NCBI RefSeq assembly: GCF_003991155.1 | Contig: NZ_CP031293.1 | From: Escherichia coli | GTDB taxonomy: Bacteria; Pseudomonadota; Gammaproteobacteria; Enterobacterales; Enterobacteriaceae | DNA: 64,000 nucleotides | Direction: 5' to 3' (one strand) | Shown here: one piece after another, positions 1-64,000 of the stretch | Layout of the letters: each line of letters starts with the position of its first letter | How positions within the stretch are numbered: position 1 is the stretch's first letter | Translations under genes and position numbers: made by a program | The notes under the pieces: model-generated | The model's database searches: none | What the model was told of the DNA's origin: nothing | Seen by the model: the letters and a program-made list of their open reading frames with translations, nothing else

Positions 1-10583: not shown

Positions 10584-11162
10584 TTAGCGCACGGCAGCCA
10601 TTGCCGGAAAATGGCGCGTGGTGCGAATCGGCAGCTGACGCAGTAAAAGCCAGACAATCACCGCTGTGAGAATTTTATCGACCAGGTTCGCGCCTATCAC
10701 CGTAATCGCCACCGACTCCACCAGGTTTTGCCCCATCGAGTGCATCCAGGCAACGAACAAATCGGCTCCGCTTCCTGTCACGCCGCCGAACAGCGCAGTA
10801 CGCAGCGGTACAGCGACGACCGTTACCGCAAGCGTAATAATCACGCCGCTAACAACGACTTTTGGCAGGGTGCGAAACCAACCCGCTCGCGCCAGCCAAC
10901 CGGCGACCAGGCCGATGACCATCGCGACGGGCGCAAATGCGGCGGCGATCGGGTCGGTCAGCAATCCCCAGAGTAAATTGGTCAGTAAACCGGTTAGCAT
11001 CCCGATCACCGGACCAAGCAGTACCGCGCTAATAAGTGTGCCGATGGAGTCGAGAAAAATAGGTAATTTGACCATGCTGGCCAGTTGCCCGCCGATCATA
11101 TTGATGGCGATAGAGATAACGATCAACACCAGTGCCTGACTGGAAAAGTGGCGACGCGCCAT
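10584..11162 (-). CDS. ECF transporter substrate-specific (S) component-like membrane protein, ~193 aa
   Basis: ORF 10584..11261 trimmed to the internal Met (MARRHFSSQ...) because the longer form overlaps the upstream gene; ~6 predicted TM segments, small size typical of S components. Confidence 0.55.
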   Translation of the reverse strand: MARRHFSSQALVLIVISIAINMIGGQLASMVKLPIFLDSIGTLISAVLLGPVIGMLTGLLTNLLWGLLTDPIAAAFAPVAMVIGLVAGWLARAGWFRTLPKVVVSGVIITLAVTVVAVPLRTALFGGVTGSGADLFVAWMHSMGQNLVESVAITVIGANLVDKILTAVIVWLLLRQLPIRTTRHFPAMAAVR

Positions 11163-11184
11163 AAGAAAACCTCTCTGAAAATAG

Positions 11185-11616
11185 TTATTTAACGGGGGAA
11201 ATATGCAACTCGTCGTAACCAGAAAGCGCGCAAAGCTGGCGGCTAAACGCCAGTTCCTCAAGGCAGCCGATCACCAGTTCAAGCGTGGTCCGCACGGTAC
11301 AGCCGGGCATCATATGACCGCCAAGCATCGTGCCGTGTGGATCGGAAACGCAGAGATGAAGATGTTCACCACTCTGTTCCAGCGTGCCGTTCAATGCGAT
11401 GACTTCGAACTTACCGCTTAGCAGGGCTGTGTTTTCTTGCCCGGCATAGCGTAAGGCGACGTCAGTCAGACTGCCGGTACAACCTGCAATCCACGCGGCG
11501 TGGAGTTGTTGTTGCTGCGCGAAGGCGCGTAATTGGGAGAGAACTTCCTGCCCGGGGAGCAGGCGCAGCGCGTAAAAACGTGCGGAGGAAGAATATGGGT
11601 AGGGCAATGTCATCAT
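11185..11616 (-). CDS. DUF296 / PPC-domain protein, 143 aa
   Basis: ORF 11185..11616; recalled similarity to the PPC (DUF296) domain family; first gene of the minus-strand island operon. Confidence 0.55.
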   Translation of the reverse strand: MMTLPYPYSSSARFYALRLLPGQEVLSQLRAFAQQQQLHAAWIAGCTGSLTDVALRYAGQENTALLSGKFEVIALNGTLEQSGEHLHLCVSDPHGTMLGGHMMPGCTVRTTLELVIGCLEELAFSRQLCALSGYDELHISPVK

Positions 11617-11987
11617 TGGAGTACTCCGAAACTCGGACGTATTGCGGATAATATCGACGCTGCATCAGTCATATTCTGATATAAGTCAGGGTTTGTGACG
11701 GCACAACGAAAAGATTTTGCTACGCTTATTCGTGATTCTGCAAAGTGGAATAAATTCCACAGGGGCGGGGCTGAAAACGTGACGTAAGTCAGATAATTGT
11801 CTTCTTTGACTGGACAATCATTCCTTTTATTCCACGTTTCGCTTATCCTAGCTGAAGCGTTTCAGTCGATTAAATGTTCGACAATTAACCAATCAGTCGC
11901 AGTTTGCGACAGGTAAGGTTTCCCCGAACGATTTGCTGGATTACTCTGTCTGGCAAATTTGCTCAGGGAAAACCTTGCAGGAGATCT

Positions 11988-13007
11988 ATGACCGTACGCG
12001 TAGCGATAAATGGCTTCGGTCGCATCGGGCGTAATGTGGTTCGTGCTTTGTATGAATCCGGACGCCGTGCGGAAATTACCGTGGTGGCAATCAACGAACT
12101 GGCGGATGCTGCGGGCATGGCGCATTTGTTGAAATATGACACCAGCCATGGCCGTTTTGCATGGGAAGTACGACAGGAACGCGATCAACTTTTTGTTGGT
12201 GATGACGCCATCCGTGTATTGCATGAACGTTCACTGCAATCGCTCCCCTGGCGTGAACTTGGCGTTGATGTAGTCCTCGACTGCACCGGCGTATATGGCT
12301 CCCGCGAGCATGGTGAAGCACACATTGCCGCCGGGGCTAAAAAAGTGCTCTTTTCACATCCTGGCAGTAACGATCTCGACACGACCGTTGTTTACGGCGT
12401 CAATCAGGATCAACTTCGTGCGGAACACCGCATCGTTTCTAACGCTTCCTGTACCACGAATTGCATAATTCCCGTCATCAAATTGTTAGATGATGCGTAC
12501 GGTATTGAGTCCGGCACTGTGACCACCATTCACTCCGCCATGCACGATCAACAGGTTATTGATGCATACCATCCTGACCTGCGTCGCACTCGGGCAGCCA
12601 GTCAGTCGATCATTCCGGTCGATACTAAACTGGCCGCCGGTATCACACGATTTTTTCCGCAATTTAACGATCGCTTTGAAGCGATTGCGGTACGTGTGCC
12701 AACCATAAATGTGACGGCAATCGATTTAAGCGTGACGGTGAAGAAACCTGTAAAAGCCAATGAAGTCAACCTGTTGCTGCAAAAAGCAGCACAAGGTGCA
12801 TTTCATGGTATAGTTGACTATACGGAATTGCCGTTGGTCTCTGTAGATTTTAACCACGATCCGCACAGTGCCATTGTCGATGGCACCCAAACCCGGGTCA
12901 GTGGCGCACACCTGATCAAAACGTTGGTCTGGTGCGATAACGAATGGGGCTTTGCTAACCGAATGCTCGACACGACGTTAGCTATGGCTACTGTTGCTTT
13001 CAGGTAA
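11988..13007 (+). CDS. epd: D-erythrose-4-phosphate dehydrogenase, 339 aa
   Basis: ORF 11904..13007 trimmed to [17 protein letters not shown] (GAPDH-family N-terminus); matches recalled Epd. Confidence 0.93.
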
Positions 13008-13056
13008 GACGCAAGCAGCGTCTGCAAAACTTTTAGAATCAACGAGAGGATTCACC

Positions 13057-14220
13057 ATGTCTGTAATTAAGATGACCGATCTGGATCTTGCTGGGAAACG
13101 TGTATTTATCCGTGCGGATCTGAACGTACCAGTAAAAGACGGGAAAGTAACCAGCGATGCGCGTATCCGTGCTTCTCTGCCGACCATCGAACTGGCCCTG
13201 AAACAAGGCGCAAAAGTGATGGTAACTTCCCACCTGGGTCGTCCTACCGAAGGCGAGTACAACGAAGAATTCTCTCTGCTGCCGGTTGTTAACTACCTGA
13301 AAGACAAACTGTCTAACCCGGTTCGTCTGGTTAAAGATTACCTCGACGGCGTTGACGTTGCTGAAGGTGAACTGGTTGTTCTGGAAAACGTTCGCTTCAA
13401 CAAAGGCGAGAAGAAAGACGACGAAACCCTGTCCAAAAAATACGCTGCACTGTGTGACGTGTTCGTAATGGACGCATTCGGTACTGCTCACCGCGCGCAG
13501 GCTTCTACTCACGGTATCGGTAAATTCGCTGATGTTGCGTGCGCAGGCCCGCTGCTGGCAGCTGAACTGGACGCGCTGGGTAAAGCGCTGAAAGAACCTG
13601 CTCGCCCGATGGTGGCTATCGTTGGTGGTTCTAAAGTATCTACCAAACTGACCGTTCTGGACTCCCTGTCTAAAATCGCTGACCAGCTGATTGTTGGTGG
13701 TGGTATCGCTAACACCTTTATCGCGGCACAAGGCCACGATGTGGGTAAATCCCTGTACGAAGCTGATCTGGTTGACGAAGCAAAACGTCTGCTGACCACC
13801 TGCAACATCCCGGTTCCGTCTGATGTTCGTGTAGCAACTGAGTTCTCTGAAACTGCGCCGGCTACCCTGAAATCTGTTAACGATGTGAAAGCTGACGAGC
13901 AGATCCTGGATATCGGTGATGCTTCCGCTCAGGAACTGGCTGAAATCCTGAAGAATGCGAAAACCATTCTGTGGAACGGTCCGGTTGGCGTGTTCGAATT
14001 CCCGAACTTCCGCAAAGGTACTGAAATCGTGGCTAACGCTATCGCAGACAGCGAAGCGTTCTCCATCGCTGGCGGCGGCGACACTCTGGCAGCAATCGAC
14101 CTGTTCGGCATTGCTGACAAAATCTCCTACATCTCCACTGGCGGCGGCGCATTCCTCGAATTCGTGGAAGGTAAAGTACTGCCTGCAGTAGCGATGCTCG
14201 AAGAGCGCGCTAAGAAGTAA
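13057..14220 (+). CDS. pgk: Phosphoglycerate kinase, 387 aa
   Basis: ORF 12994..14220 trimmed to [25 protein letters not shown]. Confidence 0.95.
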
Positions 14221-14433
14221 AAAATCACAGGGCAGGGAAACCTGCCCTTGTTGCAGCGCGCTTTTAAAGCACGCACTTTTTCATACTCTAAATAATTCGA
14301 GTTGCAGGAAGGCGACAAGAGAGTGAATCCCATGAGCTTACATAAGTAAGTGACTGAGGTGAGCGAACGCAGACGCAGCACATGCAACTTGAAGTATGAC
14401 GAGTATAAGGCCCGACGATACAGGACAAGAGAC

Positions 14434-15513
14434 ATGTCTAAGATTTTTGATTTCGTAAAACCTGGCGTAATCACTGGTGATGACGTACAGAAAGTTTTCC
14501 AGGTAGCAAAAGAAAACAACTTCGCACTGCCAGCAGTAAACTGCGTCGGTACTGACTCCATCAACGCCGTGCTGGAAACCGCTGCTAAAGTTAAAGCGCC
14601 GGTTATCGTTCAGTTCTCCAACGGTGGTGCTTCCTTTATCGCTGGTAAAGGCGTGAAATCTGACGTTCCGCAGGGTGCTGCTATCCTGGGCGCGATCTCT
14701 GGTGCGCATCACGTTCACCAGATGGCTGAACATTATGGTGTTCCGGTTATCCTGCACACCGACCACTGCGCTAAGAAACTGCTGCCGTGGATCGACGGTC
14801 TGCTGGACGCGGGTGAAAAACACTTCGCAGCTACCGGCAAGCCGCTGTTCTCTTCTCACATGATCGACCTGTCTGAAGAATCTCTGCAAGAGAACATCGA
14901 AATCTGCTCTAAATACCTGGAGCGCATGTCCAAAATCGGCATGACTCTGGAAATCGAACTGGGTTGCACCGGTGGTGAAGAAGACGGCGTGGACAACAGC
15001 CACATGGACGCTTCTGCACTGTACACCCAGCCGGAAGACGTTGATTATGCGTATACCGAGCTGAGCAAAATCAGCCCGCGTTTCACCATCGCTGCGTCCT
15101 TCGGTAACGTACACGGTGTTTACAAGCCGGGTAACGTTGTTCTGACTCCGACCATCCTGCGCGACTCTCAGGAATATGTTTCTAAGAAACACAACCTGCC
15201 GCACAACAGCCTGAACTTCGTATTCCACGGTGGTTCCGGTTCTACTGCTCAGGAAATCAAAGACTCCGTAAGCTACGGCGTAGTGAAAATGAACATCGAT
15301 ACCGATACCCAATGGGCAACCTGGGAAGGTGTTCTGAACTACTACAAAGAAAACGAAGCTTACCTGCAAGGCCAGCTGGGCAACCCGAAAGGCGAAGATC
15401 AGCCGAACAAGAAATACTACGATCCGCGCGTATGGCTGCGTGCCGGTCAGACTTCGATGATCGCTCGTCTGGAAAAAGCATTCCAGGAACTGAACGCGAT
15501 CGACGTTCTGTAA
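14434..15513 (+). CDS. fbaA: Fructose-bisphosphate aldolase class II, 359 aa
   Basis: ORF 14350..15513 trimmed to MSKIFDFVKPGVITGDDVQK. Confidence 0.95.
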   Translation: MSKIFDFVKPGVITGDDVQKVFQVAKENNFALPAVNCVGTDSINAVLETAAKVKAPVIVQFSNGGASFIAGKGVKSDVPQGAAILGAISGAHHVHQMAEHYGVPVILHTDHCAKKLLPWIDGLLDAGEKHFAATGKPLFSSHMIDLSEESLQENIEICSKYLERMSKIGMTLEIELGCTGGEEDGVDNSHMDASALYTQPEDVDYAYTELSKISPRFTIAASFGNVHGVYKPGNVVLTPTILRDSQEYVSKKHNLPHNSLNFVFHGGSGSTAQEIKDSVSYGVVKMNIDTDTQWATWEGVLNYYKENEAYLQGQLGNPKGEDQPNKKYYDPRVWLRAGQTSMIARLEKAFQELNAIDVL

Positions 15514-15536
15514 GATATTCCTTTCTGCTTATCTCA

Positions 15537-15562
15537 AGGCCCGCTCTGCGGGTCTTTTTTTC
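15537..15562 (+). terminator. Intrinsic terminator after fbaA
   Basis: gcccgctctgcgggtc hairpin followed by a T7 run. Confidence 0.7.
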
Positions 15563-15703
15563 GCCAAAAGCAAGGTGATACAGATGAGAAATCTGTGATC
15601 TATTTGGCAAAATTATGCTTTATTGTTTACCCTTGTCAGACTGCCCGTCATAAGGCGGCGGAGTGTATTTCTCCATTTTGAGTCAGTTGAAAAGGAATAT
15701 TGA

Positions 15704-16564
<861 letters not shown>

Positions 16565-16573
16565 TCAACGCTG

Positions 16574-16608
16574 AGGCCAGATAATACTCTCTGGCCTCTC
16601 TCTTATTA
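16574..16608 (+). terminator. Intrinsic terminator after mscS
   Basis: gaggccagataatactctctggcctc hairpin followed by a T-rich tract. Confidence 0.6.
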
Positions 16609-16702
16609 GTTTTTCTGATTGCCAATTAATATTATCAATTTCCGCTAATAACAATCCCGCGATATAGTCTCTGCATCAGATACTTAATTCGGAATATCCA
16701 AC

Positions 16703-17338
16703 GTGTTTTCTTATTACTTTCAAGGTCTTGCACTTGGCGCAGCTATGATCCTACCGCTCGGTCCACAAAATGCTTTTGTGATGAATCAGGGCATTCGTCG
16801 TCAGTACCACATTATGATTGCCTTACTTTGTGCTATCAGCGATTTGGTCCTGATTTGTGCGGGGATTTTTGGTGGCAGCGCGTTATTGATGCAGTCGCCG
16901 TGGTTGCTGGCGCTGGTCACCTGGGGCGGCGTAGCCTTCTTGCTGTGGTATGGTTTTGGCGCTTTTAAAACAGCAATGAGCAGTAACATTGAGTTAGCCA
17001 GTGCCGAAGTCCTGAAACAAGGCAGATGGAAAATTATCGCCACCATGTTGGCAGTGACCTGGCTGAATCCGCATGTTTACCTGGATACTTTTGTTGTGCT
17101 GGGCAGCCCTGGCGGGCAACTTGATGTGGAACCAAAACGTTGGTTTGCGCTCGGAACAATTAGCGCCTCTTTCCTGTGGTTCTTTGGTCTGGCTATTCTC
17201 GCAGCCTGGCTGGCACCGCGCCTGCGCACGGCAAAATCACAGCGCATTATCAATCTGGTAGTGGGATGTGTTATGTGGTTTATTGCCTTGCAGCTGGCGA
17301 GAGACGGTATTGCTCATGCACAAGCCTTGTTCAGTTAG
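16703..17338 (+). CDS. argO: Arginine exporter (LysE family), 211 aa
   Basis: ORF 16703..17338 with GTG start; matches recalled ArgO (YggA). Confidence 0.9.
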
Positions 17339-17430
17339 GCGCTATCTGATGGAAAAATAAAACAGAGGCGCTAAGCTTGCCTCCAGAGGTCCTGAATTTT
17401 GGGCAAGTCAATTAACACGGAGAGACTAAC

Positions 17431-18171
17431 GTGAAGTTCAAAGTTATCGCCCTGGCGGCATTAATGGGTATTAGCGGGATGGCAGCGCAGGCTAACGAAT
17501 TGCCGGATGGACCGCATATTGTCACCTCCGGTACGGCAAGCGTGGATGCGGTGCCAGACATTGCCACTCTTGCGATTGAAGTTAACGTGGCCGCGAAGGA
17601 TGCCGCTACTGCCAAGAAACAGGCAGATGAGCGCGTCGCACAATACATTTCCTTCCTTGAGCTCAATCAGATCGCGAAAAAAGATATCAGCTCAGCGAAC
17701 TTACGCACTCAGCCAGATTATGATTATCAGGATGGTAAAAGTATCCTGAAAGGCTACCGCGCAGTGAGAACGGTGGAAGTCACGCTCCGTCAGTTAGACA
17801 AACTGAATTCCTTGCTGGACGGCGCGCTAAAGGCGGGTCTTAACGAAATTCGTTCTGTGTCGCTGGGCGTGGCGCAGCCGGATGCCTATAAAGACAAAGC
17901 GCGTAAGGCAGCGATTGATAACGCGATTCATCAGGCGCAGGAACTGGCGAATGGCTTTAATCGCAAACTCGGGCCGGTATATAGCGTGCGTTATCATGTT
18001 TCCAACTATCAGCCCAGCCCAATGGTGCGGATGATGAAAGCTGATGCTGCACCGGTGTCCGCACAGGAAACTTACGAGCAGGCCGCTATTCAGTTTGATG
18101 ATCAGGTCGATGTAGTCTTCCAGTTAGAACCTGTGGATCAACCCCCCGCTAAAACACCTGCTGCACATTAA
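17431..18171 (+). CDS. yggE: DUF541/SIMPL-family periplasmic protein, 246 aa
   Basis: ORF 17431..18171 with GTG start and signal peptide (MKFKVIALAALMGISGMAAQA). Confidence 0.88.
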   Translation: MKFKVIALAALMGISGMAAQANELPDGPHIVTSGTASVDAVPDIATLAIEVNVAAKDAATAKKQADERVAQYISFLELNQIAKKDISSANLRTQPDYDYQDGKSILKGYRAVRTVEVTLRQLDKLNSLLDGALKAGLNEIRSVSLGVAQPDAYKDKARKAAIDNAIHQAQELANGFNRKLGPVYSVRYHVSNYQPSPMVRMMKADAAPVSAQETYEQAAIQFDDQVDVVFQLEPVDQPPAKTPAAH

Positions 18172-18328
18172 TACTTGTAGCCCGACGTATTCGTCGGGCT
18201 AATGTCTTTACCCGATATTGTCTCCTTTTTCTGTAAAACCATGACGTAATCACCTATCTTTGCTCGCGGTTTCATCAAGGATAGGCTGACTGAAACGGTT
18301 AAGCGGACAAGGATGCGGGAGAGGGGGG

Positions 18329-19219
18329 ATGGACATTTTTATTTCGAAAAAGATGCGCAATTTCATTTTATTAGCGCAAACCAATAATATTGCCCGGGCG
18401 GCAGAAAAAATCCATATGACGGCTTCGCGATTTGGCAAAAGCATTGCCGCGCTGGAAGAACAAATTGGCTATACGCTATTTACCCGCAAAGATAATAATA
18501 TCAGCCTCAATAAAGCCGGACAGGAACTGTATCAAAAACTGTTCCCGGTTTATCAACGACTTTCTGCGATTGATAATGAAATCCATAACTCAGGACGTCG
18601 TTCACGAGAAATTGTGATAGGCATAGATAATACTTATCCGACCATTATTTTTGATCAGTTGATTAGTCTCGGAGATAAGTACGAAGGCGTGACCGCCCAG
18701 CCAGTTGAGTTCAGCGAAAATGGCGTTATCGATAATCTTTTTGACCGTCAGTTAGATTTTAATATCTCCCCACAGCATGTATCTGCACGAGTTCAGGAAC
18801 TGGAAAACCTGACTATCAGTGAACTACCGCCGCTGCGATTGGGCTTTCTCGTTTCTCGCCGTTATGAAGAGCGACAAGAGCTGCTTCAGGAGCTGCCCTG
18901 GCTACAAATGCGCTTTCAGAATCGGGCCAATTTCGAAGCAATGATTGATGCGAATATGCGTCCTTGTGGGATCAATCCCACCATTATTTATCGTCCCTAC
19001 AGTTTTATGGCCAAAATCAGCGCCGTGGAGCGGGAACATTTTCTGACGGTGATCCCGCATTTTGCCTGGCGACTGGTGAATCCGGCAACGCTGAAATATT
19101 TTGATGCGCTGCACAGACCGATGTATATGCAGGAATATCTTTATTCAATCAGAAATCATCGTTATACCGCCACGATGCTTCAGCATATTGCTGAAGATCG
19201 TGACGGGACAAACCATTAA
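18329..19219 (+). CDS. ygfI: LysR-family transcriptional regulator
   Basis: ORF 18329..19219; N-terminal HTH, start codon choice (18329 or 18353) uncertain; 3' end abuts the sbm remnant. Confidence 0.8.
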
Positions 19220-20310
19220 CCCAGCATCGATCCGGTTGCAATTAAATTACGGTGTAAGTCGAAGACGTGGCTAAGATCGTGGTGAATATGTCCGCCGGAC
19301 GCATTTTCCAGATAGCGATGCAGATAATCCCGACACATAGGATGTGCACAATGATCAATGGTGGTGCGGATAACGTTGTTATACGGATCCTGTGCGCCAA
19401 ATCCACTGACCGCTTCGCTCCATAAATAACGTGCCGCACGCAACATGGCGGCGTTCATAAACAGATCCATGCCAATGCCGAAGAAAAACGACAGGCGAGG
19501 GACGAAGCCATCAATTTTCAGCCCGGCGGAGATTGCTGCTTTGATGTACTCAATCCTATCGGCGAGCGTAAATGCTACCTGCTGCACGCAGTTGGCACCC
19601 GCTTCACCCATGTGGTAACTGCTGATACTGATGGTATTAAATCGCGGCATGTTGCCGGAACACCAGGCGATGATGTCTGCGATAATACGCATTGACGGTT
19701 TTGGCGGGTAAATATAGGTATTGCGGCAGAGGTACTCTTTGAGGATATCGTTCTGAATGGTGCCGGTCAGTTTATCGGATGTAACACCTTGCTCTTCTGC
19801 GGCGACGATATAAAACGCCAGTACTGGTAGCACTGCGCCATTCATGGTCATAGAAACCGACATTTTATCCAGCGGGATCTGGTCGAACAGGACTTTCATA
19901 TCTTCCACGGTGTCGATAGCGACGCCCGCTTTGCCGACGTCGCCCGCCACGCGTGGGTTATCGGAGTCGTAGCCTCGGTGGGCGGCAAGGTCAAACGCAA
20001 CGGAAAGACCTTTTTGCCCGGCGGCCAGGTTACGGCGATAAAAAGCGTTGGACTCTTTTGCTGTCGAGAAACCAGCATACTGACGGATGGTCCACGGTTG
20101 GGTGGTATACATAGTGGCACGCGGGCCACGAACGTAGGGTGGCAAACCAGGAAGAGTACCCGTCACCTCCAGATTATCGAGATCGGCTTCGGTATACAGC
20201 GGCTTGATAGCGATCCCTTCCGCGGTTTGCTGAACCAGCGAGTCGACAGTTTTCTCCCGACGGCTCAATTCATTGTTGGCAAGCTGTTGCCACACCAGCA
20301 CGTTAGACAT
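19216..20310 (-). pseudogene. scpA: Methylmalonyl-CoA mutase (sbm/scpA) 5' remnant; rest of the operon absent
   Basis: ORF 19216..20331 matches the N-terminal ~330 residues of Sbm from MSNV... ([19 protein letters not shown]...), then diverges and terminates; no argK/scpB/scpC sequence follows. Confidence 0.75.
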
Positions 20311-20512
20311 TATTTGCTCCGTAAAACGCAATCAAAGTGAGGGTATTTGCGCTTACGGTGAGCTTTTTACGTGGGTTTGTCGCCAGCAAAAAAATGCATT
20401 CAGACGTCGTTTTTTGCCGCCTGAGATTTGTCTATTTTGTAATGTGATTCAAGGAATACAAAAAGAAGTGAGGATAACGCCTGATATGTGCTATCAGGCA
20501 TTATTTGATGGA

Positions 20513-21406
20513 TTAATCCTGACGAAGAACTTTGTGACCATAATCGAGCAACGCATCAGTGACTTTACGCATCATGCGGCTTTCAGGAGCAAAGCGGTGC
20601 CAGTAGAGCATCCGGCGTTGGAATAGCCCTGGCGTTAAGTCAATCAGTTCGCCGCTGGCCAGCTCTTTCTCGATTTGCAGGTGCGGGATCATACAGCAGG
20701 TGGTGCCCTGACGAGCAAGTTGCACGAACGCTTCCGAAGAATTAACGATATGGCAGGGTACGCTGCCAGGAGGCAGATCGAAATTTTGCTGCAAAAAGGC
20801 CTGGTGCATATCGTCAAGATGGTCAAACGCGACCACTGGCGCTTTCAGTAATGCCGAACGCGTTACGCCGTTAGGGAAATATTTTTCGGCAAAAGGTTTT
20901 GAGCTGACGAACAGATAGTCGAGCGCACCGAGTTTATCGACAAGACAACTCGGCAGCGCCTGATGTTGAATACTCACTGCGCCGACCACTTCGCCGCGAC
21001 GCAGACGTTCCTGAGTGCGGGTTTCATCTTCTACCTGCAAGTTGAGGCGGATGGGCGAATCAGCCAACACAGGAGCCAGTGCCGGAAGCAACCACGTCGC
21101 CAGACTGTCGGCGTTGACCGCCAGTGAAAGCAGCAGCGGAGTCGAACCGGTTTGTTCATCGCCCAGCCACTCTTCTTCCAGCAGCTCCACCTGGCGTAGT
21201 AGCGCCAACAGTTTTTGCCCTTGTTCCGTCGGGCGCGGCGGTACGGTACGCACTAACAACGGCTGCCCGAACATATTTTCCAGTTGCTTAATGCGCTGTG
21301 AGACGGCTGATTGTGTAATGCACAGCTTTTGTGCCGCGCGCTCAAATCCTCGTTCACGTATCACCGCATCCAGTGCCTGTAATGTTCTGTAGTCCGGGCG
21401 TTTCAT
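20513..21406 (-). CDS. argP: LysR-family regulator ArgP (IciA), 297 aa
   Basis: ORF 20513..21661 trimmed to [28 protein letters not shown]. Confidence 0.92.
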
Positions 21407-21832
21407 TGCTGTTGTCTGCTCCTGGTAAATGCTTTTTCCTGCACTATGACACAATTTTGTGTCGGGTTGCATATACCGAAGCCGTTGGTGGGTAACATTT
21501 GTATCAGTGGTTAACGCGCAGCTTAAAAGATCAGGGATTTGCGCTAATGCATTTCGCTCAGCGAGTTCGCGCCCTGGTTGTGTTGAATGGCGTGGCGTTA
21601 TTGCCTCAGTTTGCCTGTAAACAGGGGCTTGCGAACGGGGAACTGGTGCGCCTGTTTGCACCGTGGAGCGGCATACCCAGACCGTTGTATGCTTTACTTG
21701 CGGGGCGAAAGGGGATGCCCGCCATTGCGCGATATTTTATGGATGAGTTAACCACGCGGCTTGCCAACGGGGTCTGAATCGCTTTTTTTGTATATAATGC
21801 GTGTGAAATTTCATACCACAGGCGAAACGATC

Positions 21833-22492
21833 ATGACGCAGGATGAATTGAAAAAAGCAGTAGGATGGGCGGCACTTCAGTATGTTCAGCTCGGCACCAT
21901 TGTTGGTGTAGGTACAGGTTCCACCGCCGCACACTTTATTGACGCACTCGGTACAATGAAAGGCCAGATTGAAGGGGCCGTTTCCAGTTCAGATGCTTCC
22001 ACTGAAAAACTGAAAAGCCTCGGCATTCACGTTTTTGATCTCAACGAAGTCGACAGCCTTGGCATCTACGTTGATGGCGCAGATGAAATCAACGGCCACA
22101 TGCAAATGATCAAAGGCGGCGGCGCGGCGCTGACCCGTGAAAAAATCATTGCTTCGGTTGCGGAAAAATTTATCTGTATTGCAGACGCTTCCAAGCAGGT
22201 TGATATTCTGGGCAAATTCCCGCTGCCAGTAGAAGTTATCCCGATGGCACGTAGTGCAGTGGCGCGCCAGCTGGTGAAACTGGGCGGTCGTCCGGAATAC
22301 CGTCAGGGCGTAGTGACCGATAACGGCAACGTGATCCTCGACGTCCACGGCATGGAAATCCTTGACCCGATAGCGATGGAAAACGCCATAAATGCGATTC
22401 CTGGCGTGGTGACTGTTGGTTTGTTTGCTAACCGTGGCGCGGACGTTGCGCTGATTGGCACACCTGACGGTGTCAAAACTATTGTGAAATGA
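21833..22492 (+). CDS. rpiA: Ribose-5-phosphate isomerase A, 219 aa
   Basis: ORF 21761..22492 trimmed to [19 protein letters not shown]. Confidence 0.93.
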
Positions 22493-22747
22493 TCTGACGG
22501 GGGAACCTCCCCCGTTAAAAAAATTCTCTTCATTAAATTTGGTGACATGTGTCACGTTTTTACCTGGCAATTGTCGATTGCTCTAAATAAATCCTCTAAA
22601 CCAGCATATTCATCCAAGAAATACTTTTGCGTGATATTTCCTCAACATAGCGACGCAAACGTTCATATTGCCGCAATATTATTTTTTGATATGTTGAAAG
22701 GCGGATGCAAATCCGCACACAACATTTCAAAAGACAGGATTGGGTAA

Positions 22748-23980
22748 ATGGCAAAGGTATCGCTGGAGAAAGACAAGATTAAGTTTCTGCTGGTAGAAGG
22801 CGTGCACCAAAAGGCGCTGGAAAGCCTTCGTGCAGCTGGTTACACCAACATCGAATTTCACAAAGGCGCGCTGGATGATGAACAATTAAAAGAATCCATC
22901 CGCGATGCCCACTTCATCGGCCTGCGATCCCGTACCCATCTGACTGAAGACGTGATCAACGCCGCAGAAAAACTGGTCGCTATTGGCTGTTTCTGTATAG
23001 GAACAAACCAGGTTGATCTGGATGCGGCGGCAAAGCGCGGGATCCCGGTATTTAACGCACCGTTCTCAAATACGCGCTCTGTTGCGGAGCTGGTGATTGG
23101 CGAACTGCTGCTGCTATTGCGCGGCGTGCCGGAAGCCAATGCTAAAGCGCATCGTGGCGTGTGGAACAAACTGGCGGCGGGTTCTTTTGAAGCGCGCGGC
23201 AAAAAGCTGGGTATCATCGGCTACGGTCATATTGGTACGCAATTGGGCATTCTGGCTGAATCGCTGGGAATGTATGTTTACTTTTATGATATTGAAAACA
23301 AACTGCCGCTGGGCAACGCCACTCAGGTACAGCATCTTTCTGACCTGCTGAATATGAGCGATGTGGTGAGTCTGCATGTACCAGAGAATCCGTCCACCAA
23401 AAATATGATGGGCGCGAAAGAGATTTCGCTAATGAAACCCGGCTCGCTGCTGATTAATGCTTCGCGCGGTACTGTGGTGGATATTCCAGCGCTGTGTGAC
23501 GCGCTGGCGAGCAAACATCTGGCAGGGGCGGCAATCGACGTATTCCCGACGGAACCGGCGACCAATAGCGATCCATTTACCTCTCCGCTGTGTGAATTCG
23601 ACAATGTCCTTCTGACGCCACACATTGGTGGTTCGACTCAGGAAGCGCAGGAGAATATCGGTCTGGAAGTTGCGGGTAAATTGATCAAGTATTCTGATAA
23701 TGGTTCAACGCTCTCTGCGGTGAACTTCCCGGAAGTCTCGCTGCCACTGCACGGTGGTCGTCGTCTGATGCACATCCACGAAAACCGTCCGGGTGTGCTG
23801 ACTGCGCTCAACAAAATTTTTGCCGAGCAGGGCGTCAACATCGCCGCGCAATATCTGCAAACTTCCGCCCAGATGGGTTATGTAGTTATTGATATTGAAG
23901 CCGACGAAGACGTTGCCGAAAAAGCGCTGCAGGCAATGAAAGCTATTCCGGGTACCATTCGCGCCCGTCTGCTGTACTAA
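22748..23980 (+). CDS. serA: D-3-phosphoglycerate dehydrogenase, 410 aa
   Basis: ORF 22748..23980; matches recalled SerA including the C-terminal ACT domain. Confidence 0.95.
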   Translation: MAKVSLEKDKIKFLLVEGVHQKALESLRAAGYTNIEFHKGALDDEQLKESIRDAHFIGLRSRTHLTEDVINAAEKLVAIGCFCIGTNQVDLDAAAKRGIPVFNAPFSNTRSVAELVIGELLLLLRGVPEANAKAHRGVWNKLAAGSFEARGKKLGIIGYGHIGTQLGILAESLGMYVYFYDIENKLPLGNATQVQHLSDLLNMSDVVSLHVPENPSTKNMMGAKEISLMKPGSLLINASRGTVVDIPALCDALASKHLAGAAIDVFPTEPATNSDPFTSPLCEFDNVLLTPHIGGSTQEAQENIGLEVAGKLIKYSDNGSTLSAVNFPEVSLPLHGGRRLMHIHENRPGVLTALNKIFAEQGVNIAAQYLQTSAQMGYVVIDIEADEDVAEKALQAMKAIPGTIRARLLY

Positions 23981-23999
23981 ATCCCCTTCTCTGAAAATC

Positions 24000-24032
24000 A
24001 ACGGGCAGGTCACTGACTTGCCCGTTTTTTTA
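24000..24032 (+). terminator. Intrinsic terminator after serA
   Basis: acgggcaggtcactgacttgcccg hairpin followed by a T7 run. Confidence 0.75.
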
Positions 24033-24164
24033 TCCCTTCTCCACACCGTTGCCGCATTGCGCATTCTACTTTGCGAGTCTGCTCCAGAAAATAAATCAAA
24101 GTCAGATCAATGCGTTGTGTTTATTTAATGGGGATTTACGATGGCAGGGCAGCATGGGGCTGTA

Positions 24165-24310
24165 ACGGTAAAGCCCTCACCGAAGCGAGGGCTTGAAGGA
24201 GAAGGGTTATGATGCGACTTGTCATCATACTGATTGTACTGTTACTCATAAGTTTCCCAGCTTATTAACAGTCAGTCTCAGGGGAGGAGTCATCCTCCCT
24301 TACCCTTACT
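24165..24310 (-). ncRNA. sibC: Sib-family antisense RNA antitoxin covering ibsC; ends approximate
   Basis: Inferred from the Ibs ORF on the opposite strand and flanking hairpins (24168-24189 and 24282-24299); boundaries not determinable from sequence alone. Confidence 0.45.
24209..24268 (+). CDS. ibsC: Type I toxin small hydrophobic peptide, Ibs family, 19 aa
   Basis: atgatgcgacttgtcatcatactgattgtactgttactcataagtttcccagcttattaa encodes MMRLVIILIVLLLISFPAY; not in the supplied ORF track (too short); sits in the serA-fau intergenic region where K-12 carries sibC/ibsC (recall). Confidence 0.7.
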   Translation: MMRLVIILIVLLLISFPAY

Positions 24311-24368
24311 CACTAAATTAGGTTAAAGAATCAACGATGTCAATCAGGGCGATGCAGGTGTGTCGCCC

Positions 24369-24917
24369 TCACCACTCCCAGACTTTCGACGGTGTAACCA
24401 CCGCAGGAAGAGGGATATCCCACTCTTCAACGGGGAGTTTTTCCACCAACTGACAATCATGCGCATAACCCACCGGTTGCATTTTATAGTGCTGCCAGTT
24501 TTGTAAGGTCCGATCATAAAAACCACCGCCCATTCCCAGGCGCTGACCGTACTCATCAAAGGCGACCAGCGGTGTGATCAACACGTCTAATCGGGAAAGG
24601 GGTAGCACGTCACGCACATCCAGTTTTGGCTCATGGATCTTCAACCTGTTCATCACCAGTTCGCTTTGCGGATGGTAGTTCAGGAACAGCAAATTACCGG
24701 CACTAAAGGGATGCAAAACTGGAAGATATACGCGCTTACCGGCGCGCCAGAGTTGTTCTATGAGTGGCTGGGTGTCGAGTTCGCCATCAAAAGAGAGGAA
24801 TACAGCGACCATATGTGCCATCACCACCGGAGGATAAGTCATCATCCGGGTAGCGGCTTGTTGACCCATTTCCTGCTGTTGTTCCGGCGTTAACGCACGA
24901 CGACGTTGCCGAATCAT
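24369..24917 (-). CDS. fau: 5-formyltetrahydrofolate cyclo-ligase, ~182 aa
   Basis: ORF 24369..25115 trimmed to MIRQRRRALTPEQQ; an upstream Met (start 24971) is an alternative; the long ORF form would overlap ssrS. Confidence 0.85.
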   Translation of the reverse strand: MIRQRRRALTPEQQQEMGQQAATRMMTYPPVVMAHMVAVFLSFDGELDTQPLIEQLWRAGKRVYLPVLHPFSAGNLLFLNYHPQSELVMNRLKIHEPKLDVRDVLPLSRLDVLITPLVAFDEYGQRLGMGGGFYDRTLQNWQHYKMQPVGYAHDCQLVEKLPVEEWDIPLPAVVTPSKVWEW

Positions 24918-24989
24918 TTTGCGGATTTCTTGTCGGGATAATGTCAGTGGAAGTTCTGGTAGTTGCGTCATGGCTGGTGCCAGATAAGA

Positions 24990-25175
24990 AGGGAATCTCC
25001 GAGATGCCGCCGCAGGCTGTAACCCTTGAACCCTTGGTTCAAGGTGAATGTGTCGTCGCAGTTTTAAGGCTTCTCGGACGGACCGAGCATGCTCACCAAC
25101 CGCGGAGCGCCACATTCTTGTGGTATGAAATATCGGCTCAGGGGACTGGCCCGCTTGCGAACATCTCAGAGAAAT
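24990..25175 (-). ncRNA. ssrS: 6S RNA
   Basis: Minus strand reads atttctctgagatgttcgcaagcgggccagtcccctgagccgatatttcatacc...ggcatctcggagattccct, matching the E. coli 6S RNA sequence as I recall it. Confidence 0.92.
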
Positions 25176-25228
25176 TTTGTCTTCACGGTTACTCTACCAC
25201 AGTAAACCGAAAAGTGTCATTCAAAGTT

Positions 25229-25612
<384 letters not shown>

Positions 25613-25713
25613 CTATAGCTACCCTGATGAGAAGAGACAAGCCCTTTTCTGGTCCACCAGGGCCCAAAGTGGTAGCATATCATGAATATTCCTCCCTTTG
25701 ACGACGAATGCTT

Positions 25714-26292
25714 ATGTCTATACAGAACGAAATGCCTGGTTACAACGAAATGAACCAGTATCTGAACCAACAAGGGACGGGTCTGACCCCTGCTGAGATG
25801 CATGGTTTAATCAGTGGGATGATATGTGGCGGTAACGATGACAGCTCATGGCTGCCGCTACTTCACGACCTGACGAACGAAGGCATGGCTTTCGGTCATG
25901 AGCTGGCACAGGCACTGCGCAAAATGCACTCTGCCACCAGCGATGCCCTGCAGGATGACGGCTTCCTTTTTCAGCTTTATCTGCCTGATGGCGATGATGT
26001 CAGCGTTTTCGATCGGGCTGATGCGCTGGCTGGTTGGGTCAATCACTTCCTGCTTGGTATTGGCGTTACGCAACCGAAGCTGGACAAAGTGACCGGCGAA
26101 ACCGGTGAAGCCATCGACGATCTGCGTAACATCGCGCAGTTGGGTTACGACGAAGACGAAGATCAGGAAGAGCTTGAAATGTCGCTTGAAGAGATCATCG
26201 AGTACGTCCGTGTTGCCGCGCTGTTATGCCACGACACCTTTACTCATCCGCAACCGACCGCGCCAGAAGTACAAAAACCGACTCTACACTAA
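25714..26292 (+). CDS. ygfB: UPF0149-family protein YgfB, ~192 aa
   Basis: ORF 25708..26292 trimmed to [21 protein letters not shown]. Confidence 0.88.
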
Positions 26293-26317
26293 AAACAAAA
26301 AACGTAAGGAGAGTGTT

Positions 26318-27643
26318 ATGAGTGATATATCCCGGCAAGAATTTCAGCGTCGCCGTCAGGCCCTGGTAGAGCAAATGCAACCCGGCAGCGCCGCGCTGAT
26401 TTTTGCTGCACCAGAAGTAACACGTAGCGCCGACAGCGAATACCCCTATCGTCAGAACAGTGACTTCTGGTACTTCACCGGCTTTAACGAACCGGAAGCG
26501 GTGCTGGTGCTGATTAAAAGCGATGACACTCATAACCACAGCGTTTTGTTTAACCGCGTTCGCGACCTGACGGCAGAGATCTGGTTTGGTCGTCGCTTAG
26601 GCCAGGATGCCGCGCCAGAGAAACTGGGCGTTGACCGCGCACTGGCATTCAGCGAAATCAATCAGCAACTTTATCAACTACTTAATGGTCTGGATGTGGT
26701 TTACCACGCTCAGGGCGAATATGCATATGCTGATGAAATCGTGAACAGCGCGCTTGAGAAACTGCGTAAAGGTTCGCGGCAAAATCTCACCGCACCGGCA
26801 ACGATGATCGACTGGCGTCCTGTTGTTCATGAAATGCGCCTGTTCAAATCACCAGAAGAGATTGCCGTACTTCGCCGCGCGGGTGAAATCACCGCACTGG
26901 CGCATACACGGGCGATGGAAAAATGCCGTCCGGGGATGTTCGAGTACCATCTGGAAGGCGAAATTCACCACGAATTTAACCGCCACGGTGCGCGTTACCC
27001 TTCCTATAACACCATTGTTGGCAGCGGTGAAAACGGCTGCATTTTGCACTACACCGAAAACGAGTGTGAACTGCGTGACGGTGACCTGGTGTTGATTGAC
27101 GCGGGTTGTGAATACAAAGGTTACGCTGGCGACATTACCCGCACCTTCCCGGTCAACGGCAAATTCACTCAGGCTCAGCGTGAAATCTATGACATTGTGC
27201 TGGAGTCTCTTGAAACCAGCCTGCGCCTGTATCGTCCGGGAACTTCCATTCAGGAAGTCACTGGTGAAGTGGTGCGCATCATGGTTAGCGGTCTGGTAAA
27301 ACTCGGCATCCTGAAAGGTGAAGTTGATGAACTGATCGCTCAGAACGCCCATCGTCCTTTCTTTATGCATGGCCTTAGCCACTGGTTAGGACTGGATGTT
27401 CATGACGTTGGTGTTTATGGTCAGGATCGCTCGCGTATTCTGGAACCGGGTATGGTTCTGACCGTAGAACCAGGGCTGTATATTGCGCCGGATGCAGAAG
27501 TGCCAGAACAGTATCGCGGTATCGGCATTCGTATTGAAGACGATATTGTGATTACCGAAACCGGTAATGAAAACCTCACCGCCAGCGTGGTGAAAAAGCC
27601 GGAAGAAATCGAAGCGTTGATGGCAGCTGCGAGAAAGCAATGA
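26318..27643 (+). CDS. pepP: Xaa-Pro aminopeptidase (aminopeptidase P II), 441 aa
   Basis: ORF 26105..27643 trimmed to MSDISRQEFQRRRQALVEQM; stop overlaps the ubiH start. Confidence 0.93.
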   Translation: MSDISRQEFQRRRQALVEQMQPGSAALIFAAPEVTRSADSEYPYRQNSDFWYFTGFNEPEAVLVLIKSDDTHNHSVLFNRVRDLTAEIWFGRRLGQDAAPEKLGVDRALAFSEINQQLYQLLNGLDVVYHAQGEYAYADEIVNSALEKLRKGSRQNLTAPATMIDWRPVVHEMRLFKSPEEIAVLRRAGEITALAHTRAMEKCRPGMFEYHLEGEIHHEFNRHGARYPSYNTIVGSGENGCILHYTENECELRDGDLVLIDAGCEYKGYAGDITRTFPVNGKFTQAQREIYDIVLESLETSLRLYRPGTSIQEVTGEVVRIMVSGLVKLGILKGEVDELIAQNAHRPFFMHGLSHWLGLDVHDVGVYGQDRSRILEPGMVLTVEPGLYIAPDAEVPEQYRGIGIRIEDDIVITETGNENLTASVVKKPEEIEALMAAARKQ

Positions 27644-28818
27644 GCGTAATCATCGTCGGTGGCGGCATGGCGGGCGCGACGCTGGCGCTGGCTATTTCCC
27701 GGTTAAGTCACGGGGCGCTGCCAGTACATTTGATTGAAGCGACCGCGCCAGAGTCACATGCGCATCCGGGCTTTGATGGACGAGCTATTGCGCTGGCGGC
27801 GGGTACCTGTCAGCAACTGGCGCGCATCGGCGTCTGGCAATCTCTGGCTGATTGCGCAACTGCCATCACCACAGTGCATGTCAGCGATCGTGGTCACGCT
27901 GGATTTGTCACCCTCGCCGCAGAAGATTACCAACTGGCGGCGCTGGGGCAGGTTGTCGAATTGCACAATGTCGGGCAACGGCTGTTTGCATTGCTGCGCA
28001 AAGCACCTGGCGTAACGCTGCATTGCCCTGATCGCGTGGCTAACGTTGCCCGTACTCAGAGCCTCGTTGAAGTGACGCTGGAGAGTGGCGAGACGCTGAC
28101 GGGCCGCGTGCTGGTAGCCGCTGATGGCACCCATTCAGCGTTAGCCACCGTGTGCGGCGTTGACTGGCAGCAGGAGCCTTACGAACAACTGGCTGTGATT
28201 GCCAACGTTGCGACTTCCGTTGCGCATGAAGGGCGCGCTTTTGAACGCTTTACACAATATGGCCCGCTGGCGATGTTGCCGATGTCTGACGGACGCTGTT
28301 CGCTGGTCTGGTGTCATCCACTGGAACGGCGCGAAGAGGTGCTGTCGTGGAATGACGAGAAGTTTTGCCGTGAACTCCAGTCGGCCTTTGGCTGGCGACT
28401 TGGGAAAATTACTCACGCCGGTAAGCGCAGTGCTTATCCGCTGGCGTTAACCCGCGCCGCCAGACCTATTACCCATCGTACCGTGCTGGTGGGCAATGCG
28501 GCGCAAACTCTGCACCCCATCGCCGGGCAAGGATTTAACCTCGGTATGCGTGATGTGATGAGCCTTGCAGAAACCCTGACTCAGGCGCAGGAGCGCGGAG
28601 AAGACATGGGTGATTACGGCGTATTGTGCCGTTATCAGCAGCGTCGACAGAGCGATCGCGAAGCAACCATCGGCGTCACGGACAGCCTTGTACATCTTTT
28701 TGCCAACCGTTGGACGCCGCTGGTTGTCGGGCGCAACATCGGGCTGATGACGATGGAATTATTTACCCCGGCACGCGATGTGCTGGCGCAGCGCACTCTT
28801 GGTTGGGTGGCGCGTTGA
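27640..28818 (+). CDS. ubiH: 2-octaprenyl-6-methoxyphenol hydroxylase, 392 aa
   Basis: ORF 27640..28818; FAD-binding GGGMAG N-terminus. Confidence 0.92.
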   Translation: MSVIIVGGGMAGATLALAISRLSHGALPVHLIEATAPESHAHPGFDGRAIALAAGTCQQLARIGVWQSLADCATAITTVHVSDRGHAGFVTLAAEDYQLAALGQVVELHNVGQRLFALLRKAPGVTLHCPDRVANVARTQSLVEVTLESGETLTGRVLVAADGTHSALATVCGVDWQQEPYEQLAVIANVATSVAHEGRAFERFTQYGPLAMLPMSDGRCSLVWCHPLERREEVLSWNDEKFCRELQSAFGWRLGKITHAGKRSAYPLALTRAARPITHRTVLVGNAAQTLHPIAGQGFNLGMRDVMSLAETLTQAQERGEDMGDYGVLCRYQQRRQSDREATIGVTDSLVHLFANRWTPLVVGRNIGLMTMELFTPARDVLAQRTLGWVAR

Positions 28819-28840
28819 AGGCGGTTTTAAGGAATAAACA

Positions 28841-30043
28841 ATGCAAAGTGTTGATGTAGCCATTGTTGGCGGCGGCATGGTCGGGCTGGCGGTTGCCTGC
28901 GGATTACAGGGTAGCGGCTTACGCGTTGCCGTACTGGAGCAGCGCGTACCGGAACCTCTGGCGGCGGATGCACCACCACAACTGCGCGTTTCGGCTATCA
29001 ATGCCGCCAGCGAAAAATTACTCACCCGTCTTGGCGTCTGGCAGGACATTCTCTCTCGTAGGGCCTGTTGCTATCACGGTATGGAAGTGTGGGATAAAGA
29101 CAGTTTTGGTCACATCTCGTTTGACGATCAAAGCATGGGCTATAGCCATCTTGGGCATATCGTTGAAAACTCAGTGATTCACTACGCGCTGTGGAACAAA
29201 GCGCAGCAGTCGTCAGATATCACTCTGTTGGCCCCCGCAGAATTACAGCAGGTCGCCTGGGGAGAAAATGAAACCTTCCTGACGTTGAAAGATGGCAGCA
29301 TGTTAACGGCGCGTCTGGTGATTGGCGCAGACGGCGCTAATTCCTGGTTGCGCAACAAAGCCGATATTCCGCTGACTTTCTGGGATTATCAGCATCACGC
29401 GCTGGTGGCGACCATTCGCACGGAAGAACCGCATGATGCGGTGGCGCGGCAGGTTTTCCATGGCGAAGGCATTCTGGCCTTTTTACCGCTTAGCGATCCG
29501 TATCTTTGCTCGATTGTCTGGTCACTGTCGCCAGAGGAAGCGCTGCGGATGCAGCAGGCTAGTGAAGACGAATTTAATCGCGCGTTAAATATCGCTTTTG
29601 ATAATCGCCTGGGCTTATGCAAGGTTGAAAGTGAGCGCCTGGTGTTCCCGCTAACGGGGCGTTATGCGCGCCAGTTTGCCGCGCACCGTCTGGCGCTGGT
29701 GGGCGACGCCGCGCATACCATTCACCCGTTGGCGGGGCAGGGGGTAAATCTCGGCTTTATGGATGCTGCAGAGCTGATTGCTGAACTGAAACGGTTGCAT
29801 CGTCAGGGTAAAGACATCGGGCAGTACATTTACCTGCGTCGCTATGAGCGTAGCCGCAAGCACAGCGCGGCGCTGATGCTGGCTGGTATGCAGGGATTCC
29901 GCGATCTGTTTTCCGGGGCTAATCCGGCGAAAAAATTGCTGCGTGATATTGGTCTGAAACTGGCTGATACGCTTCCTGGCGTTAAGCCACAACTTATTCG
30001 TCAGGCAATGGGATTAAACGATTTGCCTGAATGGCTGCGTTAA
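28841..30043 (+). CDS. ubiI: 2-octaprenylphenol hydroxylase (VisC), 400 aa
   Basis: ORF 28841..30043; FAD monooxygenase paralog of UbiH (MQSVDVAIVGGGMVGLA). Confidence 0.92.
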   Translation: MQSVDVAIVGGGMVGLAVACGLQGSGLRVAVLEQRVPEPLAADAPPQLRVSAINAASEKLLTRLGVWQDILSRRACCYHGMEVWDKDSFGHISFDDQSMGYSHLGHIVENSVIHYALWNKAQQSSDITLLAPAELQQVAWGENETFLTLKDGSMLTARLVIGADGANSWLRNKADIPLTFWDYQHHALVATIRTEEPHDAVARQVFHGEGILAFLPLSDPYLCSIVWSLSPEEALRMQQASEDEFNRALNIAFDNRLGLCKVESERLVFPLTGRYARQFAAHRLALVGDAAHTIHPLAGQGVNLGFMDAAELIAELKRLHRQGKDIGQYIYLRRYERSRKHSAALMLAGMQGFRDLFSGANPAKKLLRDIGLKLADTLPGVKPQLIRQAMGLNDLPEWLR

Positions 30044-30490
30044 ATATTTCTCTTCTGCTGTTTATTTGATACCCATCACACTTTCATCTCCCGGTTTTTT
30101 CGCCGGGAGATTTTCCTCATTTGAAATAAACTAATTTCACCTGCGATTTCGCATTATATTTTCTAATGCCACGAATTTTTGATTTAGTGTTTTTTGACAT
30201 TTTTTTAGTTCTTAATGTTGTCTTATTCAAATTAACTTTCTCATCTATTTATCTTTATATAGAGATTTGTTCATTTTTTGGTTTTTTATTCTGTTACGAT
30301 TTTGGCGTTTTTTAACCATAAGCTAATGTGATGATCAATTTTACCTTATGGTTAACAGTCTGTTTCGGTGGTAAGTTCAGGCAAAAGAGAACGATTGCGT
30401 TGGGGACCGGGAGTGGCTCCGATGCTGGGTTTCGTGGTGATAATTTCGCCATGGAAAAGTTGTCAGCCCCGCTTATTCAATGAGGACAAG
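30044..30490 (+). promoter_or_regulatory. gcvTHP promoter/regulatory region
   Basis: 447-bp strongly AT-rich intergenic region upstream of gcvT; this region is known to carry the gcv promoter and GcvA/Lrp sites in E. coli; individual sites not mapped here. Confidence 0.5.
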
Positions 30491-31585
30491 ATGGCACAAC
30501 AGACTCCTTTGTACGAACAACACACGCTTTGCGGCGCTCGCATGGTGGATTTCCACGGCTGGATGATGCCGCTGCATTACGGTTCGCAAATCGACGAACA
30601 TCATGCGGTACGTACCGATGCCGGAATGTTTGATGTGTCACATATGACCATCGTCGATCTTCGCGGCAGCCGCACCCGGGAGTTTTTGCGTTATCTGCTG
30701 GCGAACGATGTGGCGAAACTCACCAAAAGCGGCAAAGCCCTTTACTCGGGGATGTTGAATGCCTCTGGCGGTGTGATAGATGACCTCATCGTCTACTACT
30801 TTACTGAAGATTTCTTCCGCCTCGTTGTTAACTCCGCCACCCGCGAAAAAGACCTCTCCTGGATTACCCAACACGCTGAACCTTTCGGCATCGAAATTAC
30901 CGTTCGTGATGACCTTTCCATGATTGCCGTGCAAGGGCCGAATGCGCAGGCAAAAGCTGCCACACTGTTTAATGACGCTCAGCGTCATGCGGTGGAAGGG
31001 ATGAAACCGTTCTTTGGCGTGCAGGCGGGCGATCTGTTTATTGCCACCACCGGTTACACCGGTGAAGCGGGCTACGAAATTGCGCTGCCCAATGAAAAAG
31101 CGGCCGATTTCTGGCGCGCGCTGGTGGAAGCGGGCGTTAAGCCATGCGGTCTGGGCGCGCGTGACACGCTGCGTCTGGAAGCGGGCATGAATCTTTATGG
31201 TCAGGAGATGGACGAAACCATCTCTCCGTTAGCCGCCAACATGGGCTGGACTATCGCCTGGGAACCGGCAGATCGTGACTTCATCGGTCGTGAAGCCCTG
31301 GAAGTGCAGCGTGAACATGGCACAGAAAAACTGGTTGGTCTGGTGATGACTGAAAAAGGCGTGCTGCGTAATGAACTGCCGGTACGTTTTACTGATGCGC
31401 AGGGCAACCAGCATGAAGGCATTATCACCAGCGGTACTTTCTCCCCGACGCTGGGTTACAGCATTGCGCTGGCGCGTGTGCCGGAAGGTATTGGTGAAAC
31501 GGCGATTGTGCAAATTCGCAACCGTGAAATGCCGGTTAAAGTGACGAAACCTGTTTTTGTGCGTAACGGTAAAGCCGTCGCGTGA
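30491..31585 (+). CDS. gcvT: Glycine cleavage system T protein (aminomethyltransferase), 364 aa
   Basis: ORF 30368..31585 trimmed to [33 protein letters not shown]. Confidence 0.95.
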
Positions 31586-31608
31586 TTTACTTTTTTGGAG
31601 ATTGATTG

Positions 31609-31998
31609 ATGAGCAACGTACCAGCAGAACTGAAATACAGCAAAGAACACGAATGGCTGCGTAAAGAAGCCGACGGCACTTACACCGTTGGTATCACCGA
31701 ACATGCCCAGGAGCTGTTAGGCGATATGGTGTTTGTTGACCTGCCGGAAGTGGGCGCAACGGTTAGCGCGGGCGATGACTGCGCGGTTGCCGAATCGGTA
31801 AAAGCGGCGTCAGACATTTATGCGCCAGTAAGCGGTGAAATCGTGGCGGTAAACGACGCACTGAGCGATTCCCCGGAACTGGTGAACAGCGAACCGTATG
31901 CAGGCGGCTGGATCTTTAAAATCAAAGCCAGCGATGAAAGCGAACTGGAATCACTGCTGGATGCGACCGCATACGAAGCATTGTTAGAAGACGAGTAA
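31609..31998 (+). CDS. gcvH: Glycine cleavage system H protein (lipoyl carrier), 129 aa
   Basis: ORF 31606..31998 trimmed to [17 protein letters not shown]; lipoyl-lysine motif region ESVKAAS. Confidence 0.95.
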
Positions 31999-32116
31999 CG
32001 GCTTTATTCCTCTTCTGCGGGAGAGGATCAGGGTGAGGAACTTTTACGCCTCACCCTCACTCTCTTCGCAAGGAGAGAGGTTCACAATTCACTGCACGTT
32101 TCAGGAACCATCGCTC

Positions 32117-34990
32117 ATGACACAGACGTTAAGCCAGCTTGAAAACAGCGGCGCTTTTATTGAACGCCATATCGGACCGGACGCCGCGCAACAGCAAGAA
32201 ATGCTGAATGCCGTTGGCGCACAATCGTTAAACGCGCTGACCGGCCAGATTGTACCGAAAGATATTCAGCTTGCGACCCCGCCGCAGGTTGGCGCACCGG
32301 CGACCGAATACGCCGCGCTGGCGGAACTCAAGGCTATTGCCAGTCGCAATAAACGCTTCACGTCTTACATCGGCATGGGTTACACCGCCGTGCAGCTACC
32401 GCCGGTTATTCTGCGTAACATGCTGGAAAATCCGGGCTGGTATACCGCGTATACTCCGTATCAACCTGAAGTCTCCCAGGGCCGCCTTGAGGCACTGCTC
32501 AACTTCCAGCAGGTAACGCTGGATTTGACTGGACTGGATATGGCCTCTGCTTCTCTTCTGGACGAGGCCACCGCTGCCGCCGAAGCAATGGCGATGGCTA
32601 AACGCGTCAGCAAACTGAAAAATGCCAACCGCTTCTTTGTTGCTTCTGACGTTCATCCGCAAACGCTCGATGTGGTCCGTACTCGTGCTGAAACCTTTGG
32701 TTTTGAAGTGATTGTCGATGACGCGCAAAAAGTGCTCGACCACCAGGACGTCTTCGGCGTGCTGTTACAGCAGGTCGGCACTACTGGTGAAATTCACGAC
32801 TACACCACGCTTATTAGCGAACTGAAATCACGCAAAATTGTGGTCAGTGTCGCCGCCGATATTATGGCGCTGGTGCTGTTAACTGCGCCGGGTAAACAGG
32901 GCGCGGATATTGTTTTTGGTTCGGCGCAACGCTTTGGCGTACCGATGGGCTACGGTGGCCCACACGCGGCATTCTTTGCGGCGAAAGACGAATACAAACG
33001 CTCAATGCCGGGCCGTATTATCGGTGTATCGAAAGATGCAGCTGGCAACACCGCTCTGCGCATGGCGATGCAGACTCGCGAGCAACATATTCGTCGTGAG
33101 AAAGCGAACTCCAACATTTGTACTTCCCAGGTGCTGCTGGCAAACATCGCCAGCCTGTATGCCGTTTATCACGGCCCGGTTGGCCTGAAACGTATCGCTA
33201 ACCGCATTCACCGTCTGACCGATATCCTGGCGGCAGGCCTGCAACAAAAAGGTCTGAAGCTGCGCCATGCGCACTATTTCGACACTCTGTGTGTGGAAGT
33301 GGCCGACAAGGCGGGCGTACTGGCGCGTGCCGAAGCGGCTGAAATCAACCTGCGTAGCGATATCCTGAACGCGGTTGGGATCACCCTTGATGAAACCACC
33401 ACGCGCGAAAACGTGATGCAGCTTTTCAGCGTACTGCTGGGGGATAACCACGGACTGGACATCGACACGCTGGACAAAGACGTGGCTCACGATAGCCGCT
33501 CTATTCAGCCTGCAATGTTGCGCGACGACGAAATCCTCACCCATCCGGTGTTTAATCGCTACCACAGCGAAACCGAAATGATGCGCTATATGCACTCGCT
33601 GGAGCGTAAAGATCTGGCGCTGAATCAGGCGATGATCCCGCTGGGTTCCTGCACCATGAAACTGAACGCCGCCGCCGAGATGATCCCCATCACCTGGCCG
33701 GAATTTGCCGAACTGCACCCGTTCTGCCCGCCGGAACAGGCCGAAGGTTATCAGCAGATGATTGCGCAACTGGCTGACTGGCTGGTGAAACTGACCGGTT
33801 ACGACGCCGTTTGTATGCAGCCGAACTCTGGCGCACAGGGCGAATATGCGGGCCTGCTGGCGATTCGTCATTATCATGAAAGCCGCAACGAAGGGCATCG
33901 CGATATCTGCTTGATCCCGGCTTCTGCGCACGGAACTAACCCCGCTTCTGCACATATGGCAGGAATGCAGGTGGTAGTTGTGGCATGTGATAAAAATGGC
34001 AACATCGATCTGACTGACCTGCGCGCGAAAGCGGAACAAGCGGGCGATAATCTCTCCTGCATCATGGTGACTTATCCTTCCACCCACGGCGTGTACGAAG
34101 AAACGATCCGTGAAGTGTGTGAAGTCGTGCATCAGTTCGGCGGTCAGGTTTACCTTGATGGCGCGAACATGAACGCCCAGGTCGGCATCACCTCACCGGG
34201 CTTTATTGGCGCGGACGTTTCGCACCTTAACCTGCATAAAACTTTCTGCATTCCGCACGGTGGCGGCGGCCCAGGTATGGGACCGATCGGCGTGAAAGCG
34301 CATCTGGCACCGTTTGTGCCAGGTCATAGCGTGGTACAAATTGAAGGCATGTTAACCCGTCAGGGCGCGGTTTCTGCGGCACCGTTCGGTAGCGCATCCA
34401 TTCTGCCAATCAGCTGGATGTACATCCGCATGATGGGCGCAGAAGGGCTGAAAAAAGCAAGCCAGGTGGCAATTCTTAACGCCAACTATATTGCCAGCCG
34501 CCTGCAGGATGCTTTCCCAGTGCTGTATACCGGTCGCGACGGTCGCGTGGCGCACGAATGTATTCTTGATATTCGTCCGCTGAAAGAAGAAACCGGCATC
34601 AGCGAACTGGATATTGCCAAGCGTCTGATCGACTACGGTTTCCACGCGCCGACGATGTCGTTCCCGGTGGCGGGTACGCTGATGGTTGAACCGACTGAAT
34701 CTGAAAGCAAAGTGGAACTGGATCGCTTTATCGACGCGATGCTGGCTATCCGCGCAGAAATCGACCAGGTGAAAGCCGGAGCCTGGCCGCTGGAAGATAA
34801 CCCGCTGGTGAACGCGCCGCACATTCAGAGCGAACTGGTCGCCGAGTGGGCGCATCCGTACAGCCGTGAAATTGCGGTATTCCCGGCAGGCGTGGCAGAC
34901 AAATACTGGCCGACAGTGAAACGTCTGGATGATGTTTACGGCGACCGTAACCTGTTCTGCTCCTGCGTACCGATTAGCGAATACCAGTAA
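32117..34990 (+). CDS. gcvP: Glycine dehydrogenase (decarboxylating), glycine cleavage P protein, 957 aa
   Basis: ORF 32033..34990 trimmed to [30 protein letters not shown]. Confidence 0.95.
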
Positions 34991-35012
34991 TTTACTGATT
35001 CGACTATCTTCT

Positions 35013-35036
35013 AAAGGCGCTTCGGCGCCTTTTTAG
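35013..35036 (+). terminator. Intrinsic terminator after gcvP
   Basis: aaaggcgcttcggcgcc hairpin followed by ttttt. Confidence 0.75.
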
Positions 35037-35117
35037 CTTGTTAATAAAGTGCGCTTTGTGTGTCGGATGAAGCGTAAATATAAACTCCTGGAGTTCAATA
35101 TATGACAGGAGCGCCAG

Positions 35118-35142
35118 GCCTGATGAGCGGGGCGCATCAGGC
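35118..35142. repeat. REP-like palindrome just downstream of the bglA stop
   Basis: gcctgatgagcggggcgcatcaggc, a perfect 8-bp-arm palindrome resembling REP cores. Confidence 0.45.
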
Positions 35143-35153
35143 ACATCGGGTAA

Positions 35154-36614
<1,461 letters not shown>

Positions 36615-36631
36615 TTACAGGAAATAGTACC

Positions 36632-36943
36632 ATGCAGCCAAACGACATCACTTTTTTTCAACGTTTCCAGGATGACATTCTGGCTGGGCGTAAAACTATC
36701 ACCATCCGCGACGAGTCTGAATCGCACTTCAAAACGGGTGATGTGCTTCGTGTCGGGCGTTTTGAAGATGACGGTTATTTTTGCACGATTGAAGTCACCG
36801 CAACCTCAACCGTAACGCTGGATACGCTGACGGAAAAACATGCAGAGCAGGAGAATATGACCCTGCTAGAACTGAAAAAGGTCATTGCCGACATCTATCC
36901 CGGCCAGACACAGTTTTATGTGATTGAATTTAAATGCCTTTAA
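36632..36943 (+). CDS. yqfB: ASCH-domain protein YqfB, 103 aa
   Basis: ORF 36632..36943. Confidence 0.85.
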
Positions 36944-37103
36944 ATTGAACTCACGCCTGTTAGTTGAAATTTTGCATTTAATTTCATGATTTTTAGGAGA
37001 TTAGTCCCAAATCAGAATTTATTTTAGCTAACAGGTGTTCACTGGAACTATTCTCAGTTACGCTGGAGAGGTATACATGTGCGTGTACGTTTCTCCGGAG
37101 TAA

Positions 37104-37766
<663 letters not shown>

Positions 37767-37842
37767 TGGGTGTGCCTTTGTAGGCCTGAAAAGACACACC
37801 CTTGTCGCATCAGGCGATAAATGCATGATGCGACACAGAGAT

Positions 37843-38823
37843 TTACTCTTCGAGTGAATACGGCAGCGGCTCGATATGCAATGTATTCGCATCGTCACGC
37901 ACGCGGAAGATGCTGTCCGGTTCCATATCGTTATTCATGACGACCTGTACCACGACCTGACCATCTTCCAGTTTTACCGCAGCCAGCACGGTTCCGGTAC
38001 GACGCCAGTTCTCGCCCATTTTCAGCTCTAAGTCTTCACCGGCTTCCGGCAGTCGGCTGGCGCTACCCGTCAGCAACCAGAGCGCGCGTTTGTTGGCACC
38101 ACGGAATTTAGCTCGCGCCACCATCTCTTGTCCGGTATAGCAGCCTTTTTTAAAGCTGATGCCGCCCAGCGCCTGGAGGTTGGTCGCCTGTGGGATAAAC
38201 TGCCCGCTGTTGGCGGCATCAATCACCGGGAAACCCGCTTCAATGTTTAATGCCAGCCACTGTTGGCTATTGTTCAGTTCCGCTTCACCGCGCAGTTTAT
38301 CGGTCAGCATATTGGCAGTGGCTTCATCGGTTACGATCAGGAAACGTTCTGCAGGGTGTTCAAACCATAGCAAAGTGGTCGCGCCTTCTTTAACTACCTG
38401 TTTTTCTTTCGAAGGCAGTTCACTAAAGATATTTGCCAGCGCGGCGCGCGCCTGAAAACCGGCAACACCAAGCAGCACACGCTCATCGTCCGGCGCGATG
38501 GTCACTTTAGAGAACACCGCATATTTTTTCAGTTCAGTCAGCTGCGGTTCACGCACACTGCGCCGTTCAATCCATGCAAAGCCATCGCCGTCGCGGAACA
38601 GACGTAAATTGCTCCACATTTTACCTTTGGCGTCGCAATGGGCGGCGAGCAGATGCTGATTTTCTGTCATCTGGCTGACATCTGCTGTCACCTGACCCTG
38701 CATATATTTTTCGCTGTCCGCGCCAGTAATGGTGGCAAGCGCCCAGTCATCAAGCGTTATCAGCGTCAGCGGTAAACGGGCAGACGCCGTAGGCTGACGG
38801 GGAGGAAAAGGTGTAAAAGCCAT
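37843..38823 (-). CDS. ygfZ: Folate-binding Fe-S cluster repair/tRNA-modification protein, 326 aa
   Basis: ORF 37843..38823; matches recalled YgfZ including the conserved KGCYTGQE motif. Confidence 0.92.
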
Positions 38824-39053
38824 AATAGAGTCCTGAGTTGCTTAACGGCGTATTAATGACTAATGGTAAAAGAGCTATGAGGCAATGCAAGTGCTTTCAC
38901 TACGCGATCTGTGCCTTCTGCGAGGCGACTTCCAAAAAAATGAAGCCCTTGAATTGTTGTGAATTAATTTCGCGATCGCGATTGTGTTTACTGATATTCC
39001 CGCAAAAGAAGTCGAAAAACACGTTACAATAGCCAGGTACTGGATTTTCGTGA

Positions 39054-39720
<667 letters not shown>

Positions 39721-39759
39721 AGATGACGGCAAAGCATATGCGCTAAGCCGTCAGTGACA

Positions 39760-40281
39760 TCAGGCGTAATGCTCTGCCATTTCGTTGAGGATTTGCTCGC
39801 ACCAGTTCTGAATACGCTCGTCGCTAAGGTCATATTGGTTAGTTTCGTCCAGCGCCAGACCCACGAACAGTTGCCCGTCAGCAATCACCGGTTTCGGGCT
39901 GGTAAACTCATATCCTTCCGTTGGCCAGTAGCCGACGAACTTCACGCCTTTGGTCGAGAGCTTGTCATGCAGTATACCGAGCGCATCGAGGAACCACTCG
40001 CCGTATCCCAGTTGATCGCCAAGCCCATACAGCGCAACAATTTTACCTTCGAGGTTCAGGTCGTCGAGCTGATCCCAGACGGCTTCCCAGTCTTCCTGGA
40101 TTTCACCAAAATCCCAGGTCGGGATACCCAGAATGAGCACATCGTACTGCTCCATTAATTTCGGGGAGTCGTCCTTGAGGTTATGTAAGGTCACCAGTTC
40201 TGGGCCGATAATATCGCGGATTTTTTCTGCCGCCATTTCGGTGTAACAGGTGCTGGAACCGTAAAAAAGACCCATATTCAT
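39760..40281 (-). CDS. fldB: Flavodoxin 2, 173 aa
   Basis: ORF 39760..40281 ([21 protein letters not shown]...). Confidence 0.92.
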
Positions 40282-40392
40282 AACGTAAGCTTCTCGATTC
40301 TGCTGTGGCTTTTGTGGCTAGTGTATCAGAATCGCTTTAGTCACGGCACAATAAGGCATAATGGATCAAATGAGTGACCATAAGGGGCGCAA

Positions 40393-41289
40393 GTGAAACA
40401 GGATCTGGCACGCATCGAGCAGTTTCTTGATGCTCTGTGGCTGGAAAAAAATCTGGCTGAAAATACGTTGAACGCTTACCGTCGCGATCTGTCAATGATG
40501 GTGGAGTGGTTGCATCACCGCGGGTTGACGCTGGCGACGGCGCAAAGTGACGATTTGCAGGCATTACTGGCAGAACGGCTGGAGGGCGGGTATAAAGCCA
40601 CCAGCTCAGCGCGTTTGCTGAGTGCAGTGCGCCGATTGTTCCAGTATCTTTATCGCGAAAAGTTTCGTGAAGACGATCCCAGTGCGCATCTTGCTTCACC
40701 GAAATTGCCCCAGCGTTTGCCAAAAGATTTAAGCGAAGCGCAGGTCGAACGTTTATTACAGGCACCATTAATTGATCAGCCACTGGAGCTACGCGATAAA
40801 GCCATGCTTGAAGTGTTGTATGCTACCGGGCTGCGTGTCTCTGAACTGGTCGGGCTGACAATGAGTGATATCAGCCTGCGTCAGGGCGTAGTGCGGGTCA
40901 TTGGTAAAGGCAACAAAGAGCGCCTGGTGCCGTTAGGTGAAGAGGCGGTTTACTGGCTGGAAACGTATCTCGAGCATGGGCGACCGTGGTTGTTGAACGG
41001 TGTCTCTATTGATGTGTTGTTCCCCAGCCAGCGTGCGCAGCAGATGACGCGACAGACCTTCTGGCACCGCATTAAACATTATGCCGTGCTGGCGGGTATC
41101 GACAGCGAAAAGCTGTCACCGCATGTCTTGCGTCACGCTTTTGCCACTCATTTATTAAATCATGGTGCGGATTTACGCGTGGTGCAGATGCTACTGGGCC
41201 ACAGCGATCTCTCCACCACGCAAATTTATACGCATGTCGCTACCGAGCGTCTGCGGCAACTTCATCAACAGCATCACCCGCGGGCGTGA
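40393..41289 (+). CDS. xerD: Site-specific tyrosine recombinase XerD, 298 aa
   Basis: ORF 40393..41289 with GTG start; C-terminal RHAFATHLL and catalytic Tyr region (TQIYTHV). Confidence 0.95.
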   Translation: MKQDLARIEQFLDALWLEKNLAENTLNAYRRDLSMMVEWLHHRGLTLATAQSDDLQALLAERLEGGYKATSSARLLSAVRRLFQYLYREKFREDDPSAHLASPKLPQRLPKDLSEAQVERLLQAPLIDQPLELRDKAMLEVLYATGLRVSELVGLTMSDISLRQGVVRVIGKGNKERLVPLGEEAVYWLETYLEHGRPWLLNGVSIDVLFPSQRAQQMTRQTFWHRIKHYAVLAGIDSEKLSPHVLRHAFATHLLNHGADLRVVQMLLGHSDLSTTQIYTHVATERLRQLHQQHHPRA

Positions 41290-41313
41290 TGTCTGAAAAG
41301 AACGGGAAGATTT

Positions 41314-42024
41314 ATGAAGAAAGGTTTTATGTTGTTTACTTTGTTAGCGGCGTTTTCAGGCTTTGCTCAGGCTGATGACGCGGCAATTCAACAAACGTTA
41401 GCCAAAATGGGCATCAAAAGCAGCGATATTCAGCCCGCGCCCGTAGCTGGCATGAAGACAGTTCTGACTAACAGCGGTGTGTTGTACATCACCGATGATG
41501 GTAAACATATCATTCAGGGGCCAATGTATGACGTTAGTGGCACAGCTCCGGTCAATGTCACCAATAAGATGCTGTTAAAGCAGTTGAATGCGCTTGAAAA
41601 AGAGATGATCGTTTATAAAGCGCCACAGGAAAAACACGTCATCACCGTGTTTACTGATATTACCTGTGGTTACTGCCACAAACTGCATGAGCAAATGGCA
41701 GACTACAACGCACTGGGGATCACCGTGCGTTATCTTGCTTTCCCACGCCAGGGGCTGGAGAGCCAGGCTGAGCAACAAATGAAAGCCATCTGGTGTGCGA
41801 AAGATAAAAACAAAGCGTTTGATGATGTGATGGCTGGTAAAGCTGCCACTCCGGCAAGTTGCGATATCGATATTGCCGATCATTACGCACTTGGCGTCCA
41901 GCTTGGCGTTAGCGGCACTCCGGCAATTGTGCTGAGCAATGGCACACTTGTTCCGGGTTACCAGCCACCGAAAGACATGAAAGAATTCCTCGACGAACAC
42001 CAAAAAATGACCAGCGGTAAATAA
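41314..42024 (+). CDS. dsbC: Periplasmic disulfide isomerase DsbC, 236 aa
   Basis: ORF 41314..42024; signal peptide and CGYC active site. Confidence 0.95.
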   Translation: MKKGFMLFTLLAAFSGFAQADDAAIQQTLAKMGIKSSDIQPAPVAGMKTVLTNSGVLYITDDGKHIIQGPMYDVSGTAPVNVTNKMLLKQLNALEKEMIVYKAPQEKHVITVFTDITCGYCHKLHEQMADYNALGITVRYLAFPRQGLESQAEQQMKAIWCAKDKNKAFDDVMAGKAATPASCDIDIADHYALGVQLGVSGTPAIVLSNGTLVPGYQPPKDMKEFLDEHQKMTSGK

Positions 42025-42029
42025 TTCGC

Positions 42030-43763
42030 GTGAAACAACAGATACAACTTCGTCGCCGTGAAGTCGATGAAACGGCAGACTTGCCCGCTGAATTGCCTCC
42101 CTTGCTGCGCCGTTTATACGCCAGCCGGGGAGTACGCAGTGCGCAAGAACTGAAACGCAGTGTTAAAGGTATGTTGCCCTGGCAGCAACTGAGCGGCGTC
42201 GAAAAGGCCGTTGAGATCCTTTACAACGCTTTTCGCGAAGGAACGCGGATTATTGTGGTCGGTGATTTCGACGCCGACGGCGCGACCAGCACGGCTCTAA
42301 GCGTGCTGGCGATGCGCTCGCTTGGTTGCAGCAATATCGACTACCTGGTACCAAACCGTTTCGAAGACGGTTACGGCTTAAGCCCGGAAGTGGTCGATCA
42401 GGCTCATGCCCGTGGCGCGCAGTTAATTGTCACGGTGGATAACGGTATTTCCTCCCATGCGGGGGTTGAACACGCTCGTTCGTTGGGCATTCCGGTTATT
42501 GTTACCGATCACCATTTGCCAGGCGACACATTACCCGCAGCGGAAGCGATCATTAACCCTAACTTGCGCGACTGTAATTTCCCGTCGAAATCACTGGCAG
42601 GCGTGGGTGTGGCGTTTTATCTGATGCTGGCGCTGCGCACCTTTTTGCGCGATCAGGGCTGGTTTGATGAGCGCGGCATCGCAATTCCTAATCTGGCAGA
42701 ACTGCTGGATCTGGTCGCGCTGGGAACAGTGGCGGACGTCGTGCCGCTGGACGCTAATAATCGCATTCTGACCTGGCAGGGGATGAGTCGCATCCGTGCC
42801 GGTAAGTGCCGTCCGGGGATTAAAGCGCTGCTGGAAGTGGCAAATCGCGATGCGCAAAAACTCGCCGCCAGCGATTTAGGTTTTGCGCTGGGGCCACGTC
42901 TCAATGCTGCCGGGCGACTGGATGATATGTCCGTTGGTGTGGCGCTGTTGCTGTGCGACAACATCGGCGAAGCGCGCGTGCTGGCAAATGAACTCGATGC
43001 GCTAAACCAGACGCGAAAAGAGATCGAACAAGGAATGCAGATTGAAGCCCTGACCCTGTGCGAGAAACTGGAGCGCAGCCGTGACACACTACCCGGCGGG
43101 CTGGCAATGTATCACCCCGAATGGCATCAGGGCGTGGTCGGTATTCTGGCTTCGCGCATCAAAGAGCGTTTTCACCGTCCGGTTATCGCCTTTGCGCCAG
43201 CAGGTGATGGTACGCTGAAAGGTTCCGGTCGCTCCATTCAGGGGCTACATATGCGTGATGCGCTGGAGCGGTTAGACACGCTCTACCCTGGCATGATGCT
43301 CAAGTTTGGCGGTCATGCGATGGCGGCGGGTTTGTCGCTGGAAGAGGATAAATTCGAACTCTTTCAACAACGGTTTGGCGAACTGGTTACCGAGTGGTTA
43401 GATCCTTCTTTATTGCAAGGGGAAGTGGTATCAGACGGCCCATTAAGTGCGGCAGAGATGACCATGGAAGTGGCGCAACTGCTGCGTGATGCTGGCCCGT
43501 GGGGACAAATGTTCCCGGAGCCGCTGTTTGACGGTCATTTCCGTCTGCTGCAACAGCGGCTGGTGGGCGAGCGTCATTTGAAAGTCATGGTCGAGCCGGT
43601 CGGCGGCGGTCCACTGCTGGACGGGATTGCTTTTAATGTCGATACTGCCCTCTGGCCGGATAACGGCGTGCGCGAAGTGCAACTGGCTTACAAGCTCGAT
43701 ATCAACGAGTTTCGCGGCAACCGAAGCCTGCAAATTATCATCGACAATATCTGGCCAATTTAG
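42030..43763 (+). CDS. recJ: Single-stranded-DNA-specific 5'-3' exonuclease RecJ, 577 aa
   Basis: ORF 42030..43763 with GTG start; DHH motifs (VVGDFDADGATS, TDHH). Confidence 0.95.
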   Translation: MKQQIQLRRREVDETADLPAELPPLLRRLYASRGVRSAQELKRSVKGMLPWQQLSGVEKAVEILYNAFREGTRIIVVGDFDADGATSTALSVLAMRSLGCSNIDYLVPNRFEDGYGLSPEVVDQAHARGAQLIVTVDNGISSHAGVEHARSLGIPVIVTDHHLPGDTLPAAEAIINPNLRDCNFPSKSLAGVGVAFYLMLALRTFLRDQGWFDERGIAIPNLAELLDLVALGTVADVVPLDANNRILTWQGMSRIRAGKCRPGIKALLEVANRDAQKLAASDLGFALGPRLNAAGRLDDMSVGVALLLCDNIGEARVLANELDALNQTRKEIEQGMQIEALTLCEKLERSRDTLPGGLAMYHPEWHQGVVGILASRIKERFHRPVIAFAPAGDGTLKGSGRSIQGLHMRDALERLDTLYPGMMLKFGGHAMAAGLSLEEDKFELFQQRFGELVTEWLDPSLLQGEVVSDGPLSAAEMTMEVAQLLRDAGPWGQMFPEPLFDGHFRLLQQRLVGERHLKVMVEPVGGGPLLDGIAFNVDTALWPDNGVREVQLAYKLDINEFRGNRSLQIIIDNIWPI

Positions 43764-43853
43764 CGTCATCTTCTCTATAAAAAAGAGCGTGGATTGGGTA
43801 CAATCCCGCTCTTATCACCGCATTTTGACTAGCTCAATAAAAGAAATCAGACC

Positions 43854-44952
43854 ATGTTTGAAATTAATCCGGTAAATAATCGCATTCAGGACCTCACGGA
43901 ACGCTCCGACGTTCTTAGGGGGTATCTTTGACTACGACGCCAAGAAAGAGCGTCTGGAAGAAGTAAACGCCGAGCTGGAACAGCCGGATGTCTGGAACGA
44001 ACCCGAACGCGCACAGGCGCTGGGTAAAGAGCGTTCCTCCCTCGAAGCCGTTGTCGACACCCTCGACCAAATGAAACAGGGGCTGGAAGATGTTTCTGGT
44101 CTGCTGGAACTGGCTGTAGAAGCTGACGACGAAGAAACCTTTAACGAAGCCGTTGCTGAACTCGACGCTCTGGAAGAAAAACTGGCGCAGCTTGAGTTCC
44201 GCCGTATGTTCTCTGGCGAATATGACAGCGCCGACTGCTACCTCGATATTCAGGCGGGGTCTGGCGGCACGGAAGCACAGGACTGGGCGAGCATGCTTGA
44301 GCGTATGTATCTGCGCTGGGCAGAATCGCGTGGTTTCAAAACTGAAATCATCGAAGAGTCGGAAGGTGAAGTGGCGGGTATTAAATCCGTGACGATCAAA
44401 ATCTCCGGCGATTACGCTTACGGCTGGCTGCGTACGGAAACCGGCGTTCACCGCCTGGTGCGTAAGAGCCCGTTTGACTCCGGCGGTCGTCGCCACACGT
44501 CGTTCAGCTCCGCGTTTGTTTACCCGGAAGTTGATGATGATATTGATATCGAAATCAACCCGGCGGATCTGCGCATTGACGTTTATCGCGCGTCCGGCGC
44601 GGGCGGTCAGCACGTTAACCGTACCGAATCTGCGGTGCGTATTACCCACATCCCGACCGGGATCGTGACCCAGTGCCAGAACGACCGTTCCCAGCACAAG
44701 AACAAAGACCAGGCCATGAAGCAGATGAAAGCGAAGCTTTATGAACTGGAGATGCAGAAGAAAAATGCTGAGAAACAGGCTATGGAAGATAACAAATCTG
44801 ACATCGGCTGGGGCAGCCAGATTCGTTCTTATGTCCTTGATGACTCCCGCATTAAAGATCTGCGCACCGGGGTAGAAACCCGCAACACGCAGGCCGTGCT
44901 GGACGGCAGCCTGGATCAATTTATCGAAGCAAGTTTGAAAGCAGGGTTATGA
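43854..44952 (+). CDS. prfB: Peptide chain release factor 2, expressed via +1 programmed frameshift (43854..43928 joined to 43930..44952), 365 aa
   Basis: Frame 0 [25 protein letters not shown] ends at in-frame TGA 43929-43931; the +1 frame continues [18 protein letters not shown]... to 44952 (listed ORF 44071..44952 is the same frame); SPF and GGQ motifs present. Confidence 0.93.
43914..43932 (+). promoter_or_regulatory. prfB autoregulatory +1 frameshift site
   Basis: agggggtatctttgac: internal Shine-Dalgarno-like AGGGGG, then CUU UGA C slippery/stop context. Confidence 0.9.
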
Positions 44953-44961
44953 GGAACCAAC

Positions 44962-46479
44962 ATGTCTGAACAAAACGCACAGGGCGCTGACGCGGTAGTC
45001 GATCTTAACAATGAACTGAAAACGCGTCGTGAGAAGCTGGCGAACCTGCGTGAGCAGGGGATTGCCTTCCCGAACGATTTCCGTCGCGATCATACCTCTG
45101 ACCAATTGCACGCAGAATTCGACGGTAAAGAGAACGAAGAACTGGAAGCGCTGAACATCGAAGTCGCCGTTGCTGGCCGCATGATGACCCGTCGTATTAT
45201 GGGTAAAGCGTCTTTCGTTACCCTGCAGGACGTTGGCGGTCGCATTCAGCTGTACGTTGCCCGTGACGATCTGCCGGAAGGCGTTTACAACGAGCAGTTC
45301 AAAAAATGGGACCTCGGCGATATCCTCGGCGCGAAAGGTAAACTGTTCAAAACCAAAACCGGCGAACTGTCTATCCACTGTACCGAGCTGCGTCTGCTGA
45401 CCAAAGCACTGCGTCCGCTGCCGGATAAATTCCACGGCTTGCAGGATCAGGAAGCGCGCTATCGTCAGCGTTATCTGGATCTCATCTCTAACGATGAATC
45501 CCGCAACACCTTTAAAGTGCGCTCGCAGATCCTCTCTGGTATTCGCCAGTTCATGGTGAACCGCGGCTTTATGGAAGTTGAAACGCCGATGATGCAGGTG
45601 ATCCCTGGCGGTGCCGCTGCGCGTCCGTTCATCACCCACCATAATGCGCTGGATCTCGACATGTACCTGCGTATCGCGCCGGAACTGTACCTCAAGCGTC
45701 TGGTGGTCGGTGGCTTCGAGCGTGTATTCGAAATCAACCGTAACTTCCGTAACGAAGGTATTTCCGTACGTCATAACCCAGAGTTCACCATGATGGAACT
45801 CTATATGGCTTACGCAGATTACAAAGATCTGATCGAGCTGACCGAATCGCTGTTCCGTACTCTGGCACAGGATATTCTCGGTAAGACGGAAGTGACCTAC
45901 GGCGACGTAACGCTGGACTTCGGTAAACCGTTCGAAAAACTGACCATGCGTGAAGCGATCAAGAAATATCGCCCGGAAACCGACATGGCGGATCTGGACA
46001 ACTTCGACTCTGCGAAAGCGATTGCTGAATCTATCGGCATCCACGTTGAGAAGAGCTGGGGTCTGGGCCGTATCGTTACCGAGATCTTCGAAGAAGTGGC
46101 AGAAGCACATCTGATCCAGCCGACCTTCATTACTGAATATCCGGCAGAAGTTTCTCCTCTGGCGCGTCGTAACGACGTTAACCCGGAAATCACAGACCGC
46201 TTTGAGTTCTTCATTGGTGGGCGTGAAATCGGTAACGGCTTTAGCGAGCTGAATGACGCGGAAGATCAGGCGCAGCGCTTCCTGGATCAGGTTGCCGCGA
46301 AAGATGCAGGTGACGACGAAGCGATGTTCTACGACGAAGATTATGTCACCGCACTGGAACATGGCTTACCGCCGACAGCAGGTCTGGGAATTGGTATCGA
46401 CCGTATGGTAATGCTGTTCACCAACAGCCATACCATCCGCGACGTTATTCTGTTCCCGGCGATGCGTCCGGTAAAATAA
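44962..46479 (+). CDS. lysS: Lysyl-tRNA synthetase (constitutive), 505 aa
   Basis: ORF 44962..46479; class II aaRS motifs; lies 9 bp after prfB. Confidence 0.95.
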
Positions 46480-46498
46480 GCATTACGTTATGCTCATA

Positions 46499-46524
46499 AC
46501 CCCGGCAAATGTCGGGGTTTTTTA
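46499..46524 (+). terminator. Intrinsic terminator after lysS, overlapping the convergent idi stop
   Basis: ccccggcaaatgtcgggg hairpin followed by ttttttaa. Confidence 0.7.
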
Positions 46525-47070
46525 ATTGTGCTGCGCGAAAGCAGACAACAATTTTCTTGCTTCACTATTGGCTGCCTGCATCACCATCCACGGACTGAAC
46601 GCCCACGGCGTGGCATCAATACCGTGTAATACATCTGCTAAATCACACCATTGATAATCCATCACTTCATCATCGTTGATCTGTAACGCACTGGTGGTGC
46701 GTGCGGCAAATACCGGACACACTTCATTTTCCACAATGCCATTCGGATCGGTGGCGCGATAGTAGAAGTCAGGATAGATAGATTCAGGAGGCGTAATTTC
46801 CACGCCAAGCTCATAACGGCAACGGCGGATCACCGCGTCTTCGTTGCTTTCTCCCAGTTGTGGGTGCCCACAAACCGAGTTAGTCCACACGCCAGGCCAC
46901 GCTTTTTTGCTAAGGGCGCGGCGGGTAACTAATAATTGCCCTTTGGCATTAAACAGCCAGCAGGAGAACGCGAGATGTAAGAGAGTGTCTGCCGTGTGTG
47001 CGGCATACTTTTCCAGCGTACCCGTGGGAACTCCCTGTGCATTCAATAAAATGACGTGTTCCGTTTGCAT
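46522..47070 (-). CDS. idi: Isopentenyl-diphosphate delta-isomerase (type 1, Nudix), 182 aa
   Basis: ORF 46522..47070 ([25 protein letters not shown]...). Confidence 0.93.
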
Positions 47071-47318
47071 AATTTCTCACATGTAATTCTAATCACTCAT
47101 CATTATAGATAATTGAAGAGTGAAATGATTAACCAAGTGAGCGTTTATCGACAACCGCCCGTTTTGAGCGGATGTCGACAGGTAAAACCATTTAAAAAAG
47201 CAGCATCATATATTTGAAGCGACTTTCAATGGCCATTGCAACACAGTCAGAAATGACAGGAATAGAGAGAGTAAAAAGCAACAACAGACTGAATATAGCG
47301 CGCATTAAAAGATTCATA

Positions 47319-48767
47319 TTATTCTCCATGCTCATTTTTCTTCAGCTTGCGCATCAGAAGCCACATACGTACTGTCCTGACTTTTAAATCTTTATCAGAG
47401 ACGGATTCCTTCACCAGATCAGCATGATGCTGATAGCCATTAAAGAAGACGTTCAGCACAACGGCGCTAAGGGTTGCGAGCATAATGCCGCTATGCAGCA
47501 ACGGTTGCAGTACGGCCGGTAACTTAGAAAAGAAATCGTGAGAGAGCGTCGGAGTCATGCCAACGCCGAGACTGATCGCCACAATATAGAGGTTGTAACG
47601 GTTGGTGGTGTAGTTACAGCGCGACAGAATTCGAATCCCTGTCGCCAGTACCATGCCGAACATCACCAGCCCAGCACCGCCCAGCACAAATTGCGGAATG
47701 GAGGCGACCAGCACCGCCATTTTTGGCACCATGCCAAACAGGATTAATATAATTCCCGAAGAAATACACACCCAGCGGCTATGAACGCGCGTCACGCTAA
47801 CCAGGCCAACGTTTTGTGAAAATGACGTGTGGGGGAAGCTGTTAAACGTTCCGCCTATCATTGTCCCTACGCCATCGACACGCAGCCCGCGAATAATATC
47901 GTGTGAAGAGAGTTTACGACCGACTATTTCACCCAGTGCCAGGAACATCCCCATCGACTCGATAAACACGATGATTAACACGGCAGTCATGGTCAGAATG
48001 GAAACGGGATCGAAAATCGGCATACCAAATGACATCGGCGTGACAATCGCAAACCATGAAGCATCATGTAGCCCGGATAAATTGACTTCATTCATCATCC
48101 ACGAAAGTAAAAAGCCAAATACAATCCCCAGTAATACGGCGACGTTGGACATAAATCCTTTCGCATAGCGAGTAATGAGCAAGATAAAAATTAAGACAGC
48201 AAAGGAGATACCTAAATAAACGGGATTACCATATTGCGGATTTCCTTTACCTCCGGCGGCCCAGTCAATACCCACCTGAATGATGCTAAGCCCGATAGAA
48301 GTAATCACCACACCGGTAACCAGTGGCGGGAATAAAGGCATCAAGCGACCGATAAGTGGCGCTAATAATGTGGTGATAAAACCCGCGGCGATAGTGGCAC
48401 CAAATATCCCCAGCAGGCCGATATCCGGGTTCATCCCAATGGCTATCATTGGTGTTACAGCGGCGAAGGTCACCGACATAATCACCGGCAGGCGGATCCC
48501 CATAAAGCGGCCGATACCGATACATTGCAATAATGTGACGATCCCGCAGCAAAAGAGATCCGAGCTAATGAGCATCGCAATAGCTTCTTTTGAGAGGCCC
48601 AGTCGGTCACCAATCATAAGTGGAACAGCGACTGCACCTGCGTACATGACAAGGACGTGTTGCAGACCGAGTATGATCAGCTTTCCTGGTGATAATATGC
48701 GGTCAACCTCATCAGTTGGGCGGTCTTGCCCAGAAGATGAGGGAAGTTGGGAATCTATGGCGCTCAT
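47319..48767 (-). CDS. uacT: Uric acid/xanthine permease (NCS2/NAT family), 482 aa
   Basis: ORF 47319..48896 trimmed to MSAIDSQLPSSSGQDR; polytopic NAT-family transporter. Confidence 0.88.
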   Translation of the reverse strand: MSAIDSQLPSSSGQDRPTDEVDRILSPGKLIILGLQHVLVMYAGAVAVPLMIGDRLGLSKEAIAMLISSDLFCCGIVTLLQCIGIGRFMGIRLPVIMSVTFAAVTPMIAIGMNPDIGLLGIFGATIAAGFITTLLAPLIGRLMPLFPPLVTGVVITSIGLSIIQVGIDWAAGGKGNPQYGNPVYLGISFAVLIFILLITRYAKGFMSNVAVLLGIVFGFLLSWMMNEVNLSGLHDASWFAIVTPMSFGMPIFDPVSILTMTAVLIIVFIESMGMFLALGEIVGRKLSSHDIIRGLRVDGVGTMIGGTFNSFPHTSFSQNVGLVSVTRVHSRWVCISSGIILILFGMVPKMAVLVASIPQFVLGGAGLVMFGMVLATGIRILSRCNYTTNRYNLYIVAISLGVGMTPTLSHDFFSKLPAVLQPLLHSGIMLATLSAVVLNVFFNGYQHHADLVKESVSDKDLKVRTVRMWLLMRKLKKNEHGE

Positions 48768-49202
48768 CAGTGTTTCTCCTTTCGCCCGCCAGAGTAAAAA
48801 GCAACCGTTTACGTTCATGAAACTGTCTAAATACATGCTCGTGGAGTGCCAGTTTTTGCGAGGAAGGGGAGTTAGAGACAGGAATTGCGGAGGCAATCAC
48901 ATAATCGTGGTTAAACCACGAAAATGAGAAGAGAACCTGACAATGGAATTATCTGTAATTTTCTCATATTGATATTTCATTAATCATTCTGGCATGTCGC
49001 ACTCTCGCATTTAATCGTTTTTATCTGGTTAGCTCTCTTTTGGTCGGCAATGTTGAAATAATGAAAGCGGCACAGATTGAGGGGCAATAATTTGAACTCA
49101 GTCGCAAAATTATAATTAAATCGGCCATGCTACCTAATATATGCCCGTTTATTGCATCGCGAAATTTGAGAAGACATAACTCATTAAATGAAAGGGATGC
49201 AA

Positions 49203-51122
49203 ATGAATAAGTTTATCGCTGCTGAAGCTGCGGAATGTATAGGCTGTCATGCTTGTGAAATTGCCTGTGCGATGGCACATAATCAAGAAAACTGGCCGCT
49301 GAGTCACAGTGACTTTCGACCGCGTATCCACGTTGTAGGGAAAGGCCAGGCTGCGAATCCGGTGGCCTGCCATCACTGCAACAATGCCCCTTGCGTTACG
49401 GCTTGTCCGGTTAATGCTCTGACTTTCCAGCCCGATAGCGTACAACTGGACGAGCAAAAATGTATTGGTTGTAAAAGATGCGCAATCGCTTGCCCCTTTG
49501 GCGTCGTTGAGATGGTCGATACGATTGCGCAGAAATGCGACCTTTGTAACCAGCGCAGTTCCGGCACGCAAGCCTGTATTGACGTCTGCCCAACACAGGC
49601 GTTACGGCTGATGGACGATAAAGGGTTGCAGCAGATAAAGGTGGCCCGCCAGTGCAAAACGGCAGCAGGAAAAGCGTCATCAGACGCTCAGCCATCTCGC
49701 AGTGCAGCGTTGCTCCCCGTTAACTCGCGTAAAGGCGCAGATAAAATTTCAGCGAGTGAACGGAAAACCCACTTTGGCGAAATTTATTGCGGGCTGGATC
49801 CACAACAAGCGACTTATGAGAGTGACCGCTGTGTTTATTGCGCCGAAAAAGCTAACTGCAACTGGCATTGCCCGCTGCATAACGCTATTCCGGATTACAT
49901 CCGTCTGGTGCAGGAAGGAAAGATTATTGAAGCGGCAGAACTTTGCCACCAGACCAGTTCCTTACCCGAAATCTGCGGCAGGGTATGTCCACAGGACCGT
50001 CTTTGTGAAGGCGCATGTACTTTGAAAGATCACTCTGGCGCAGTCTCTATCGGGAATCTGGAACGCTACATCACCGATACTGCGTTGGCGATGGGCTGGC
50101 GTCCCGATGTCAGCATGGTGGTTCCCCGTAGCGAAAAAGTGGCGGTGATTGGCGCTGGGCCTGCAGGATTAGGGTGTGCTGATATCCTGGTGCGCGCGGG
50201 AGTTCAGGTTGATGTCTTTGATCGTCATCCAGAAATTGGCGGTATGCTGACTTTTGGCATTCCTCCTTTCAAACTCGATAAAACAGTCTTAAGCCAGCGG
50301 CGAGAGATATTCACCGCAATGGGAATCGACTTTCATCTTAACTGTGAAATTGGCCGCGATATTACCTTTAGCGATTTAACTTCTGAATATGATGCAGTTT
50401 TCATCGGCGTGGGGACTTACGGGATGATGCGAGCAGATCTGCCGCATGAAGATGCGCCCGGTGTCATTCAGGCTCTACCGTTCCTGACGGCCCATACCCG
50501 CCAGCTCATGGGGTTGCCGGAGTCTGAAGAGTATCCGCTGACGGATGTGGAAGGTAAGCGAGTCGTGGTATTGGGCGGTGGCGATACGACCATGGATTGT
50601 TTGCGGACTTCCATCCGCCTCAATGCCGCCAGCGTGACCTGCGCGTATCGTCGTGATGAAGTCAGTATGCCGGGCTCGCGCAAAGAGGTGGTCAATGCGC
50701 GCGAGGAAGGTGTCGAGTTTCAGTTCAATGTTCAGCCGCAATATATCGCTTGTGACGAAGATGGGCGTTTAACTGCGGTGGGCCTGATTCGTACCGCCAT
50801 GGGTGAGCCGGGGCCGGATGGTCGCCGTCGTCCTCGTCCGGTAGCGGGTTCAGAGTTTGAATTGCCCGCCGATGTTCTCATTATGGCCTTTGGTTTCCAG
50901 GCGCATGCCATGCCGTGGTTGCAGGGCAGCGGAATTAAACTCGATAAATGGGGCCTGATTCAAACCGGTGACGTCGGGTATTTACCTACCCAGACGCATC
51001 TGAAAAAAGTCTTTGCTGGTGGTGATGCTGTTCATGGCGCGGATCTGGTTGTCACTGCAATGGCCGCAGGAAGGCAGGCGGCGCGCGATATGTTAACTCT
51101 GTTTGATACGAAGGCATCGTGA
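49203..51122 (+). CDS. ygfT: Fused 4Fe-4S ferredoxin / pyridine-nucleotide-disulfide oxidoreductase (GltD-like), 639 aa
   Basis: ORF 49188..51122 trimmed to [22 protein letters not shown]; multiple CxxCxxCxxxCP motifs then an FAD/NAD(P)-binding GAGPAG domain. Confidence 0.88.
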
Positions 51123-51610
51123 TGAAATCGTTAATTATCGTTAATCCGGCTGACTGTATTGGCTGCCGTACTTGTGAAGTAGCCTGTGTGGTCGCTCACC
51201 CTTCAGAACAGGAGTTGAATGCCGATGTCTTTTTACCCCGGCTGAAGGTACAGCGACTGGACAGCATCAGTGCGCCGGTGATGTGCCATCAGTGTGAAAA
51301 CGCCCCTTGTGTTAGCGCTTGCCCCGTGGGGGCGCTGACGATGGGCGAGCAGGTGGTGCAGACCAATTCTGCCCGTTGTATTGGCTGTCAGAGTTGCGTC
51401 AGTGCGTGCCCGTTTGGAATGATCACCATTCAGTCGTTGCCGGGGGATACCCGGCAACAAATCGTGAAATGCGATCTCTGTGAACAGCGGGAAGAGGGGC
51501 CAGCCTGCGTTGAATCTTGCCCAACACAGGCGCTGCAGTTGCTTACTGAAAGAGAACTCAGGCGAGTCCGCCAGCAGCGTATTGTTGCCAGCGGTGAGAA
51601 TCCTCTGTGA
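51119..51610 (+). CDS. ygfS: 4Fe-4S ferredoxin-type protein, 163 aa
   Basis: ORF 51119..51610; four Cys clusters; start overlaps the ygfT stop. Confidence 0.88.
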
Positions 51611-51650
51611 AAGAAATCTCCGCGCTGAAAGGCGCGGAGAATCTATTAGA
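51611..51650. terminator. Bidirectional terminator between convergent ygfS and ygfQ
   Basis: tctccgcgctgaaaggcgcggaga hairpin (51617-51640) with T-rich flank on the minus strand. Confidence 0.6.
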
Positions 51651-53013
51651 TTGCCCAACCACCCGCGTAAAATGCGACCAGTGCGGCAGTAATGATCACC
51701 GTACCAATATTCAGCTTTTGCCATTCGCGGGCAAAGACGCGGCCTACGACCAGTGTCACAAAGCCCAGCATAATACCGGTAACGATATTACAAGTCAGAA
51801 CGATGAACACGGCACACACCAGGCCAGCCATTGCGTCAATAAAATCATTGAAATCCAGCTTCGAGACGTTACTTAACATCAGCAAACCTACGTACATCAG
51901 AGCGGGTGCAGTGGCGTAACCAGGGATCAAAAATGACAGCGGTGATAAGAACAGAATCAGCAGGAATAACGCCCCCACTACGGTTGCGGTTAACCCTGTT
52001 TTACCCCCGGCGGCGGTTCCTGCCGCTGATTCGATATAAACCGCTGCGGGCGCTGCGCCCACCAGGCCGGAGAATATTGAACTTACTGAGTCACTGGTCA
52101 GGGCTTTGCCGCCGTTGATGATCTGGTTGTCTTTATCCAACAAATTCGCCTGACCGGCGACGGCACGGATGGTGCCAGTGGCGTCGAACACTGCGGTCAT
52201 CACCAATGCCAGTACACTCGGAAGTACAGTTGGCTGGAGTGCGCCCATAATATCGAGGCTGAAAATCAGAGACTTACCATCTTCGCCAGTCAGGCTTGGC
52301 ATCGCCACCAGACCGTGGTATTTCACCGCTGGATCAAAGATTAAGCCGATGATCGAGATGGCAATAATCACCAACAAGATCCCGCCGGGTACGCGGCACT
52401 TTTCCAGACCGAAGATGACCGCCAGCCCCAGTAAGCTCATCATCACCGGGAAGGAGGTAAACGCACCGAGTGCCACTGGCAAGCCTTCAATCGGGTTTTT
52501 GATAACCATTCCCACACCGTTAGCAGCAATCAGCAGCAGAAACAGGCCGATACCGATACCTGTACCGTGAGCTATCCCCATCGGTAAATTACGTAAGATC
52601 CAGGTACGCACACCGGTTACGGAAATGGCGGTGAAGATGACGCCCATCAGAAAGACCGCGCCCAGTGCGACAGGAACGCTAATTTGTTGCCCGAGTACCA
52701 GACTGAATGCGGTAAACGCCGTCAGGGAAATCGCGCAACCAATCGCCATTGGCAAATTGGCCCATAACCCCATCAGCAACGAGCCGAAGCCCGCGACCAG
52801 ACAGGTGGCAACAAACACAGCTGCGGGAGGAAAACCTGCTTTGCCCAGCATTCCCGGAACAACGATAACGGAATAAACCATGGCCAGAAAGGTCGTTAAG
52901 CCAGCCAGTACTTCCTGACGAACGGTACTGCCACGAGCGGTAATTTTAAAATAATTATCCAGCGCGCCTTGTGGCTTTGGTGCGTCCGGTGTTTGTAGGA
53001 TGTCTCCAGACAT
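51646..53013 (-). CDS. ygfQ: Putative purine permease (NCS2-related), 455 aa
   Basis: ORF 51646..53013; polytopic membrane transporter. Confidence 0.85.
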
Positions 53014-53048
53014 AATGATGTCCTCACGAGGATGTTAAAGTTTTATTA

Positions 53049-54368
53049 TTAGTTGCGTTCGTACACCAGACGACCATCAACGTAGGTGCGGTAGATCGAA
53101 CGGTCATCGCCCAACGTCATCATCACGAACAATTTGTCGACTAAAGAAACAGAGTTGTCATAGCGCAGCTGCTGTAGCGGAGTGGCGGTGGGTTCCATCA
53201 CCACGAAATCAGCCTCTTTGCCAGGTAAAAAGTTGCCAATCAAATCGTCAAGGCCCAGAGATTTCGCTCCGCCGAGCGTGGCCAGGTAAAATGCTTCATA
53301 TGCCGAGAGGCGATAGCCTTGTAGTTGCAACACTTTGTAGGCTTCGTTTAGCGTTTGCAGCATGTTGAAAGTTGTTCCGGCACCGATATCCGTTCCCATG
53401 CCCACTTTGACTTTCTTCTGCCATGCTTTTTTCAAGTTGAATAAGCCGCTGCCGAGGTAAAGGTTGGAGGTCGGACAGAAAGCAATGCTGGATTTGGTTT
53501 CGCTGAGACGATCCCACTCTTTTTCTTCGAGATGGACGCAGTGAGCAAAGACACAGTTTTTACCGGTCAGGCCGTACTGATGGTAAACATCCAGATAACC
53601 ATCATGGTCAGGATAAAGAGATTTCACCCAGGCAATTTCATCTTTGTTTTCACAGAGATGGGTATGTACCCACGTATCCGGATATTCTTCTTTCAGGCGT
53701 TGCGCCATCGCCATCTGTTCAGGAGATGAGGTAGGGGCGAAGCGTGGCGTAATCGCATACAACAGACGACCATTTTTGTGCCAGCGCTCGATCAGTTCTT
53801 TGCTTTGGTGATAGCTGCTTTCGGCAGTGTCGAGCAGATAATCCGGTGCGTTGCGGTCCATCATCACCTTACCGGCAATCATACGCATATTGATATGACT
53901 GGCGGCTTCAAACAGCGCATCAACGGATTGCGGATGAACAGTGCCAAACACCAGCGCCGTGGTGGTTCCGTTACGTAAAAGCTGCTTGATGAAGAATGCC
54001 GACATTTCGCGGGCGTACTCTAAATCCTCATAACGACGTTCAGTAGGGAAGGTGTGTTTATTCAACCATTCCAGCAATTGCTCACCATAGGCCCCCACCA
54101 TTTCACTTTGCGGATAATGGATATGTGTATCGACAAAGCCCGGTACTATCAGTTTGCCGCGATAGTCGCGCACGCGAATGGTGTCAGGAATTTGATGCTT
54201 TCCGTTTTCCCATTCGCCAAACCATTCCACTTTTCCCTGTTTAATGAGTAATAAACCATCCTCAATAAACCGCAGCGCAGAGGCAATCTCTTCCGGGTTA
54301 TCGACCGTACGGGTGACATCAATAAAACTGCCTCGTACCGCTTTTAACGTGTGTTCTCCTGACATCAT
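53049..54368 (-). CDS. guaD: Guanine deaminase, 439 aa
   Basis: ORF 53049..54488 trimmed to MMSGEHTLKAVRGSF (the longer form would overlap xanQ); amidohydrolase metal-binding motifs (FVDTHIH). Confidence 0.9.
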   Translation of the reverse strand: MMSGEHTLKAVRGSFIDVTRTVDNPEEIASALRFIEDGLLLIKQGKVEWFGEWENGKHQIPDTIRVRDYRGKLIVPGFVDTHIHYPQSEMVGAYGEQLLEWLNKHTFPTERRYEDLEYAREMSAFFIKQLLRNGTTTALVFGTVHPQSVDALFEAASHINMRMIAGKVMMDRNAPDYLLDTAESSYHQSKELIERWHKNGRLLYAITPRFAPTSSPEQMAMAQRLKEEYPDTWVHTHLCENKDEIAWVKSLYPDHDGYLDVYHQYGLTGKNCVFAHCVHLEEKEWDRLSETKSSIAFCPTSNLYLGSGLFNLKKAWQKKVKVGMGTDIGAGTTFNMLQTLNEAYKVLQLQGYRLSAYEAFYLATLGGAKSLGLDDLIGNFLPGKEADFVVMEPTATPLQQLRYDNSVSLVDKLFVMMTLGDDRSIYRTYVDGRLVYERN

Positions 54369-54382
54369 TGACTCCTTTACTG

Positions 54383-55783
54383 TTAATCCATCTCTTCCGC
54401 TGAGGTAATACCAGGCAGAACGTTTTCCTGTCGGTAGCCACCAGGGAGGATAATATTTAATAAAATCGCAGTTAACCCGCCGGCACAAATAGGGTTTTCA
54501 ACTAATACATAAATAGAGGCTGGCAATATTTTAAAAATTTCGGGATCGTAGGAGACGCCAAGCCCTAAACCTAAAGAAGTGGCGACAATAAGTGTTTCAC
54601 GCCGCTTTAATCCGTTGGTGATGATGATGCGAATCCCAGCGATGGCAATCATGGAAAACATCAACGTCATTGCGCCTCCCAGAACTGCCGAGGGAATGGT
54701 CGTGAAGAAGCCGCCAATCATCGGAAATAAGCCGAGGATAACCAGCATTACCGCGATGGTTCGCCCGACATAACGTGAAGCGACGCCAGTCATCTGAATA
54801 ACCCCATTATTTTGCGCAAACGTGGTTAATGGTAATGAACCGACAGCGGAGGCGATAACAGAAACCAGACCATCTGCCAGCACGCCGCCTTTCAGTCGGG
54901 ACTGATACTCTTCCCCCTGAATGGGGCGGCGGGAAACCATTGCCGTGGCGGTGATATCGCCGACTGCTTCCAGCACGCTAAGCAGATAAATCGTGCCAAC
55001 CACCAGGAACTGATGGAAGCTAAAACTAAAGCCGTATTTGAACGGATGCGGGATGGTGATTAACGGCAAATTGCGCATACTGCTGAAATCCACCATGCCC
55101 AGGCATAACGATGCGATATAGCCGACACATAGCCCAATGGCGATCCCTCCCATGCGTAGCAACGGACTGCGACAGCAGTTAAAGCCGATCACCACAATTA
55201 AAACCAATAAACCAACGCCGAGATGTTCGTAATTGCCGAACGTACCGCTGCTTTTGGCTGCAAATCCTCCACCAAAATCGATAATGCCGACTTTAATCAG
55301 GCTTAAGCCGATCATCAGCACCACAATGCCGCTGACGGTAGGCGTAATAACCCGACGTAAATAGGGCAGGATAAAAGAAGAGCCGACAACCAGAAATGCG
55401 CCAACGAAGGAGACGCCGAGGAGCGACGACATGATTAACTCTTCGTGAAAACCGTCGCTTTTCATGCTGCTGCCCAGCGCAATCATGACCGTAACAAATG
55501 AAAAATTGACTGACTGAATTGAGAGAAGACCAGAACCGACGATGCCGTAGCGGTTTACCTGTAACCAGGTACCAATACCAGAGGCGATCATCGCCATAGA
55601 AACAAGATAGGCCGTTGTTTCAGCGGAAAGCTGTAAGGCCGCACCCACGATTAACGCGGGGGTTACCATCGGAACGAAAATTGCCAACAGATGGGTAATG
55701 GCACCTACGAGAGCCTGATGAAAGGGAGGGCGATCCTCCAGTTCAAATATAAGGTCAGAACCTGCATGGTTTATATCAGACAT
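54383..55783 (-). CDS. xanQ: Xanthine permease (NAT family), 466 aa
   Basis: ORF 54383..55840 trimmed to MSDINHAGSDLIFELEDRPPFHQA. Confidence 0.9.
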   Translation of the reverse strand: MSDINHAGSDLIFELEDRPPFHQALVGAITHLLAIFVPMVTPALIVGAALQLSAETTAYLVSMAMIASGIGTWLQVNRYGIVGSGLLSIQSVNFSFVTVMIALGSSMKSDGFHEELIMSSLLGVSFVGAFLVVGSSFILPYLRRVITPTVSGIVVLMIGLSLIKVGIIDFGGGFAAKSSGTFGNYEHLGVGLLVLIVVIGFNCCRSPLLRMGGIAIGLCVGYIASLCLGMVDFSSMRNLPLITIPHPFKYGFSFSFHQFLVVGTIYLLSVLEAVGDITATAMVSRRPIQGEEYQSRLKGGVLADGLVSVIASAVGSLPLTTFAQNNGVIQMTGVASRYVGRTIAVMLVILGLFPMIGGFFTTIPSAVLGGAMTLMFSMIAIAGIRIIITNGLKRRETLIVATSLGLGLGVSYDPEIFKILPASIYVLVENPICAGGLTAILLNIILPGGYRQENVLPGITSAEEMD

Positions 55784-55904
55784 CCCTTCACTCCTTTTAA
55801 AGTAAATTTGATCATCTGAATTAGTAAAATAAATTCCCACGAATTTGGGGCGCAGGACGCCTTGAGAACGGCTTATCTCATTTTCGCAGTCACTATTTAG
55901 TCAT

Positions 55905-55940
55905 CGTTCAAACAGAGAAACAGGCCGCCGAAGCGGCCAT
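55905..55940 (-). terminator. Intrinsic terminator after xdhD
   Basis: ggccgcttcggcggcc hairpin directly after the xdhD stop, followed by tgtttctctgttt on the minus strand. Confidence 0.6.
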
Positions 55941-55947
55941 TTATTAC

Positions 55948-58818
55948 TTATATTTTTTCCAGCGCGGTGAGTATTTTCTCCGGTGTGAAATGCCATTCGC
56001 GTAACCAGATGCCGCAGGCATCGTGAATTGCGGTAGCAATCGCCGGAGCGGCGCCATTTACACCGATTTCCGAGATCGATTTCGCCCCGAATGGGCCGAC
56101 TTTATCGTCGCTCGGCACCAGCACAGCGCGGAAATCACGCGGAATGTCACCAATTTTCGGTGCGCCGTAACTGCGTAAATCACGCGTTAAGGGGTGACCT
56201 TCGGCGTCATAAATGATTTCTTCGCTCATACTGTGGCCGATTGCACGAAGGGTGGCACCGTAGATTTGTCCCAACGCTAACTCTGGATTGACCGGTGTAC
56301 CGCAATCCAGCAAGGCGTAGAATTTATCCAGGCGGATTTCACCCGTACGCGTGTTGACGGCAACTTCAGCAAAGTTTGCGCCATACGGGAAGGCGAAATC
56401 AGGCGTGATATAACTGCCAGTTCCCACCAGTGAACCAAAGCCTGTGCCGGTTTCGCCTTTATGGGCAATATCCCCGAAACTAACTTCGCCTTTCTTGCCG
56501 CGTACGACGCCCGGCGTTGCTAGTTGGACATCTGCCACTGGCTCACCCAACATTTGCGCACCGTGGAAAAGAATTTTCTCCCGCAGATTTTCTGCTGCCA
56601 AACGCGCCGCGTTACCCGAGAAGCAAGTACCGGACGAGGCATATGCGCCTTTATCAAACAACGCATGATCGGTATCACCGGAGATAACATGCACGTCCTG
56701 CGGTGGGCAGTGCAGCACTTCTGCTGCCAGTTTCGTCACCACGGTATCCAGACCAGTACCAATATCCGCACCGCCAGAATGAACGATAAAGGTACCGTCT
56801 GATTCCAGTTTGATCATGCAGTTAGCCTGATCGATATCCGGGATCCCTGATTTCTGCATGATAATGGCGACGCCACGACCGATGTGCCAGTCACCGTTTT
56901 GTGGTTTTGGTGAAGACCATTGGATCATCTCGCGACCCTGACGCAGGATCTCTTCCAGTGCGCAGCTGGCGGCGGAAGGAACGGAGGTCGGCGCTTTACC
57001 TTCACCGATTGCACCGAGAATTTTCAGCTCTTGCCCTTCGTGTACCCGGTTACGTTCGATAATTTCCAGTTGGTCGATCTGTAACTGTTCAGCCAGTTCC
57101 GCTAATGCCATGGTGATAGCGAAGTTACCTTTCGGTGCGCCATAACCCTGATAAGCACCATTTGGGCAAATGTTGCTGTAGTAGGTGGTGACCTGGAAAT
57201 CGACGTTATCGCACGGATATAACGGCAGCGACAGCGCCGGCCCGTTACACGGTACGGTGAGTGAGTGGTTGCCGTAAGGGCCAGTGTTGGCGCGGAAATC
57301 CATCTTCACTGCCGTCAGGCGACCATCTTTTTTCGCGCCCAGTTTGACGGTGACTTTCGCTACGTGACGAGAAGTGTTAGCAATAAACTCTTCTTCACGG
57401 GTATAGCGGAACAGTACCGGACGCCCGGTCACGCAGGTTGCCCAGGCGCACACTTCTTCCAGCAGGATGTCCTGTTTAGAACCAAAACCGCCGCCTACAC
57501 GTTCTTTAATGACATGAACTTTATGTTGTTTCATGCCCACGAGGCGCGCGACCTGGCGGCGTAAGTGCCATGGTACCTGGGTGGAGGCGTGGATCACCAG
57601 ACGATCGCCGTCCATACGGGTAAAGCAGATATGTGTTTCAGTCGGGCACTGCTGCGCCTGCGTTGAGTTATAGGTTCGCTCAATGATCACATCGGCATCG
57701 GCAAAGCCTTTGTCCATATCGCCAATATGACCATGAATACTGGCAGCGATATTTTTGCGTGGGCGAGAACCGATCGGGAAGTTGATGATCATATGCTCGC
57801 CGCGCTGGGCTGCATGGCTGTTATCATCTTCCAGAGTATCTGGCGCACCAGCAACATACACCACCGGTTCATCGTGCACGACAGGCGCATCTTCCGCCAT
57901 TGCCTCGTCAATCGACATTACCGGCTTAAGCACTTCATATTCAACGTCGATGAGCTTCAGTGCTTCGAGCGCAATTTCTTCACTTTCTGCGACGACCGCA
58001 GCAACGCGATCGCCGACGTGACGCATTTTCTTGCCGAACATACGGCGGTCAAGCGGTGACGGTTCCGGTGCGCTCTGACCACCCGGGGTATAGTAGATAT
58101 CTGGGCAATTCAGGTGAGTAATAACGTGAACGACGCCCGGTAAGGCTTCAGCTTTGCTGACATCCAGATGAGTAATCAGTGCGTGAGCGTGTGGGCTACG
58201 TAACATTTTAATGACGCAGGCGTCAGCCGTTACGCGGTCTTCAACATAGCAGGGTTTCGCCTGCACCATTTTCGCGGCATCAGTTTTAGGATAATGCTTG
58301 CCAATGACTTCAAGGTCGTCACGGAAAGTCGGAGCGATATCAATGGTGGCCTGCGGATTATTTTTACGTGCAACCGCCAGTTCAATGACCTGGTAGTATT
58401 GCTGCCAGCCAGCATCGCGGCTAAACAGACCTGAGAGCGCGTCGTCGATCTCTTCGCGGGTCGGTGCGGCAATGCGATCGAGAAGATCGGTGATAATCAG
58501 AGCCGCAGCTGGATCGTTATAACCAGACTGCACCACGCCAACATCAACCATGGCCTGTTGAACCAGACTTAACTCGTTCCATTTGCCCAGAGATTCTGCG
58601 GTACGAATATCTGCCTTCTCTAACTGTGCGGCGATAAGCAAGGACGCGTTAACGATATTACCGTTAAAGATAATTGCGTCAGAACCGGCAAACCCGAATC
58701 CATCATCGCTGTTGCGTACAGAGTGCATTCCCACGTTAAACAACAGCTTTTGCACGTTTTCGCCTGGATTAACGGTTAGCTCCTGAGGCGCGCCATTTAA
58801 AGTAAAGTGGATGATCAT
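55948..58818 (-). CDS. xdhD: Molybdopterin-dependent hydroxylase, fused 2Fe-2S/molybdenum-binding subunit (xanthine dehydrogenase family), 956 aa
   Basis: ORF 55948..58818; matches recalled XdhD (YgfN). Confidence 0.9.
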   Translation of the reverse strand: MIIHFTLNGAPQELTVNPGENVQKLLFNVGMHSVRNSDDGFGFAGSDAIIFNGNIVNASLLIAAQLEKADIRTAESLGKWNELSLVQQAMVDVGVVQSGYNDPAAALIITDLLDRIAAPTREEIDDALSGLFSRDAGWQQYYQVIELAVARKNNPQATIDIAPTFRDDLEVIGKHYPKTDAAKMVQAKPCYVEDRVTADACVIKMLRSPHAHALITHLDVSKAEALPGVVHVITHLNCPDIYYTPGGQSAPEPSPLDRRMFGKKMRHVGDRVAAVVAESEEIALEALKLIDVEYEVLKPVMSIDEAMAEDAPVVHDEPVVYVAGAPDTLEDDNSHAAQRGEHMIINFPIGSRPRKNIAASIHGHIGDMDKGFADADVIIERTYNSTQAQQCPTETHICFTRMDGDRLVIHASTQVPWHLRRQVARLVGMKQHKVHVIKERVGGGFGSKQDILLEEVCAWATCVTGRPVLFRYTREEEFIANTSRHVAKVTVKLGAKKDGRLTAVKMDFRANTGPYGNHSLTVPCNGPALSLPLYPCDNVDFQVTTYYSNICPNGAYQGYGAPKGNFAITMALAELAEQLQIDQLEIIERNRVHEGQELKILGAIGEGKAPTSVPSAASCALEEILRQGREMIQWSSPKPQNGDWHIGRGVAIIMQKSGIPDIDQANCMIKLESDGTFIVHSGGADIGTGLDTVVTKLAAEVLHCPPQDVHVISGDTDHALFDKGAYASSGTCFSGNAARLAAENLREKILFHGAQMLGEPVADVQLATPGVVRGKKGEVSFGDIAHKGETGTGFGSLVGTGSYITPDFAFPYGANFAEVAVNTRTGEIRLDKFYALLDCGTPVNPELALGQIYGATLRAIGHSMSEEIIYDAEGHPLTRDLRSYGAPKIGDIPRDFRAVLVPSDDKVGPFGAKSISEIGVNGAAPAIATAIHDACGIWLREWHFTPEKILTALEKI

Positions 58819-59594
58819 ACGGCTTCCTCCCCAGCCTGTTGGCAGTCGGCATACAGGTCGGCTACCAGAACTCCCGTGATATAGCGTTTATAGGCCACGC
58901 TGCCCCGCAAATCTTCCTGCGGGAAAATGGCGTTGGCGACAGCCTGTTCAAGTGCATTGCCTTCCAGGTTTTGTTTTTCAACATCGTGCAGACGCAGTGC
59001 TTTACTGGCGACGCCATCCAGCGCAATTCGCATACCGTCGTGGTCTGTCATTGCAACGGCTGCCGTCACGACGGTTAAACCTGCCTGAGAACGGCTAATT
59101 TTGCGGGTCGCACAGGTGCGATACGGATCTTTAATGATAATTTCGGTTAACAGGCGATCGCATGGGCAGGCCAGGTAGTCCTCGATTGACAGCGTTTCGC
59201 CGTTGCCAAAAACCAGTTCAGCATCCAGTGCCAGCAGGACGGGAAGCAGCACCGACTCTTCCTGCCGGGCGGCGATTTCACCACCAATGGTCGACTGATT
59301 ACGAACATGGCGTGAGTAAACAAAACCGAGAGCTTCACGCAGTGCTGCAGGAATAAATCGTGCATCACGCAGTGACTGCAAGCGAGACATTGCGCCAATT
59401 CGTAGTGCACCGTTATCCCAGTCAATCCAGTCCAGCTCCAGATCCTGCAAGGAAATGGCAATCTTTTTATCGGTACGGGTTGGTGTAGCGTTGAGTTTGC
59501 TGCCCCCGGCGAACCAGACGGCTTCATCCTGGTAGCGGCGCTTCAGTTCCAGCGCTTGTTCGACAGAGTCGGGTCTGAAAAATTGTTCAATCAT
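58815..59594 (-). CDS. ygfM: FAD-binding subunit of a molybdopterin hydroxylase (CO dehydrogenase flavoprotein-like), 259 aa
   Basis: ORF 58815..59594; stop overlaps the xdhD start (translational coupling). Confidence 0.85.
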   Translation of the reverse strand: MIEQFFRPDSVEQALELKRRYQDEAVWFAGGSKLNATPTRTDKKIAISLQDLELDWIDWDNGALRIGAMSRLQSLRDARFIPAALREALGFVYSRHVRNQSTIGGEIAARQEESVLLPVLLALDAELVFGNGETLSIEDYLACPCDRLLTEIIIKDPYRTCATRKISRSQAGLTVVTAAVAMTDHDGMRIALDGVASKALRLHDVEKQNLEGNALEQAVANAIFPQEDLRGSVAYKRYITGVLVADLYADCQQAGEEAV

Positions 59595-59644
59595 CGTCTT
59601 TCCTTAATTTCCCCTCTTCTCTGAAAGAAGAGGGGAGCTGTTAT

Positions 59645-60973
59645 TTATGCCAGCGCATCCATCCGACGCCACATACTGGCAGCGGCTTTTCTGGCTTGCG
59701 CATAAATGGAATCGCAATCGAAGTTAAACTGACGGTCTTCATAGACCATCACACCATTGACCATCACGCTGTGAACGCTGCCTGAGCCCATACCGAAAGC
59801 GATATGCCCGGCGATATTGTCTGCCAGCAGCGGCGTCGGCGAGTTGTAATCGCAAATGGTTAAATCGGCTTTGTAACCGGCTTCCAGAAGCCCAAATTTC
59901 GCGCCAAAGTTGCGGCTCATCAGTTCGTTGCCGTTAGCCAGTGCTTTGGCAAAACTGTCAGGCCACAGCGGGCCACCCGCATCGCGATGTTTAAAGAAGG
60001 CAAATTTCATCTCTTCAAACATGTCCGAACCAATGCCGTCCGTTCCCAACGCCAGATTGCGGATGTCGCTAAGGTGATGGTTGTAGCCGACATGGTTGTT
60101 CATGTTTGAACGGGCGTTATGCACCAGGAACGCATCGCGCTGATTGAGTAGGGTGATGTCATCTTTCGACAAGTACAGCCCATGAGCGACCAGCGTTTTG
60201 CTGTCGATGAGATCGAATTGCGTCAGTCGTGCCAGTAGGTCTTTGCCGTACCAGTGGTGACTGTAGGAAACGTCGTAAAGGTCTTCCGCAGCGTGAATAT
60301 GCAAACCACGACCTGTGGTTTTCACGGCTTCACGCAGCATCTCCAGACCGGCATCCGGCACGGTAAACGGCGCGTGAGCGCCGATATGTGCTTCCACCAG
60401 ATACGGCTCGGTTGCTGCTTTCTTCGCCTCATCAATCTGACGGGCGAAGCGGATGTTTTCTTCTACACCTTCCTGCAACTCTTTGATGCCGCTGTTACGG
60501 TCAGTAGTTTCAAAACAGGTCATCGCGCGCAGGCCAACTTTTAAAAATGCGTCGCGCAATGTGGAGAGTGACCCGCCGATATAGGCTGGAGAGGCATGGT
60601 GATCGATAACCGATGTACATCCGCTCTTAATCGCTTCCAGGGAACAAATCAGTCCGCTGTAATAGAGCGACTCTTCATCAAGGGCGCGATCGAGCCGCCA
60701 CCAGAGATTTTTCAGCGTTGAGATGAAATCCGGGCAGGGGGCGATATTTGCCATAATTCCGCGGGAAAGTCCCGAGTAAAAATGGTTATGCGAGCAGACA
60801 ATTCCCGGCATCACAATCCGACCATGCATCTCTTTGTAGCTGGCATCGGGGTAGCGTTGCGTCAGGGCATCGCCGATAGCGACAATCACATCATTTTCGA
60901 TGGCGATATCAACGCCTTCCTGCACTTTCGCCGGGTGTAACTGCACTGCGGTGACATTCTTCAGAATCAACAT
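59645..60973 (-). CDS. ssnA: Amidohydrolase-family protein SsnA (putative aminohydrolase), 442 aa
   Basis: ORF 59645..60973; metal-dependent hydrolase HxH motif (VCSHNHFYSG). Confidence 0.88.
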   Translation of the reverse strand: MLILKNVTAVQLHPAKVQEGVDIAIENDVIVAIGDALTQRYPDASYKEMHGRIVMPGIVCSHNHFYSGLSRGIMANIAPCPDFISTLKNLWWRLDRALDEESLYYSGLICSLEAIKSGCTSVIDHHASPAYIGGSLSTLRDAFLKVGLRAMTCFETTDRNSGIKELQEGVEENIRFARQIDEAKKAATEPYLVEAHIGAHAPFTVPDAGLEMLREAVKTTGRGLHIHAAEDLYDVSYSHHWYGKDLLARLTQFDLIDSKTLVAHGLYLSKDDITLLNQRDAFLVHNARSNMNNHVGYNHHLSDIRNLALGTDGIGSDMFEEMKFAFFKHRDAGGPLWPDSFAKALANGNELMSRNFGAKFGLLEAGYKADLTICDYNSPTPLLADNIAGHIAFGMGSGSVHSVMVNGVMVYEDRQFNFDCDSIYAQARKAAASMWRRMDALA

Positions 60974-60975
60974 GA

Positions 60976-63900
60976 TTACACCTCCACGCGGCCCAGCAGA
61001 TAATGATGATGCTGGTGGACATGGCTAATAATGCGGCACATATCGTTCAGCTCCGGTGGTACGTTGTTGAACTGACCTTCGCTGTCGATGTTTAACACCC
61101 AGCTTTGGTTATTCAGACGTACTCGTACCCGGCAATCTTCCACAAGGAAGCCTGGGTTGCTGCTGTTATCAAAGTCTTGCGACAGGCTGAAGACGGTGAT
61201 TTTGTCTTTGTACGGTTTACCGTTCCACGGGCAGAATTGGGCGCAGTTGCCGCATTCGTTGCAGTAGGCATCGAGATGCAGCGTCTGGAAACGGTTCTGG
61301 AAGCCAGGAACCGCAATGGAGACGTTGGCGCGGTTCGGGCAGACATCCACACACTTGCTGCAAACGTAGTTACATTCAAGGCAGCGTGCGGCTTCCTGGG
61401 CGACAAACGCGTCACGATCGTCACTGTTCACCAGAGTGATAGAGATATCGCCTTTACGTTGATAGATTTCCGCCGGATTGACGTTGTTCCAGTATTTATC
61501 GTTCTGGTGGGAACGGATATTTTCCCTACTCAGGATTGCATCGGTCGCCCGACGCGCGGTTCCGACAGCAGCGACAATGGAGGATGGTCCGCGCTGTACG
61601 TCGCCGATCATAAAGACGTCAGTCAGACGCGTTTCGCCATTATGGTCGACGTCTGGCCAGCCGTTTTTGTCCAGCGGCACGCCCATTGCATTCAGGGCTT
61701 CAGTATCCTGCTGTTCACCAATGGCGGTGATCAGGCTGTCTACATGCAGCGTTACTGTTTCGTTGGTTTCAACCGGACGGCGACGACCTTTCTCATCAGG
61801 TTCGCCAAGCGACATAACGCGCAAGGTTAAGGTGCCATTAGCATCGAAACGTTCCGGATTATTCAGAAAACGGAACTCCACGCCGTCGTGCAACGCTTCT
61901 TCATACTCTTCGCGCCATGCTGGCATCTCTTGCAGTGAACGACGGTAAACGACCGTTGCTTTTTCTACGCCTGGAACGCGTAACGCCGCACGAGCGCAGT
62001 CCATTGCGGTGTTACCCGCCCCGACAACGACCACATGTTTGCCCAGCTTGAGCGCTGTGCCCTTGTTGTATTCACGCAGGAAGGGGAGTGATTTCCAGAC
62101 ATTTTGGTTGTCGCCCGCCAGTTTCACACCGCTATTTTTATCAGTGCCGGTGGCAATCAGAACATAGTGGAAGCCCTGATTTTTTAACTGTTCAACGGTC
62201 AGATCGGGTGAGCAGCCATACTCAAATTTCACGCCGTGAGCGGCAACAAAATCGATATCGTGCTGAATTAACTCTGCAGGAATACGGAACTGAGGAATGA
62301 TATTTTTCACCACGCCGCCCGCGTTGGCTTCGCGTTCAAACAGCGTAACCGGATGGCCCGCTCTGGCAAGGAAGTAACCTGCGGCCAGACCCGCCGGACC
62401 TGCACCAATCACGGCAACCGGATGGCGTGAACCAGAACCGGCTGGTTTGTGCCAGCGTTGCTTATATTCATCCCAACCTTTTTCCAGCGCGACTTTTTTC
62501 AGTTCGCGGATATTCAGCGCACTGTCGTAATCCAGGCGGGTACAGTTGTATTGGCACTGGTGATCGCAAATATGACCGGTAATGGCGGGCAGGGCGTTGC
62601 GTTGATAGATGAGTTCCAGCGCGTCGGCATAGCGGTGTTCGCCAAGCAGACGGATGTATTCCGGAATATCTTGCTTGATAGCGCAGGCAGTAACACAGGG
62701 GGCAACGTAGCAATCGGTCAGCGGCAGGTCTTCAGCCACTTCAATACGCTCTTCTGGCTTCCAGTGTTTCTGGGTGTATTCCATGGTTAACGCATCTGCT
62801 GCCAGTCTGTTCAGTCGTTCGACGTCAACATGGTCAAGTCCCCAGGCATCGGAGCCTTCCAGCTCGCGCATGCAGGCACTTAAGCGCAGATAGCCGCCAG
62901 GTTTCAGCAGGTCGGTTGCCATAGTAATAGGGCGAATACCAGTATCAAAAATATCGCGGATAGTCAGCTGACTGGCACCACCGGAATAAGAAATGGGCAG
63001 TTTGCCGTCAAAGGCGCGAGAGAGAACTGCTGCAACGTTGATGGAGAGCGGGAACAGCGCACGGCCTGACATATACATCTCTTCACCAGGCAGTGCGCCT
63101 TTATTGTTGATGGTGCCGAGAGTGTTAGTCAGTTTTACGCCAAAGCCGAGTGATTTTTCTTTTGCCAGTGCCATCAGGCGTTCCAGCATTTCCAGCGCTT
63201 GCGTCAGCTTGAGGTCGTGATCAAATGACTCTTCTTTTAAGCCTATGTAACCGAAACCGCAGACATCGAGGATCTCACGAACACGCGCGTACCCCAGTAA
63301 GGTCGGGTTGAGTTTCACAAAGGTATTGAGCCCTTTTTCTTCCAGCATGTAGCGGCAAATGGCTTCGATTTCATGCGGAGGACAGCCGTGCATCGTGGAG
63401 AGGGTGACGCCCTGCACCATACTGGTGGGGATGCGAGCGGGTAAGGCTTGCAAGCTTTCGCGTTTTTCCTGCAATCCGTGGTGGGCTAAAAATGCGTCAT
63501 CCTGGAGTAATTTATTCAGCGTATCGCGATATTGAGCGAATTTCGGATGGTCAGATGCGTCCATCATATTGTCGATGAACTGTTGCATCGGCGGTTGCTT
63601 AATACCTTCGAGGTTGTAACCGACGCTCATATTAAAGATGAACGATTTACTGGAATCAGAAGGCTGGAAGATCGCTTCGAGAAGGTGCAGGGCAAACCAG
63701 GCTTTGAGGTATTCATCCCAGGCTTTAAGCAGGGTAAATTCGGTGGACCATTCGGTGTTAAAGCACTCGTCTTCGGCATCAATACAGGGCTTTTCCAGCT
63801 CCAGGCGGTCAAGAATTTGGACGGTTTTTAGTTCGATGAAACGTCCGCCAGTCAGCCAGGAAGTGACAATATTTTGCGCGAGCTGCGTGTGCGGGCCAGC

Positions 63901-64000
63901 GGCAGGGCCGACGGGAGTGGCACAGGTTTCACCGAAGACGCTAACAGTTTTACCTTTTACGGGTGAGTAAAACTGTTGCTCGGGAATACCAAAGATTGAG
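60976..64000 (-). CDS. ygfK: Putative Fe-S/FAD oxidoreductase YgfK, 3' ~1008 codons; 5' end beyond the window
   Basis: ORF 60976..63630 stays open in frame upstream to the window edge (...SIFGIPEQQFYSP...EWSTEFTLLKAWDEYLKAWFALHLLEAIFQPSDSSKSFIFNMSVGY); GltD-like FAD/NAD domain and C-terminal 4Fe-4S motifs. Confidence 0.9.
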   Translation of the reverse strand, partial: SIFGIPEQQFYSPVKGKTVSVFGETCATPVGPAAGPHTQLAQNIVTSWLTGGRFIELKTVQILDRLELEKPCIDAEDECFNTEWSTEFTLLKAWDEYLKAWFALHLLEAIFQPSDSSKSFIFNMSVGYNLEGIKQPPMQQFIDNMMDASDHPKFAQYRDTLNKLLQDDAFLAHHGLQEKRESLQALPARIPTSMVQGVTLSTMHGCPPHEIEAICRYMLEEKGLNTFVKLNPTLLGYARVREILDVCGFGYIGLKEESFDHDLKLTQALEMLERLMALAKEKSLGFGVKLTNTLGTINNKGALPGEEMYMSGRALFPLSINVAAVLSRAFDGKLPISYSGGASQLTIRDIFDTGIRPITMATDLLKPGGYLRLSACMRELEGSDAWGLDHVDVERLNRLAADALTMEYTQKHWKPEERIEVAEDLPLTDCYVAPCVTACAIKQDIPEYIRLLGEHRYADALELIYQRNALPAITGHICDHQCQYNCTRLDYDSALNIRELKKVALEKGWDEYKQRWHKPAGSGSRHPVAVIGAGPAGLAAGYFLARAGHPVTLFEREANAGGVVKNIIPQFRIPAELIQHDIDFVAAHGVKFEYGCSPDLTVEQLKNQGFHYVLIATGTDKNSGVKLAGDNQNVWKSLPFLREYNKGTALKLGKHVVVVGAGNTAMDCARAALRVPGVEKATVVYRRSLQEMPAWREEYEEALHDGVEFRFLNNPERFDANGTLTLRVMSLGEPDEKGRRRPVETNETVTLHVDSLITAIGEQQDTEALNAMGVPLDKNGWPDVDHNGETRLTDVFMIGDVQRGPSSIVAAVGTARRATDAILSRENIRSHQNDKYWNNVNPAEIYQRKGDISITLVNSDDRDAFVAQEAARCLECNYVCSKCVDVCPNRANVSIAVPGFQNRFQTLHLDAYCNECGNCAQFCPWNGKPYKDKITVFSLSQDFDNSSNPGFLVEDCRVRVRLNNQSWVLNIDSEGQFNNVPPELNDMCRIISHVHQHHHYLLGRVEV

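Follow-up and report, generated by a model that had tools for sequence, protein, structure and literature searches.

A deletion remnant of the sbm operon between srsR and argP, inherited in the phylogroup B2 lineage of Escherichia coli

In the 64-kb stretch of E. coli DNA analysed here (hereafter the window), the sbm operon is reduced to a single open reading frame that fuses the beginning of scpA to the end of scpC, and this chimera is very probably a non-functional remnant, inherited from the B2 ancestor, of deletions between short repeats. In K-12 the operon, scpA/sbm-argK(meaB)-scpB-scpC, provides the 'sleeping beauty mutase' pathway from succinate to propionate (PMC3850637, PMC5512728; for background on the operon and on SrsR see also PMC9181523). 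The remnant is an old inherited allele of the B2 lineage and not a peculiarity of one strain. Its pseudogene status is already known from RefSeq, and it is a case of ordinary lineage-specific gene loss.

Anatomy of the chimeric remnant and its junctions

The E. coli K-12 locus (L002) served as the comparison reference. Around the remnant the gene order is mscS, argO, yggE, srsR (ygfI, plus strand), remnant (minus strand), argP (minus strand), rpiA and serA, and the 8.5 kb at window positions 15200-23700 match strain FDAARGOS_1284 (NZ_CP070170.1) with 0 mismatches. At the same site in K-12, the srsR-argP interval holds scpC, scpB, meaB (argK) and scpA, an operon of 5431 bp. The 5' 917 nt of scpA and the 3' 141 nt of scpC are orthologous in the window, which compared with the K-12 operon is shorter by 4273 and 63 bp and has no meaB, no scpB and no B12-binding domain.

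The minus-strand open reading frame extends over 19216-20331, with its true ATG at 20310, and its product matches K-12 ScpA from residue 1. When the translation of the whole chimera (19216-20310, minus strand; 364 codons plus a stop at 19216-19218) was aligned to K-12 ScpA and ScpC, the order found was ScpA 1-306, ScpA 328-339 and ScpC 447-492, in one open frame throughout. The first part, codons 1-306 of scpA (19394-20310, minus strand), differs from K-12 at 12 amino acids, and four of these changes (Q5L, E6V, K13N and A70T) were found only in the window haplotype among those sampled. Between the two deletions lies a 39-bp island of scpA (19355-19393, minus strand), which corresponds to nt 981-1019 of the K-12 gene and matches L002 8001-8039 at 100% in blastn. 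In all, some 44-47% of scpA survives (codons 1-306 and 328-339 of 714), rather than the 5' third given in an earlier note on this DNA. The last part (19216-19354, minus strand) consists of the final 46 codons of scpC with its native stop and its native 4-bp overlap with the srsR stop, and in tblastn ScpC 443-492 aligns to window positions 19368-19219 with 92% identity. The tail after ..RTTI, taken in that note for divergence, is ScpC residues 447-492, in the scpC frame and ending at the scpC stop, which rules out a frameshifted scpA or random sequence.

The larger deletion, of 4273 bp, takes the 3' half of scpA (its 3' 1128 nt), argK/meaB, scpB and codons 1-446 of scpC. A three-way alignment of its junction (19355-19369) places the crossover in the motif TCAATG (19355-19360), inside a 15-nt imperfect repeat whose copies, TCAATGGTGGTGCGG in scpA and TCAATGATAGTGCGG in scpC, are identical at 13 of 15 positions. 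An identity of at least 13/15 is reached by only 23 of the 14.1 million position pairs in the K-12 operon (1.6e-6), so that this junction appears to have been guided by homology and not to be a chance match. The second deletion, of 63 bp (21 codons), is also in frame. Alignments and gap blocks locate its junction at 19384-19393, where a single hybrid CGG(A/G)TCCTGT is left of a repeat with 9/10 identity and a perfect core TCCTGT, and at the protein level one QDP replaces QDP..QDP. Comparison with K-12 by blastn gave three collinear blocks, the 39-bp island being flanked by 18000-19369, corresponding to L002 2358-3742, and 19384-20998, corresponding to L002 8093-9708. The flanks are collinear, the truncated end genes keep their native order and orientation, and direct repeats are found at both ends of the deletions, with one hybrid copy left at each of three junctions, including that of the further deletion described below.

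This collinear alignment, with its exact junctions, bears out the earlier reading of the locus as a deletion remnant of the sbm operon, and the comparison with K-12 that had been proposed for fixing endpoints and repeats yielded the 13/15 and 9/10 direct repeats. The size of ~5.4 kb quoted for the K-12 operon agrees with the 5431 bp between srsR and argP; the picture of a single loss gives way to two deletions (4273 + 63 bp). Both argK and scpB are missing from the interval as claimed, neither being found by tblastn and blastn of the 64-kb window, and the same holds for codons 1-446 of scpC, which had been reported as missing altogether, although its last ~46 codons remain at 19219-19356. The 3' end of ygfI, said to sit on the deletion junction, is some 140 bp away from it (scpC codon 446/447, at 19355-19360): srsR (2696-3592) and scpC (3589-5067) overlap by 4 bp in K-12 too (L002 coordinates), exactly as srsR and the remnant do here. 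On the other side, the native sbm upstream region was correctly described as retained, the 202-bp scpA-argP spacer (20311-20512, minus strand) being 97.5% identical to its K-12 counterpart across 203 aligned positions; it contains a terminator-like hairpin of argP at 20479-20499. A scan of this 202-bp spacer for the sigma-70 consensus gave no match, which is uninformative since the K-12 operon itself has been described as silent.

The convergent neighbour srsR (18329-19219, plus strand) is intact in the window, where 6 bp near 18874/18875, coding for one EQ of ERQEQELLQE, are missing, and the yggE-srsR spacer is 10 bp shorter than in K-12 at about 18226/18227. Premature stops in srsR were seen in the junction carriers p11A, Eco889, O7:H15 'ST70' and TUM10828, and an independent one in O157:H7 EDL933. 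A 187-kb plasmid record (NZ_CP137739.1) contains, at 80480-81012, 535 bp from the yggE-srsR region under the annotation of a LysR regulator. In the argP-rpiA gap, the window has a short open reading frame (21499-21777, plus strand) that is shared with K-12, is named 'LysR substrate-binding domain-containing protein' (231 bp) in RefSeq and resembles a fragment of a LysR-type gene.

Distribution among complete genomes and later history of the allele

To survey its distribution, we used a query of 161 bp that spans both junctions and had to be covered in one piece, against 5426 complete E. coli genomes. The junction was found in 1113 of them (~20%), the same number as with a 2.5-kb query, and the deleted segment (4258 bp) in 4311, of which 35 cover less than 80% of it. 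The two counts add up to 5424, equal to the count of all genomes that gave some match to the junction-region query, which is consistent with, though no strict proof of, mutually exclusive states in which carriers lack the deleted DNA. An assembly artefact is ruled out by the occurrence of the junction in 1113 independent complete genomes. The junction is also present in one plasmid-labelled record.

Carriers were typed by joining the junction to K-12 arpA or yjaA at E <= 1e-40, a threshold at which matches to half of the junction are dropped. The query with arpA matched 5170 genomes at 5211 places, so that an arpA match is possible in at most 41 carriers and at least 1072 of the 1113 have none; arpA and the junction are both missing from 256 genomes, which is compatible with a lack of the deletion in phylogroups F/G. 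With yjaA, 2663 genomes were matched at 3712 places, corresponding to about 1049 carriers with yjaA and about 64 without. FDAARGOS_1284 itself has yjaA, and its iclR and aceK are immediate neighbours, arpA being absent. In the Clermont scheme, the presence of yjaA together with the absence of arpA corresponds to B2. Named carriers include the known B2 strains O25b:H4-ST131, ATCC 25922, NC101 and an O1:K1:H7 APEC strain, as well as a Nissle-labelled record. Two further carriers, O7:H15 'ST70' (L008) and TUM10828 (L009), are among the ~64 without a yjaA match and are either yjaA-negative B2 strains or something else. By these data the deletion allele would type as phylogroup B2, and it appears to track the arpA-negative, mostly yjaA-positive class almost completely. 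The survey across phylogroups recommended in the earlier note has in this way given 1113 carriers in 5426 genomes and an arpA-negative, yjaA-positive class, an assignment that rests on two of the four Clermont markers and on set arithmetic and that includes ~64 carriers without yjaA.

A full-text literature search found no paper describing the deletion or its distribution in B2, or naming it as a marker. One article lists 'mcmA (methylmalonyl-CoA mutase)' among the virulence factors detected in dog UPEC, with no mention there of the sbm operon or its deletion.

The 4273-bp and 63-bp gaps are identical in every carrier locus that was fetched, nine distinct haplotypes in all. Descendants have acquired further disabling lesions, a 39-bp loss and a frameshift. 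The segment at 19981-20019 (minus strand), kept in the window, is lost in most carriers through an additional in-frame deletion of 39 bp, whose repeats are GG(T/C)GGCAAGG and GGCGGCCAGG; it is missing from 946 of the 1113 carriers (85%), the window being among the 15% in which these 39 bp persist. Comparison of the window with L003-L005 and L009 revealed two hybrid versions of the repeat, GGTGGCCAGG and GGCGGCCAGG, and this deletion may be recurrent or may have occurred where the background was polymorphic. The frameshift, a +1 change with a stop at codon 94, is found in DETEC-P836 and KKo003.

One record was excluded from the analysis. At all 90 sites that differ between ATCC 25922 and K-12 over 3.1 kb, EcN_Sk (NZ_CP172017.1, L014, 1-3120) has the K-12 base, and yet it keeps the 4273-, 63- and 39-bp deletions; such a K-12-type remnant with B2 deletions is probably an artefact of polishing or of the reference used, the alternative being an unusual conversion of SNPs only. 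In another strain, ES4 (NZ_CM184348.1, L019, 3847-6603), the same operon has decayed independently on a K-12-like background, with the 3' part of scpA, meaB and part of scpB deleted and an internal stop in scpC.

Loss of function and tests of selection

The chimera lacks ScpA residues 307-327 and 340-714. Of the 512 positions of the Pfam model MM_CoA_mutase (PF01642) it matches only 1-291 and 302-316, so that no complete catalytic (beta/alpha)8 domain is present, and a Pfam search of the chimera found no C-terminal cobalamin-binding (B12-binding) domain. In the 64-kb window, tblastn with K-12 MeaB and ScpB found neither, ScpC was matched only at 443-492, ScpA had no match beyond the remnant, and blastn with the deleted segment gave no match. 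With roughly 40% of the mutase barrel missing, all of the B12-binding domain absent and the three partner genes lost, the locus, as judged from its coding content, cannot support the conversion of succinate to propionate, and we infer that the chimeric remnant is non-functional. The earlier statement that the strain is without this pathway holds insofar as the enzymes are not encodable from the locus; it describes no single strain, ~20% of complete genomes being alike in this respect.

In FDAARGOS_1284, whose sequence here is identical to the window, RefSeq/PGAP annotates a pair of pseudogenes (I6K14_RS04015 and I6K14_RS24890), a 'methylmalonyl-CoA mutase family protein, missing C-terminus' and an 'acetyl-CoA hydrolase, missing N-terminus'. 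This annotation splits the open reading frame into two overlapping partial pseudogenes and records neither the single in-frame chimera nor the 63-bp deletion. Elsewhere the exact 364-aa product is named 'methylmalonyl-CoA mutase family protein', on at least 1000 contigs.

Among carriers, dN/dS calculated pairwise by the Nei-Gojobori method ranged from 0.19 to 0.34 and at first suggested constraint. This test was dropped because carrier sequences form a mosaic that includes alleles of intact genes: at 19 sites variable among carriers, both alleles occur in non-carriers too, in block patterns. In its place, carrier-private mutations were counted against a spectrum-matched neutral expectation. 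Mutations private to one haplotype comprised 9 nonsynonymous and 4 synonymous changes, with 10.0 nonsynonymous expected (P 0.35), and those present in fewer than n-1 carriers 18 and 12, with 21.5 nonsynonymous expected (P 0.11). The full set of carrier-private mutations, 20 nonsynonymous and 17 synonymous against an expectation of 26.2 nonsynonymous (P 0.02), is confounded by recombination, being contaminated with changes that predate the deletion and with alleles imported from intact genes. Singletons of the intact gene, used as a control, comprised 4 nonsynonymous and 9 synonymous changes, with 8.2 nonsynonymous expected (P 0.014). No nonsense changes were seen where about 1 was expected (P ~0.4), which is uninformative. 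The youngest mutations of the remnant fit neutral decay, and the older synonymous excess is most simply variation that predates the deletion or was imported, weak constraint on the remnant being possible.

These data bear on whether the in-frame ScpA'-'ScpC chimera has been kept by selection, either as a new protein, for example a small CoA-ester-binding protein, or because translation to the scpC stop would matter for the 3' end of the convergent srsR, through an effect on the overlapping srsR transcript. Such a translated frame, kept open through the whole history of B2, would explain why all three deletions preserve the frame, a coincidence with a chance of ~1/27 if frames were random and a point against decay, why the frame is open in 8 of the 9 distinct carrier haplotypes, why the older carrier-private variants are short of nonsynonymous changes (P ~0.02-0.03), and why the exact product recurs on so many contigs. 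We nevertheless consider it unlikely. The barrel breaks off at model position 291-316 of 512 with no B12-binding domain to follow, the internal losses of 21 and 13 codons fall in the same domain, and one sublineage retains the frameshift with its stop at codon 94. Furthermore, the haplotype-private mutations agree with the neutral expectation, the lack of nonsense mutations carries no information, and the visible recombination with intact alleles accounts for the synonymous excess. As for an effect on srsR, that gene itself has premature stops in many carriers, and the scan of the upstream spacer found no sigma-70 consensus promoter.

Origin and significance of the remnant

Deletions between short direct repeats arise by RecA-independent illegitimate recombination or by replication slippage. 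The scars described here, with 6-nt perfect cores inside imperfect repeats of 10-15 nt, resemble such deletions, and it is from these scars that we infer the mechanism. In an ancestor of phylogroup B2, short-homology (illegitimate, slippage-type) recombination at the sbm operon would have joined the scpA copy of the 15-nt repeat (codons 335-340) to the similar scpC copy (codons 442-447), with the loss of 4273 bp that held the 3' half of scpA, argK/meaB, scpB and 90% of scpC. Slippage at the 10-nt repeats would also have removed 63 bp just upstream, in the same event or in a separate one. Both changes presumably kept the frame by chance, leaving a stump read through to the native stop of scpC. 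Later drift of the allele includes recombination with intact alleles, the loss of 39 bp more in most B2 genomes and the frameshift in one sublineage.

A single origin of this kind has to be weighed against the possibility that the same deletions arose repeatedly at repeat hotspots. In the remnant, carriers differ from one another as much as the species does overall, natural haplotypes showing up to 28 differences per kb, and the two hybrid repeat versions at the 39-bp deletion could reflect recurrence. This diversity, however, is arranged in blocks, as is typical of recombination; two linked junctions and an identical 39-bp island are shared by every sampled carrier, no intermediate with a single deletion was seen among ~47 sampled non-carriers, and by marker the carriers fall into a single class, which lacks arpA and mostly has yjaA. 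Taken together, these observations make repeated origin very improbable. A further reading, in which the short allele came first and other phylogroups gained the operon by insertion, would agree with the presence/absence polymorphism alone and is already refuted by the anatomy as read from the sequence, since an insertion cannot make truncated scpA 5' and scpC 3' ends in the right order and orientation with a hybrid repeat at each junction.

Inheritance from a B2 ancestor places the remnant beside a precedent. The absence of arpA is a lineage-defining gene loss of B2 that is used in Clermont phylotyping. The remnant allele is similarly lineage-wide, in ~20% of complete genomes, but includes the ~64 carriers without yjaA.

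Nothing in this history is surprising to a specialist; its consequences are practical and modest. The B2 lineage, which holds most extraintestinal pathogens (ST131, ST73, ST95) as well as NC101, would have no B12-dependent Sbm route from succinate to propionate, and metabolic models or engineering plans copied from the K-12 pathway would not apply to B2 strains. The shared junction offers a clean, PCR-sized marker for arpA-negative, yjaA-positive genomes. Finally, the locus provides a natural example of the stepwise erosion of a pseudogene by short-repeat deletions, in which recombination blurs the signal of relaxed selection.

What the first reader, a model, noticed from the sequence alone, without database searches (positions are those of the whole stretch)
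24165..24310. Unannotated type I toxin-antitoxin module (ibsC/sibC) between serA and fau
A 19-codon ORF, MMRLVIILIVLLLISFPAY (24209-24268), too short for the ORF track, matches the Ibs family of membrane-toxic peptides. In K-12 a Sib antisense RNA is transcribed from the opposite strand across it. Only one repeat unit is present here. Two hairpins flank the ORF (24168-24189 and 24282-24299).
Basis: partly seen in the sequence, partly recalled or inferred. Interest (0 to 1): 0.5.

Follow-up and report, generated by a model that had tools for sequence, protein, structure and literature searches.

The report
Known ibsC/sibC toxin-antitoxin locus
This is the well-studied E. coli ibsC/sibC type I toxin-antitoxin pair, a 19-residue membrane-toxic peptide gene overlapped by its antisense RNA antitoxin, sitting at its usual place between serA and fau, so it is real but ordinary.

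Summary
The ORF at 24209-24268 (+) encodes MMRLVIILIVLLLISFPAY. A full-length Sib RNA match (Rfam RF00113, 136.5 bits, E 5e-28) lies antisense to it. It is the only Sib unit in the 64-kb window.

The locus aligns without indels to the curated K-12 features sibC (b4446, 141 nt) and ibsC (b4665). SibC is 136/141 identical and IbsC 18/19. The intergenic region is in 5421 of 5426 complete E. coli genomes. RefSeq already annotates this exact peptide as IbsC (WP_071525914.1).

The only notable difference from K-12 is a three-base change, AGC to CCA (Ser17Pro). On the antisense strand this is G49-C50-U51 to UGG, the triplet Han et al. 2010 mutated to switch SibC target specificity. It is a common dimorphism: the window's form is in 2789/5426 genomes and the K-12 form in 2165/5426.

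Expression, repression and toxicity are inferred from K-12 experiments, not shown for this strain.

Verdict: interpretation supported, already known, low interest.

The parts
24115..24120 (+). Putative ibsC promoter -35 (TTGTGT)
   Evidence: Inferred. It aligns with TTGCGT upstream of K-12 ibsD and ibsE. It is too weak for the consensus promoter scan. Han 2010 (PMC2943612) reports conserved promoter elements upstream of ibsC and ibsD, but the figure could not be read.
24137..24142 (+). Putative ibsC promoter -10 (TACGAT)
   Evidence: Inferred. A2, A5 and T6 are invariant across the five ibs upstream regions. It lies 6 nt upstream of the inferred +1.
24149..24307 (+). ibsC mRNA (159 nt), ends inferred by homology with K-12
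   Evidence: Han 2010 reports a 159-nt ibsC mRNA with an 18-nt 5' overhang beyond the SibC 3' end. Cross-check: their G50, G51 and G53 fall on G at 24198, 24199 and 24201. Predicted fold -63.1 kcal/mol, z = -5.0.
24171..24194 (-). SibC P7 terminator hairpin (AAGCCCUC...GAGGGCUU, then UACC); on the + strand a stem-loop in the ibsC 5' UTR
Evidence: Inverted repeat I1. It is a 10-bp stem in the SibC fold. Compensatory changes occur across paralogs at 4 of its pairs.
24197..24201 (+). ibsC Shine-Dalgarno core (AGGAG), 7 nt before the ATG
   Evidence: Read from the sequence. It lies inside the TRD2 target region described by Han 2010.
24209..24268 (+). ibsC CDS: 19 codons plus stop, MMRLVIILIVLLLISFPAY
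   Evidence: Translation. 18/19 identical to K-12 IbsC. Same coordinates and same peptide as RefSeq WP_071525914.1, 'type I toxin-antitoxin system toxin IbsC'.
24167..24307 (-). SibC antitoxin RNA (141 nt; +1 at 24307, 3' end at 24167)
   Evidence: Indel-free mapping of MG1655 sibC b4446, 136/141 identical. MFE -55.3 kcal/mol, z = -4.9, with the same predicted structure as K-12 SibC. Covariation in 10 of 44 pairs across six Sib copies.
24240..24262 (-). TRD1 (SibC +46..+68, P5 loop), with the variable triplet U49-G50-G51 at 24259-24257
   Evidence: Domain limits from Han 2010. The triplet differs from K-12 G49-C50-U51. Dimorphic in E. coli: 2789 against 2165 of 5426 genomes.
24193..24209 (-). 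TRD2 (SibC +99..+115, J1/7), antisense to the ibsC Shine-Dalgarno and start codon
   Evidence: Domain limits from Han 2010. Sequence identical to K-12.
24282..24299 (-). SibC P2 stem-loop (GGGAGGA-UGAC-UCCUCCC); on the + strand the 3' stem-loop of the ibsC mRNA
Evidence: Inverted repeat I4. Present in both folds. Compensatory changes across paralogs. Two loop bases differ from K-12.
24315..24320 (-). sibC promoter -10 (TAATTT)
   Evidence: T, A and T are invariant in six Sib upstream regions. It lies 7 nt before +1. Only 3 of 6 positions match TATAAT, which is why the scan did not list it.
24338..24343 (-). sibC promoter -35 (TTGACA), 17-nt spacer
   Evidence: TTGAC is invariant in all six Sib upstream regions. 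It forms the first six positions of the Rfam model.

Best explanation
The segment is the chromosomal ibsC/sibC type I toxin-antitoxin locus of E. coli.

The plus strand gives a roughly 159-nt ibsC mRNA (24149-24307). Its 19-codon ORF encodes a very hydrophobic single-helix inner-membrane peptide.

The minus strand gives the 141-nt SibC RNA (24307->24167), made from its own promoter. SibC is fully complementary to the ibsC ORF and ribosome-binding site.

SibC makes first contact through two single-stranded elements: TRD1 (the P5 loop, against codons 11-18) and TRD2 (J1/7, against the Shine-Dalgarno and ATG). Pairing then spreads. Translation is blocked and the duplex becomes an RNase III substrate, so IbsC is not made.

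If IbsC does accumulate, it depolarises the membrane, lowers ATP and arrests growth.

Shown here: sequence identity with K-12, synteny, ORF integrity, the Rfam match, the conserved fold and the promoter elements.

Inferred from K-12 and Salmonella experiments: transcription of both strands, repression, and toxicity of this Pro17 allele.
For: - Rfam RF00113 full-length hit, 136.5 bits, E 5e-28.
- The curated MG1655 record has sibC b4446 and ibsC b4665 between fau and serA. They align to the window without indels, with 136/141 RNA and 18/19 peptide identity.
- The same intergenic region is in 5421/5426 complete E. coli genomes and is annotated ibsC in the 29 listed genomes that carry the full region. 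An identical peptide accession appears.
- The predicted SibC fold is identical for both alleles, z = -4.9 and -5.5. 10 of 44 pairs covary across the window copy and five K-12 paralogs.
- TRD2, the Shine-Dalgarno, the start codon and both promoters match K-12 or are conserved across the paralogs.
- Mechanism: Han 2010, PMC2943612 (TRD1/TRD2, gel shifts, RNase III cleavage, specificity swap).
- Toxicity: review PMC8309996 (membrane depolarisation within minutes of induction, loss of viability, psp induction).
- Sigma-S RNA polymerase binding at the sibC promoter: PMC4447067.
- Arg3 and Leu11, matching the basic-3 and Leu-11 positions needed for Salmonella IbsA toxicity, are present here.
Against: - Nothing in the sequence contradicts this reading.
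- No expression data exist for this strain. The Pro17 peptide and the UGG TRD1 allele have not, as far as I could find, been tested experimentally; the K-12 work used Ser17/GCU.
- No NCBIfam HMM matched the peptide. The consensus promoter scan called neither promoter. Both are limits of those tools on very short or weak elements.
- The physiological role of the module is still unsettled in the literature.
Confidence: 0.97

Rival explanations
1. The locus is homologous to ibsC/sibC but is an inactive remnant in this strain. The Ser17Pro change in the C-terminal region that toxicity requires would disable the peptide, leaving only an antisense RNA pair with no toxin function.
For: The review of IbsC mutagenesis says residues 6-19, including the C-terminal residues, are needed for toxicity, and position 17 lies there. 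Natural toxin knock-outs exist at this locus: strain 32F4 has a stop at codon 3, and four of 5426 genomes lack the core.
Against: Pro17 is the more common of the two main alleles (2789 against 2165 of 5426 genomes). Pro occupies the same position in K-12 IbsB (SFPAY) and IbsE (SFPTY), and MG1655 annotates IbsE as a toxic peptide. The ORF, Shine-Dalgarno, start codon and promoter elements are intact. IbsC is reported to tolerate extensive mutation without losing toxicity.
Confidence: 0.03
2. A chance short ORF and chance hairpins in an ordinary intergenic spacer.
For: A 19-codon ORF and 7-8-bp inverted repeats are individually common by chance.
Against: Rfam E-value 5e-28. The conserved core motif has 0 chance matches in 100 shuffles. 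The locus is near-identical to a curated, experimentally characterised K-12 locus at the same map position. Both RNA folds have z about -5.
Confidence: 0

Closest known systems
E. coli K-12 MG1655 sibC (b4446) / ibsC (b4665)
   Same: Same intergenic position (serA-fau), same orientation, same lengths (141-nt RNA, 19-codon ORF) and no indels. TRD2, P1, P6, the P7 terminator, the Shine-Dalgarno and the start codon are identical, and the predicted fold is the same.
   Different: Five RNA positions differ. Two are in the P2 loop (17-18, GA here against UG in K-12). Three are the TRD1 triplet 49-51 (UGG here against GCU), which on the coding strand turns Ser17 (AGC) into Pro17 (CCA). There is also one base change in the sibC promoter spacer (24324, T here against C).
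K-12 paralogs SibA/IbsA, SibB/IbsB, SibD/IbsD, SibE/IbsE
   Same: Same architecture and fold, and the same peptide signature MM(K/R)...SF.(A/T)Y. The -35 TTGAC is invariant. Pro at the position equivalent to 17 is shared with IbsB and IbsE.
   Different: The RNAs share only 88-110 identical positions of about 141. The longest identical run across TRD1 is 14 nt or less, and across TRD2 13 nt or less. That is well short of the 22-25-bp helices Han 2010 engineered to switch specificity. Those paralogs sit in tandem pairs at other loci.
Salmonella Typhimurium IbsA/SibA (preprint 10.1101/2025.05.26.656083)
   Same: A 19-residue Ibs peptide with a basic residue at position 3 and Leu at position 11, both present here. 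Induction lowers membrane potential and ATP.
   Different: It is at a different locus (yqiK-rfaE). Binding to the Fo a and b subunits and a role in virulence were shown only for the Salmonella protein and have not been tested for any IbsC.

Membership tests
Sib antitoxin RNA (Rfam RF00113, SIB_RNA) | Match to the family covariance model above its gathering score | tested here: met
   136.5 bits against a gathering score of 56, model positions 1-147 of 147, E 5e-28.
Sib antitoxin RNA (Rfam RF00113, SIB_RNA) | Encoded antisense to, and spanning, the whole ibs ORF and its translation initiation region | tested here: met
   SibC 24307->24167 (-) contains the ORF 24209-24268 (+) and the Shine-Dalgarno 24197-24201.
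Sib antitoxin RNA (Rfam RF00113, SIB_RNA) | Conserved multi-stem fold (P1, P2, P5, P6, P7 terminator) | tested here: met
   The MFE fold is identical to K-12 SibC, z = -4.9. RNAalifold over six copies gives 44 pairs, 10 with compensatory changes.
Sib antitoxin RNA (Rfam RF00113, SIB_RNA) | Own promoter giving a ~140-nt transcript | tested here: inconclusive
   -35 TTGACA and -10 TAATTT sit at the positions conserved in all six copies, but the -10 is weak and the scan did not call it. The transcript itself cannot be tested from sequence.
Sib antitoxin RNA (Rfam RF00113, SIB_RNA) | TRD1 and TRD2 recognition elements complementary to the cognate ibs mRNA | tested here: met
   Complementarity is automatic for a cis-antisense pair. 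TRD2 is identical to K-12. TRD1 differs at positions 49-51 together with its target.
Ibs toxin peptides | 18-19-residue, highly hydrophobic peptide with the MM(K/R)...SF.(A/T)Y pattern | tested here: met
   MMRLVIILIVLLLISFPAY is 18/19 identical to K-12 IbsC and aligns with IbsA, B, D and E. It is identical to RefSeq WP_071525914.1, named IbsC.
Ibs toxin peptides | Match to a curated protein-family HMM | tested here: inconclusive
   NCBIfam gave 0 families for the peptide padded to 20 residues. The Pfam scan needs at least 30 residues and could not be run. At 19 residues an HMM has little power.
Ibs toxin peptides | Toxic on overexpression (membrane depolarisation, growth arrest) | not testable with these tools
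   Shown for K-12 IbsC (Ser17) and Salmonella IbsA in the literature. Not tested for the Pro17 allele.
Type I toxin-antitoxin system | The antisense RNA represses synthesis of the toxin from its mRNA | not testable with these tools
   Shown for K-12 SibC/ibsC by co-transformation, gel shift and structure probing (Han 2010). Inferred here from near-identity.
sibC/ibsC ortholog (as opposed to another Sib copy) | Syntenic position between serA and fau, as a single unit | tested here: met
   The gene order argP-rpiA-serA-ibsC-fau-ssrS-zapA matches K-12 and STEC299. There is one unit in the window.

The most novel reading that the evidence does not exclude
The three-base dimorphism at SibC 49-51 / IbsC codon 17 splits E. 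coli about 51% (UGG/Pro) to 40% (GCU/Ser). No intermediate form appeared among the eight sequences compared. It coincides with the triplet shown experimentally to set Sib target specificity. It might therefore be a maintained specificity polymorphism, for example keeping SibC orthogonal to whichever paralogous Sib/ibs copies share the genome, rather than neutral drift at a site that is unconstrained on both strands.
Probability: 0.1. Interest if true: 0.3.

Novelty: already known. Interest (0 to 1): 0.06.

Why it matters
It matters little for discovery. The module has been characterised in the literature since 2008, is curated in the K-12 record, and its toxin CDS is routinely called by RefSeq.

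Two practical points follow:
1. ORF tracks with a length floor miss it, and the two PGAP records read in full (STEC299, DH1Ec104) carry no Sib RNA feature. A toxin can therefore appear without its antitoxin in such records.
2. The K-12 allele used in all the mechanistic work is the less common of the two main forms at the very triplet that sets TRD1 specificity. Conclusions about Sib/ibs discrimination may need checking on the commoner UGG/Pro17 allele.

Tried and rejected
- The consensus promoter and terminator scan found no promoter on either strand and only the serA terminator at 24000-24026. Both module promoters fall below its 4-of-6 rule, so I located them by aligning the paralogs instead.
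- The NCBIfam scan of the padded peptide gave no family. The Pfam scan was impossible because it needs at least 30 residues.
- I tried to identify the source genome so I could read its other Sib copies. The best complete genome is only 99.1% identical over 25 kb, so same-genome cross-talk could not be examined. I used the K-12 paralogs as a proxy.
- I considered that the module might be mobile. The 13 plasmid-collection hits are mostly chromosome-sized or very large (0.3-4.9 Mb) records, and the 2 phage-collection hits are a 1.8-kb fragment and a Salmonella chromosomal contig. I rejected the idea.
- A weak sraA match at 23992-24096 (21.8 bits against a gathering score of 56, E 0.73) overlaps the serA terminator. 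I dismissed it as chance.
- The primary paper Fozo et al. 2008 (PMC2597788) is not held. Its results are cited through Han 2010 and the reviews.
- I did not run the large protein, metagenome or genome-collection scans because the answer was not in doubt.

Full report
**Observation**

At 19 codons it is below the 20-aa floor of the ORF lister and is not listed.

It also finds a first hairpin with arms at 24171-24178 / 24187-24194, which is 3-5 nt away from the stated 24168-24189.

A scan of the whole window against Rfam gives two hits above gathering score. One is 6S RNA at 24992-25175 (-). The other is SIB_RNA (RF00113) at 24343..24193 (-), covering all 147 model positions at 136.5 bits against a gathering score of 56, E 5e-28. 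The conserved Sib core motif, searched with up to three mismatches, occurs once in the window and never in 100 shuffles. The claim of one repeat unit is therefore correct.

**Identity**

The gene order around the locus is argP, a LysR fragment, rpiA, serA, the module, fau, ssrS, zapA, ygfB, pepP. This matches E. coli strains STEC299 and DH1 and the K-12 MG1655 record. MG1655 carries two curated features between fau and serA: ncRNA sibC (b4446, 141 nt, 'small regulatory RNA antitoxin SibC') and, antisense inside it, CDS ibsC (b4665, 'toxic peptide IbsC').

The window aligns to K-12 across the whole intergenic region without indels. The K-12 coordinates therefore transfer directly: SibC runs 24307->24167 on the minus strand, and ibsC is 24209-24268 on the plus strand.

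SibC is identical at 136 of 141 positions and IbsC at 18 of 19. The 388-bp serA-fau spacer is found at 80% coverage or better in 5421 of 5426 complete E. coli genomes. It is annotated 'type I toxin-antitoxin system toxin IbsC' in all 29 listed genomes that carry the full region. STEC299 is 100% identical over the spacer, and it and strain PAR carry the same peptide under RefSeq accession WP_071525914.1.

The window itself is not from any genome in that collection. The best match over 25 kb is 99.1%.

**Anatomy in window coordinates**

Han et al. 2010 (PMC2943612) define TRD1 as SibC +46 to +68 (the P5 loop) and TRD2 as +99 to +115 (J1/7, which needs the P1 stem). These map to 24262-24240 and 24209-24193.

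They also report a 159-nt ibsC mRNA whose 5' end overhangs the SibC 3' end by 18 nt. That places ibsC +1 at 24149 and its 3' end near 24307. As a check, their G50, G51 and G53, said to pair with SibC C107, C109 and C110, fall on G residues at 24198, 24199 and 24201.

The first hairpin (24171-24194) is the SibC P7 terminator stem. On the other strand it forms a 5'-UTR stem-loop of ibsC. The second hairpin (24282-24299) is SibC P2 and the 3' stem-loop of the ibsC mRNA.

The Shine-Dalgarno core AGGAG (24197-24201) sits 7 nt before the ATG, inside the TRD2 target.

The consensus promoter scan called nothing, so I aligned the upstream regions of all K-12 paralogs:
- **Sib promoter:** the -35 TTGAC is invariant in six of six copies (24343-24338). 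It is followed by a 17-nt spacer and the -10 TAATTT (24320-24315), 7 nt before +1.
- **ibs promoter:** a TTGTGT / TACGAT pair (24115-24120 / 24137-24142) with invariant A2, A5 and T6. These assignments are inferences.

The Rfam model is offset from the mapped transcript. It includes the promoter (36 nt upstream of +1) and stops before the terminator.

**Structure**

SibC from the window and from K-12 give the same predicted minimum-energy structure, both at -55.3 kcal/mol (z = -4.9 and -5.5, with no shuffle folding as well). An RNAalifold consensus over the window copy and the five K-12 Sib RNAs has 44 pairs. Ten of them keep pairing through changes on both sides, mostly in P2, P5 and the terminator. 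The ibsC mRNA also folds well below shuffled controls (z = -5.0).

**How it works**

The steps below are established for K-12 and inferred here.
- SibC is abundant, and the sigma-S form of RNA polymerase binds its promoter region (PMC4447067).
- SibC contacts the ibsC mRNA through TRD1 or TRD2, each sufficient on its own. Pairing then extends. The complex is cleaved by RNase III and ibsC is repressed.
- Overproduced IbsC depolarises the membrane within minutes, kills or arrests cells, and induces psp genes (review PMC8309996).
- A 2025 preprint reports that Salmonella IbsA binds the Fo a and b subunits, blocks proton translocation and needs a basic residue at position 3 and Leu11. The window peptide has Arg3 and Leu11. 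This target has not been tested for IbsC.

**What differs from K-12**

The five RNA differences are positions 17-18 (the P2 loop) and 49-51.

Positions 49-51 read UGG here and GCU in K-12. On the coding strand this is codon 17, CCA (Pro) against AGC (Ser). Han et al. changed exactly G49-C50-U51 to UGC to redirect SibC TRD1 to ibsD. This natural variation therefore sits on the mapped discriminator.

Because toxin and antitoxin share the same base pairs, the change is automatically compensated in the cognate pair.

Against the K-12 paralogs, the longest identical run across TRD1 rises only from 12 to 14 nt for SibD and from 8 to 10 nt for SibE. That is well short of the 22-bp helix that was engineered, so discrimination is probably kept.

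Two 31-nt queries centred on the triplet, which megablast can only match nearly exactly, find the CCA form in 2789 of 5426 genomes and the AGC form in 2165. Among the eight sequences compared (the window, K-12 and six sampled genomes), six carry CCA, and other substitutions are scattered (L4F, V5A, F16L). Pro also occupies this position in K-12 IbsB and IbsE. The window therefore carries the more common of the two main alleles, and the K-12 laboratory allele is the less common one.

Disruption is rare but does occur. Strain 32F4 has CGA to TGA at codon 3 and is flagged as a pseudogene. Four of 5426 genomes lack the 66-nt core. One of these, O157:H7 TR01, has a deletion of about 181 bp that removes the segment from just downstream of the ibsC start site through the Sib -10, but leaves the Sib -35. 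These exceptions do not weaken the assignment.

**Leads that gave nothing**

- NCBIfam gave no match for the padded peptide.
- The plasmid and phage collections gave only mislabelled chromosomal or very large records.
- A sub-threshold sraA hit lies over the serA terminator.
- Fozo et al. 2008 could not be read.

**Verdict**

This is the known ibsC/sibC type I toxin-antitoxin locus in its usual place, carrying the more common natural allele. Novelty: already known. Interest: low.

Noticed in passing
window 24257-24259 (IbsC codon 17 = SibC 49-51): A three-base dimorphism, CCA/Pro in 2789 genomes against AGC/Ser in 2165 of 5426. It coincides with the triplet Han 2010 mutated to switch SibC specificity. 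No intermediate appeared among the eight sequences compared. The pair TTTC-CCAGC-TTA / TTTC-AGCGC-TTA could equally be read as two compensating 2-nt indels.
   Followed up: partly
L011 285-344 (E. coli 32F4, NZ_CM147846.1): A natural nonsense allele of the toxin. Codon 3 is CGA to TGA and RefSeq flags it 'internal stop', while the antisense Sib side is otherwise intact.
   Followed up: partly
L003 about 3173-3206 (E. coli O157:H7 TR01), equivalent to window about 24157-24337: A deletion of about 181 bp removes nearly the whole module but leaves the Sib -35 TTGACA and the ibsC promoter. TR01's flanking allele resembles 30COLEC and AR_451 rather than O157 strain Z563. Four of 5426 genomes lack the module core.
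   Followed up: partly
window 24193-24343 (-) against 24167-24307 (-): The Rfam SIB_RNA model is offset from the mapped SibC transcript. It starts at the -35 hexamer, 36 nt upstream of +1, and ends before the terminator hairpin. Rfam coordinates therefore should not be taken as the RNA's ends.
   Followed up: yes
L001 and L002 (STEC299, DH1Ec104), compared with L004 (MG1655): These two PGAP-annotated records list the ibsC CDS and the ssrS ncRNA but no sibC ncRNA. Only the curated MG1655 record has it. The antitoxin is therefore unannotated in those records.
   Followed up: yes
window 24992-25175 (-) and ORF 24369-25115 (-): 6S RNA (ssrS) scores 139.8 bits. The longest-ORF call for fau (248 aa, 24369-25115) runs into ssrS. 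RefSeq annotates fau as 24369-24971 (200 aa), and MG1655 gives an even shorter 182 aa.
   Followed up: partly
window 21547-21777 (+): A 76-aa 'LysR substrate-binding domain-containing protein' is annotated between argP and rpiA in STEC299 and DH1. It looks like a fragment of a LysR-type regulator rather than a full gene.
   Followed up: no
window 24346-24369: A 7-bp inverted repeat (AGGGCGA / TCGCCCT) overlaps the fau stop codon and lies just outside the Sib -35. There is no T-run after it on the fau strand, and its role is unknown.
   Followed up: no
window 12000-36999: The window is E. coli, but its best match among 5426 complete genomes is only 99.1% identical over 25 kb, and only 4 genomes reach 99%. 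The 388-bp ibsC spacer alone is 100% identical to strain STEC299.
   Followed up: partly

Follow-up and report, generated by a model that had tools for sequence, protein, structure and literature searches.

Introduction

Immediately upstream of fau on the minus strand of an Escherichia coli chromosome, the same nucleotides can be read as a gene for 6S RNA, as part of an extended fau open reading frame (ORF), and as an ORF of the opposite strand. Which of these readings describes a functional product, and how is that product linked to the expression of fau? We examined both questions in a stretch of 64,000 nucleotides from contig NZ_CP031293.1 (RefSeq assembly GCF_003991155.1), hereafter called the window. 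An initial annotation, made from the letters alone, had described a near-exact match to 6S RNA at 24990..25175 with a co-transcribed fau gene downstream, and had warned that ORF callers would run through the RNA in two frames.

It is virtually certain that positions 24992..25175 (minus strand) constitute ssrS, the single chromosomal 6S RNA gene, in its canonical zapA-ssrS-fau setting and with a mechanism as described in the K-12 literature. The identity, position, strand and fold of the gene, its promoter motif and its neighbours were established by the present analysis, and the descriptions of mechanism and biogenesis are taken from published work on K-12.

Identity and fold of the RNA

An Rfam search (cmscan) of the window returned two matches at gathering thresholds, one to 6S/SsrS and the other to SIB RNA. 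The former (RF00013) extends over 24992..25175 on the minus strand with a score of 139.8 bits (gathering score 46.4, E = 2.2e-28), and it covers the full model, positions 1-187 of 187, with one non-standard pair. In the K-12 annotation, ssrS is 183 nt long and ends at the equivalent of 24993. Alignment with this gene (MG1655 b2911) gives 183 identical positions of 183 over 24993..25175. The PGAP annotation of the E. coli genome NZ_CP070170.1 likewise holds an ncRNA, 'ssrS: 6S RNA', with coordinates equal to those of the gene in the window. On these three grounds, the stretch is identified as ssrS, with a mature 6S RNA of 184 nt.

The covariance-model search and the alignment to E. coli ssrS, which had been proposed as checks with the initial annotation, thus both bear out its claim of a 6S RNA gene on the minus strand. 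Its interval had the exact 5ʹ end and ran 2 nt too far at the 3ʹ end, and its term 'near-exact' recognized a real match but understated the degree of identity.

Of 5426 complete E. coli genomes, 5425 contain the 184-nt sequence exactly once. In 5424 the copy has an identity of at least 99%, and among the matches listed all copies are 100% identical and labelled 'ssrS: 6S RNA'. Around ssrS, 62 of 3959 aligned bases distinguish the window from K-12 (98.4% identity). None of these differences lies between 24951 and 25231, a block that includes the proximal promoter P1, 6S RNA, the spacer and the beginning of fau. The nearest flanking differences from MG1655 are a C-to-T change at 25231, by which zapA is four codons shorter, and, within the 5ʹ part of fau, a change at 24951 that looks silent.

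The strand that carries the 6S RNA has a predicted minimum free energy of -80.5 kcal/mol (z = -5.6). None of 200 dinucleotide shuffles folds as well, and the stability of the structure is therefore far beyond what chance would provide. The fold is a long interrupted hairpin, and its closing stem, central bubble and terminal stem all align to RF00013. Nothing that contradicts the identification of ssrS turned up. The ssrS-fau locus described here is already known, is present in RefSeq annotation and is identical to the reference. Since few bacterial regulatory RNAs have been studied as thoroughly as 6S RNA and the copy in the window equals the reference, the scientific gain from its identification is nil, and its use is limited to a caution for annotation.

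The locus in related genomes

For comparison, the fau loci of one Citrobacter, one E. fergusonii and one E. albertii contig were aligned with the window. In each, a full-length match to 6S RNA (about 138 bits) ends 20 nt upstream of fau, and zapA is found upstream. Both the P1 region and the 6S RNA are nearly invariant in the alignment, such that only five positions of the RNA vary among E. coli and the three relatives. The change C17U converts the pair 17-168 from G-C to G-U. In E. coli and E. albertii the pair 73-118 is G-C, whereas E. fergusonii has G-U at these positions and Citrobacter has A-U, which makes a compensatory series. Two further changes, U94C and A123G, affect nucleotides that are unpaired in the predicted fold. 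In these four close taxa, with one compensatory pair, the substitutions appear to preserve the helices by wobble pairing or compensation, as expected for a structured RNA.

Open reading frames that cross ssrS

The protein-coding gene downstream of ssrS, fau (ygfA), encodes a 5-formyltetrahydrofolate cyclo-ligase and is annotated by PGAP as a CDS of 200 amino acids (WP_021541257.1) at 24369..24971 on the minus strand. Its product matches PF01812 with 160.8 bits (gathering threshold 27) over the whole profile (1-186 of 186), and the matched segment comprises residues 13-194 of the 200.

The two ORFs named in the initial annotation exist exactly as it gave them. Mechanical ORF listing extends fau to 24369..25115 (minus strand), which yields 248 amino acids. 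The 48 codons added at its 5ʹ end (24972..25115) take in 124 nt of ssrS. On the plus strand, an ORF of 108 amino acids at 24941..25267 spans the whole of ssrS. No Pfam family was matched by either the 48-residue extension or the 108-residue product, and neither the long form of fau nor the antisense ORF is called in the PGAP annotations that we inspected. Both are spurious, by-products of an RNA sequence that by chance lacks stop codons in those frames.

A true Fau protein of 248 residues, with an amino terminus encoded within the 6S gene, would nonetheless be consistent with a frame that is open in both E. coli and E. albertii. ORF callers also report such a product: the exact 248-residue sequence is found in a public collection of 15 billion proteins and is the gene called on eight short Logan contigs (<2 kb), and a 248-residue form even represents its cluster at 90% identity. 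However, the match to the cyclo-ligase domain sets in only at residue 13 of the 200-residue form, no Pfam family fits the 48 additional residues, and the extension is absent from both the PGAP and the K-12 annotations. More decisive is the fate of the frame in other taxa. In E. fergusonii it is interrupted by an in-frame TGA that results from C118U, and in Citrobacter it is shifted by a 1-nt deletion in the spacer and carries stops as well, although both genomes keep the conserved ATG from which a normal fau gene is read. The deletion in Citrobacter marks the spacer as non-coding. Furthermore, the substitutions track the pairing of the RNA rather than codons. Given the broken frame in relatives, the 248-residue reading is effectively refuted by the alignments, and we regard its chance of being correct as negligible.

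A genuine 108-residue protein antisense to 6S RNA is no more credible. Its frame is open, and a shorter counterpart of 95 residues is both open and called as a gene across the 6S RNA on the Citrobacter contig, but the ends of the two ORFs differ between the species. In the Citrobacter ORF, three of the four nucleotide changes that fall within the 6S RNA alter amino acids, among them an R to W replacement. An exact look-up of the 108-residue product in the same 15-billion-protein collection found nothing, and the ORF lacks a Pfam match and is unannotated in curated genomes. The near-invariance of the RNA on the opposite strand most simply explains why the antisense frame stays open. We therefore retain the reading of this DNA as an RNA gene crossed by two fortuitous frames.

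The concern for annotation that accompanied the first description of these ORFs has proved to be a practical one, as illustrated by the genes called on the eight Logan contigs and on the Citrobacter contig. Masking RNA genes before ORF calling would keep both a 248-residue 'fau' and an antisense 'hypothetical protein' from entering databases. Naive ORF calling goes wrong at a second site of the window as well, at about 43850..44950 (plus strand). Homology to the annotation of NZ_CP070170.1 indicates that this region carries prfB, which ORF callers split at its programmed +1 frameshift, and after it lysS.

The start codon of fau

Two starts within the accepted fau gene compete. The K-12 annotation begins a protein of 182 residues at the equivalent of 24917, whereas PGAP begins one of 200 residues at the ATG at 24971, which is 20 nt past the 3ʹ end of 6S RNA. 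This upstream ATG is conserved across genera, in Citrobacter as well as in E. fergusonii and E. albertii. By comparison, Citrobacter has CTG and E. albertii has ATA at the position used in K-12. The amino-terminal peptide that the longer form adds, MTQL(P/S)ELP..LSRQ(E/D)IR, is also conserved, and a two-codon indel keeps the frame. Because the ATG and the peptide are conserved, the K-12 start codon is replaced elsewhere and the PF01812 match already sets in at residue 13 of the long form, the 200-residue form is better supported, and the K-12 reference start is probably 18 codons (54 nt) too short. A start at 24971, which PGAP has already adopted, is thus fairly likely, and it would place fau only 20 nt from the mature 3ʹ end of 6S RNA.

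One consequence of such proximity might be that translation of fau is coupled to 3ʹ processing of 6S RNA or to Rho read-through, which we offer as speculation. If so, maturation of the 3ʹ end of 6S RNA would leave fau with a very short leader that lacks a Shine-Dalgarno sequence. The joint proposition, that fau starts at 24971 and that its translation is coupled to the cutting of the 6S precursor or to Rho read-through, strikes us as rather unlikely.

Promoters and probable shared transcription of ssrS and fau

A scan for promoter consensus elements, combined with the published distance to the transcription start, places the predicted sigma-70 promoter P1 at 25191..25220 (minus strand). Its -35 hexamer (ATGACA, 25220..25215) is followed by an 18-nt spacer, an extended -10 TG and a -10 hexamer (TAGAGT, 25196..25191). 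The implied start, 25184, is 7 nt past the -10 hexamer and 9 nt before the mature 5ʹ end of 6S RNA. For the K-12 gene, P1 is reported to depend on sigma-70 and to start at -9 (PMC9670815). The start predicted here from the promoter motif agrees exactly with that position.

A more distal promoter, P2, is described as being served by sigma-70 and sigma-38 and as starting 224 bp upstream (PMC9670815). In the window, this position falls within zapA (25229..25546, minus strand; PF05164, 74.6 bits; a PGAP CDS). The probable P2 at 25399..25435 (minus strand) was assigned from the published position and from hexamers read by eye: TTGCAA (25435..25430) and TAGAGT (25412..25407) are separated by 17 nt, with a start near 25399 (-224). 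These hexamers match the consensus at eight of 12 positions, which is under the threshold of the promoter scan.

The C-to-T change at 25231 that distinguishes the window from K-12 turns a CAA codon of zapA into TAA, such that the last four residues (QNFE) are lost and ZapA has 105 rather than 109 residues. The stop codon of zapA in K-12 overlaps the -35 hexamer of P1, whereas the gene in the window ends 9 nt upstream of that hexamer. The 105-residue ZapA was also found on one Logan contig.

Given that fau follows ssrS on the same strand after a spacer of 20 nt (24972..24991, minus strand), the arrangement reproduces the ssrS-ygfA operon, as initially annotated. Scans of the spacer found no promoter-like and no terminator-like site, and its sequence includes no evident Shine-Dalgarno motif. 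No intrinsic terminator was found past the end of fau: the terminator scan of the minus strand reported only one site inside fau (24542..24527) and one far upstream, a yield of two where shuffled sequences lead one to expect 1.6. A hairpin at the fau stop codon (AGGGCGA-N10-TCGCCCT, 24369..24346) was considered as a terminator and rejected because it has no T-run.

Might ssrS and fau be merely adjacent and expressed independently, in which case the term 'co-transcribed' would be wrong for this strain? Such independence draws some support from the report that the primary ssrS transcript normally ends by Rho-dependent termination inside ygfA (PMC3299989, summarising Chae et al. 2011), so that most transcripts lack a complete fau. 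Against it stand the 20-nt gap in which neither a promoter-like nor a terminator-like site was found, the tight linkage with equal spacing in Citrobacter, E. fergusonii and E. albertii, and the published description of joint transcription of 6S RNA and ygfA in a K-12 laboratory strain, in an arrangement conserved among enterobacteria and gamma-proteobacteria (PMC2848244). We consider independent expression very improbable and favour joint transcription. Since termination inside fau is the norm, 'co-transcribed' is a correct but partial description, and production of full-length fau mRNA depends on read-through.

By analogy with K-12, ssrS would be transcribed both from the proximal P1 by sigma-70 polymerase and from the distal P2, inside zapA, by polymerase carrying sigma-70 or sigma-38. 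RNases E and G would trim the 5ʹ end of the resulting precursors, whose 3ʹ end would be trimmed once transcription has terminated, with the aid of Rho, inside fau. Those transcripts that escape termination would carry the coding region for the cyclo-ligase.

Product RNA template and expected mechanism

[quoted passage not shown] Its release comes on outgrowth, when the RNA is copied by the polymerase from U44 into a product RNA (pRNA) of 13-20 nt (PMC9670815, PMC3299989). Experiments that demonstrated holoenzyme binding, inhibition and stationary-phase accumulation were conducted with the identical K-12 RNA (PMC9670815, PMC3299989, PMC2848244).

The template for this reaction is readily located in the window. 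The exact complement of the published pRNA oligonucleotide ATCGGCTCAGGGG (PMC9670815) corresponds to 6S nucleotides 32-44, or window positions 25144..25132. Synthesis would start opposite U44 (25132), and the 13-nt product, 5ʹ-AUCGGCUCAGGGG, would be templated by nucleotides 44-32 (25132..25144). The longest pRNAs, of 20 nt, would extend to 6S nucleotide 25 (25151), which gives a predicted template of 25132..25151 (minus strand). Because the complement of the pRNA is present at nucleotides 32-44, the functional core of the RNA is intact, with U44 in the central bubble and the conserved pRNA template downstream of it.

If the RNA behaves as it does in K-12, the mature 184-nt molecule would fold into the long interrupted hairpin described above, with a central bubble that imitates an open promoter. 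[quoted passage not shown] During outgrowth, synthesis of a 13-20-nt pRNA templated from U44 would cause 6S RNA to rearrange, and the polymerase would be set free.

Surrounding genes and the remainder of the window

The genes around ssrS occur in the order serA (22748..23980, plus strand), ibsC/SibC, fau, ssrS and zapA (all three on the minus strand), ygfB and pepP (plus strand), and this order is the same in K-12, in O157:H7 and in the best-matching genome, NZ_CP070170.1. The second Rfam match in the window is the SibC antitoxin RNA (SIB_RNA, 136.5 bits) at 24193..24343 (minus strand). Opposite this RNA is ibsC (24209..24268, plus strand; PGAP), a 19-codon type I toxin gene. In the matching genome, PGAP annotated the toxin but not the SibC RNA. 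Compared with its K-12 counterpart, IbsC carries the replacement S17P, and the region where sib and ibs overlap has three adjacent substitutions relative to K-12 (24257..24259) with two more at 24290..24291.

A 10-kb stretch around ssrS is 100% identical to strain FDAARGOS_1284 (NZ_CP070170.1), and between 2580 and about 30000 the window differs from that genome at one base. Equating the whole window with positions 819472-883471 of NZ_CP070170.1 was rejected, because the window has an additional IS621 insertion of about 1.28 kb and diverges past about 30 kb. From about 30000 to 64000, divergence amounts to 1.5-5% per 2 kb. This pattern suggests that recombination, with a boundary near ubiI/gcvT, sets this strain apart from the nearest relative that the collection contains.

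The insertion, at 1303..2579, is located in REP-like sequence downstream of tkt and carries a transposase ORF (1407..2387, minus strand). Other E. coli genomes carry the label 'IS110-like element IS621 family transposase' for the 326-residue product of this ORF. The sequence of the empty site is GTATGTAG|GCCTGATAAGCG, and the overlap consists of the 2 bp AG (CT on the minus strand). The non-coding end of IS621 encodes a 'bridge RNA', which we presume would fall in the roughly 190 nt between the start of the ORF and the end of the element (about 2388..2579, minus strand). Rfam gave no match in this interval at the gathering threshold.

Several gene remnants are annotated in the identical genome at sites that correspond to parts of the window. 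At 19216..20310 (minus strand), fragments of two pseudogenes adjoin each other, an 'acetyl-CoA hydrolase' without its amino terminus and a 'methylmalonyl-CoA mutase family protein' without its carboxyl terminus. To judge from K-12, this pair looks like the scar left where the scpA-argK-scpB-scpC (sbm) operon next to argP was deleted. A truncated remnant of a class II fructose-bisphosphatase is annotated at 7090..7263 (plus strand), and a 76-residue 'LysR substrate-binding domain-containing protein' fragment at 21547..21777 (plus strand), between argP and rpiA.

Comparison with known systems

The closest known system is ssrS of K-12 MG1655 (b2911), with which the window shares the RNA and the P1 region, the spacer and the initial codons of fau, as well as the neighbouring genes and their orientation. 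Relative to the RF00013 family, of which E. coli 6S RNA is the founding member, the gene matches throughout and exhibits no difference. The dual-function ssrS-ygfA (fau) unit of enterobacteria and gamma-proteobacteria (PMC2848244) has a layout in which the RNA is followed by the cyclo-ligase gene on the same strand, and the layout is the same here.

More distant parallels are provided by the 6S-1 and 6S-2 RNAs of Bacillus subtilis and by the actinobacterial RNA Ms1, which are likewise abundant structured RNAs that bind RNA polymerase, and B. subtilis 6S-1 also serves as a template for pRNA (PMC3299989, PMC9130861). However, their descriptions set these RNAs apart from E. coli 6S RNA by sequence, genomic context and processing enzymes. 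RNase J1, for example, is named as the processing enzyme in Bacillus (PMC10578484). Ms1 differs further in that it binds the core polymerase and not the holoenzyme.

Follow-up and report, generated by a model that had tools for sequence, protein, structure and literature searches.

The spacer between gcvH and gcvP in the gcvTHP operon of Escherichia coli raises the question of what a strongly structured stretch of RNA is doing between two co-transcribed genes, and whether it is a regulator dedicated to this operon. In the window analysed here (64,000 nt of contig NZ_CP031293.1), the gene for the glycine cleavage H protein, gcvH (31609–31998, + strand), ends with the stop codon TAA at 31996–31998, and the gene for glycine dehydrogenase (decarboxylating), gcvP (32117–34990, + strand), begins with ATG at 32117–32119, both genes being identified from their ORFs and from RefSeq naming at matching E. 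coli loci. The spacer between them occupies 31999–32116 (118 nt), the coordinates and length also given by the first-pass annotation of this DNA, which saw two strong inverted repeats immediately upstream of the gcvP start and suggested that they act as an intra-operon attenuator or processing site setting the stoichiometry of GcvP relative to GcvT and GcvH. No repeat feature is annotated between gcvH and gcvP in the MG1655 RefSeq record, and a literature search on the gcvH/gcvP intergenic region found nothing on this spacer. The supplement of a nitrogen-starvation interactome study has only proteomics rows for GcvH and GcvP. By BLAST, 5425 of the 5426 complete E. coli genomes contain the spacer, with 90–100% identity, and the matches are always flanked by annotated gcvH and gcvP.

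Both of the inverted repeats are present (cctcttctgcgggagagga at 32009–32027 and gggtgagg...cctcaccc at 32031–32056), but a third hairpin and an overall palindrome had been overlooked. We refer to the three hairpins, all read on the + strand, as H1 (32008–32027; tcctcttc / tgcg / ggagagga; −10.8 kcal/mol), H2 (32030–32057; agggtgagg / 10-nt loop / cctcaccct; −15.7 kcal/mol, the most stable stem of the three) and H3 (32060–32079; ctctcttc / gcaa / ggagagag; −12.2 kcal/mol). Together they make up an imperfect palindrome of 72 nt (32008–32079, no strand assigned), whose arms at 32010–32038 and 32049–32077 are 29 nt each and 72% complementary. The minimum free energy of the spacer RNA is −44.3 kcal/mol, compared with −29.9 ± 3.4 kcal/mol for 200 dinucleotide shuffles (z = −4.26), none of which folded as low, and the predicted fold consists of H1, H2 and H3. 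A long single hairpin, in which the 5' arm of H1 pairs with the 3' arm of H3 and H2 sits on top, is almost isoenergetic (−43.5 kcal/mol) and is the centroid structure.

The palindrome does not reach the gcvP start. It is separated from the ATG by 37 nt, within which lies a distinct, conserved translation-initiation leader for gcvP (attcactgcacgtttcaggaaccatcgctc; 32087–32116, + strand) with its SD sequence AGGA at 32103–32106, outside the repeat, so that 'immediately upstream' was loosely worded. Among 37 Enterobacteriaceae this leader, the last 30 nt before the ATG, has a median identity to the window of 93%, as against 52% for the remaining spacer. A GTG at 32033, in the gcvP frame, was considered as an alternative start; it sits within H2 and is disfavoured, as it is the ATG at 32117 that aligns with GcvP residue 1 in enterobacterial orthologues and that comes after the conserved leader and SD sequence.

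The arrangement of the hairpins recalls a family of dispersed repeats known as BoxC, whose function has been debated since the 1990s, mostly in terms of DNA triplexes, and whose earlier literature is said to include work by Bergler in 1992, Bachellier in the 1990s and Hoyne and Maher in 2000. The family, of about 20–30 copies per E. coli genome, is also known as PIT and, more recently, as TMECO, with the consensus CCCTCNCCC-N3-6-GGGNGAGGG-N3-GGGNGAGGG, in which at most one mismatched pair is allowed; 23 strict copies are found in MG1655, with inverted pairs at five sites (Holder et al., 2015, PMC4666352). Judged from its palindrome, from an HMM search and from the contents of the orthologous slot in other species, the structure in the gcvH–gcvP spacer is a mutationally decayed inverted pair of such units. 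The strict TMECO consensus has no match anywhere in the 64-kb window, and the element does not figure among the 23 units published for MG1655. An HMM built from those 23 units, none of which is at the gcvH–gcvP locus, gave just two matches in the window (128 kb searched), at 32017–32038 on the + strand (E = 0.012) and at 32080–32050 on the − strand (E = 4.1); the second match is weak alone, and its adjacency and inverted orientation to the first add support. The left unit reads TCCTCTTCT-GC-GGGAGAGGA-TCA-GGGTGAGGA, and erosion has gone further in the right unit. In these terms H1 comprises the left unit's pyrimidine arm and the first of its purine arms, H2 pairs the second of these purine arms with the complement that the inverted right unit supplies, and H3 is the right unit in opposite-strand reading, a layout that agrees with that of the MG1655 gcvP–ygfF pair. 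The canonical BoxC pair beyond gcvP is present in some strains and absent from others.

The repeat nature of the spacer is invisible to BLAST with the spacer itself. At E ≤ 10, neither the whole spacer nor its 77-nt core matched anything in 5,426 E. coli genomes other than the orthologous locus, where it is single-copy, and the relationship was seen once the canonical version of the element in the same slot of Enterobacter cloacae was used as query. This query matches a median of 19 and a maximum of 34 places per E. coli genome, and all four of the matches that were inspected are intergenic (flgG–flgH, phnK–phnL, yhjG/yhjE and upstream of flgN). As the spacer element fails the strict consensus yet is homologous to the family, we file it as a decayed derivative and not as a canonical unit. 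What looked like a dedicated gcv regulator is a decayed copy of a dispersed repeat, one too degenerate to have entered the published list.

Published data indicate that transcripts do end in the spacer. Term-seq of MG1655 lists a dominant RNA 3' end at 3,049,097 (−), classed as 'orphan', the flanking sequence of which is that of the spacer (Adams et al., 2021, PMC7815308, Suppl. file 1). It is listed three times in a file that has one tab per growth condition, and its scores include 412,219 and 171,112, in the range of 6S RNA (392,534) and at the higher value ~11-fold stronger than the end at the terminator of the gcvP operon (3,046,123; 36,065) (Adams et al., 2021, PMC7815308). The position is 63 nt past the end of the gcvH coding sequence (3,049,160), which places it 4 nt beyond the foot of H2, within the 5' arm of H3. 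The alignment used to carry coordinates over from the K-12 to the window spacer has no gaps, the stems are identical in both alleles, and the coordinate convention was checked on the gcvP terminator, where the listed end comes directly after the T-run. The measurement is from K-12 and presumably applies to the window strain, in which the equivalent end would be at 32061 (+ strand). At other BoxC copies in MG1655 (847200, 3781065, 3959467 and 632098), Term-seq ends likewise lie 3–10 nt past the hairpin. The earlier suggestion of a transcript-end or processing site within the operon is therefore borne out in MG1655. The part concerning attenuation and GcvP stoichiometry fares less well: DirectRNA-seq counts in 800-nt intervals are 190 for the gcvT body, 220 for gcvH with the spacer and 5' gcvP, and 159 for the gcvP body. 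The fall in RNA coverage into gcvP is modest, at most 15–30%, and most transcription reads through, so that a transcript end is present but strong attenuation is unsupported.

Two terminator scans of the + strand of the spacer found no site, neither H2 (which runs on into TCACTCTCTT) nor H3 being followed by a U-tract, and a canonical intrinsic terminator is rejected on these grounds. No Rho-dependent region starting within 3,048,600–3,049,099 is listed (Adams et al., 2021, PMC7815308, Suppl. file 2); a nearby 3' end internal to gcvP has a Rho score of 1.31 and is marked 'No' (PMC7815308). One could still suppose that the spacer is a partial, non-canonical terminator, at which RNA polymerase would release some transcripts at H2, with the pyrimidine-rich UCACUCUCUU behind it, lowering gcvP relative to gcvTH. 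We consider this unlikely. The 3' end does fall directly past the strongest GC-rich stem, the orthologous slot holds a canonical intrinsic terminator in many γ-proteobacteria, and Rho offers no listed alternative at the spacer. However, neither scan found a U-tract, the end is just 4 nt from the stem, nearer than is typical of intrinsic release and unlike the gcvP terminator end, which follows a T-run, and the drop in coverage into gcvP is small. Furthermore, the statement in Holder et al. (2015, PMC4666352) that cites the reporter tests of the Maher laboratory gives PIT elements as having no promoter or terminator activity and as leaving RNA polymerase unaffected.

Cleavage by RNase III or another endonuclease would be a different route to the same end. 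Here the long imperfect hairpin would be cut, splitting gcvTH from gcvP mRNA or freeing a small stable RNA containing H2. The near equality in energy of the long-hairpin and three-hairpin folds speaks for such a site, as does the position of the mapped end within the 3' arm of the long stem, and a very stable small product would fit a Term-seq signal on a par with that of the 6S RNA end. Nevertheless, the long stem is interrupted, with its 72% complementarity, and co-transcriptional folding would be expected to favour the three local hairpins, and we regard this explanation as highly improbable. Still less credence can be given to a trans-acting small RNA made from the gcvH 3' region. The 3' end is abundant and discrete in all three growth conditions, but a scan of 6 kb around the site against Rfam 15 at a permissive E-value gave no credible match, the best overlap being whalefall-1 with 19.8 bits, far below the gathering score of 37 (E = 0.15). 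In addition, there is no U-tail for Hfq, the sequence is not kept outside Escherichia, and a RIL-seq-based predictor assigns gcvP.gcvH.IGT an sRNA probability of 0.003–0.004, with 12–20 chimeric reads (PMC8175672), by which an Hfq-dependent sRNA is disfavoured.

Our preferred reading, to which we give a probability of roughly 60%, is that the spacer element provides an exonuclease-resistant 3' end for gcvTH RNA, acting as a REP-like stabiliser with a mild differential effect. Transcribed within the gcvTHP mRNA, the element would fold into its three stem-loops, and the central H2, being the most stable and preceded by H1, would form a nuclease-resistant 3' end. RNA that had been cut or terminated further downstream would be trimmed in the 3'→5' direction, with stalling a few nucleotides past H2, and the product would be an abundant gcvT–gcvH RNA, whole or as a stable fragment, with its end at window position 32061. 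Most transcription would continue into gcvP, and the element would thus be a mild 3'-end stabiliser, neither a switch nor a strong attenuator. Trimming is the probable source of the 3' end, endonucleolytic cleavage and weak termination being the other candidate origins. One objection is that an exonuclease arriving from downstream would meet H3 (−12.2 kcal/mol) first, yet the listed peak comes after H2; an end after H3 may be hidden, because the curated Term-seq list retains only the top peak per 100 bp (PMC7815308). Another is that, with a fall into gcvP of at most 15–30%, any putative effect on the GcvT/H:GcvP ratio may be negligible.

The orthologous spacers of 79 other species (Salmonella, Klebsiella and Shigella were not among the loci) vary in length from 8 to 445 nt and differ widely in what they contain. 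A clean BoxC element occupies the slot in E. cloacae, E. asburiae, Pseudocitrobacter and Buttiauxella, a more diverged one that of Siccibacter, RIT691 and one MAG, and canonical BoxC units are likewise found there in Pluralibacter and RIT691. Strict TMECO units lie inside the slot of six species (L009, L017, L022, L025, L028 and L047), with flanks that align, and BoxC-type units are found in the variable part of the spacer in ~14 species. The canonical slot element reads CCCTCTCCC-loop-GGGAGAGGG-N3-GGGGTGAGGG ... CCCTCACCC-N3-CCCTCTCCC-loop-GGGAGAGGG, of which the E. coli spacer is a visibly eroded version. Applied to 10 BoxC-type spacers, RNAalifold again predicts the three hairpins, with compensatory changes at 7 of 24 pairs; such changes are expected for any palindromic repeat family and alone are no proof of RNA function. 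In other genera the slot is filled by different families. According to a motif classifier run on the 79 spacers, REP/BIME units are present in Citrobacter, Lelliottia, Trabulsiella, Kluyvera, Enterobacter quasihormaechei and others, and ERIC/IRU sequences are present in C. koseri, C. youngae CCUG, Kluyvera and others. In Photorhabdus, Providencia, Serratia, Pectobacterium, Yersinia nurmii, some Pantoea, Shewanella and Aliidiomarina, a GC-rich hairpin with a T-run stands 4–18 nt past the gcvH stop, and a strict hairpin plus U-tract just past gcvH occurs in 18 of the 79 spacers, whereas shuffled spacers gave 4.4 on average and never more than 10. The spacers of Erwinia and Rosenbergiella, at 23 nt and 8 nt, lack a hairpin, which is therefore not essential at this junction, a point that also counts against the stabiliser model.

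As far as such sequence comparisons go, what is conserved is the gcvH–gcvP slot and not its sequence. The first-pass annotation had held that its proposal would be refuted if the paired regions were not conserved among related species; the sequence is indeed not kept across related genera, but a stem-loop at the junction recurs in non-homologous forms. It is conceivable, though we hold it to be less probable than not by some distance, that the junction is under convergent selection for 'any stable stem-loop', an ancestral leaky intrinsic terminator having been replaced repeatedly in the Enterobacteriaceae by whichever palindromic family was active (BoxC, REP or ERIC), and that BoxC elements are in general domesticated stem-loops that define or insulate RNA 3' ends within and between operons. 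If so, the invariant stems and hypervariable loops seen within E. coli would reflect selection on RNA structure.

About as tentative is the rival view, that the element is a neutral relic, a BoxC pair, newly inserted or inherited, that is decaying in a non-coding position where it is tolerated, the 3' end being a by-product of a stable hairpin with no selected role in gcv. A decaying copy should fail the strict consensus and be single-copy by BLAST, as this one is and does; in sister genera the slot is taken by the unrelated REP and ERIC sequences, and in Erwinia and Rosenbergiella it is empty; the polarity in RNA coverage is merely modest; and earlier tests of PIT elements gave no function, in the citation of them by Holder et al. 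(2015, PMC4666352). Against this, the element is kept in all but one of the complete E. coli genomes, its stems being invariant and its loops variable in the typical alleles sampled, and the recurrence past gcvH, in distant taxa, of non-homologous stem-loops that include true terminators points to a constraint on the slot.

The variation within E. coli was examined in eight typical alleles, comprising the window, K-12 and one allele for each remaining BLAST identity class. Six sites vary among them, five in the H2 loop at 32039–32048 (one of these an indel) and one, a C/T SNP, in the H3 loop; no stem position varies. Of the 77 nt of the core, 18 are in loops; for substitutions spread evenly along it and treated as independent, the probability of all six falling in loops is ~1.6 × 10^-4. 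Stem positions do differ in a ninth sequence (L003), which comes from a divergent lineage of Escherichia, carries TTA loops and is nearer to the canonical unit. In strain VTB96775v (L091), a 52-nt segment spanning H2–H3 is duplicated in inverted orientation. Invariant stems fit selection on the stems; they equally fit hypermutability of the loops together with palindrome-templated repair, and to that extent the invariance could be DNA-level maintenance of a palindrome and not RNA selection as the stabiliser model would have it.

These observations bear on the possibility that the element acts primarily at the level of DNA, where the palindrome, or a potential intrastrand triplex, would extrude as a hairpin or cruciform in replication and cause local instability, with any RNA effects secondary. 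TMECO loci have been tied to raised local variability, and a single-strand triplex forms in vitro (Holder et al., 2015, PMC4666352). In the spacer, polymorphism is concentrated in the central loop, a hot spot with five variable sites in 10 nt; the inverted H2–H3 duplication and the variable presence among strains of the canonical BoxC pair beyond gcvP are of the same kind. On the other hand, the spacer copy fails the triplex consensus, and by a register count of the sequence ~6 of 9 triplets would remain possible; moreover, no triplex footprint was obtained in vivo, and double-stranded DNA gave a duplex signal only (Holder et al., 2015, PMC4666352). Instability is also a property compatible with an RNA 3'-end effect, and both may hold. 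As a primary explanation of the element, we think a DNA-level role improbable.

The repeat family itself was already known, and the RNA 3' end was present, unremarked, in a public supplement; new here are the assignment of this degenerate element to BoxC, its link to the RNA 3' end and the recognition that the slot is filled differently by lineage. For gcv biology, the repeat accounts for an unannotated, very strong 'orphan' 3' end within gcvTHP, and it suggests a REP-like route by which gcvTH RNA could outlast gcvP RNA. As the coverage shows mostly read-through, the practical consequences are modest. For the BoxC family, the coincidence of several copies with RNA 3' ends, taken with the filling of one slot by terminators, REP, ERIC or BoxC, leads to a concrete RNA-level hypothesis.

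Compared with its own family, the spacer element has the BoxC/PIT/TMECO block order (pyrimidine arm, short loop, purine arm GGGAGAGG, 3-nt loop, purine arm GGGTGAGG), is an inverted pair, as at five sites in MG1655, and is strictly intergenic. It differs in its degenerate arms (TCCTCTTCT / GGGAGAGGA / GGGTGAGGA on the left and worse on the right), in its second loops, which are TCA and not TTA or CCG, in its centre of just 10 nt and in having no close copies elsewhere in E. coli genomes. A functional parallel is offered by the U-less stem-loops with 3' ends directly downstream that shield E. coli transcripts from PNPase and RNase II (Dar & Sorek, 2018, PMC6061677). In both cases a stable stem-loop without U-tract is followed, a few nucleotides on, by a precise steady-state 3' end; that class, however, was defined on Rho-dependent gene ends (Dar & Sorek, 2018, PMC6061677), whereas the spacer has no listed BCM-sensitive region and separates two genes that are co-transcribed. 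The element can also be set beside leaky intra-operon intrinsic terminators: a hairpin plus U-tract occupies the same position, 4–18 nt past the gcvH stop, in the slot of Photorhabdus, Providencia, Serratia, Pantoea and Shewanella, but the E. coli element lacks the U-tract and was missed by both terminator scans.

A further comparison is with the REP/BIME elements. Intra-operon REP elements, such as that of malE–malF, reportedly act as stabilisers of mRNA 3' ends, a finding attributed to Newbury, Higgins and colleagues in 1987. The gcv spacer belongs to another sequence family, direct reading of the window spacer revealing no motif of the REP consensus (GCC[G/T]GATG... / ...CATC[C/A]GGC), and stabilisation of gcvTH mRNA by it is putative. 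Otherwise the two are alike: each is a dispersed palindromic repeat in an intra-operon spacer, forming a stable U-less stem-loop with a discrete 3' end just downstream, which in the spacer is H2 with an end 4 nt after it, and in Citrobacter, Lelliottia, Trabulsiella and Enterobacter quasihormaechei it is REP elements that fill the gcvH–gcvP slot.

Polymorphism within E. coli has a hot spot in the 10-nt loop of H2, the central hairpin of the repeat element in the gcvH–gcvP spacer: among eight E. coli alleles, the loop (window 32039–32048) contains four substitution sites and one indel, while both arms of the H2 stem are unchanged across the same eight alleles. A rearranged form of the spacer is found in E. 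coli VTB96775v (NZ_CP178634.1, 855369–855642), in which gcvH and gcvP are separated by 170 nt rather than by 118 nt. The additional 52 nt duplicate the segment comprising H2 and the third hairpin, H3, in inverted orientation, which generates a far longer perfect hairpin (−94 kcal/mol), and the arrangement resembles the product of a template switch with the palindrome at its centre.

Several genomes of Citrobacter, Kluyvera and Enterobacter carry ERIC/IRU elements, either full or internally deleted, in the slot between gcvH and gcvP (comparison loci L005, L007, L016, L026, L027 and L040), and in the spacers of C. koseri and Kluyvera the ERIC element adjoins a REP unit. Differing repeat families appear to have landed in this slot repeatedly. 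Just 5' of the gcvP ATG lies a 30-nt block, attcactgcacgtttcaggaaccatcgctc (window 32087–32116), whose identity is 90–100 % in most of 37 Enterobacteriaceae (median 93 %), independently of which repeat stands upstream. On sequence comparison, this conservation exceeds what a Shine–Dalgarno sequence alone would be predicted to need, and it is possible that the block has an extra role, for example as a putative translational control site.

No glycine riboswitch is known at the start of gcvT in E. coli. In the Term-seq maps of MG1655 RNA 3' ends, a strong 3' end is located 65 nt within gcvT (MG1655 3,050,602, minus strand), and the tab for a second growth condition places a strong 3' end in the gcvT 5' leader (MG1655 3,050,723, minus strand), the scores of these ends being 80 000–106 000 (Adams et al., 2021; PMC7815308). 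By our own offset from the gcvT coordinates, the two positions correspond roughly to window 30555 and 30435, respectively. Together they hint at premature transcript ends where the operon begins.

At the other end of the operon, gene order in the window strain (34991–35153, compared with locus L001:1903–2168, minus strand) places bglA directly after gcvP and its terminator, aaaggcgcttcggcgccttttt (about 35013–35035 in the window), whereas in K-12 ygfF and a canonical inverted BoxC/TMECO pair (units 10 and 11 of Holder et al., 2015; PMC4666352) lie between the gcvP terminator and bglA. The window-type arrangement is present in 2349 of 5426 complete E. coli genomes, and the gcvP–bglA interval is a presence/absence polymorphism adjoining a canonical BoxC pair. 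A further case of intra-operon BoxC expansion is the flgG–flgH spacer of E. coli Z1323CEC0003 (L082, locus positions 1357–1685), which contains four strict TMECO units in the form of a tandemly duplicated, outward-facing pair.

Follow-up and report, generated by a model that had tools for sequence, protein, structure and literature searches.

A probable old ygfF deletion allele with a decayed BIME-1 between gcvP and bglA in Escherichia coli

Introduction

The window analysed here, a single 64,000-nucleotide stretch of Escherichia coli DNA, contains gcvP and bglA as convergent neighbours separated by a spacer of 163 bp (34991-35153). In K-12, a further gene lies between the two, the order in MG1655 being bglA (b2901), ygfF (b2902) and gcvP (b2903). 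The first-pass annotation of the window, which gave the K-12 arrangement correctly, left two readings of the short spacer side by side, namely a deletion scar or the ancestral state. The locus thus raises the question of whether ygfF was lost from this lineage or never present, and of what the spacer that stands in its place consists.

The product of the missing gene has recently gained some definition. YgfF, a member of the SDR family, shows glucose 1-dehydrogenase activity in vitro (PMC10645960) and has been assigned to the SDR63C group (PMC12506659). A full-text literature search on ygfF found no paper describing a presence/absence polymorphism of the gene.

The locus and its alleles

The genes bounding the spacer were identified by profile matches of the window ORFs to TIGR00461 (gcvP, 1839 bits) and PRK15014 (bglA, 1146 bits). 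The TAA stop of gcvP occupies 34988-34990 and the stop of bglA, which reads TTA on the + strand, 35154-35156. Over the spacer and 500 bp on either side the window is 100% identical to the complete genome of E. coli AR_0067, in which RefSeq annotates a 2874-nt gcvP with the same stop and a 1434-nt bglA. The mechanical gcvP ORF begins at GTG 32033 (985 aa), the RefSeq protein of 957 aa starts 84 nt downstream, and the TIGR00461 match starts at residue 45; the interval 32033-32116 is an ORF-calling detail only. The features of the locus are collected in Table 1.

Table 1. Features of the gcvP-bglA locus in the window, and loci carrying the transporter allele
Feature	Position	Strand	Remarks
gcvP, glycine dehydrogenase (P protein, glycine cleavage system)	32117..34990	+	last gene of gcvTHP
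gcvTHP intrinsic terminator	35013..35034	+	stem AAAGGCGC / GCGCCTTT, loop TTCG, T run 35030-35034
BIME-1 left flank motif	35037..35060	+	CTTGTTAATAAAGTGCGCTTTGTG; aligns with the ybiU-ybiT and mscK-rsmS flanks and with the transporter allele
y-type REP remnant	35061..35081	+	5' half only; identified from alignments with canonical copies and with the transporter allele's full-length y REP
BIME-1 L linker	35082..35113	+	conserved core TTCAATATAT; IHF-site consensus apparently degraded in the window variant
z1-type REP	35114..35143	+	contains the palindrome of the first-pass annotation (35118-35142); 5' GTAG mutated to CCAG; aligns to canonical z1
10-nt tail	35144..35153	+	CATCGGGTAA; between REP and bglA stop; inferred deletion junction at its left edge, 35143/35144
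bglA, 6-phospho-beta-glucosidase A	35154..36587	-	convergent with gcvP
Transporter allele loci	L003 6482-7378 (-); L085 1958-2851; L006; L005 tail; L096 3060-3809

Neither a YgfF-homologous ORF nor a remnant of one was found between gcvP and bglA of the window. With K-12 YgfF as the query, tblastn gave no match in the identical AR_0067 locus and 100% identity at the K-12 locus, and no ygfF remnant above chance was detected in the spacer by blastn-short or by local alignment with shuffled controls against the ygfF regions of K-12 and Escherichia sp. E1V33. The absence of ygfF from the spacer, as the first-pass annotation had claimed, is therefore confirmed by the stop coordinates and the tblastn result together. 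The idea, prompted by the Citrobacter spacers, that a CTGGAG-N8-ATG arrangement at 35087-35104 is what is left of the ribosome-binding site and start codon of ygfF was rejected, as this stretch aligns to the BIME-1 L linker described below. An Rfam search of 34700-35500 at E <= 1 matched no family.

A synteny comparison of the interval across E. coli and Shigella had been proposed, and its E. coli part was carried out on 5,426 complete genomes, 5,425 of which match the spacer with its 500-bp flanks. Three allele classes emerged, which together cover 5,419 genomes. The K-12-type ygfF segment is present in 3,053 (~56%), among them the named strains K-12, ATCC 8739, O111:H8 and O104:H21, and the short spacer in 2,349 (~43%), including Nissle 1917, O157:H7 and O145. 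The remaining class, in which a 298-aa transporter ORF takes the place of ygfF, comprises 17 genomes and was absent from the options that the first-pass annotation had weighed. ygfF is hence an accessory gene in E. coli, and its presence or absence is an ordinary accessory-gene polymorphism at a repeat-rich intergenic site. YgfF proteins also exist in Shigella flexneri and S. boydii. At least one of the genomes outside the three classes, E. coli 2017-02-2CC, carries the transposase gene of IS621 (IS110-like) in a repeat-rich spacer between gcvP and ygfF (locus L095, 4786-5766).

A decayed BIME-1

The spacer opens, on the gcvP side, with an intrinsic terminator. As in rho-independent terminators, a G+C-rich hairpin is followed by a T run, and folding gives -12.7 kcal/mol (z = -2.8) for an 8-bp stem with a 4-nt loop and TTTTT. 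All three E. coli allele classes retain this terminator. A promoter/terminator consensus scan returned no matches and missed it because A-U pairs of the stem consume part of the T run.

What follows the terminator is, judged by alignment, a decayed BIME-1 in the sense of PMC3333891, which describes the element as a y and a z1 REP in inverse orientation joined by a long conserved L linker, often with an IHF site. Complete copies, made up of a flank, y REP, L linker, z1 REP and second flank, are found in the ybiU-ybiT and mscK-rsmS intergenic regions, and 35038-35143 aligns with them at 83% (86/103) and 80% (78/97) identity, respectively, with a score that none of 1,000 shuffles reached. The order flank motif-y-L-z1, the core of the linker and the z1 hairpin are the same in the spacer as in these copies. 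Unlike them, the spacer lacks the right flank motif and retains only one complete REP, z1, the 3' half of y having lost ~15 nt, its CTAC included. Further, CCAG stands at 35114-35117 in place of GTAG in five of five short variants, and the IHF-like site appears degraded. Read by eye, the linker in the window variant departs from the IHF consensus WATCAANNNNTTR at about 3 positions. Canonical BIME-1 occurs at no fewer than 31 places per genome and in some genomes at more than 40, as expected of a dispersed multicopy element, and even the decayed copy of the window still matches a median of 3 places per genome. Since the REP-associated transposase needs GTAG for recognition (PMC3333891) and this motif is lost, the BIME-1 of the spacer is probably inert and no longer a substrate of that enzyme.

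These observations modify the description of the spacer as holding only the gcvP terminator and a REP-like perfect palindrome. Terminator and REP are indeed present, and the rest of the decayed BIME-1 is there besides them. The palindrome, for its part, is not perfect: its 25 nt consist of 8-bp perfect arms, an A/G mismatch, two further pairs and a GGG loop. It was matched in none of 100 shuffles of the window. Its interpretation as a separate REP insertion was rejected, as it is the z1 half of the same BIME-1. A search with the perfect-arm pattern GCCGGATG...CATCCGGC, which is too strict for y REPs, gave no match in the window.

At the RNA level, the spacer would serve as a convergent 3'-end region at which two transcription units meet, with the intact gcvTHP terminator predicted to end the + strand transcript. 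The z1 hairpin folds with -15.4 kcal/mol on the bglA mRNA strand, and its stem begins 11 nt after the TAA (35153-35143 = 11 nt; stem from 35142), placing it less than 16 nt past the stop. A REP less than 16 nt away from a stop codon has been reported to reduce translation of the gene before it (Liang et al. 2015, cited in PMC12306157). The z1 hairpin is probably a 3' stabiliser or translation damper for bglA mRNA.

Comparison with the K-12-type allele shows how much the two forms share. Both loci have the same flanking genes in the same orientation and the same gcvTHP terminator, and in both a REP-type hairpin follows the bglA stop at nearly the same distance. Because the REP of K-12 itself lies 12 nt from the stop, the REP-near-stop feature is the same in both alleles. 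The loci differ in that K-12 has 1,020 bp where the window, by alignment, has 117 bp. The two can be aligned from gcvP to the end of the terminator (...GGCGCCTTTTTAG), and their common sequence takes up again precisely at the stop codon of bglA. The K-12 segment contains a G+C-rich dispersed palindromic repeat, the ygfF promoter region, ygfF (744 bp) and the REP hairpin. Each allele thus carries private sequence, and the difference between them goes beyond a plain excision of the K-12 segment.

The G+C-rich palindromic repeat upstream of ygfF in K-12-type alleles (CCCCTCGCCCCTTTGGGGAGAGGGTTAGGGTGAGGGG...; locus L001, about 2063-2230) occurs at a median of 7 places per genome with 85-88% identity, and seems to resemble the 'Box C' or RSA class. 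The MG1655 RefSeq record lists no repeat features at the locus, and the repeat names used here consequently rest on alignment and on PMC3333891. Directly after the terminator and before this other repeat, K-12 keeps a remnant of the BIME-1 flank motif (GATGACAAAGT...). Since the transporter allele carries a BIME-1 and K-12 a flank remnant at the same position, the alignments indicate that the BIME-1 beside the gcvP terminator is older than the divergence of the three alleles. Divergent YgfF proteins (P0085 and P0086) led to no ygfF allele with another left end, both contexts being K-12-like.

One ygfF allele is a mosaic. In E. coli 23CRST032 (locus L088, 1721-2528), the left spacer is K-12-like and ygfF is 92.7% identical to that of K-12, and the right spacer and the end of bglA, with a TGA stop, are E1V33-like, which suggests recombination between lineages at this locus.

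Origin of the short allele

We consider it probable that the 163-bp spacer is an old ygfF deletion allele of single origin, which arose most likely by recombination between REPs. The ancestral Escherichia order would have been gcvP, terminator, BIME-1, ygfF, a REP hairpin, the 10-nt tail and bglA. The z1 REP of the BIME-1 upstream of ygfF would have recombined with the similar REP hairpin that lay shortly after the gene, with removal of the right flank motif, the ygfF promoter and ygfF itself. Left over would be the terminator, a decaying BIME-1 and the tail, as an allele now segregating in ~43% of E. coli. It is known from the older Salmonella and E. coli literature that recombination between dispersed REP copies leads to chromosomal rearrangements. 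The event proposed here resembles those in two respects: its junction is placed at a REP 3' end, and the two putative partners have the terminal sequence GCATC(A/C)GGCA in common. It differs from them in that the mechanism is inferred from one junction, with neither the precursor nor the reciprocal product observed.

The right-hand side of the spacer provides the evidence for this junction. When the alignment is anchored at the stop codon, 18 of the final 22 nt of the short spacer are identical in the ygfF alleles of E1V33 and 23CRST032, and in those two alleles the matching nucleotides follow a REP-type hairpin just downstream of ygfF. As the ends of REPs are alike by virtue of belonging to one repeat family, only the 10-nt tail counts as independent evidence for the right junction. 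The tail agrees with the two ygfF alleles at 8 of 10 positions in the window and at 9 of 10 in the majority short variant (P = 4e-4 to 3e-5), and with transporter alleles at only 3-5 of 10. This match to ygfF alleles suggests that recombination between REP hairpins is what removed the gene.

The model predicts a precursor in which ygfF is preceded by an intact BIME-1 oriented as in the window. No such allele was found among those examined: all E. coli ygfF alleles examined have a different, G+C-rich repeat upstream, and the BIME-1 copies of E1V33 are in the opposite orientation. E1V33 carries between gcvP and ygfF a tandem duplication with a unit of ~173 bp (locus L004, about 7240-7648, reverse strand), each unit comprising a copy of the gcvP terminator hairpin and a full BIME-1.

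A single origin is indicated by the features that the short variants have in common. The window, PE164, TUM18780, Nissle 1917 and O157:H7 represent five such variants, and in all of them the y REP has lost the same 15 nt, CCAG is present and the junction is identical. With regard to age, the window variant is 86% identical to the majority variant found in Nissle 1917 and O157:H7, the adjacent 450 bp of gcvP and bglA being 95-98% identical. Such divergence between short variants speaks for a long-standing allele rather than a recent scar. The word scar, as used in the first-pass annotation, therefore holds as far as derivation by deletion is concerned and fails as to recency. About 420 genomes carry the window variant at 95% identity or above, and it retains more of the canonical BIME-1 bases, for example CAGGAGCG.

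Alternative histories

The transporter allele bears on two other readings of the junction. Its 298-aa ORF has a signal peptide, is annotated 'transporter', matches Pfam PF13557 (Phenol_MetA_deg) with E = 4.5e-13 and may encode an outer-membrane channel. The gene stands in place of ygfF in E. albertii, Escherichia sp. MOD1-EC7003 and E. coli SCPM-O-B-8794, besides the 17 complete E. coli genomes of the census, and this distribution over E. albertii, two other Escherichia lineages and E. coli marks the allele as old. Directly after the terminator it has the same BIME-1 as the short spacer in the same orientation, with a full-length y REP, the right flank motif and a z1 that bears an internal deletion. 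Two Citrobacter genomes, sp. MGH106 (locus L012, 6497-8547) and sp. Cu233 (locus L035, 6497-8493), have the order gcvP, ygfF, transporter, bglA, their transporter being 75-76% identical to the Escherichia protein. The 455 bp upstream of the Escherichia transporter gene showed no usable homology to the ygfF-transporter spacers of these two genomes.

One may ask whether the junction represents a long-lived polymorphism of three alleles across Escherichia, with ygfF, an outer-membrane channel or neither, that is kept by selection or repeated recombination rather than drift and in which the BIME-1 and REP copies are the substrates for switching. We regard this as a doubtful proposition.

A second reading derives the short allele from the transporter allele by loss of the channel gene, ygfF having been lost earlier in that lineage. 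The BIME-1 of identical kind, orientation and place after the gcvP terminator is consistent with such a descent, as are an identical 23-nt flank CTTGTTAATAAAGTGCGCTTTGT, the age of the transporter allele and the fact that the left part of the spacer is closest to the transporter allele, not to ygfF alleles. The two alleles have, however, lost opposite parts of the element: in the transporter allele z1 is internally deleted and the right flank kept, whereas in the short allele the z1 stem is intact and the right flank absent, which argues that each was derived separately from an intact BIME-1. Further, the tail sides with the ygfF alleles and not with the transporter alleles. Descent from the transporter allele is accordingly an unlikely history for the short spacer.

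A third reading reverses the polarity and holds the short spacer to be the ancestral state of E. coli, with ygfF arriving afterwards in the ancestor of the K-12-like lineages, either by insertion or by homologous recombination that brought it back from another lineage of Escherichia. Some features of the distribution agree with it. Nissle 1917 and O157:H7, members of lineages usually placed deep in the species tree, have the short allele, and K-12, ATCC 8739, O111 and O104 have ygfF. The gcvP and bglA flanks offer homology for allelic replacement, and the 23CRST032 allele is a mosaic with a K-12-like left and an E1V33-like right end.

The family-level distribution, however, speaks against this polarity. 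An outgroup scan with BglA as the query, taking one genome per species, returned 80 loci; E. fergusonii, E. marmotae and E. ruysiae were not included by name. In more than 50 of the 80, from other species of Enterobacteriaceae, ygfF lies between bglA and gcvP, that is, at the exact site that it occupies in K-12. The arrangement gcvP-ygfF-bglA was seen in Citrobacter, Enterobacter, Klebsiella, Kluyvera, Kosakonia, Leclercia, Lelliottia, Pseudescherichia, Raoultella, Siccibacter, Mangrovibacter and Cedecea, as well as in Escherichia sp. E1V33. E. coli YgfF is 78-83% identical to that of every other genus sampled, and the other genera are mutually similar to the same degree or closer. No close donor genus stands out among the genera sampled, and E. 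coli YgfF looks vertically inherited by this measure. Within E. coli, several ygfF lineages are deeply diverged, the 6-7% nucleotide difference between K-12 and 23CRST032 or 2017-02-2CC being equal to that between K-12 and E1V33. Taken together, the outgroup synteny, the lack of a donor genus and the deep lineages indicate that ygfF is ancestral at the site, with a long history in E. coli, and that the short spacer is a derived, deletion allele. The spacer tail, which the short allele has in common with ygfF alleles, tells likewise against an ancestral short state, so that this reading is very improbable. Of the two options that the first-pass annotation had left open, deletion is thus upheld, and the ancestral state is set aside on the evidence of outgroup synteny, the vertical appearance of YgfF and the 10-nt tail.

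The short state is clearly derived at the level of the family as well, and arose there more than once. Salmonella enterica subsp. diarizonae and arizonae, Citrobacter koseri and Yokenella regensburgei are also without ygfF and have spacers of about 70-130 bp with REP-like hairpins, and in these four taxa the spacer sequences (loci L024, L055, L020 and L066, just after 6431) are unrelated to one another and to that of the window, which implies independent losses of ygfF. In Enterobacter sp. Bisph1 (locus L071, 6431-6722) ygfF has an internal deletion, with its start (ATGGCAGTTGCATTAGTCACCGGC...) and last ~100 nt kept, an independent and much fresher loss. Enterobacter, Klebsiella pneumoniae and Raoultella have ~3.6 kb of extra DNA between bglA and ygfF (6431 to about 10076; loci L031, L036, L041, L042, L047, L052, L061, L072 and others), and in a comparison of genera the bglA side of ygfF has the look of an insertion hotspot.

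Finally, that the absence of ygfF could be an assembly or sequencing artefact of the window is already refuted by the 100% identity of spacer and flanks to AR_0067 and the same junction in 2,349 complete genomes.

Implications

No new kind of element or mechanism is involved at this locus. What is mildly new is that three alternative alleles exist across Escherichia at one junction, and that a deletion has its junction at a REP. The importance of the finding beyond bookkeeping is small. It has one clear phenotypic consequence for the window strain, which has no YgfF glucose 1-dehydrogenase, an activity known in vitro. As ygfF belongs to the small number of y-genes to which an in vitro activity has recently been assigned, K-12 annotation and metabolic models that include it are not transferable to B2, O157:H7 and similar strains. 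The locus further offers a clean natural example of an old deletion with its junction at a REP, beside two alternative alleles, and could be of use in a small test of REP-mediated rearrangement and for marking lineages.

Follow-up and report, generated by a model that had tools for sequence, protein, structure and literature searches.

The DNA analyzed here is a 64,000-nucleotide stretch of the Escherichia coli genome (the window), and its prfB locus raises the question of whether a release factor 2 (RF2) gene that is spread over two reading frames, with a stop codon after 25 codons of the first, is an intact gene expressed by frameshifting or the product of some other event. We read positions 43854-44952 (+) as E. 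coli prfB with the canonical autoregulatory programmed +1 frameshift, at a probability of about 0.98, where slippage and feedback are those reported in the literature from E. coli experiments with an identical sequence. The features of the locus and of its surroundings are collected in Table 1.

Table 1. Positions of the prfB frameshift elements, gene segments and neighbouring features in the window.
Feature	Position	Strand	Basis
recJ, upstream neighbour, 90-nt intergenic region to prfB	42030..43763	+	context
prfB start ATG	43854-43856	+	
prfB frame-0 segment, codons 1-25	43854..43928	+	translation; matches residues 1-25 of RF2 from PDB chains and orthologues
Internal Shine-Dalgarno-like AGGGGG (codons Arg22-Gly23), frameshift stimulator	43917..43922	+	sequence; predicted duplex with 16S 3' tail; consensus element in PMC12421855
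3-nt spacer TAT (Tyr24), from the Shine-Dalgarno-like element to the slippery codon	43923..43925	+	spacing conserved; TAT in most orthologous loci
Slippery run CTTT (Leu25 CTT and first base of TGA), site of tRNA-Leu re-pairing (CUU to UUU) in the P site	43926..43929	+	sequence; slippery sequence defined in PMC12421855
In-frame RF2-specific stop TGA (codon 26), then C at 43932, weak termination context	43929..43932	+	sequence; role of context in PMC12421855
prfB +1-frame segment, codons 26-365 (GAC Asp26 to Leu365) and terminal TGA at 44950-44952	43930..44952	+	Pfam, TIGR00020, PDB RF2
SPF motif (residues 205-207 of the composite)	44467-44475	+	in +1 segment
Ala246 codon GCG of RF2	44590-44592	+	
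GGQ motif (residues 250-252 of the composite)	44602-44610	+	in +1 segment
lysS (lysine-tRNA ligase), start 9 nt past the prfB stop	44962..46479	+	context, outside the frameshift device
Terminator-like hairpin and T-run after lysS	46498..46519	+	consensus scan only

Both frames of the locus were translated. From the ATG at 43854, frame 0 runs for 25 codons and ends at the TGA at 43929-43931, which is codon 26 and lies between CTT (43926-43928) and C (43932), as had been predicted for a UGA within CUU UGA C. The release-factor body was predicted in the +1 frame and is found there: 340 codons are open from GAC at 43930 to the TGA at 44950-44952, so that the composite protein has 25 + 340 = 365 amino acids, the length given for the true product in the original prediction. 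Upstream of the junction the +1 frame is shut by a TAA at 43873, and no ATG, GTG or TTG occurs in this frame from 43876 until the first one, the ATG at 44071. For this reason the mechanical list of open reading frames contains only 44071..44952 (293 aa), which agrees with what had been said of standard ORF finders.

The composite protein was identified as RF2 by comparison with structures and with protein families. First, it aligns over residues 1-365 with the solved E. coli RF2 chains in the PDB (E about 1e-240), and the junction (...LRGYL/DYDAKK...) is crossed without a gap, the RF2 alignment continuing in the +1 frame. The sequences that the depositors gave for these structures include the frameshift junction. 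A single substitution (Leu/Val) separates the composite from 1gqe, and the sole difference from the K-12 chain (1ml5 and others) is at residue 246 (Ala in the window, Thr in K-12). Furthermore, the protein scores 525.9 bits on the NCBIfam prfB model TIGR00020 (cut-off 370), and it reaches the cut-off of none of the RF1 models. Finally, Pfam detects the PCRF and RF-1 domains. The Ala246 form of RF2 is fully active and is found in E. coli B and most lineages, whereas Thr246 is peculiar to K-12 (PMC5373646). The window, with Ala246, is therefore not from K-12.

These alignments also bear on the possibility that the region holds two independent genes, a small ORF of 25 codons and an N-terminally shorter RF2 of 293 aa initiated at the ATG at 44071. 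Such an arrangement matches the output of a mechanical ORF finder. However, residues 1-72 of the composite, which are encoded partly in frame 0 and partly in the +1 frame 5' of 44071, match the RF2 structures residue for residue, and the N-terminal residues are conserved in the orthologues that align from residue 1-2. The +1 frame, moreover, offers none of the three start codons named above between its stop and 44071. We consider that two separate genes have practically no chance of being the right description, and that the locus encodes one RF2 joined across the frameshift.

The site itself reads CTT-AGG-GGG-TAT-CTT-TGA-C. The AGGGGG element, predicted three nucleotides upstream, is present at 43917-43922 and is followed by the spacer TAT; it is located 3 nt 5' of CUU and 6 nt 5' of the stop. 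The central claim of the original prediction, that the prfB +1 frameshift site is intact, was thus correct to the base, with all elements at the positions given for them. The consensus described for prfB consists of AGGGGG, a 3-nt spacer, CTTT, TGA and then C (Prince et al. 2025, PMC12421855), and every sequence-level defining feature of the prfB programmed +1 frameshift that we tested was found at the locus. When the 64 kb were searched on both strands with at most one mismatch, the pattern AGGGGGNNNCTTTGAC occurred once, while 0.06 occurrences are expected from shuffles. Within the coding sequence of prfB, no other site is predicted to bind the anti-Shine-Dalgarno sequence as strongly as AGGGGG (-10.3 kcal/mol, against -8.7 for the second-best site in the gene), and the AGGGGG duplex ranks in the top 0.06% of all 8-mers on the + strand of the window.

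A further element was considered, a hairpin in the mRNA downstream of the slippery codon (43926-43991), which would contribute to the frameshift as hairpins do at many -1 sites. The 80 nt from CUU fold at -21.7 kcal/mol (z = -2.0), marginally better than shuffles, of which 7 in 200 did as well, and 45-50 of 50 orthologues retain the outer pairs CUUU:GAAG. However, these conserved outer pairs coincide with the fixed motif and with the codons of a conserved Glu-Glu-Val, and most orthologues do not keep the inner helix intact. No covariation was seen in the ungapped alignment of the 50 orthologues, where pairing cells amounted to 60.7% against 60.4% in shuffles and the covariation score was 0.124 against 0.119, a value reached by 141 of 500 shuffles. 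Besides, the only elements required for the frameshift according to PMC12421855 are the Shine-Dalgarno-like sequence, CUUU and UGA-C. Since the invariant pairs are uninformative and the inner helix is not conserved, the hairpin is neither required nor strictly excluded by these data. Downstream RNA structure was rejected as an unsupported stimulator, given its marginal fold and the lack of covariation in the 50 orthologues, and it is very doubtful that a hairpin starting at CUUU tunes the efficiency of frameshifting alongside the other three elements.

The mechanism of RF2 autoregulation and the roles of the elements have been described (PMC12421855), and we infer the slippage event and the RF2 feedback in this strain from the published E. 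coli experiments on the same sequence. Ribosomes would start at the ATG at 43854, read 25 codons and pause, the P site being occupied by tRNA-Leu on CUU and the A site holding the RF2-specific UGA, whose context UGA-C is poor. At this weak stop, termination by RF2 would compete with a +1 slip. When RF2 is abundant, termination at UGA would release a peptide of 25 residues. When RF2 is scarce, the pause would allow AGGGGG to pair with the anti-Shine-Dalgarno tail of 16S rRNA, which would stimulate slippage; the peptidyl-tRNA-Leu would then slip from CUU to UUU, GAC would enter the A site, and the remaining 340 codons would be read to give the 365-aa RF2. Because the choice between termination and slippage depends on the abundance of RF2, the factor would set its own level (PMC12421855). 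At the endogenous E. coli locus, frameshifting measured by ribosome profiling was about 28% when RF2 was the K-12 form and about 21% when it was the Ala246 (B-type) form, and it rose to about 47% in the K-12 strain without RF3 (PMC5373646).

Other ways of passing the stop codon were also weighed, namely read-through of UGA or selenocysteine insertion, and transcriptional slippage in the G5 or T3 run instead of ribosomal slippage. UGA-C is leaky, and homopolymers can make a polymerase slip. However, frame 0 has no RF2 similarity after the UGA and meets a second stop 31 codons on, while the RF2 alignment goes on in the +1 frame. Neither a SECIS element nor any other Rfam family reaches threshold at the site: the whole window was searched at the gathering score and positions 43700-44200 at E up to 10, and no family covers the frameshift site, the weak matches of the second scan (E 1.6-6.4) being at chance level and far under their gathering scores. 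Recoding by selenocysteine or by UGA read-through was rejected, as neither a coding frame 0 after the UGA nor a SECIS hairpin was found. Transcriptional slippage is not known to occur in runs as short as five G or three T. The event at prfB is, furthermore, assigned to the ribosome and depends on pairing between the Shine-Dalgarno-like sequence and the anti-Shine-Dalgarno sequence and on the RF2 level (PMC12421855). All these alternatives taken together are extremely improbable, and ribosomal +1 slippage remains our reading of the junction.

The conservation of the cassette was examined within E. coli and across bacteria. Of 5426 complete E. coli genomes, 5425 carry a single copy of the 1401-nt locus, and several chromosomes are 100% identical to it. 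The exact 40-nt cassette (43895-43934) is shared by 5416 of these 5425 genomes and is absent from the other 9, which also have prfB. Across species, a scan for the 16-mer AGGGGGTNNCTTTGAC with one genome per species, in a collection of 100,044 species, returned at least 120 loci. Among the 120 matches listed, 106 are in prfB, the composite of frame 0 and the +1 frame having RF2 homology, and the remaining 14 look like chance matches. These loci were picked by the motif, and hence measure its specificity for prfB and not its frequency, which has to be taken from the literature: a premature stop and frameshift of prfB was reported in 64% of 12,753 genomes (Prince et al. 2025, PMC12421855). The hosts of the listed prfB loci include Vibrio, Chromatium, Bacillus, Streptococcus and Staphylococcus, and the groups represented include Gammaproteobacteria, Bacillota, Bacteroidota, Omnitrophota, Chlorobiota and a Rickettsiales MAG. 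Their architecture consists of a short frame-0 leader, typically of 20-30 codons, and then a +1 ORF of about 340 aa. Where the gene is complete, the composite can in most listed loci be aligned with the RF2 of the window from residues 1-14 to 361-365, at 43-88% identity. The prfB sites of other bacteria are thus like that of the window in the cassette, in the 3-nt spacing and in having the RF2 body in the +1 frame. They differ from it in the spacer codon, which varies (TAT, TCT, TAC, TTT and others), and in the length of the leader, which is about 20-30 codons in the loci with an unambiguous first start codon.

This conservation decides on the objection that prfB is here a pseudogene or an assembly artefact, its reading frame having been broken by a disabling mutation or by an error in sequencing. 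Sequencing often gains or loses a single base in homopolymers such as G5 and T3, and it is precisely these runs that are one base different in two E. coli assemblies. However, the two-frame form is found both in nearly all the E. coli genomes that hold the locus and in the 106 listed loci from distant phyla, the break lies inside a specific, conserved stimulatory cassette, and RefSeq annotates it as programmed. RF2 is also essential in E. coli, which counts against a pseudogene. A frameshifted pseudogene would show a sporadic, unconserved break without recoding signals; the break found here is of the opposite kind, the conservation data effectively refute that class, and we give damage or error a negligible probability beside an intact, programmed prfB.

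Of the two complete assemblies, in E. coli O157:H7 SS17 (NZ_CP008805.1) a 1-nt deletion in the cassette leaves CTTGAC in place of CTTTGAC, and in E. coli BH100 substr. MG2014 (NZ_CP024650.2) another leaves AGGGG in place of AGGGGG. Either deletion merges the two frames of prfB into one, and the annotation of neither gene mentions a 'programmed frameshift'. They may be either real losses of autoregulation or homopolymer or polishing errors. Comparable single-base prfB deletions arise as compensatory mutations in laboratory lines of Pseudomonas fluorescens (bioRxiv 10.64898/2026.01.08.698412). In-frame prfB alleles, which are found in Actinomycetota and others and include the P. fluorescens deletions, specify the same protein product as the prfB of the window but are without the internal UGA and hence without autoregulation. 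The SS17 and BH100 MG2014 genes resemble this class through their 1-nt deletions, whereas the window is outside it.

The comparison with annotated prfB genes gave the same result. In RefSeq, 100% identical DNA carries prfB between recJ and lysS with the same start and end, as a two-piece joined CDS described as a 'programmed frameshift'. The original prediction held that the product must be annotated manually, and this was overstated: the NCBI pipeline makes the join automatically, RefSeq records carry it, and the NCBIfam model TIGR00020 is of the kind 'exception'. What is at stake for annotation is that the locus be given as one 365-aa product joined across 43928/43930 and not as a 293-aa fragment, which current NCBI annotation does. 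The window agrees with the E. coli prfB type system in organism, in the order recJ-prfB-lysS, in the UGA at codon 26, in AGGGGG-TAT-CTT-TGA-C and in the 365 aa of the product; the site is identical, and the RF2 of the window differs from that of K-12 in having Ala246 for Thr246. The site represents the prfB +1 programmed frameshift in its type form, not as a variant, and it is already known. Programmed +1 frameshifting and the autoregulation of translation factors both have their textbook case here, and an intact site in E. coli is expected and opens no new question. The E. coli prfB +1 frameshift was reportedly described by Craigen and Caskey in 1986 and by Weiss and colleagues in 1987, and peptide evidence for it was reportedly obtained long ago by Craigen and colleagues in 1985/1986.

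Around prfB, the terminal stop of the gene is also the RF2-specific TGA (TTA TGA G, in the region 44947-44964). A GAGGA Shine-Dalgarno sequence for lysS, 9 nt 5' of its ATG, overlaps this stop, an overlap which suggests that lysS may be translationally coupled to prfB. A simple consensus scan for promoters and terminators over 43500-46700 found no prfB promoter in the 90-nt recJ-prfB spacer, and its only terminator-like hits were a hairpin downstream of lysS and a minus-strand one at 43806-43791. The former hairpin, known from this consensus scan only, probably ends a prfB-lysS transcript. The spacer also contains an inverted repeat at 43781-43814 (AAGAGCG-TGGATTG-GGTA-CAATCC-CGCTCTT), of which the scan flagged just the core, on the minus strand; this repeat may be the recJ terminator.

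In the rest of the window, a tRNA scan found no tRNA, and only two Rfam families exceed their gathering scores: 6S RNA (ssrS) at 24992-25175 (-), with 139.8 bits, and a Sib antitoxin RNA at 24193-24343 (-), with 136.5 bits, where a related strain has the ibsC toxin annotated at the equivalent position. Relative to FDAARGOS_1284 there is a 1277-bp insertion at 1303-2579, between tkt and a prohibitin-family gene, which is a copy of IS621 (IS110 family). Its transposase ORF encodes 326 aa (1407..2387, -) with Pfam domains PF01548 and PF02371. Copies that are 100% identical are annotated elsewhere in other E. coli genomes as 'IS110-like element IS621 family transposase', and matches occur in 2244 of 5426 genomes.

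Two other segments differ between strains. Relative to 2016C-3878, about 4.35 kb are absent at ~17900-19384, from within scpA to within scpC and including meaB and scpB, which amounts to a partial deletion of the scp operon; in the matching strain FDAARGOS_1284 only pseudogene remnants are annotated there. The other, at ~7250-11770 between yggC and epd, is a variable segment in which the window is colinear with FDAARGOS_1284, where ECF-transporter genes, a PPC-domain protein and a truncated glpX are found, while 2016C-3878 is without the ECF-transporter segment and has an intact glpX. The latter strain is 100% identical to the window over the prfB locus and 99.3% identical over 19384-64000, and is rearranged before that.
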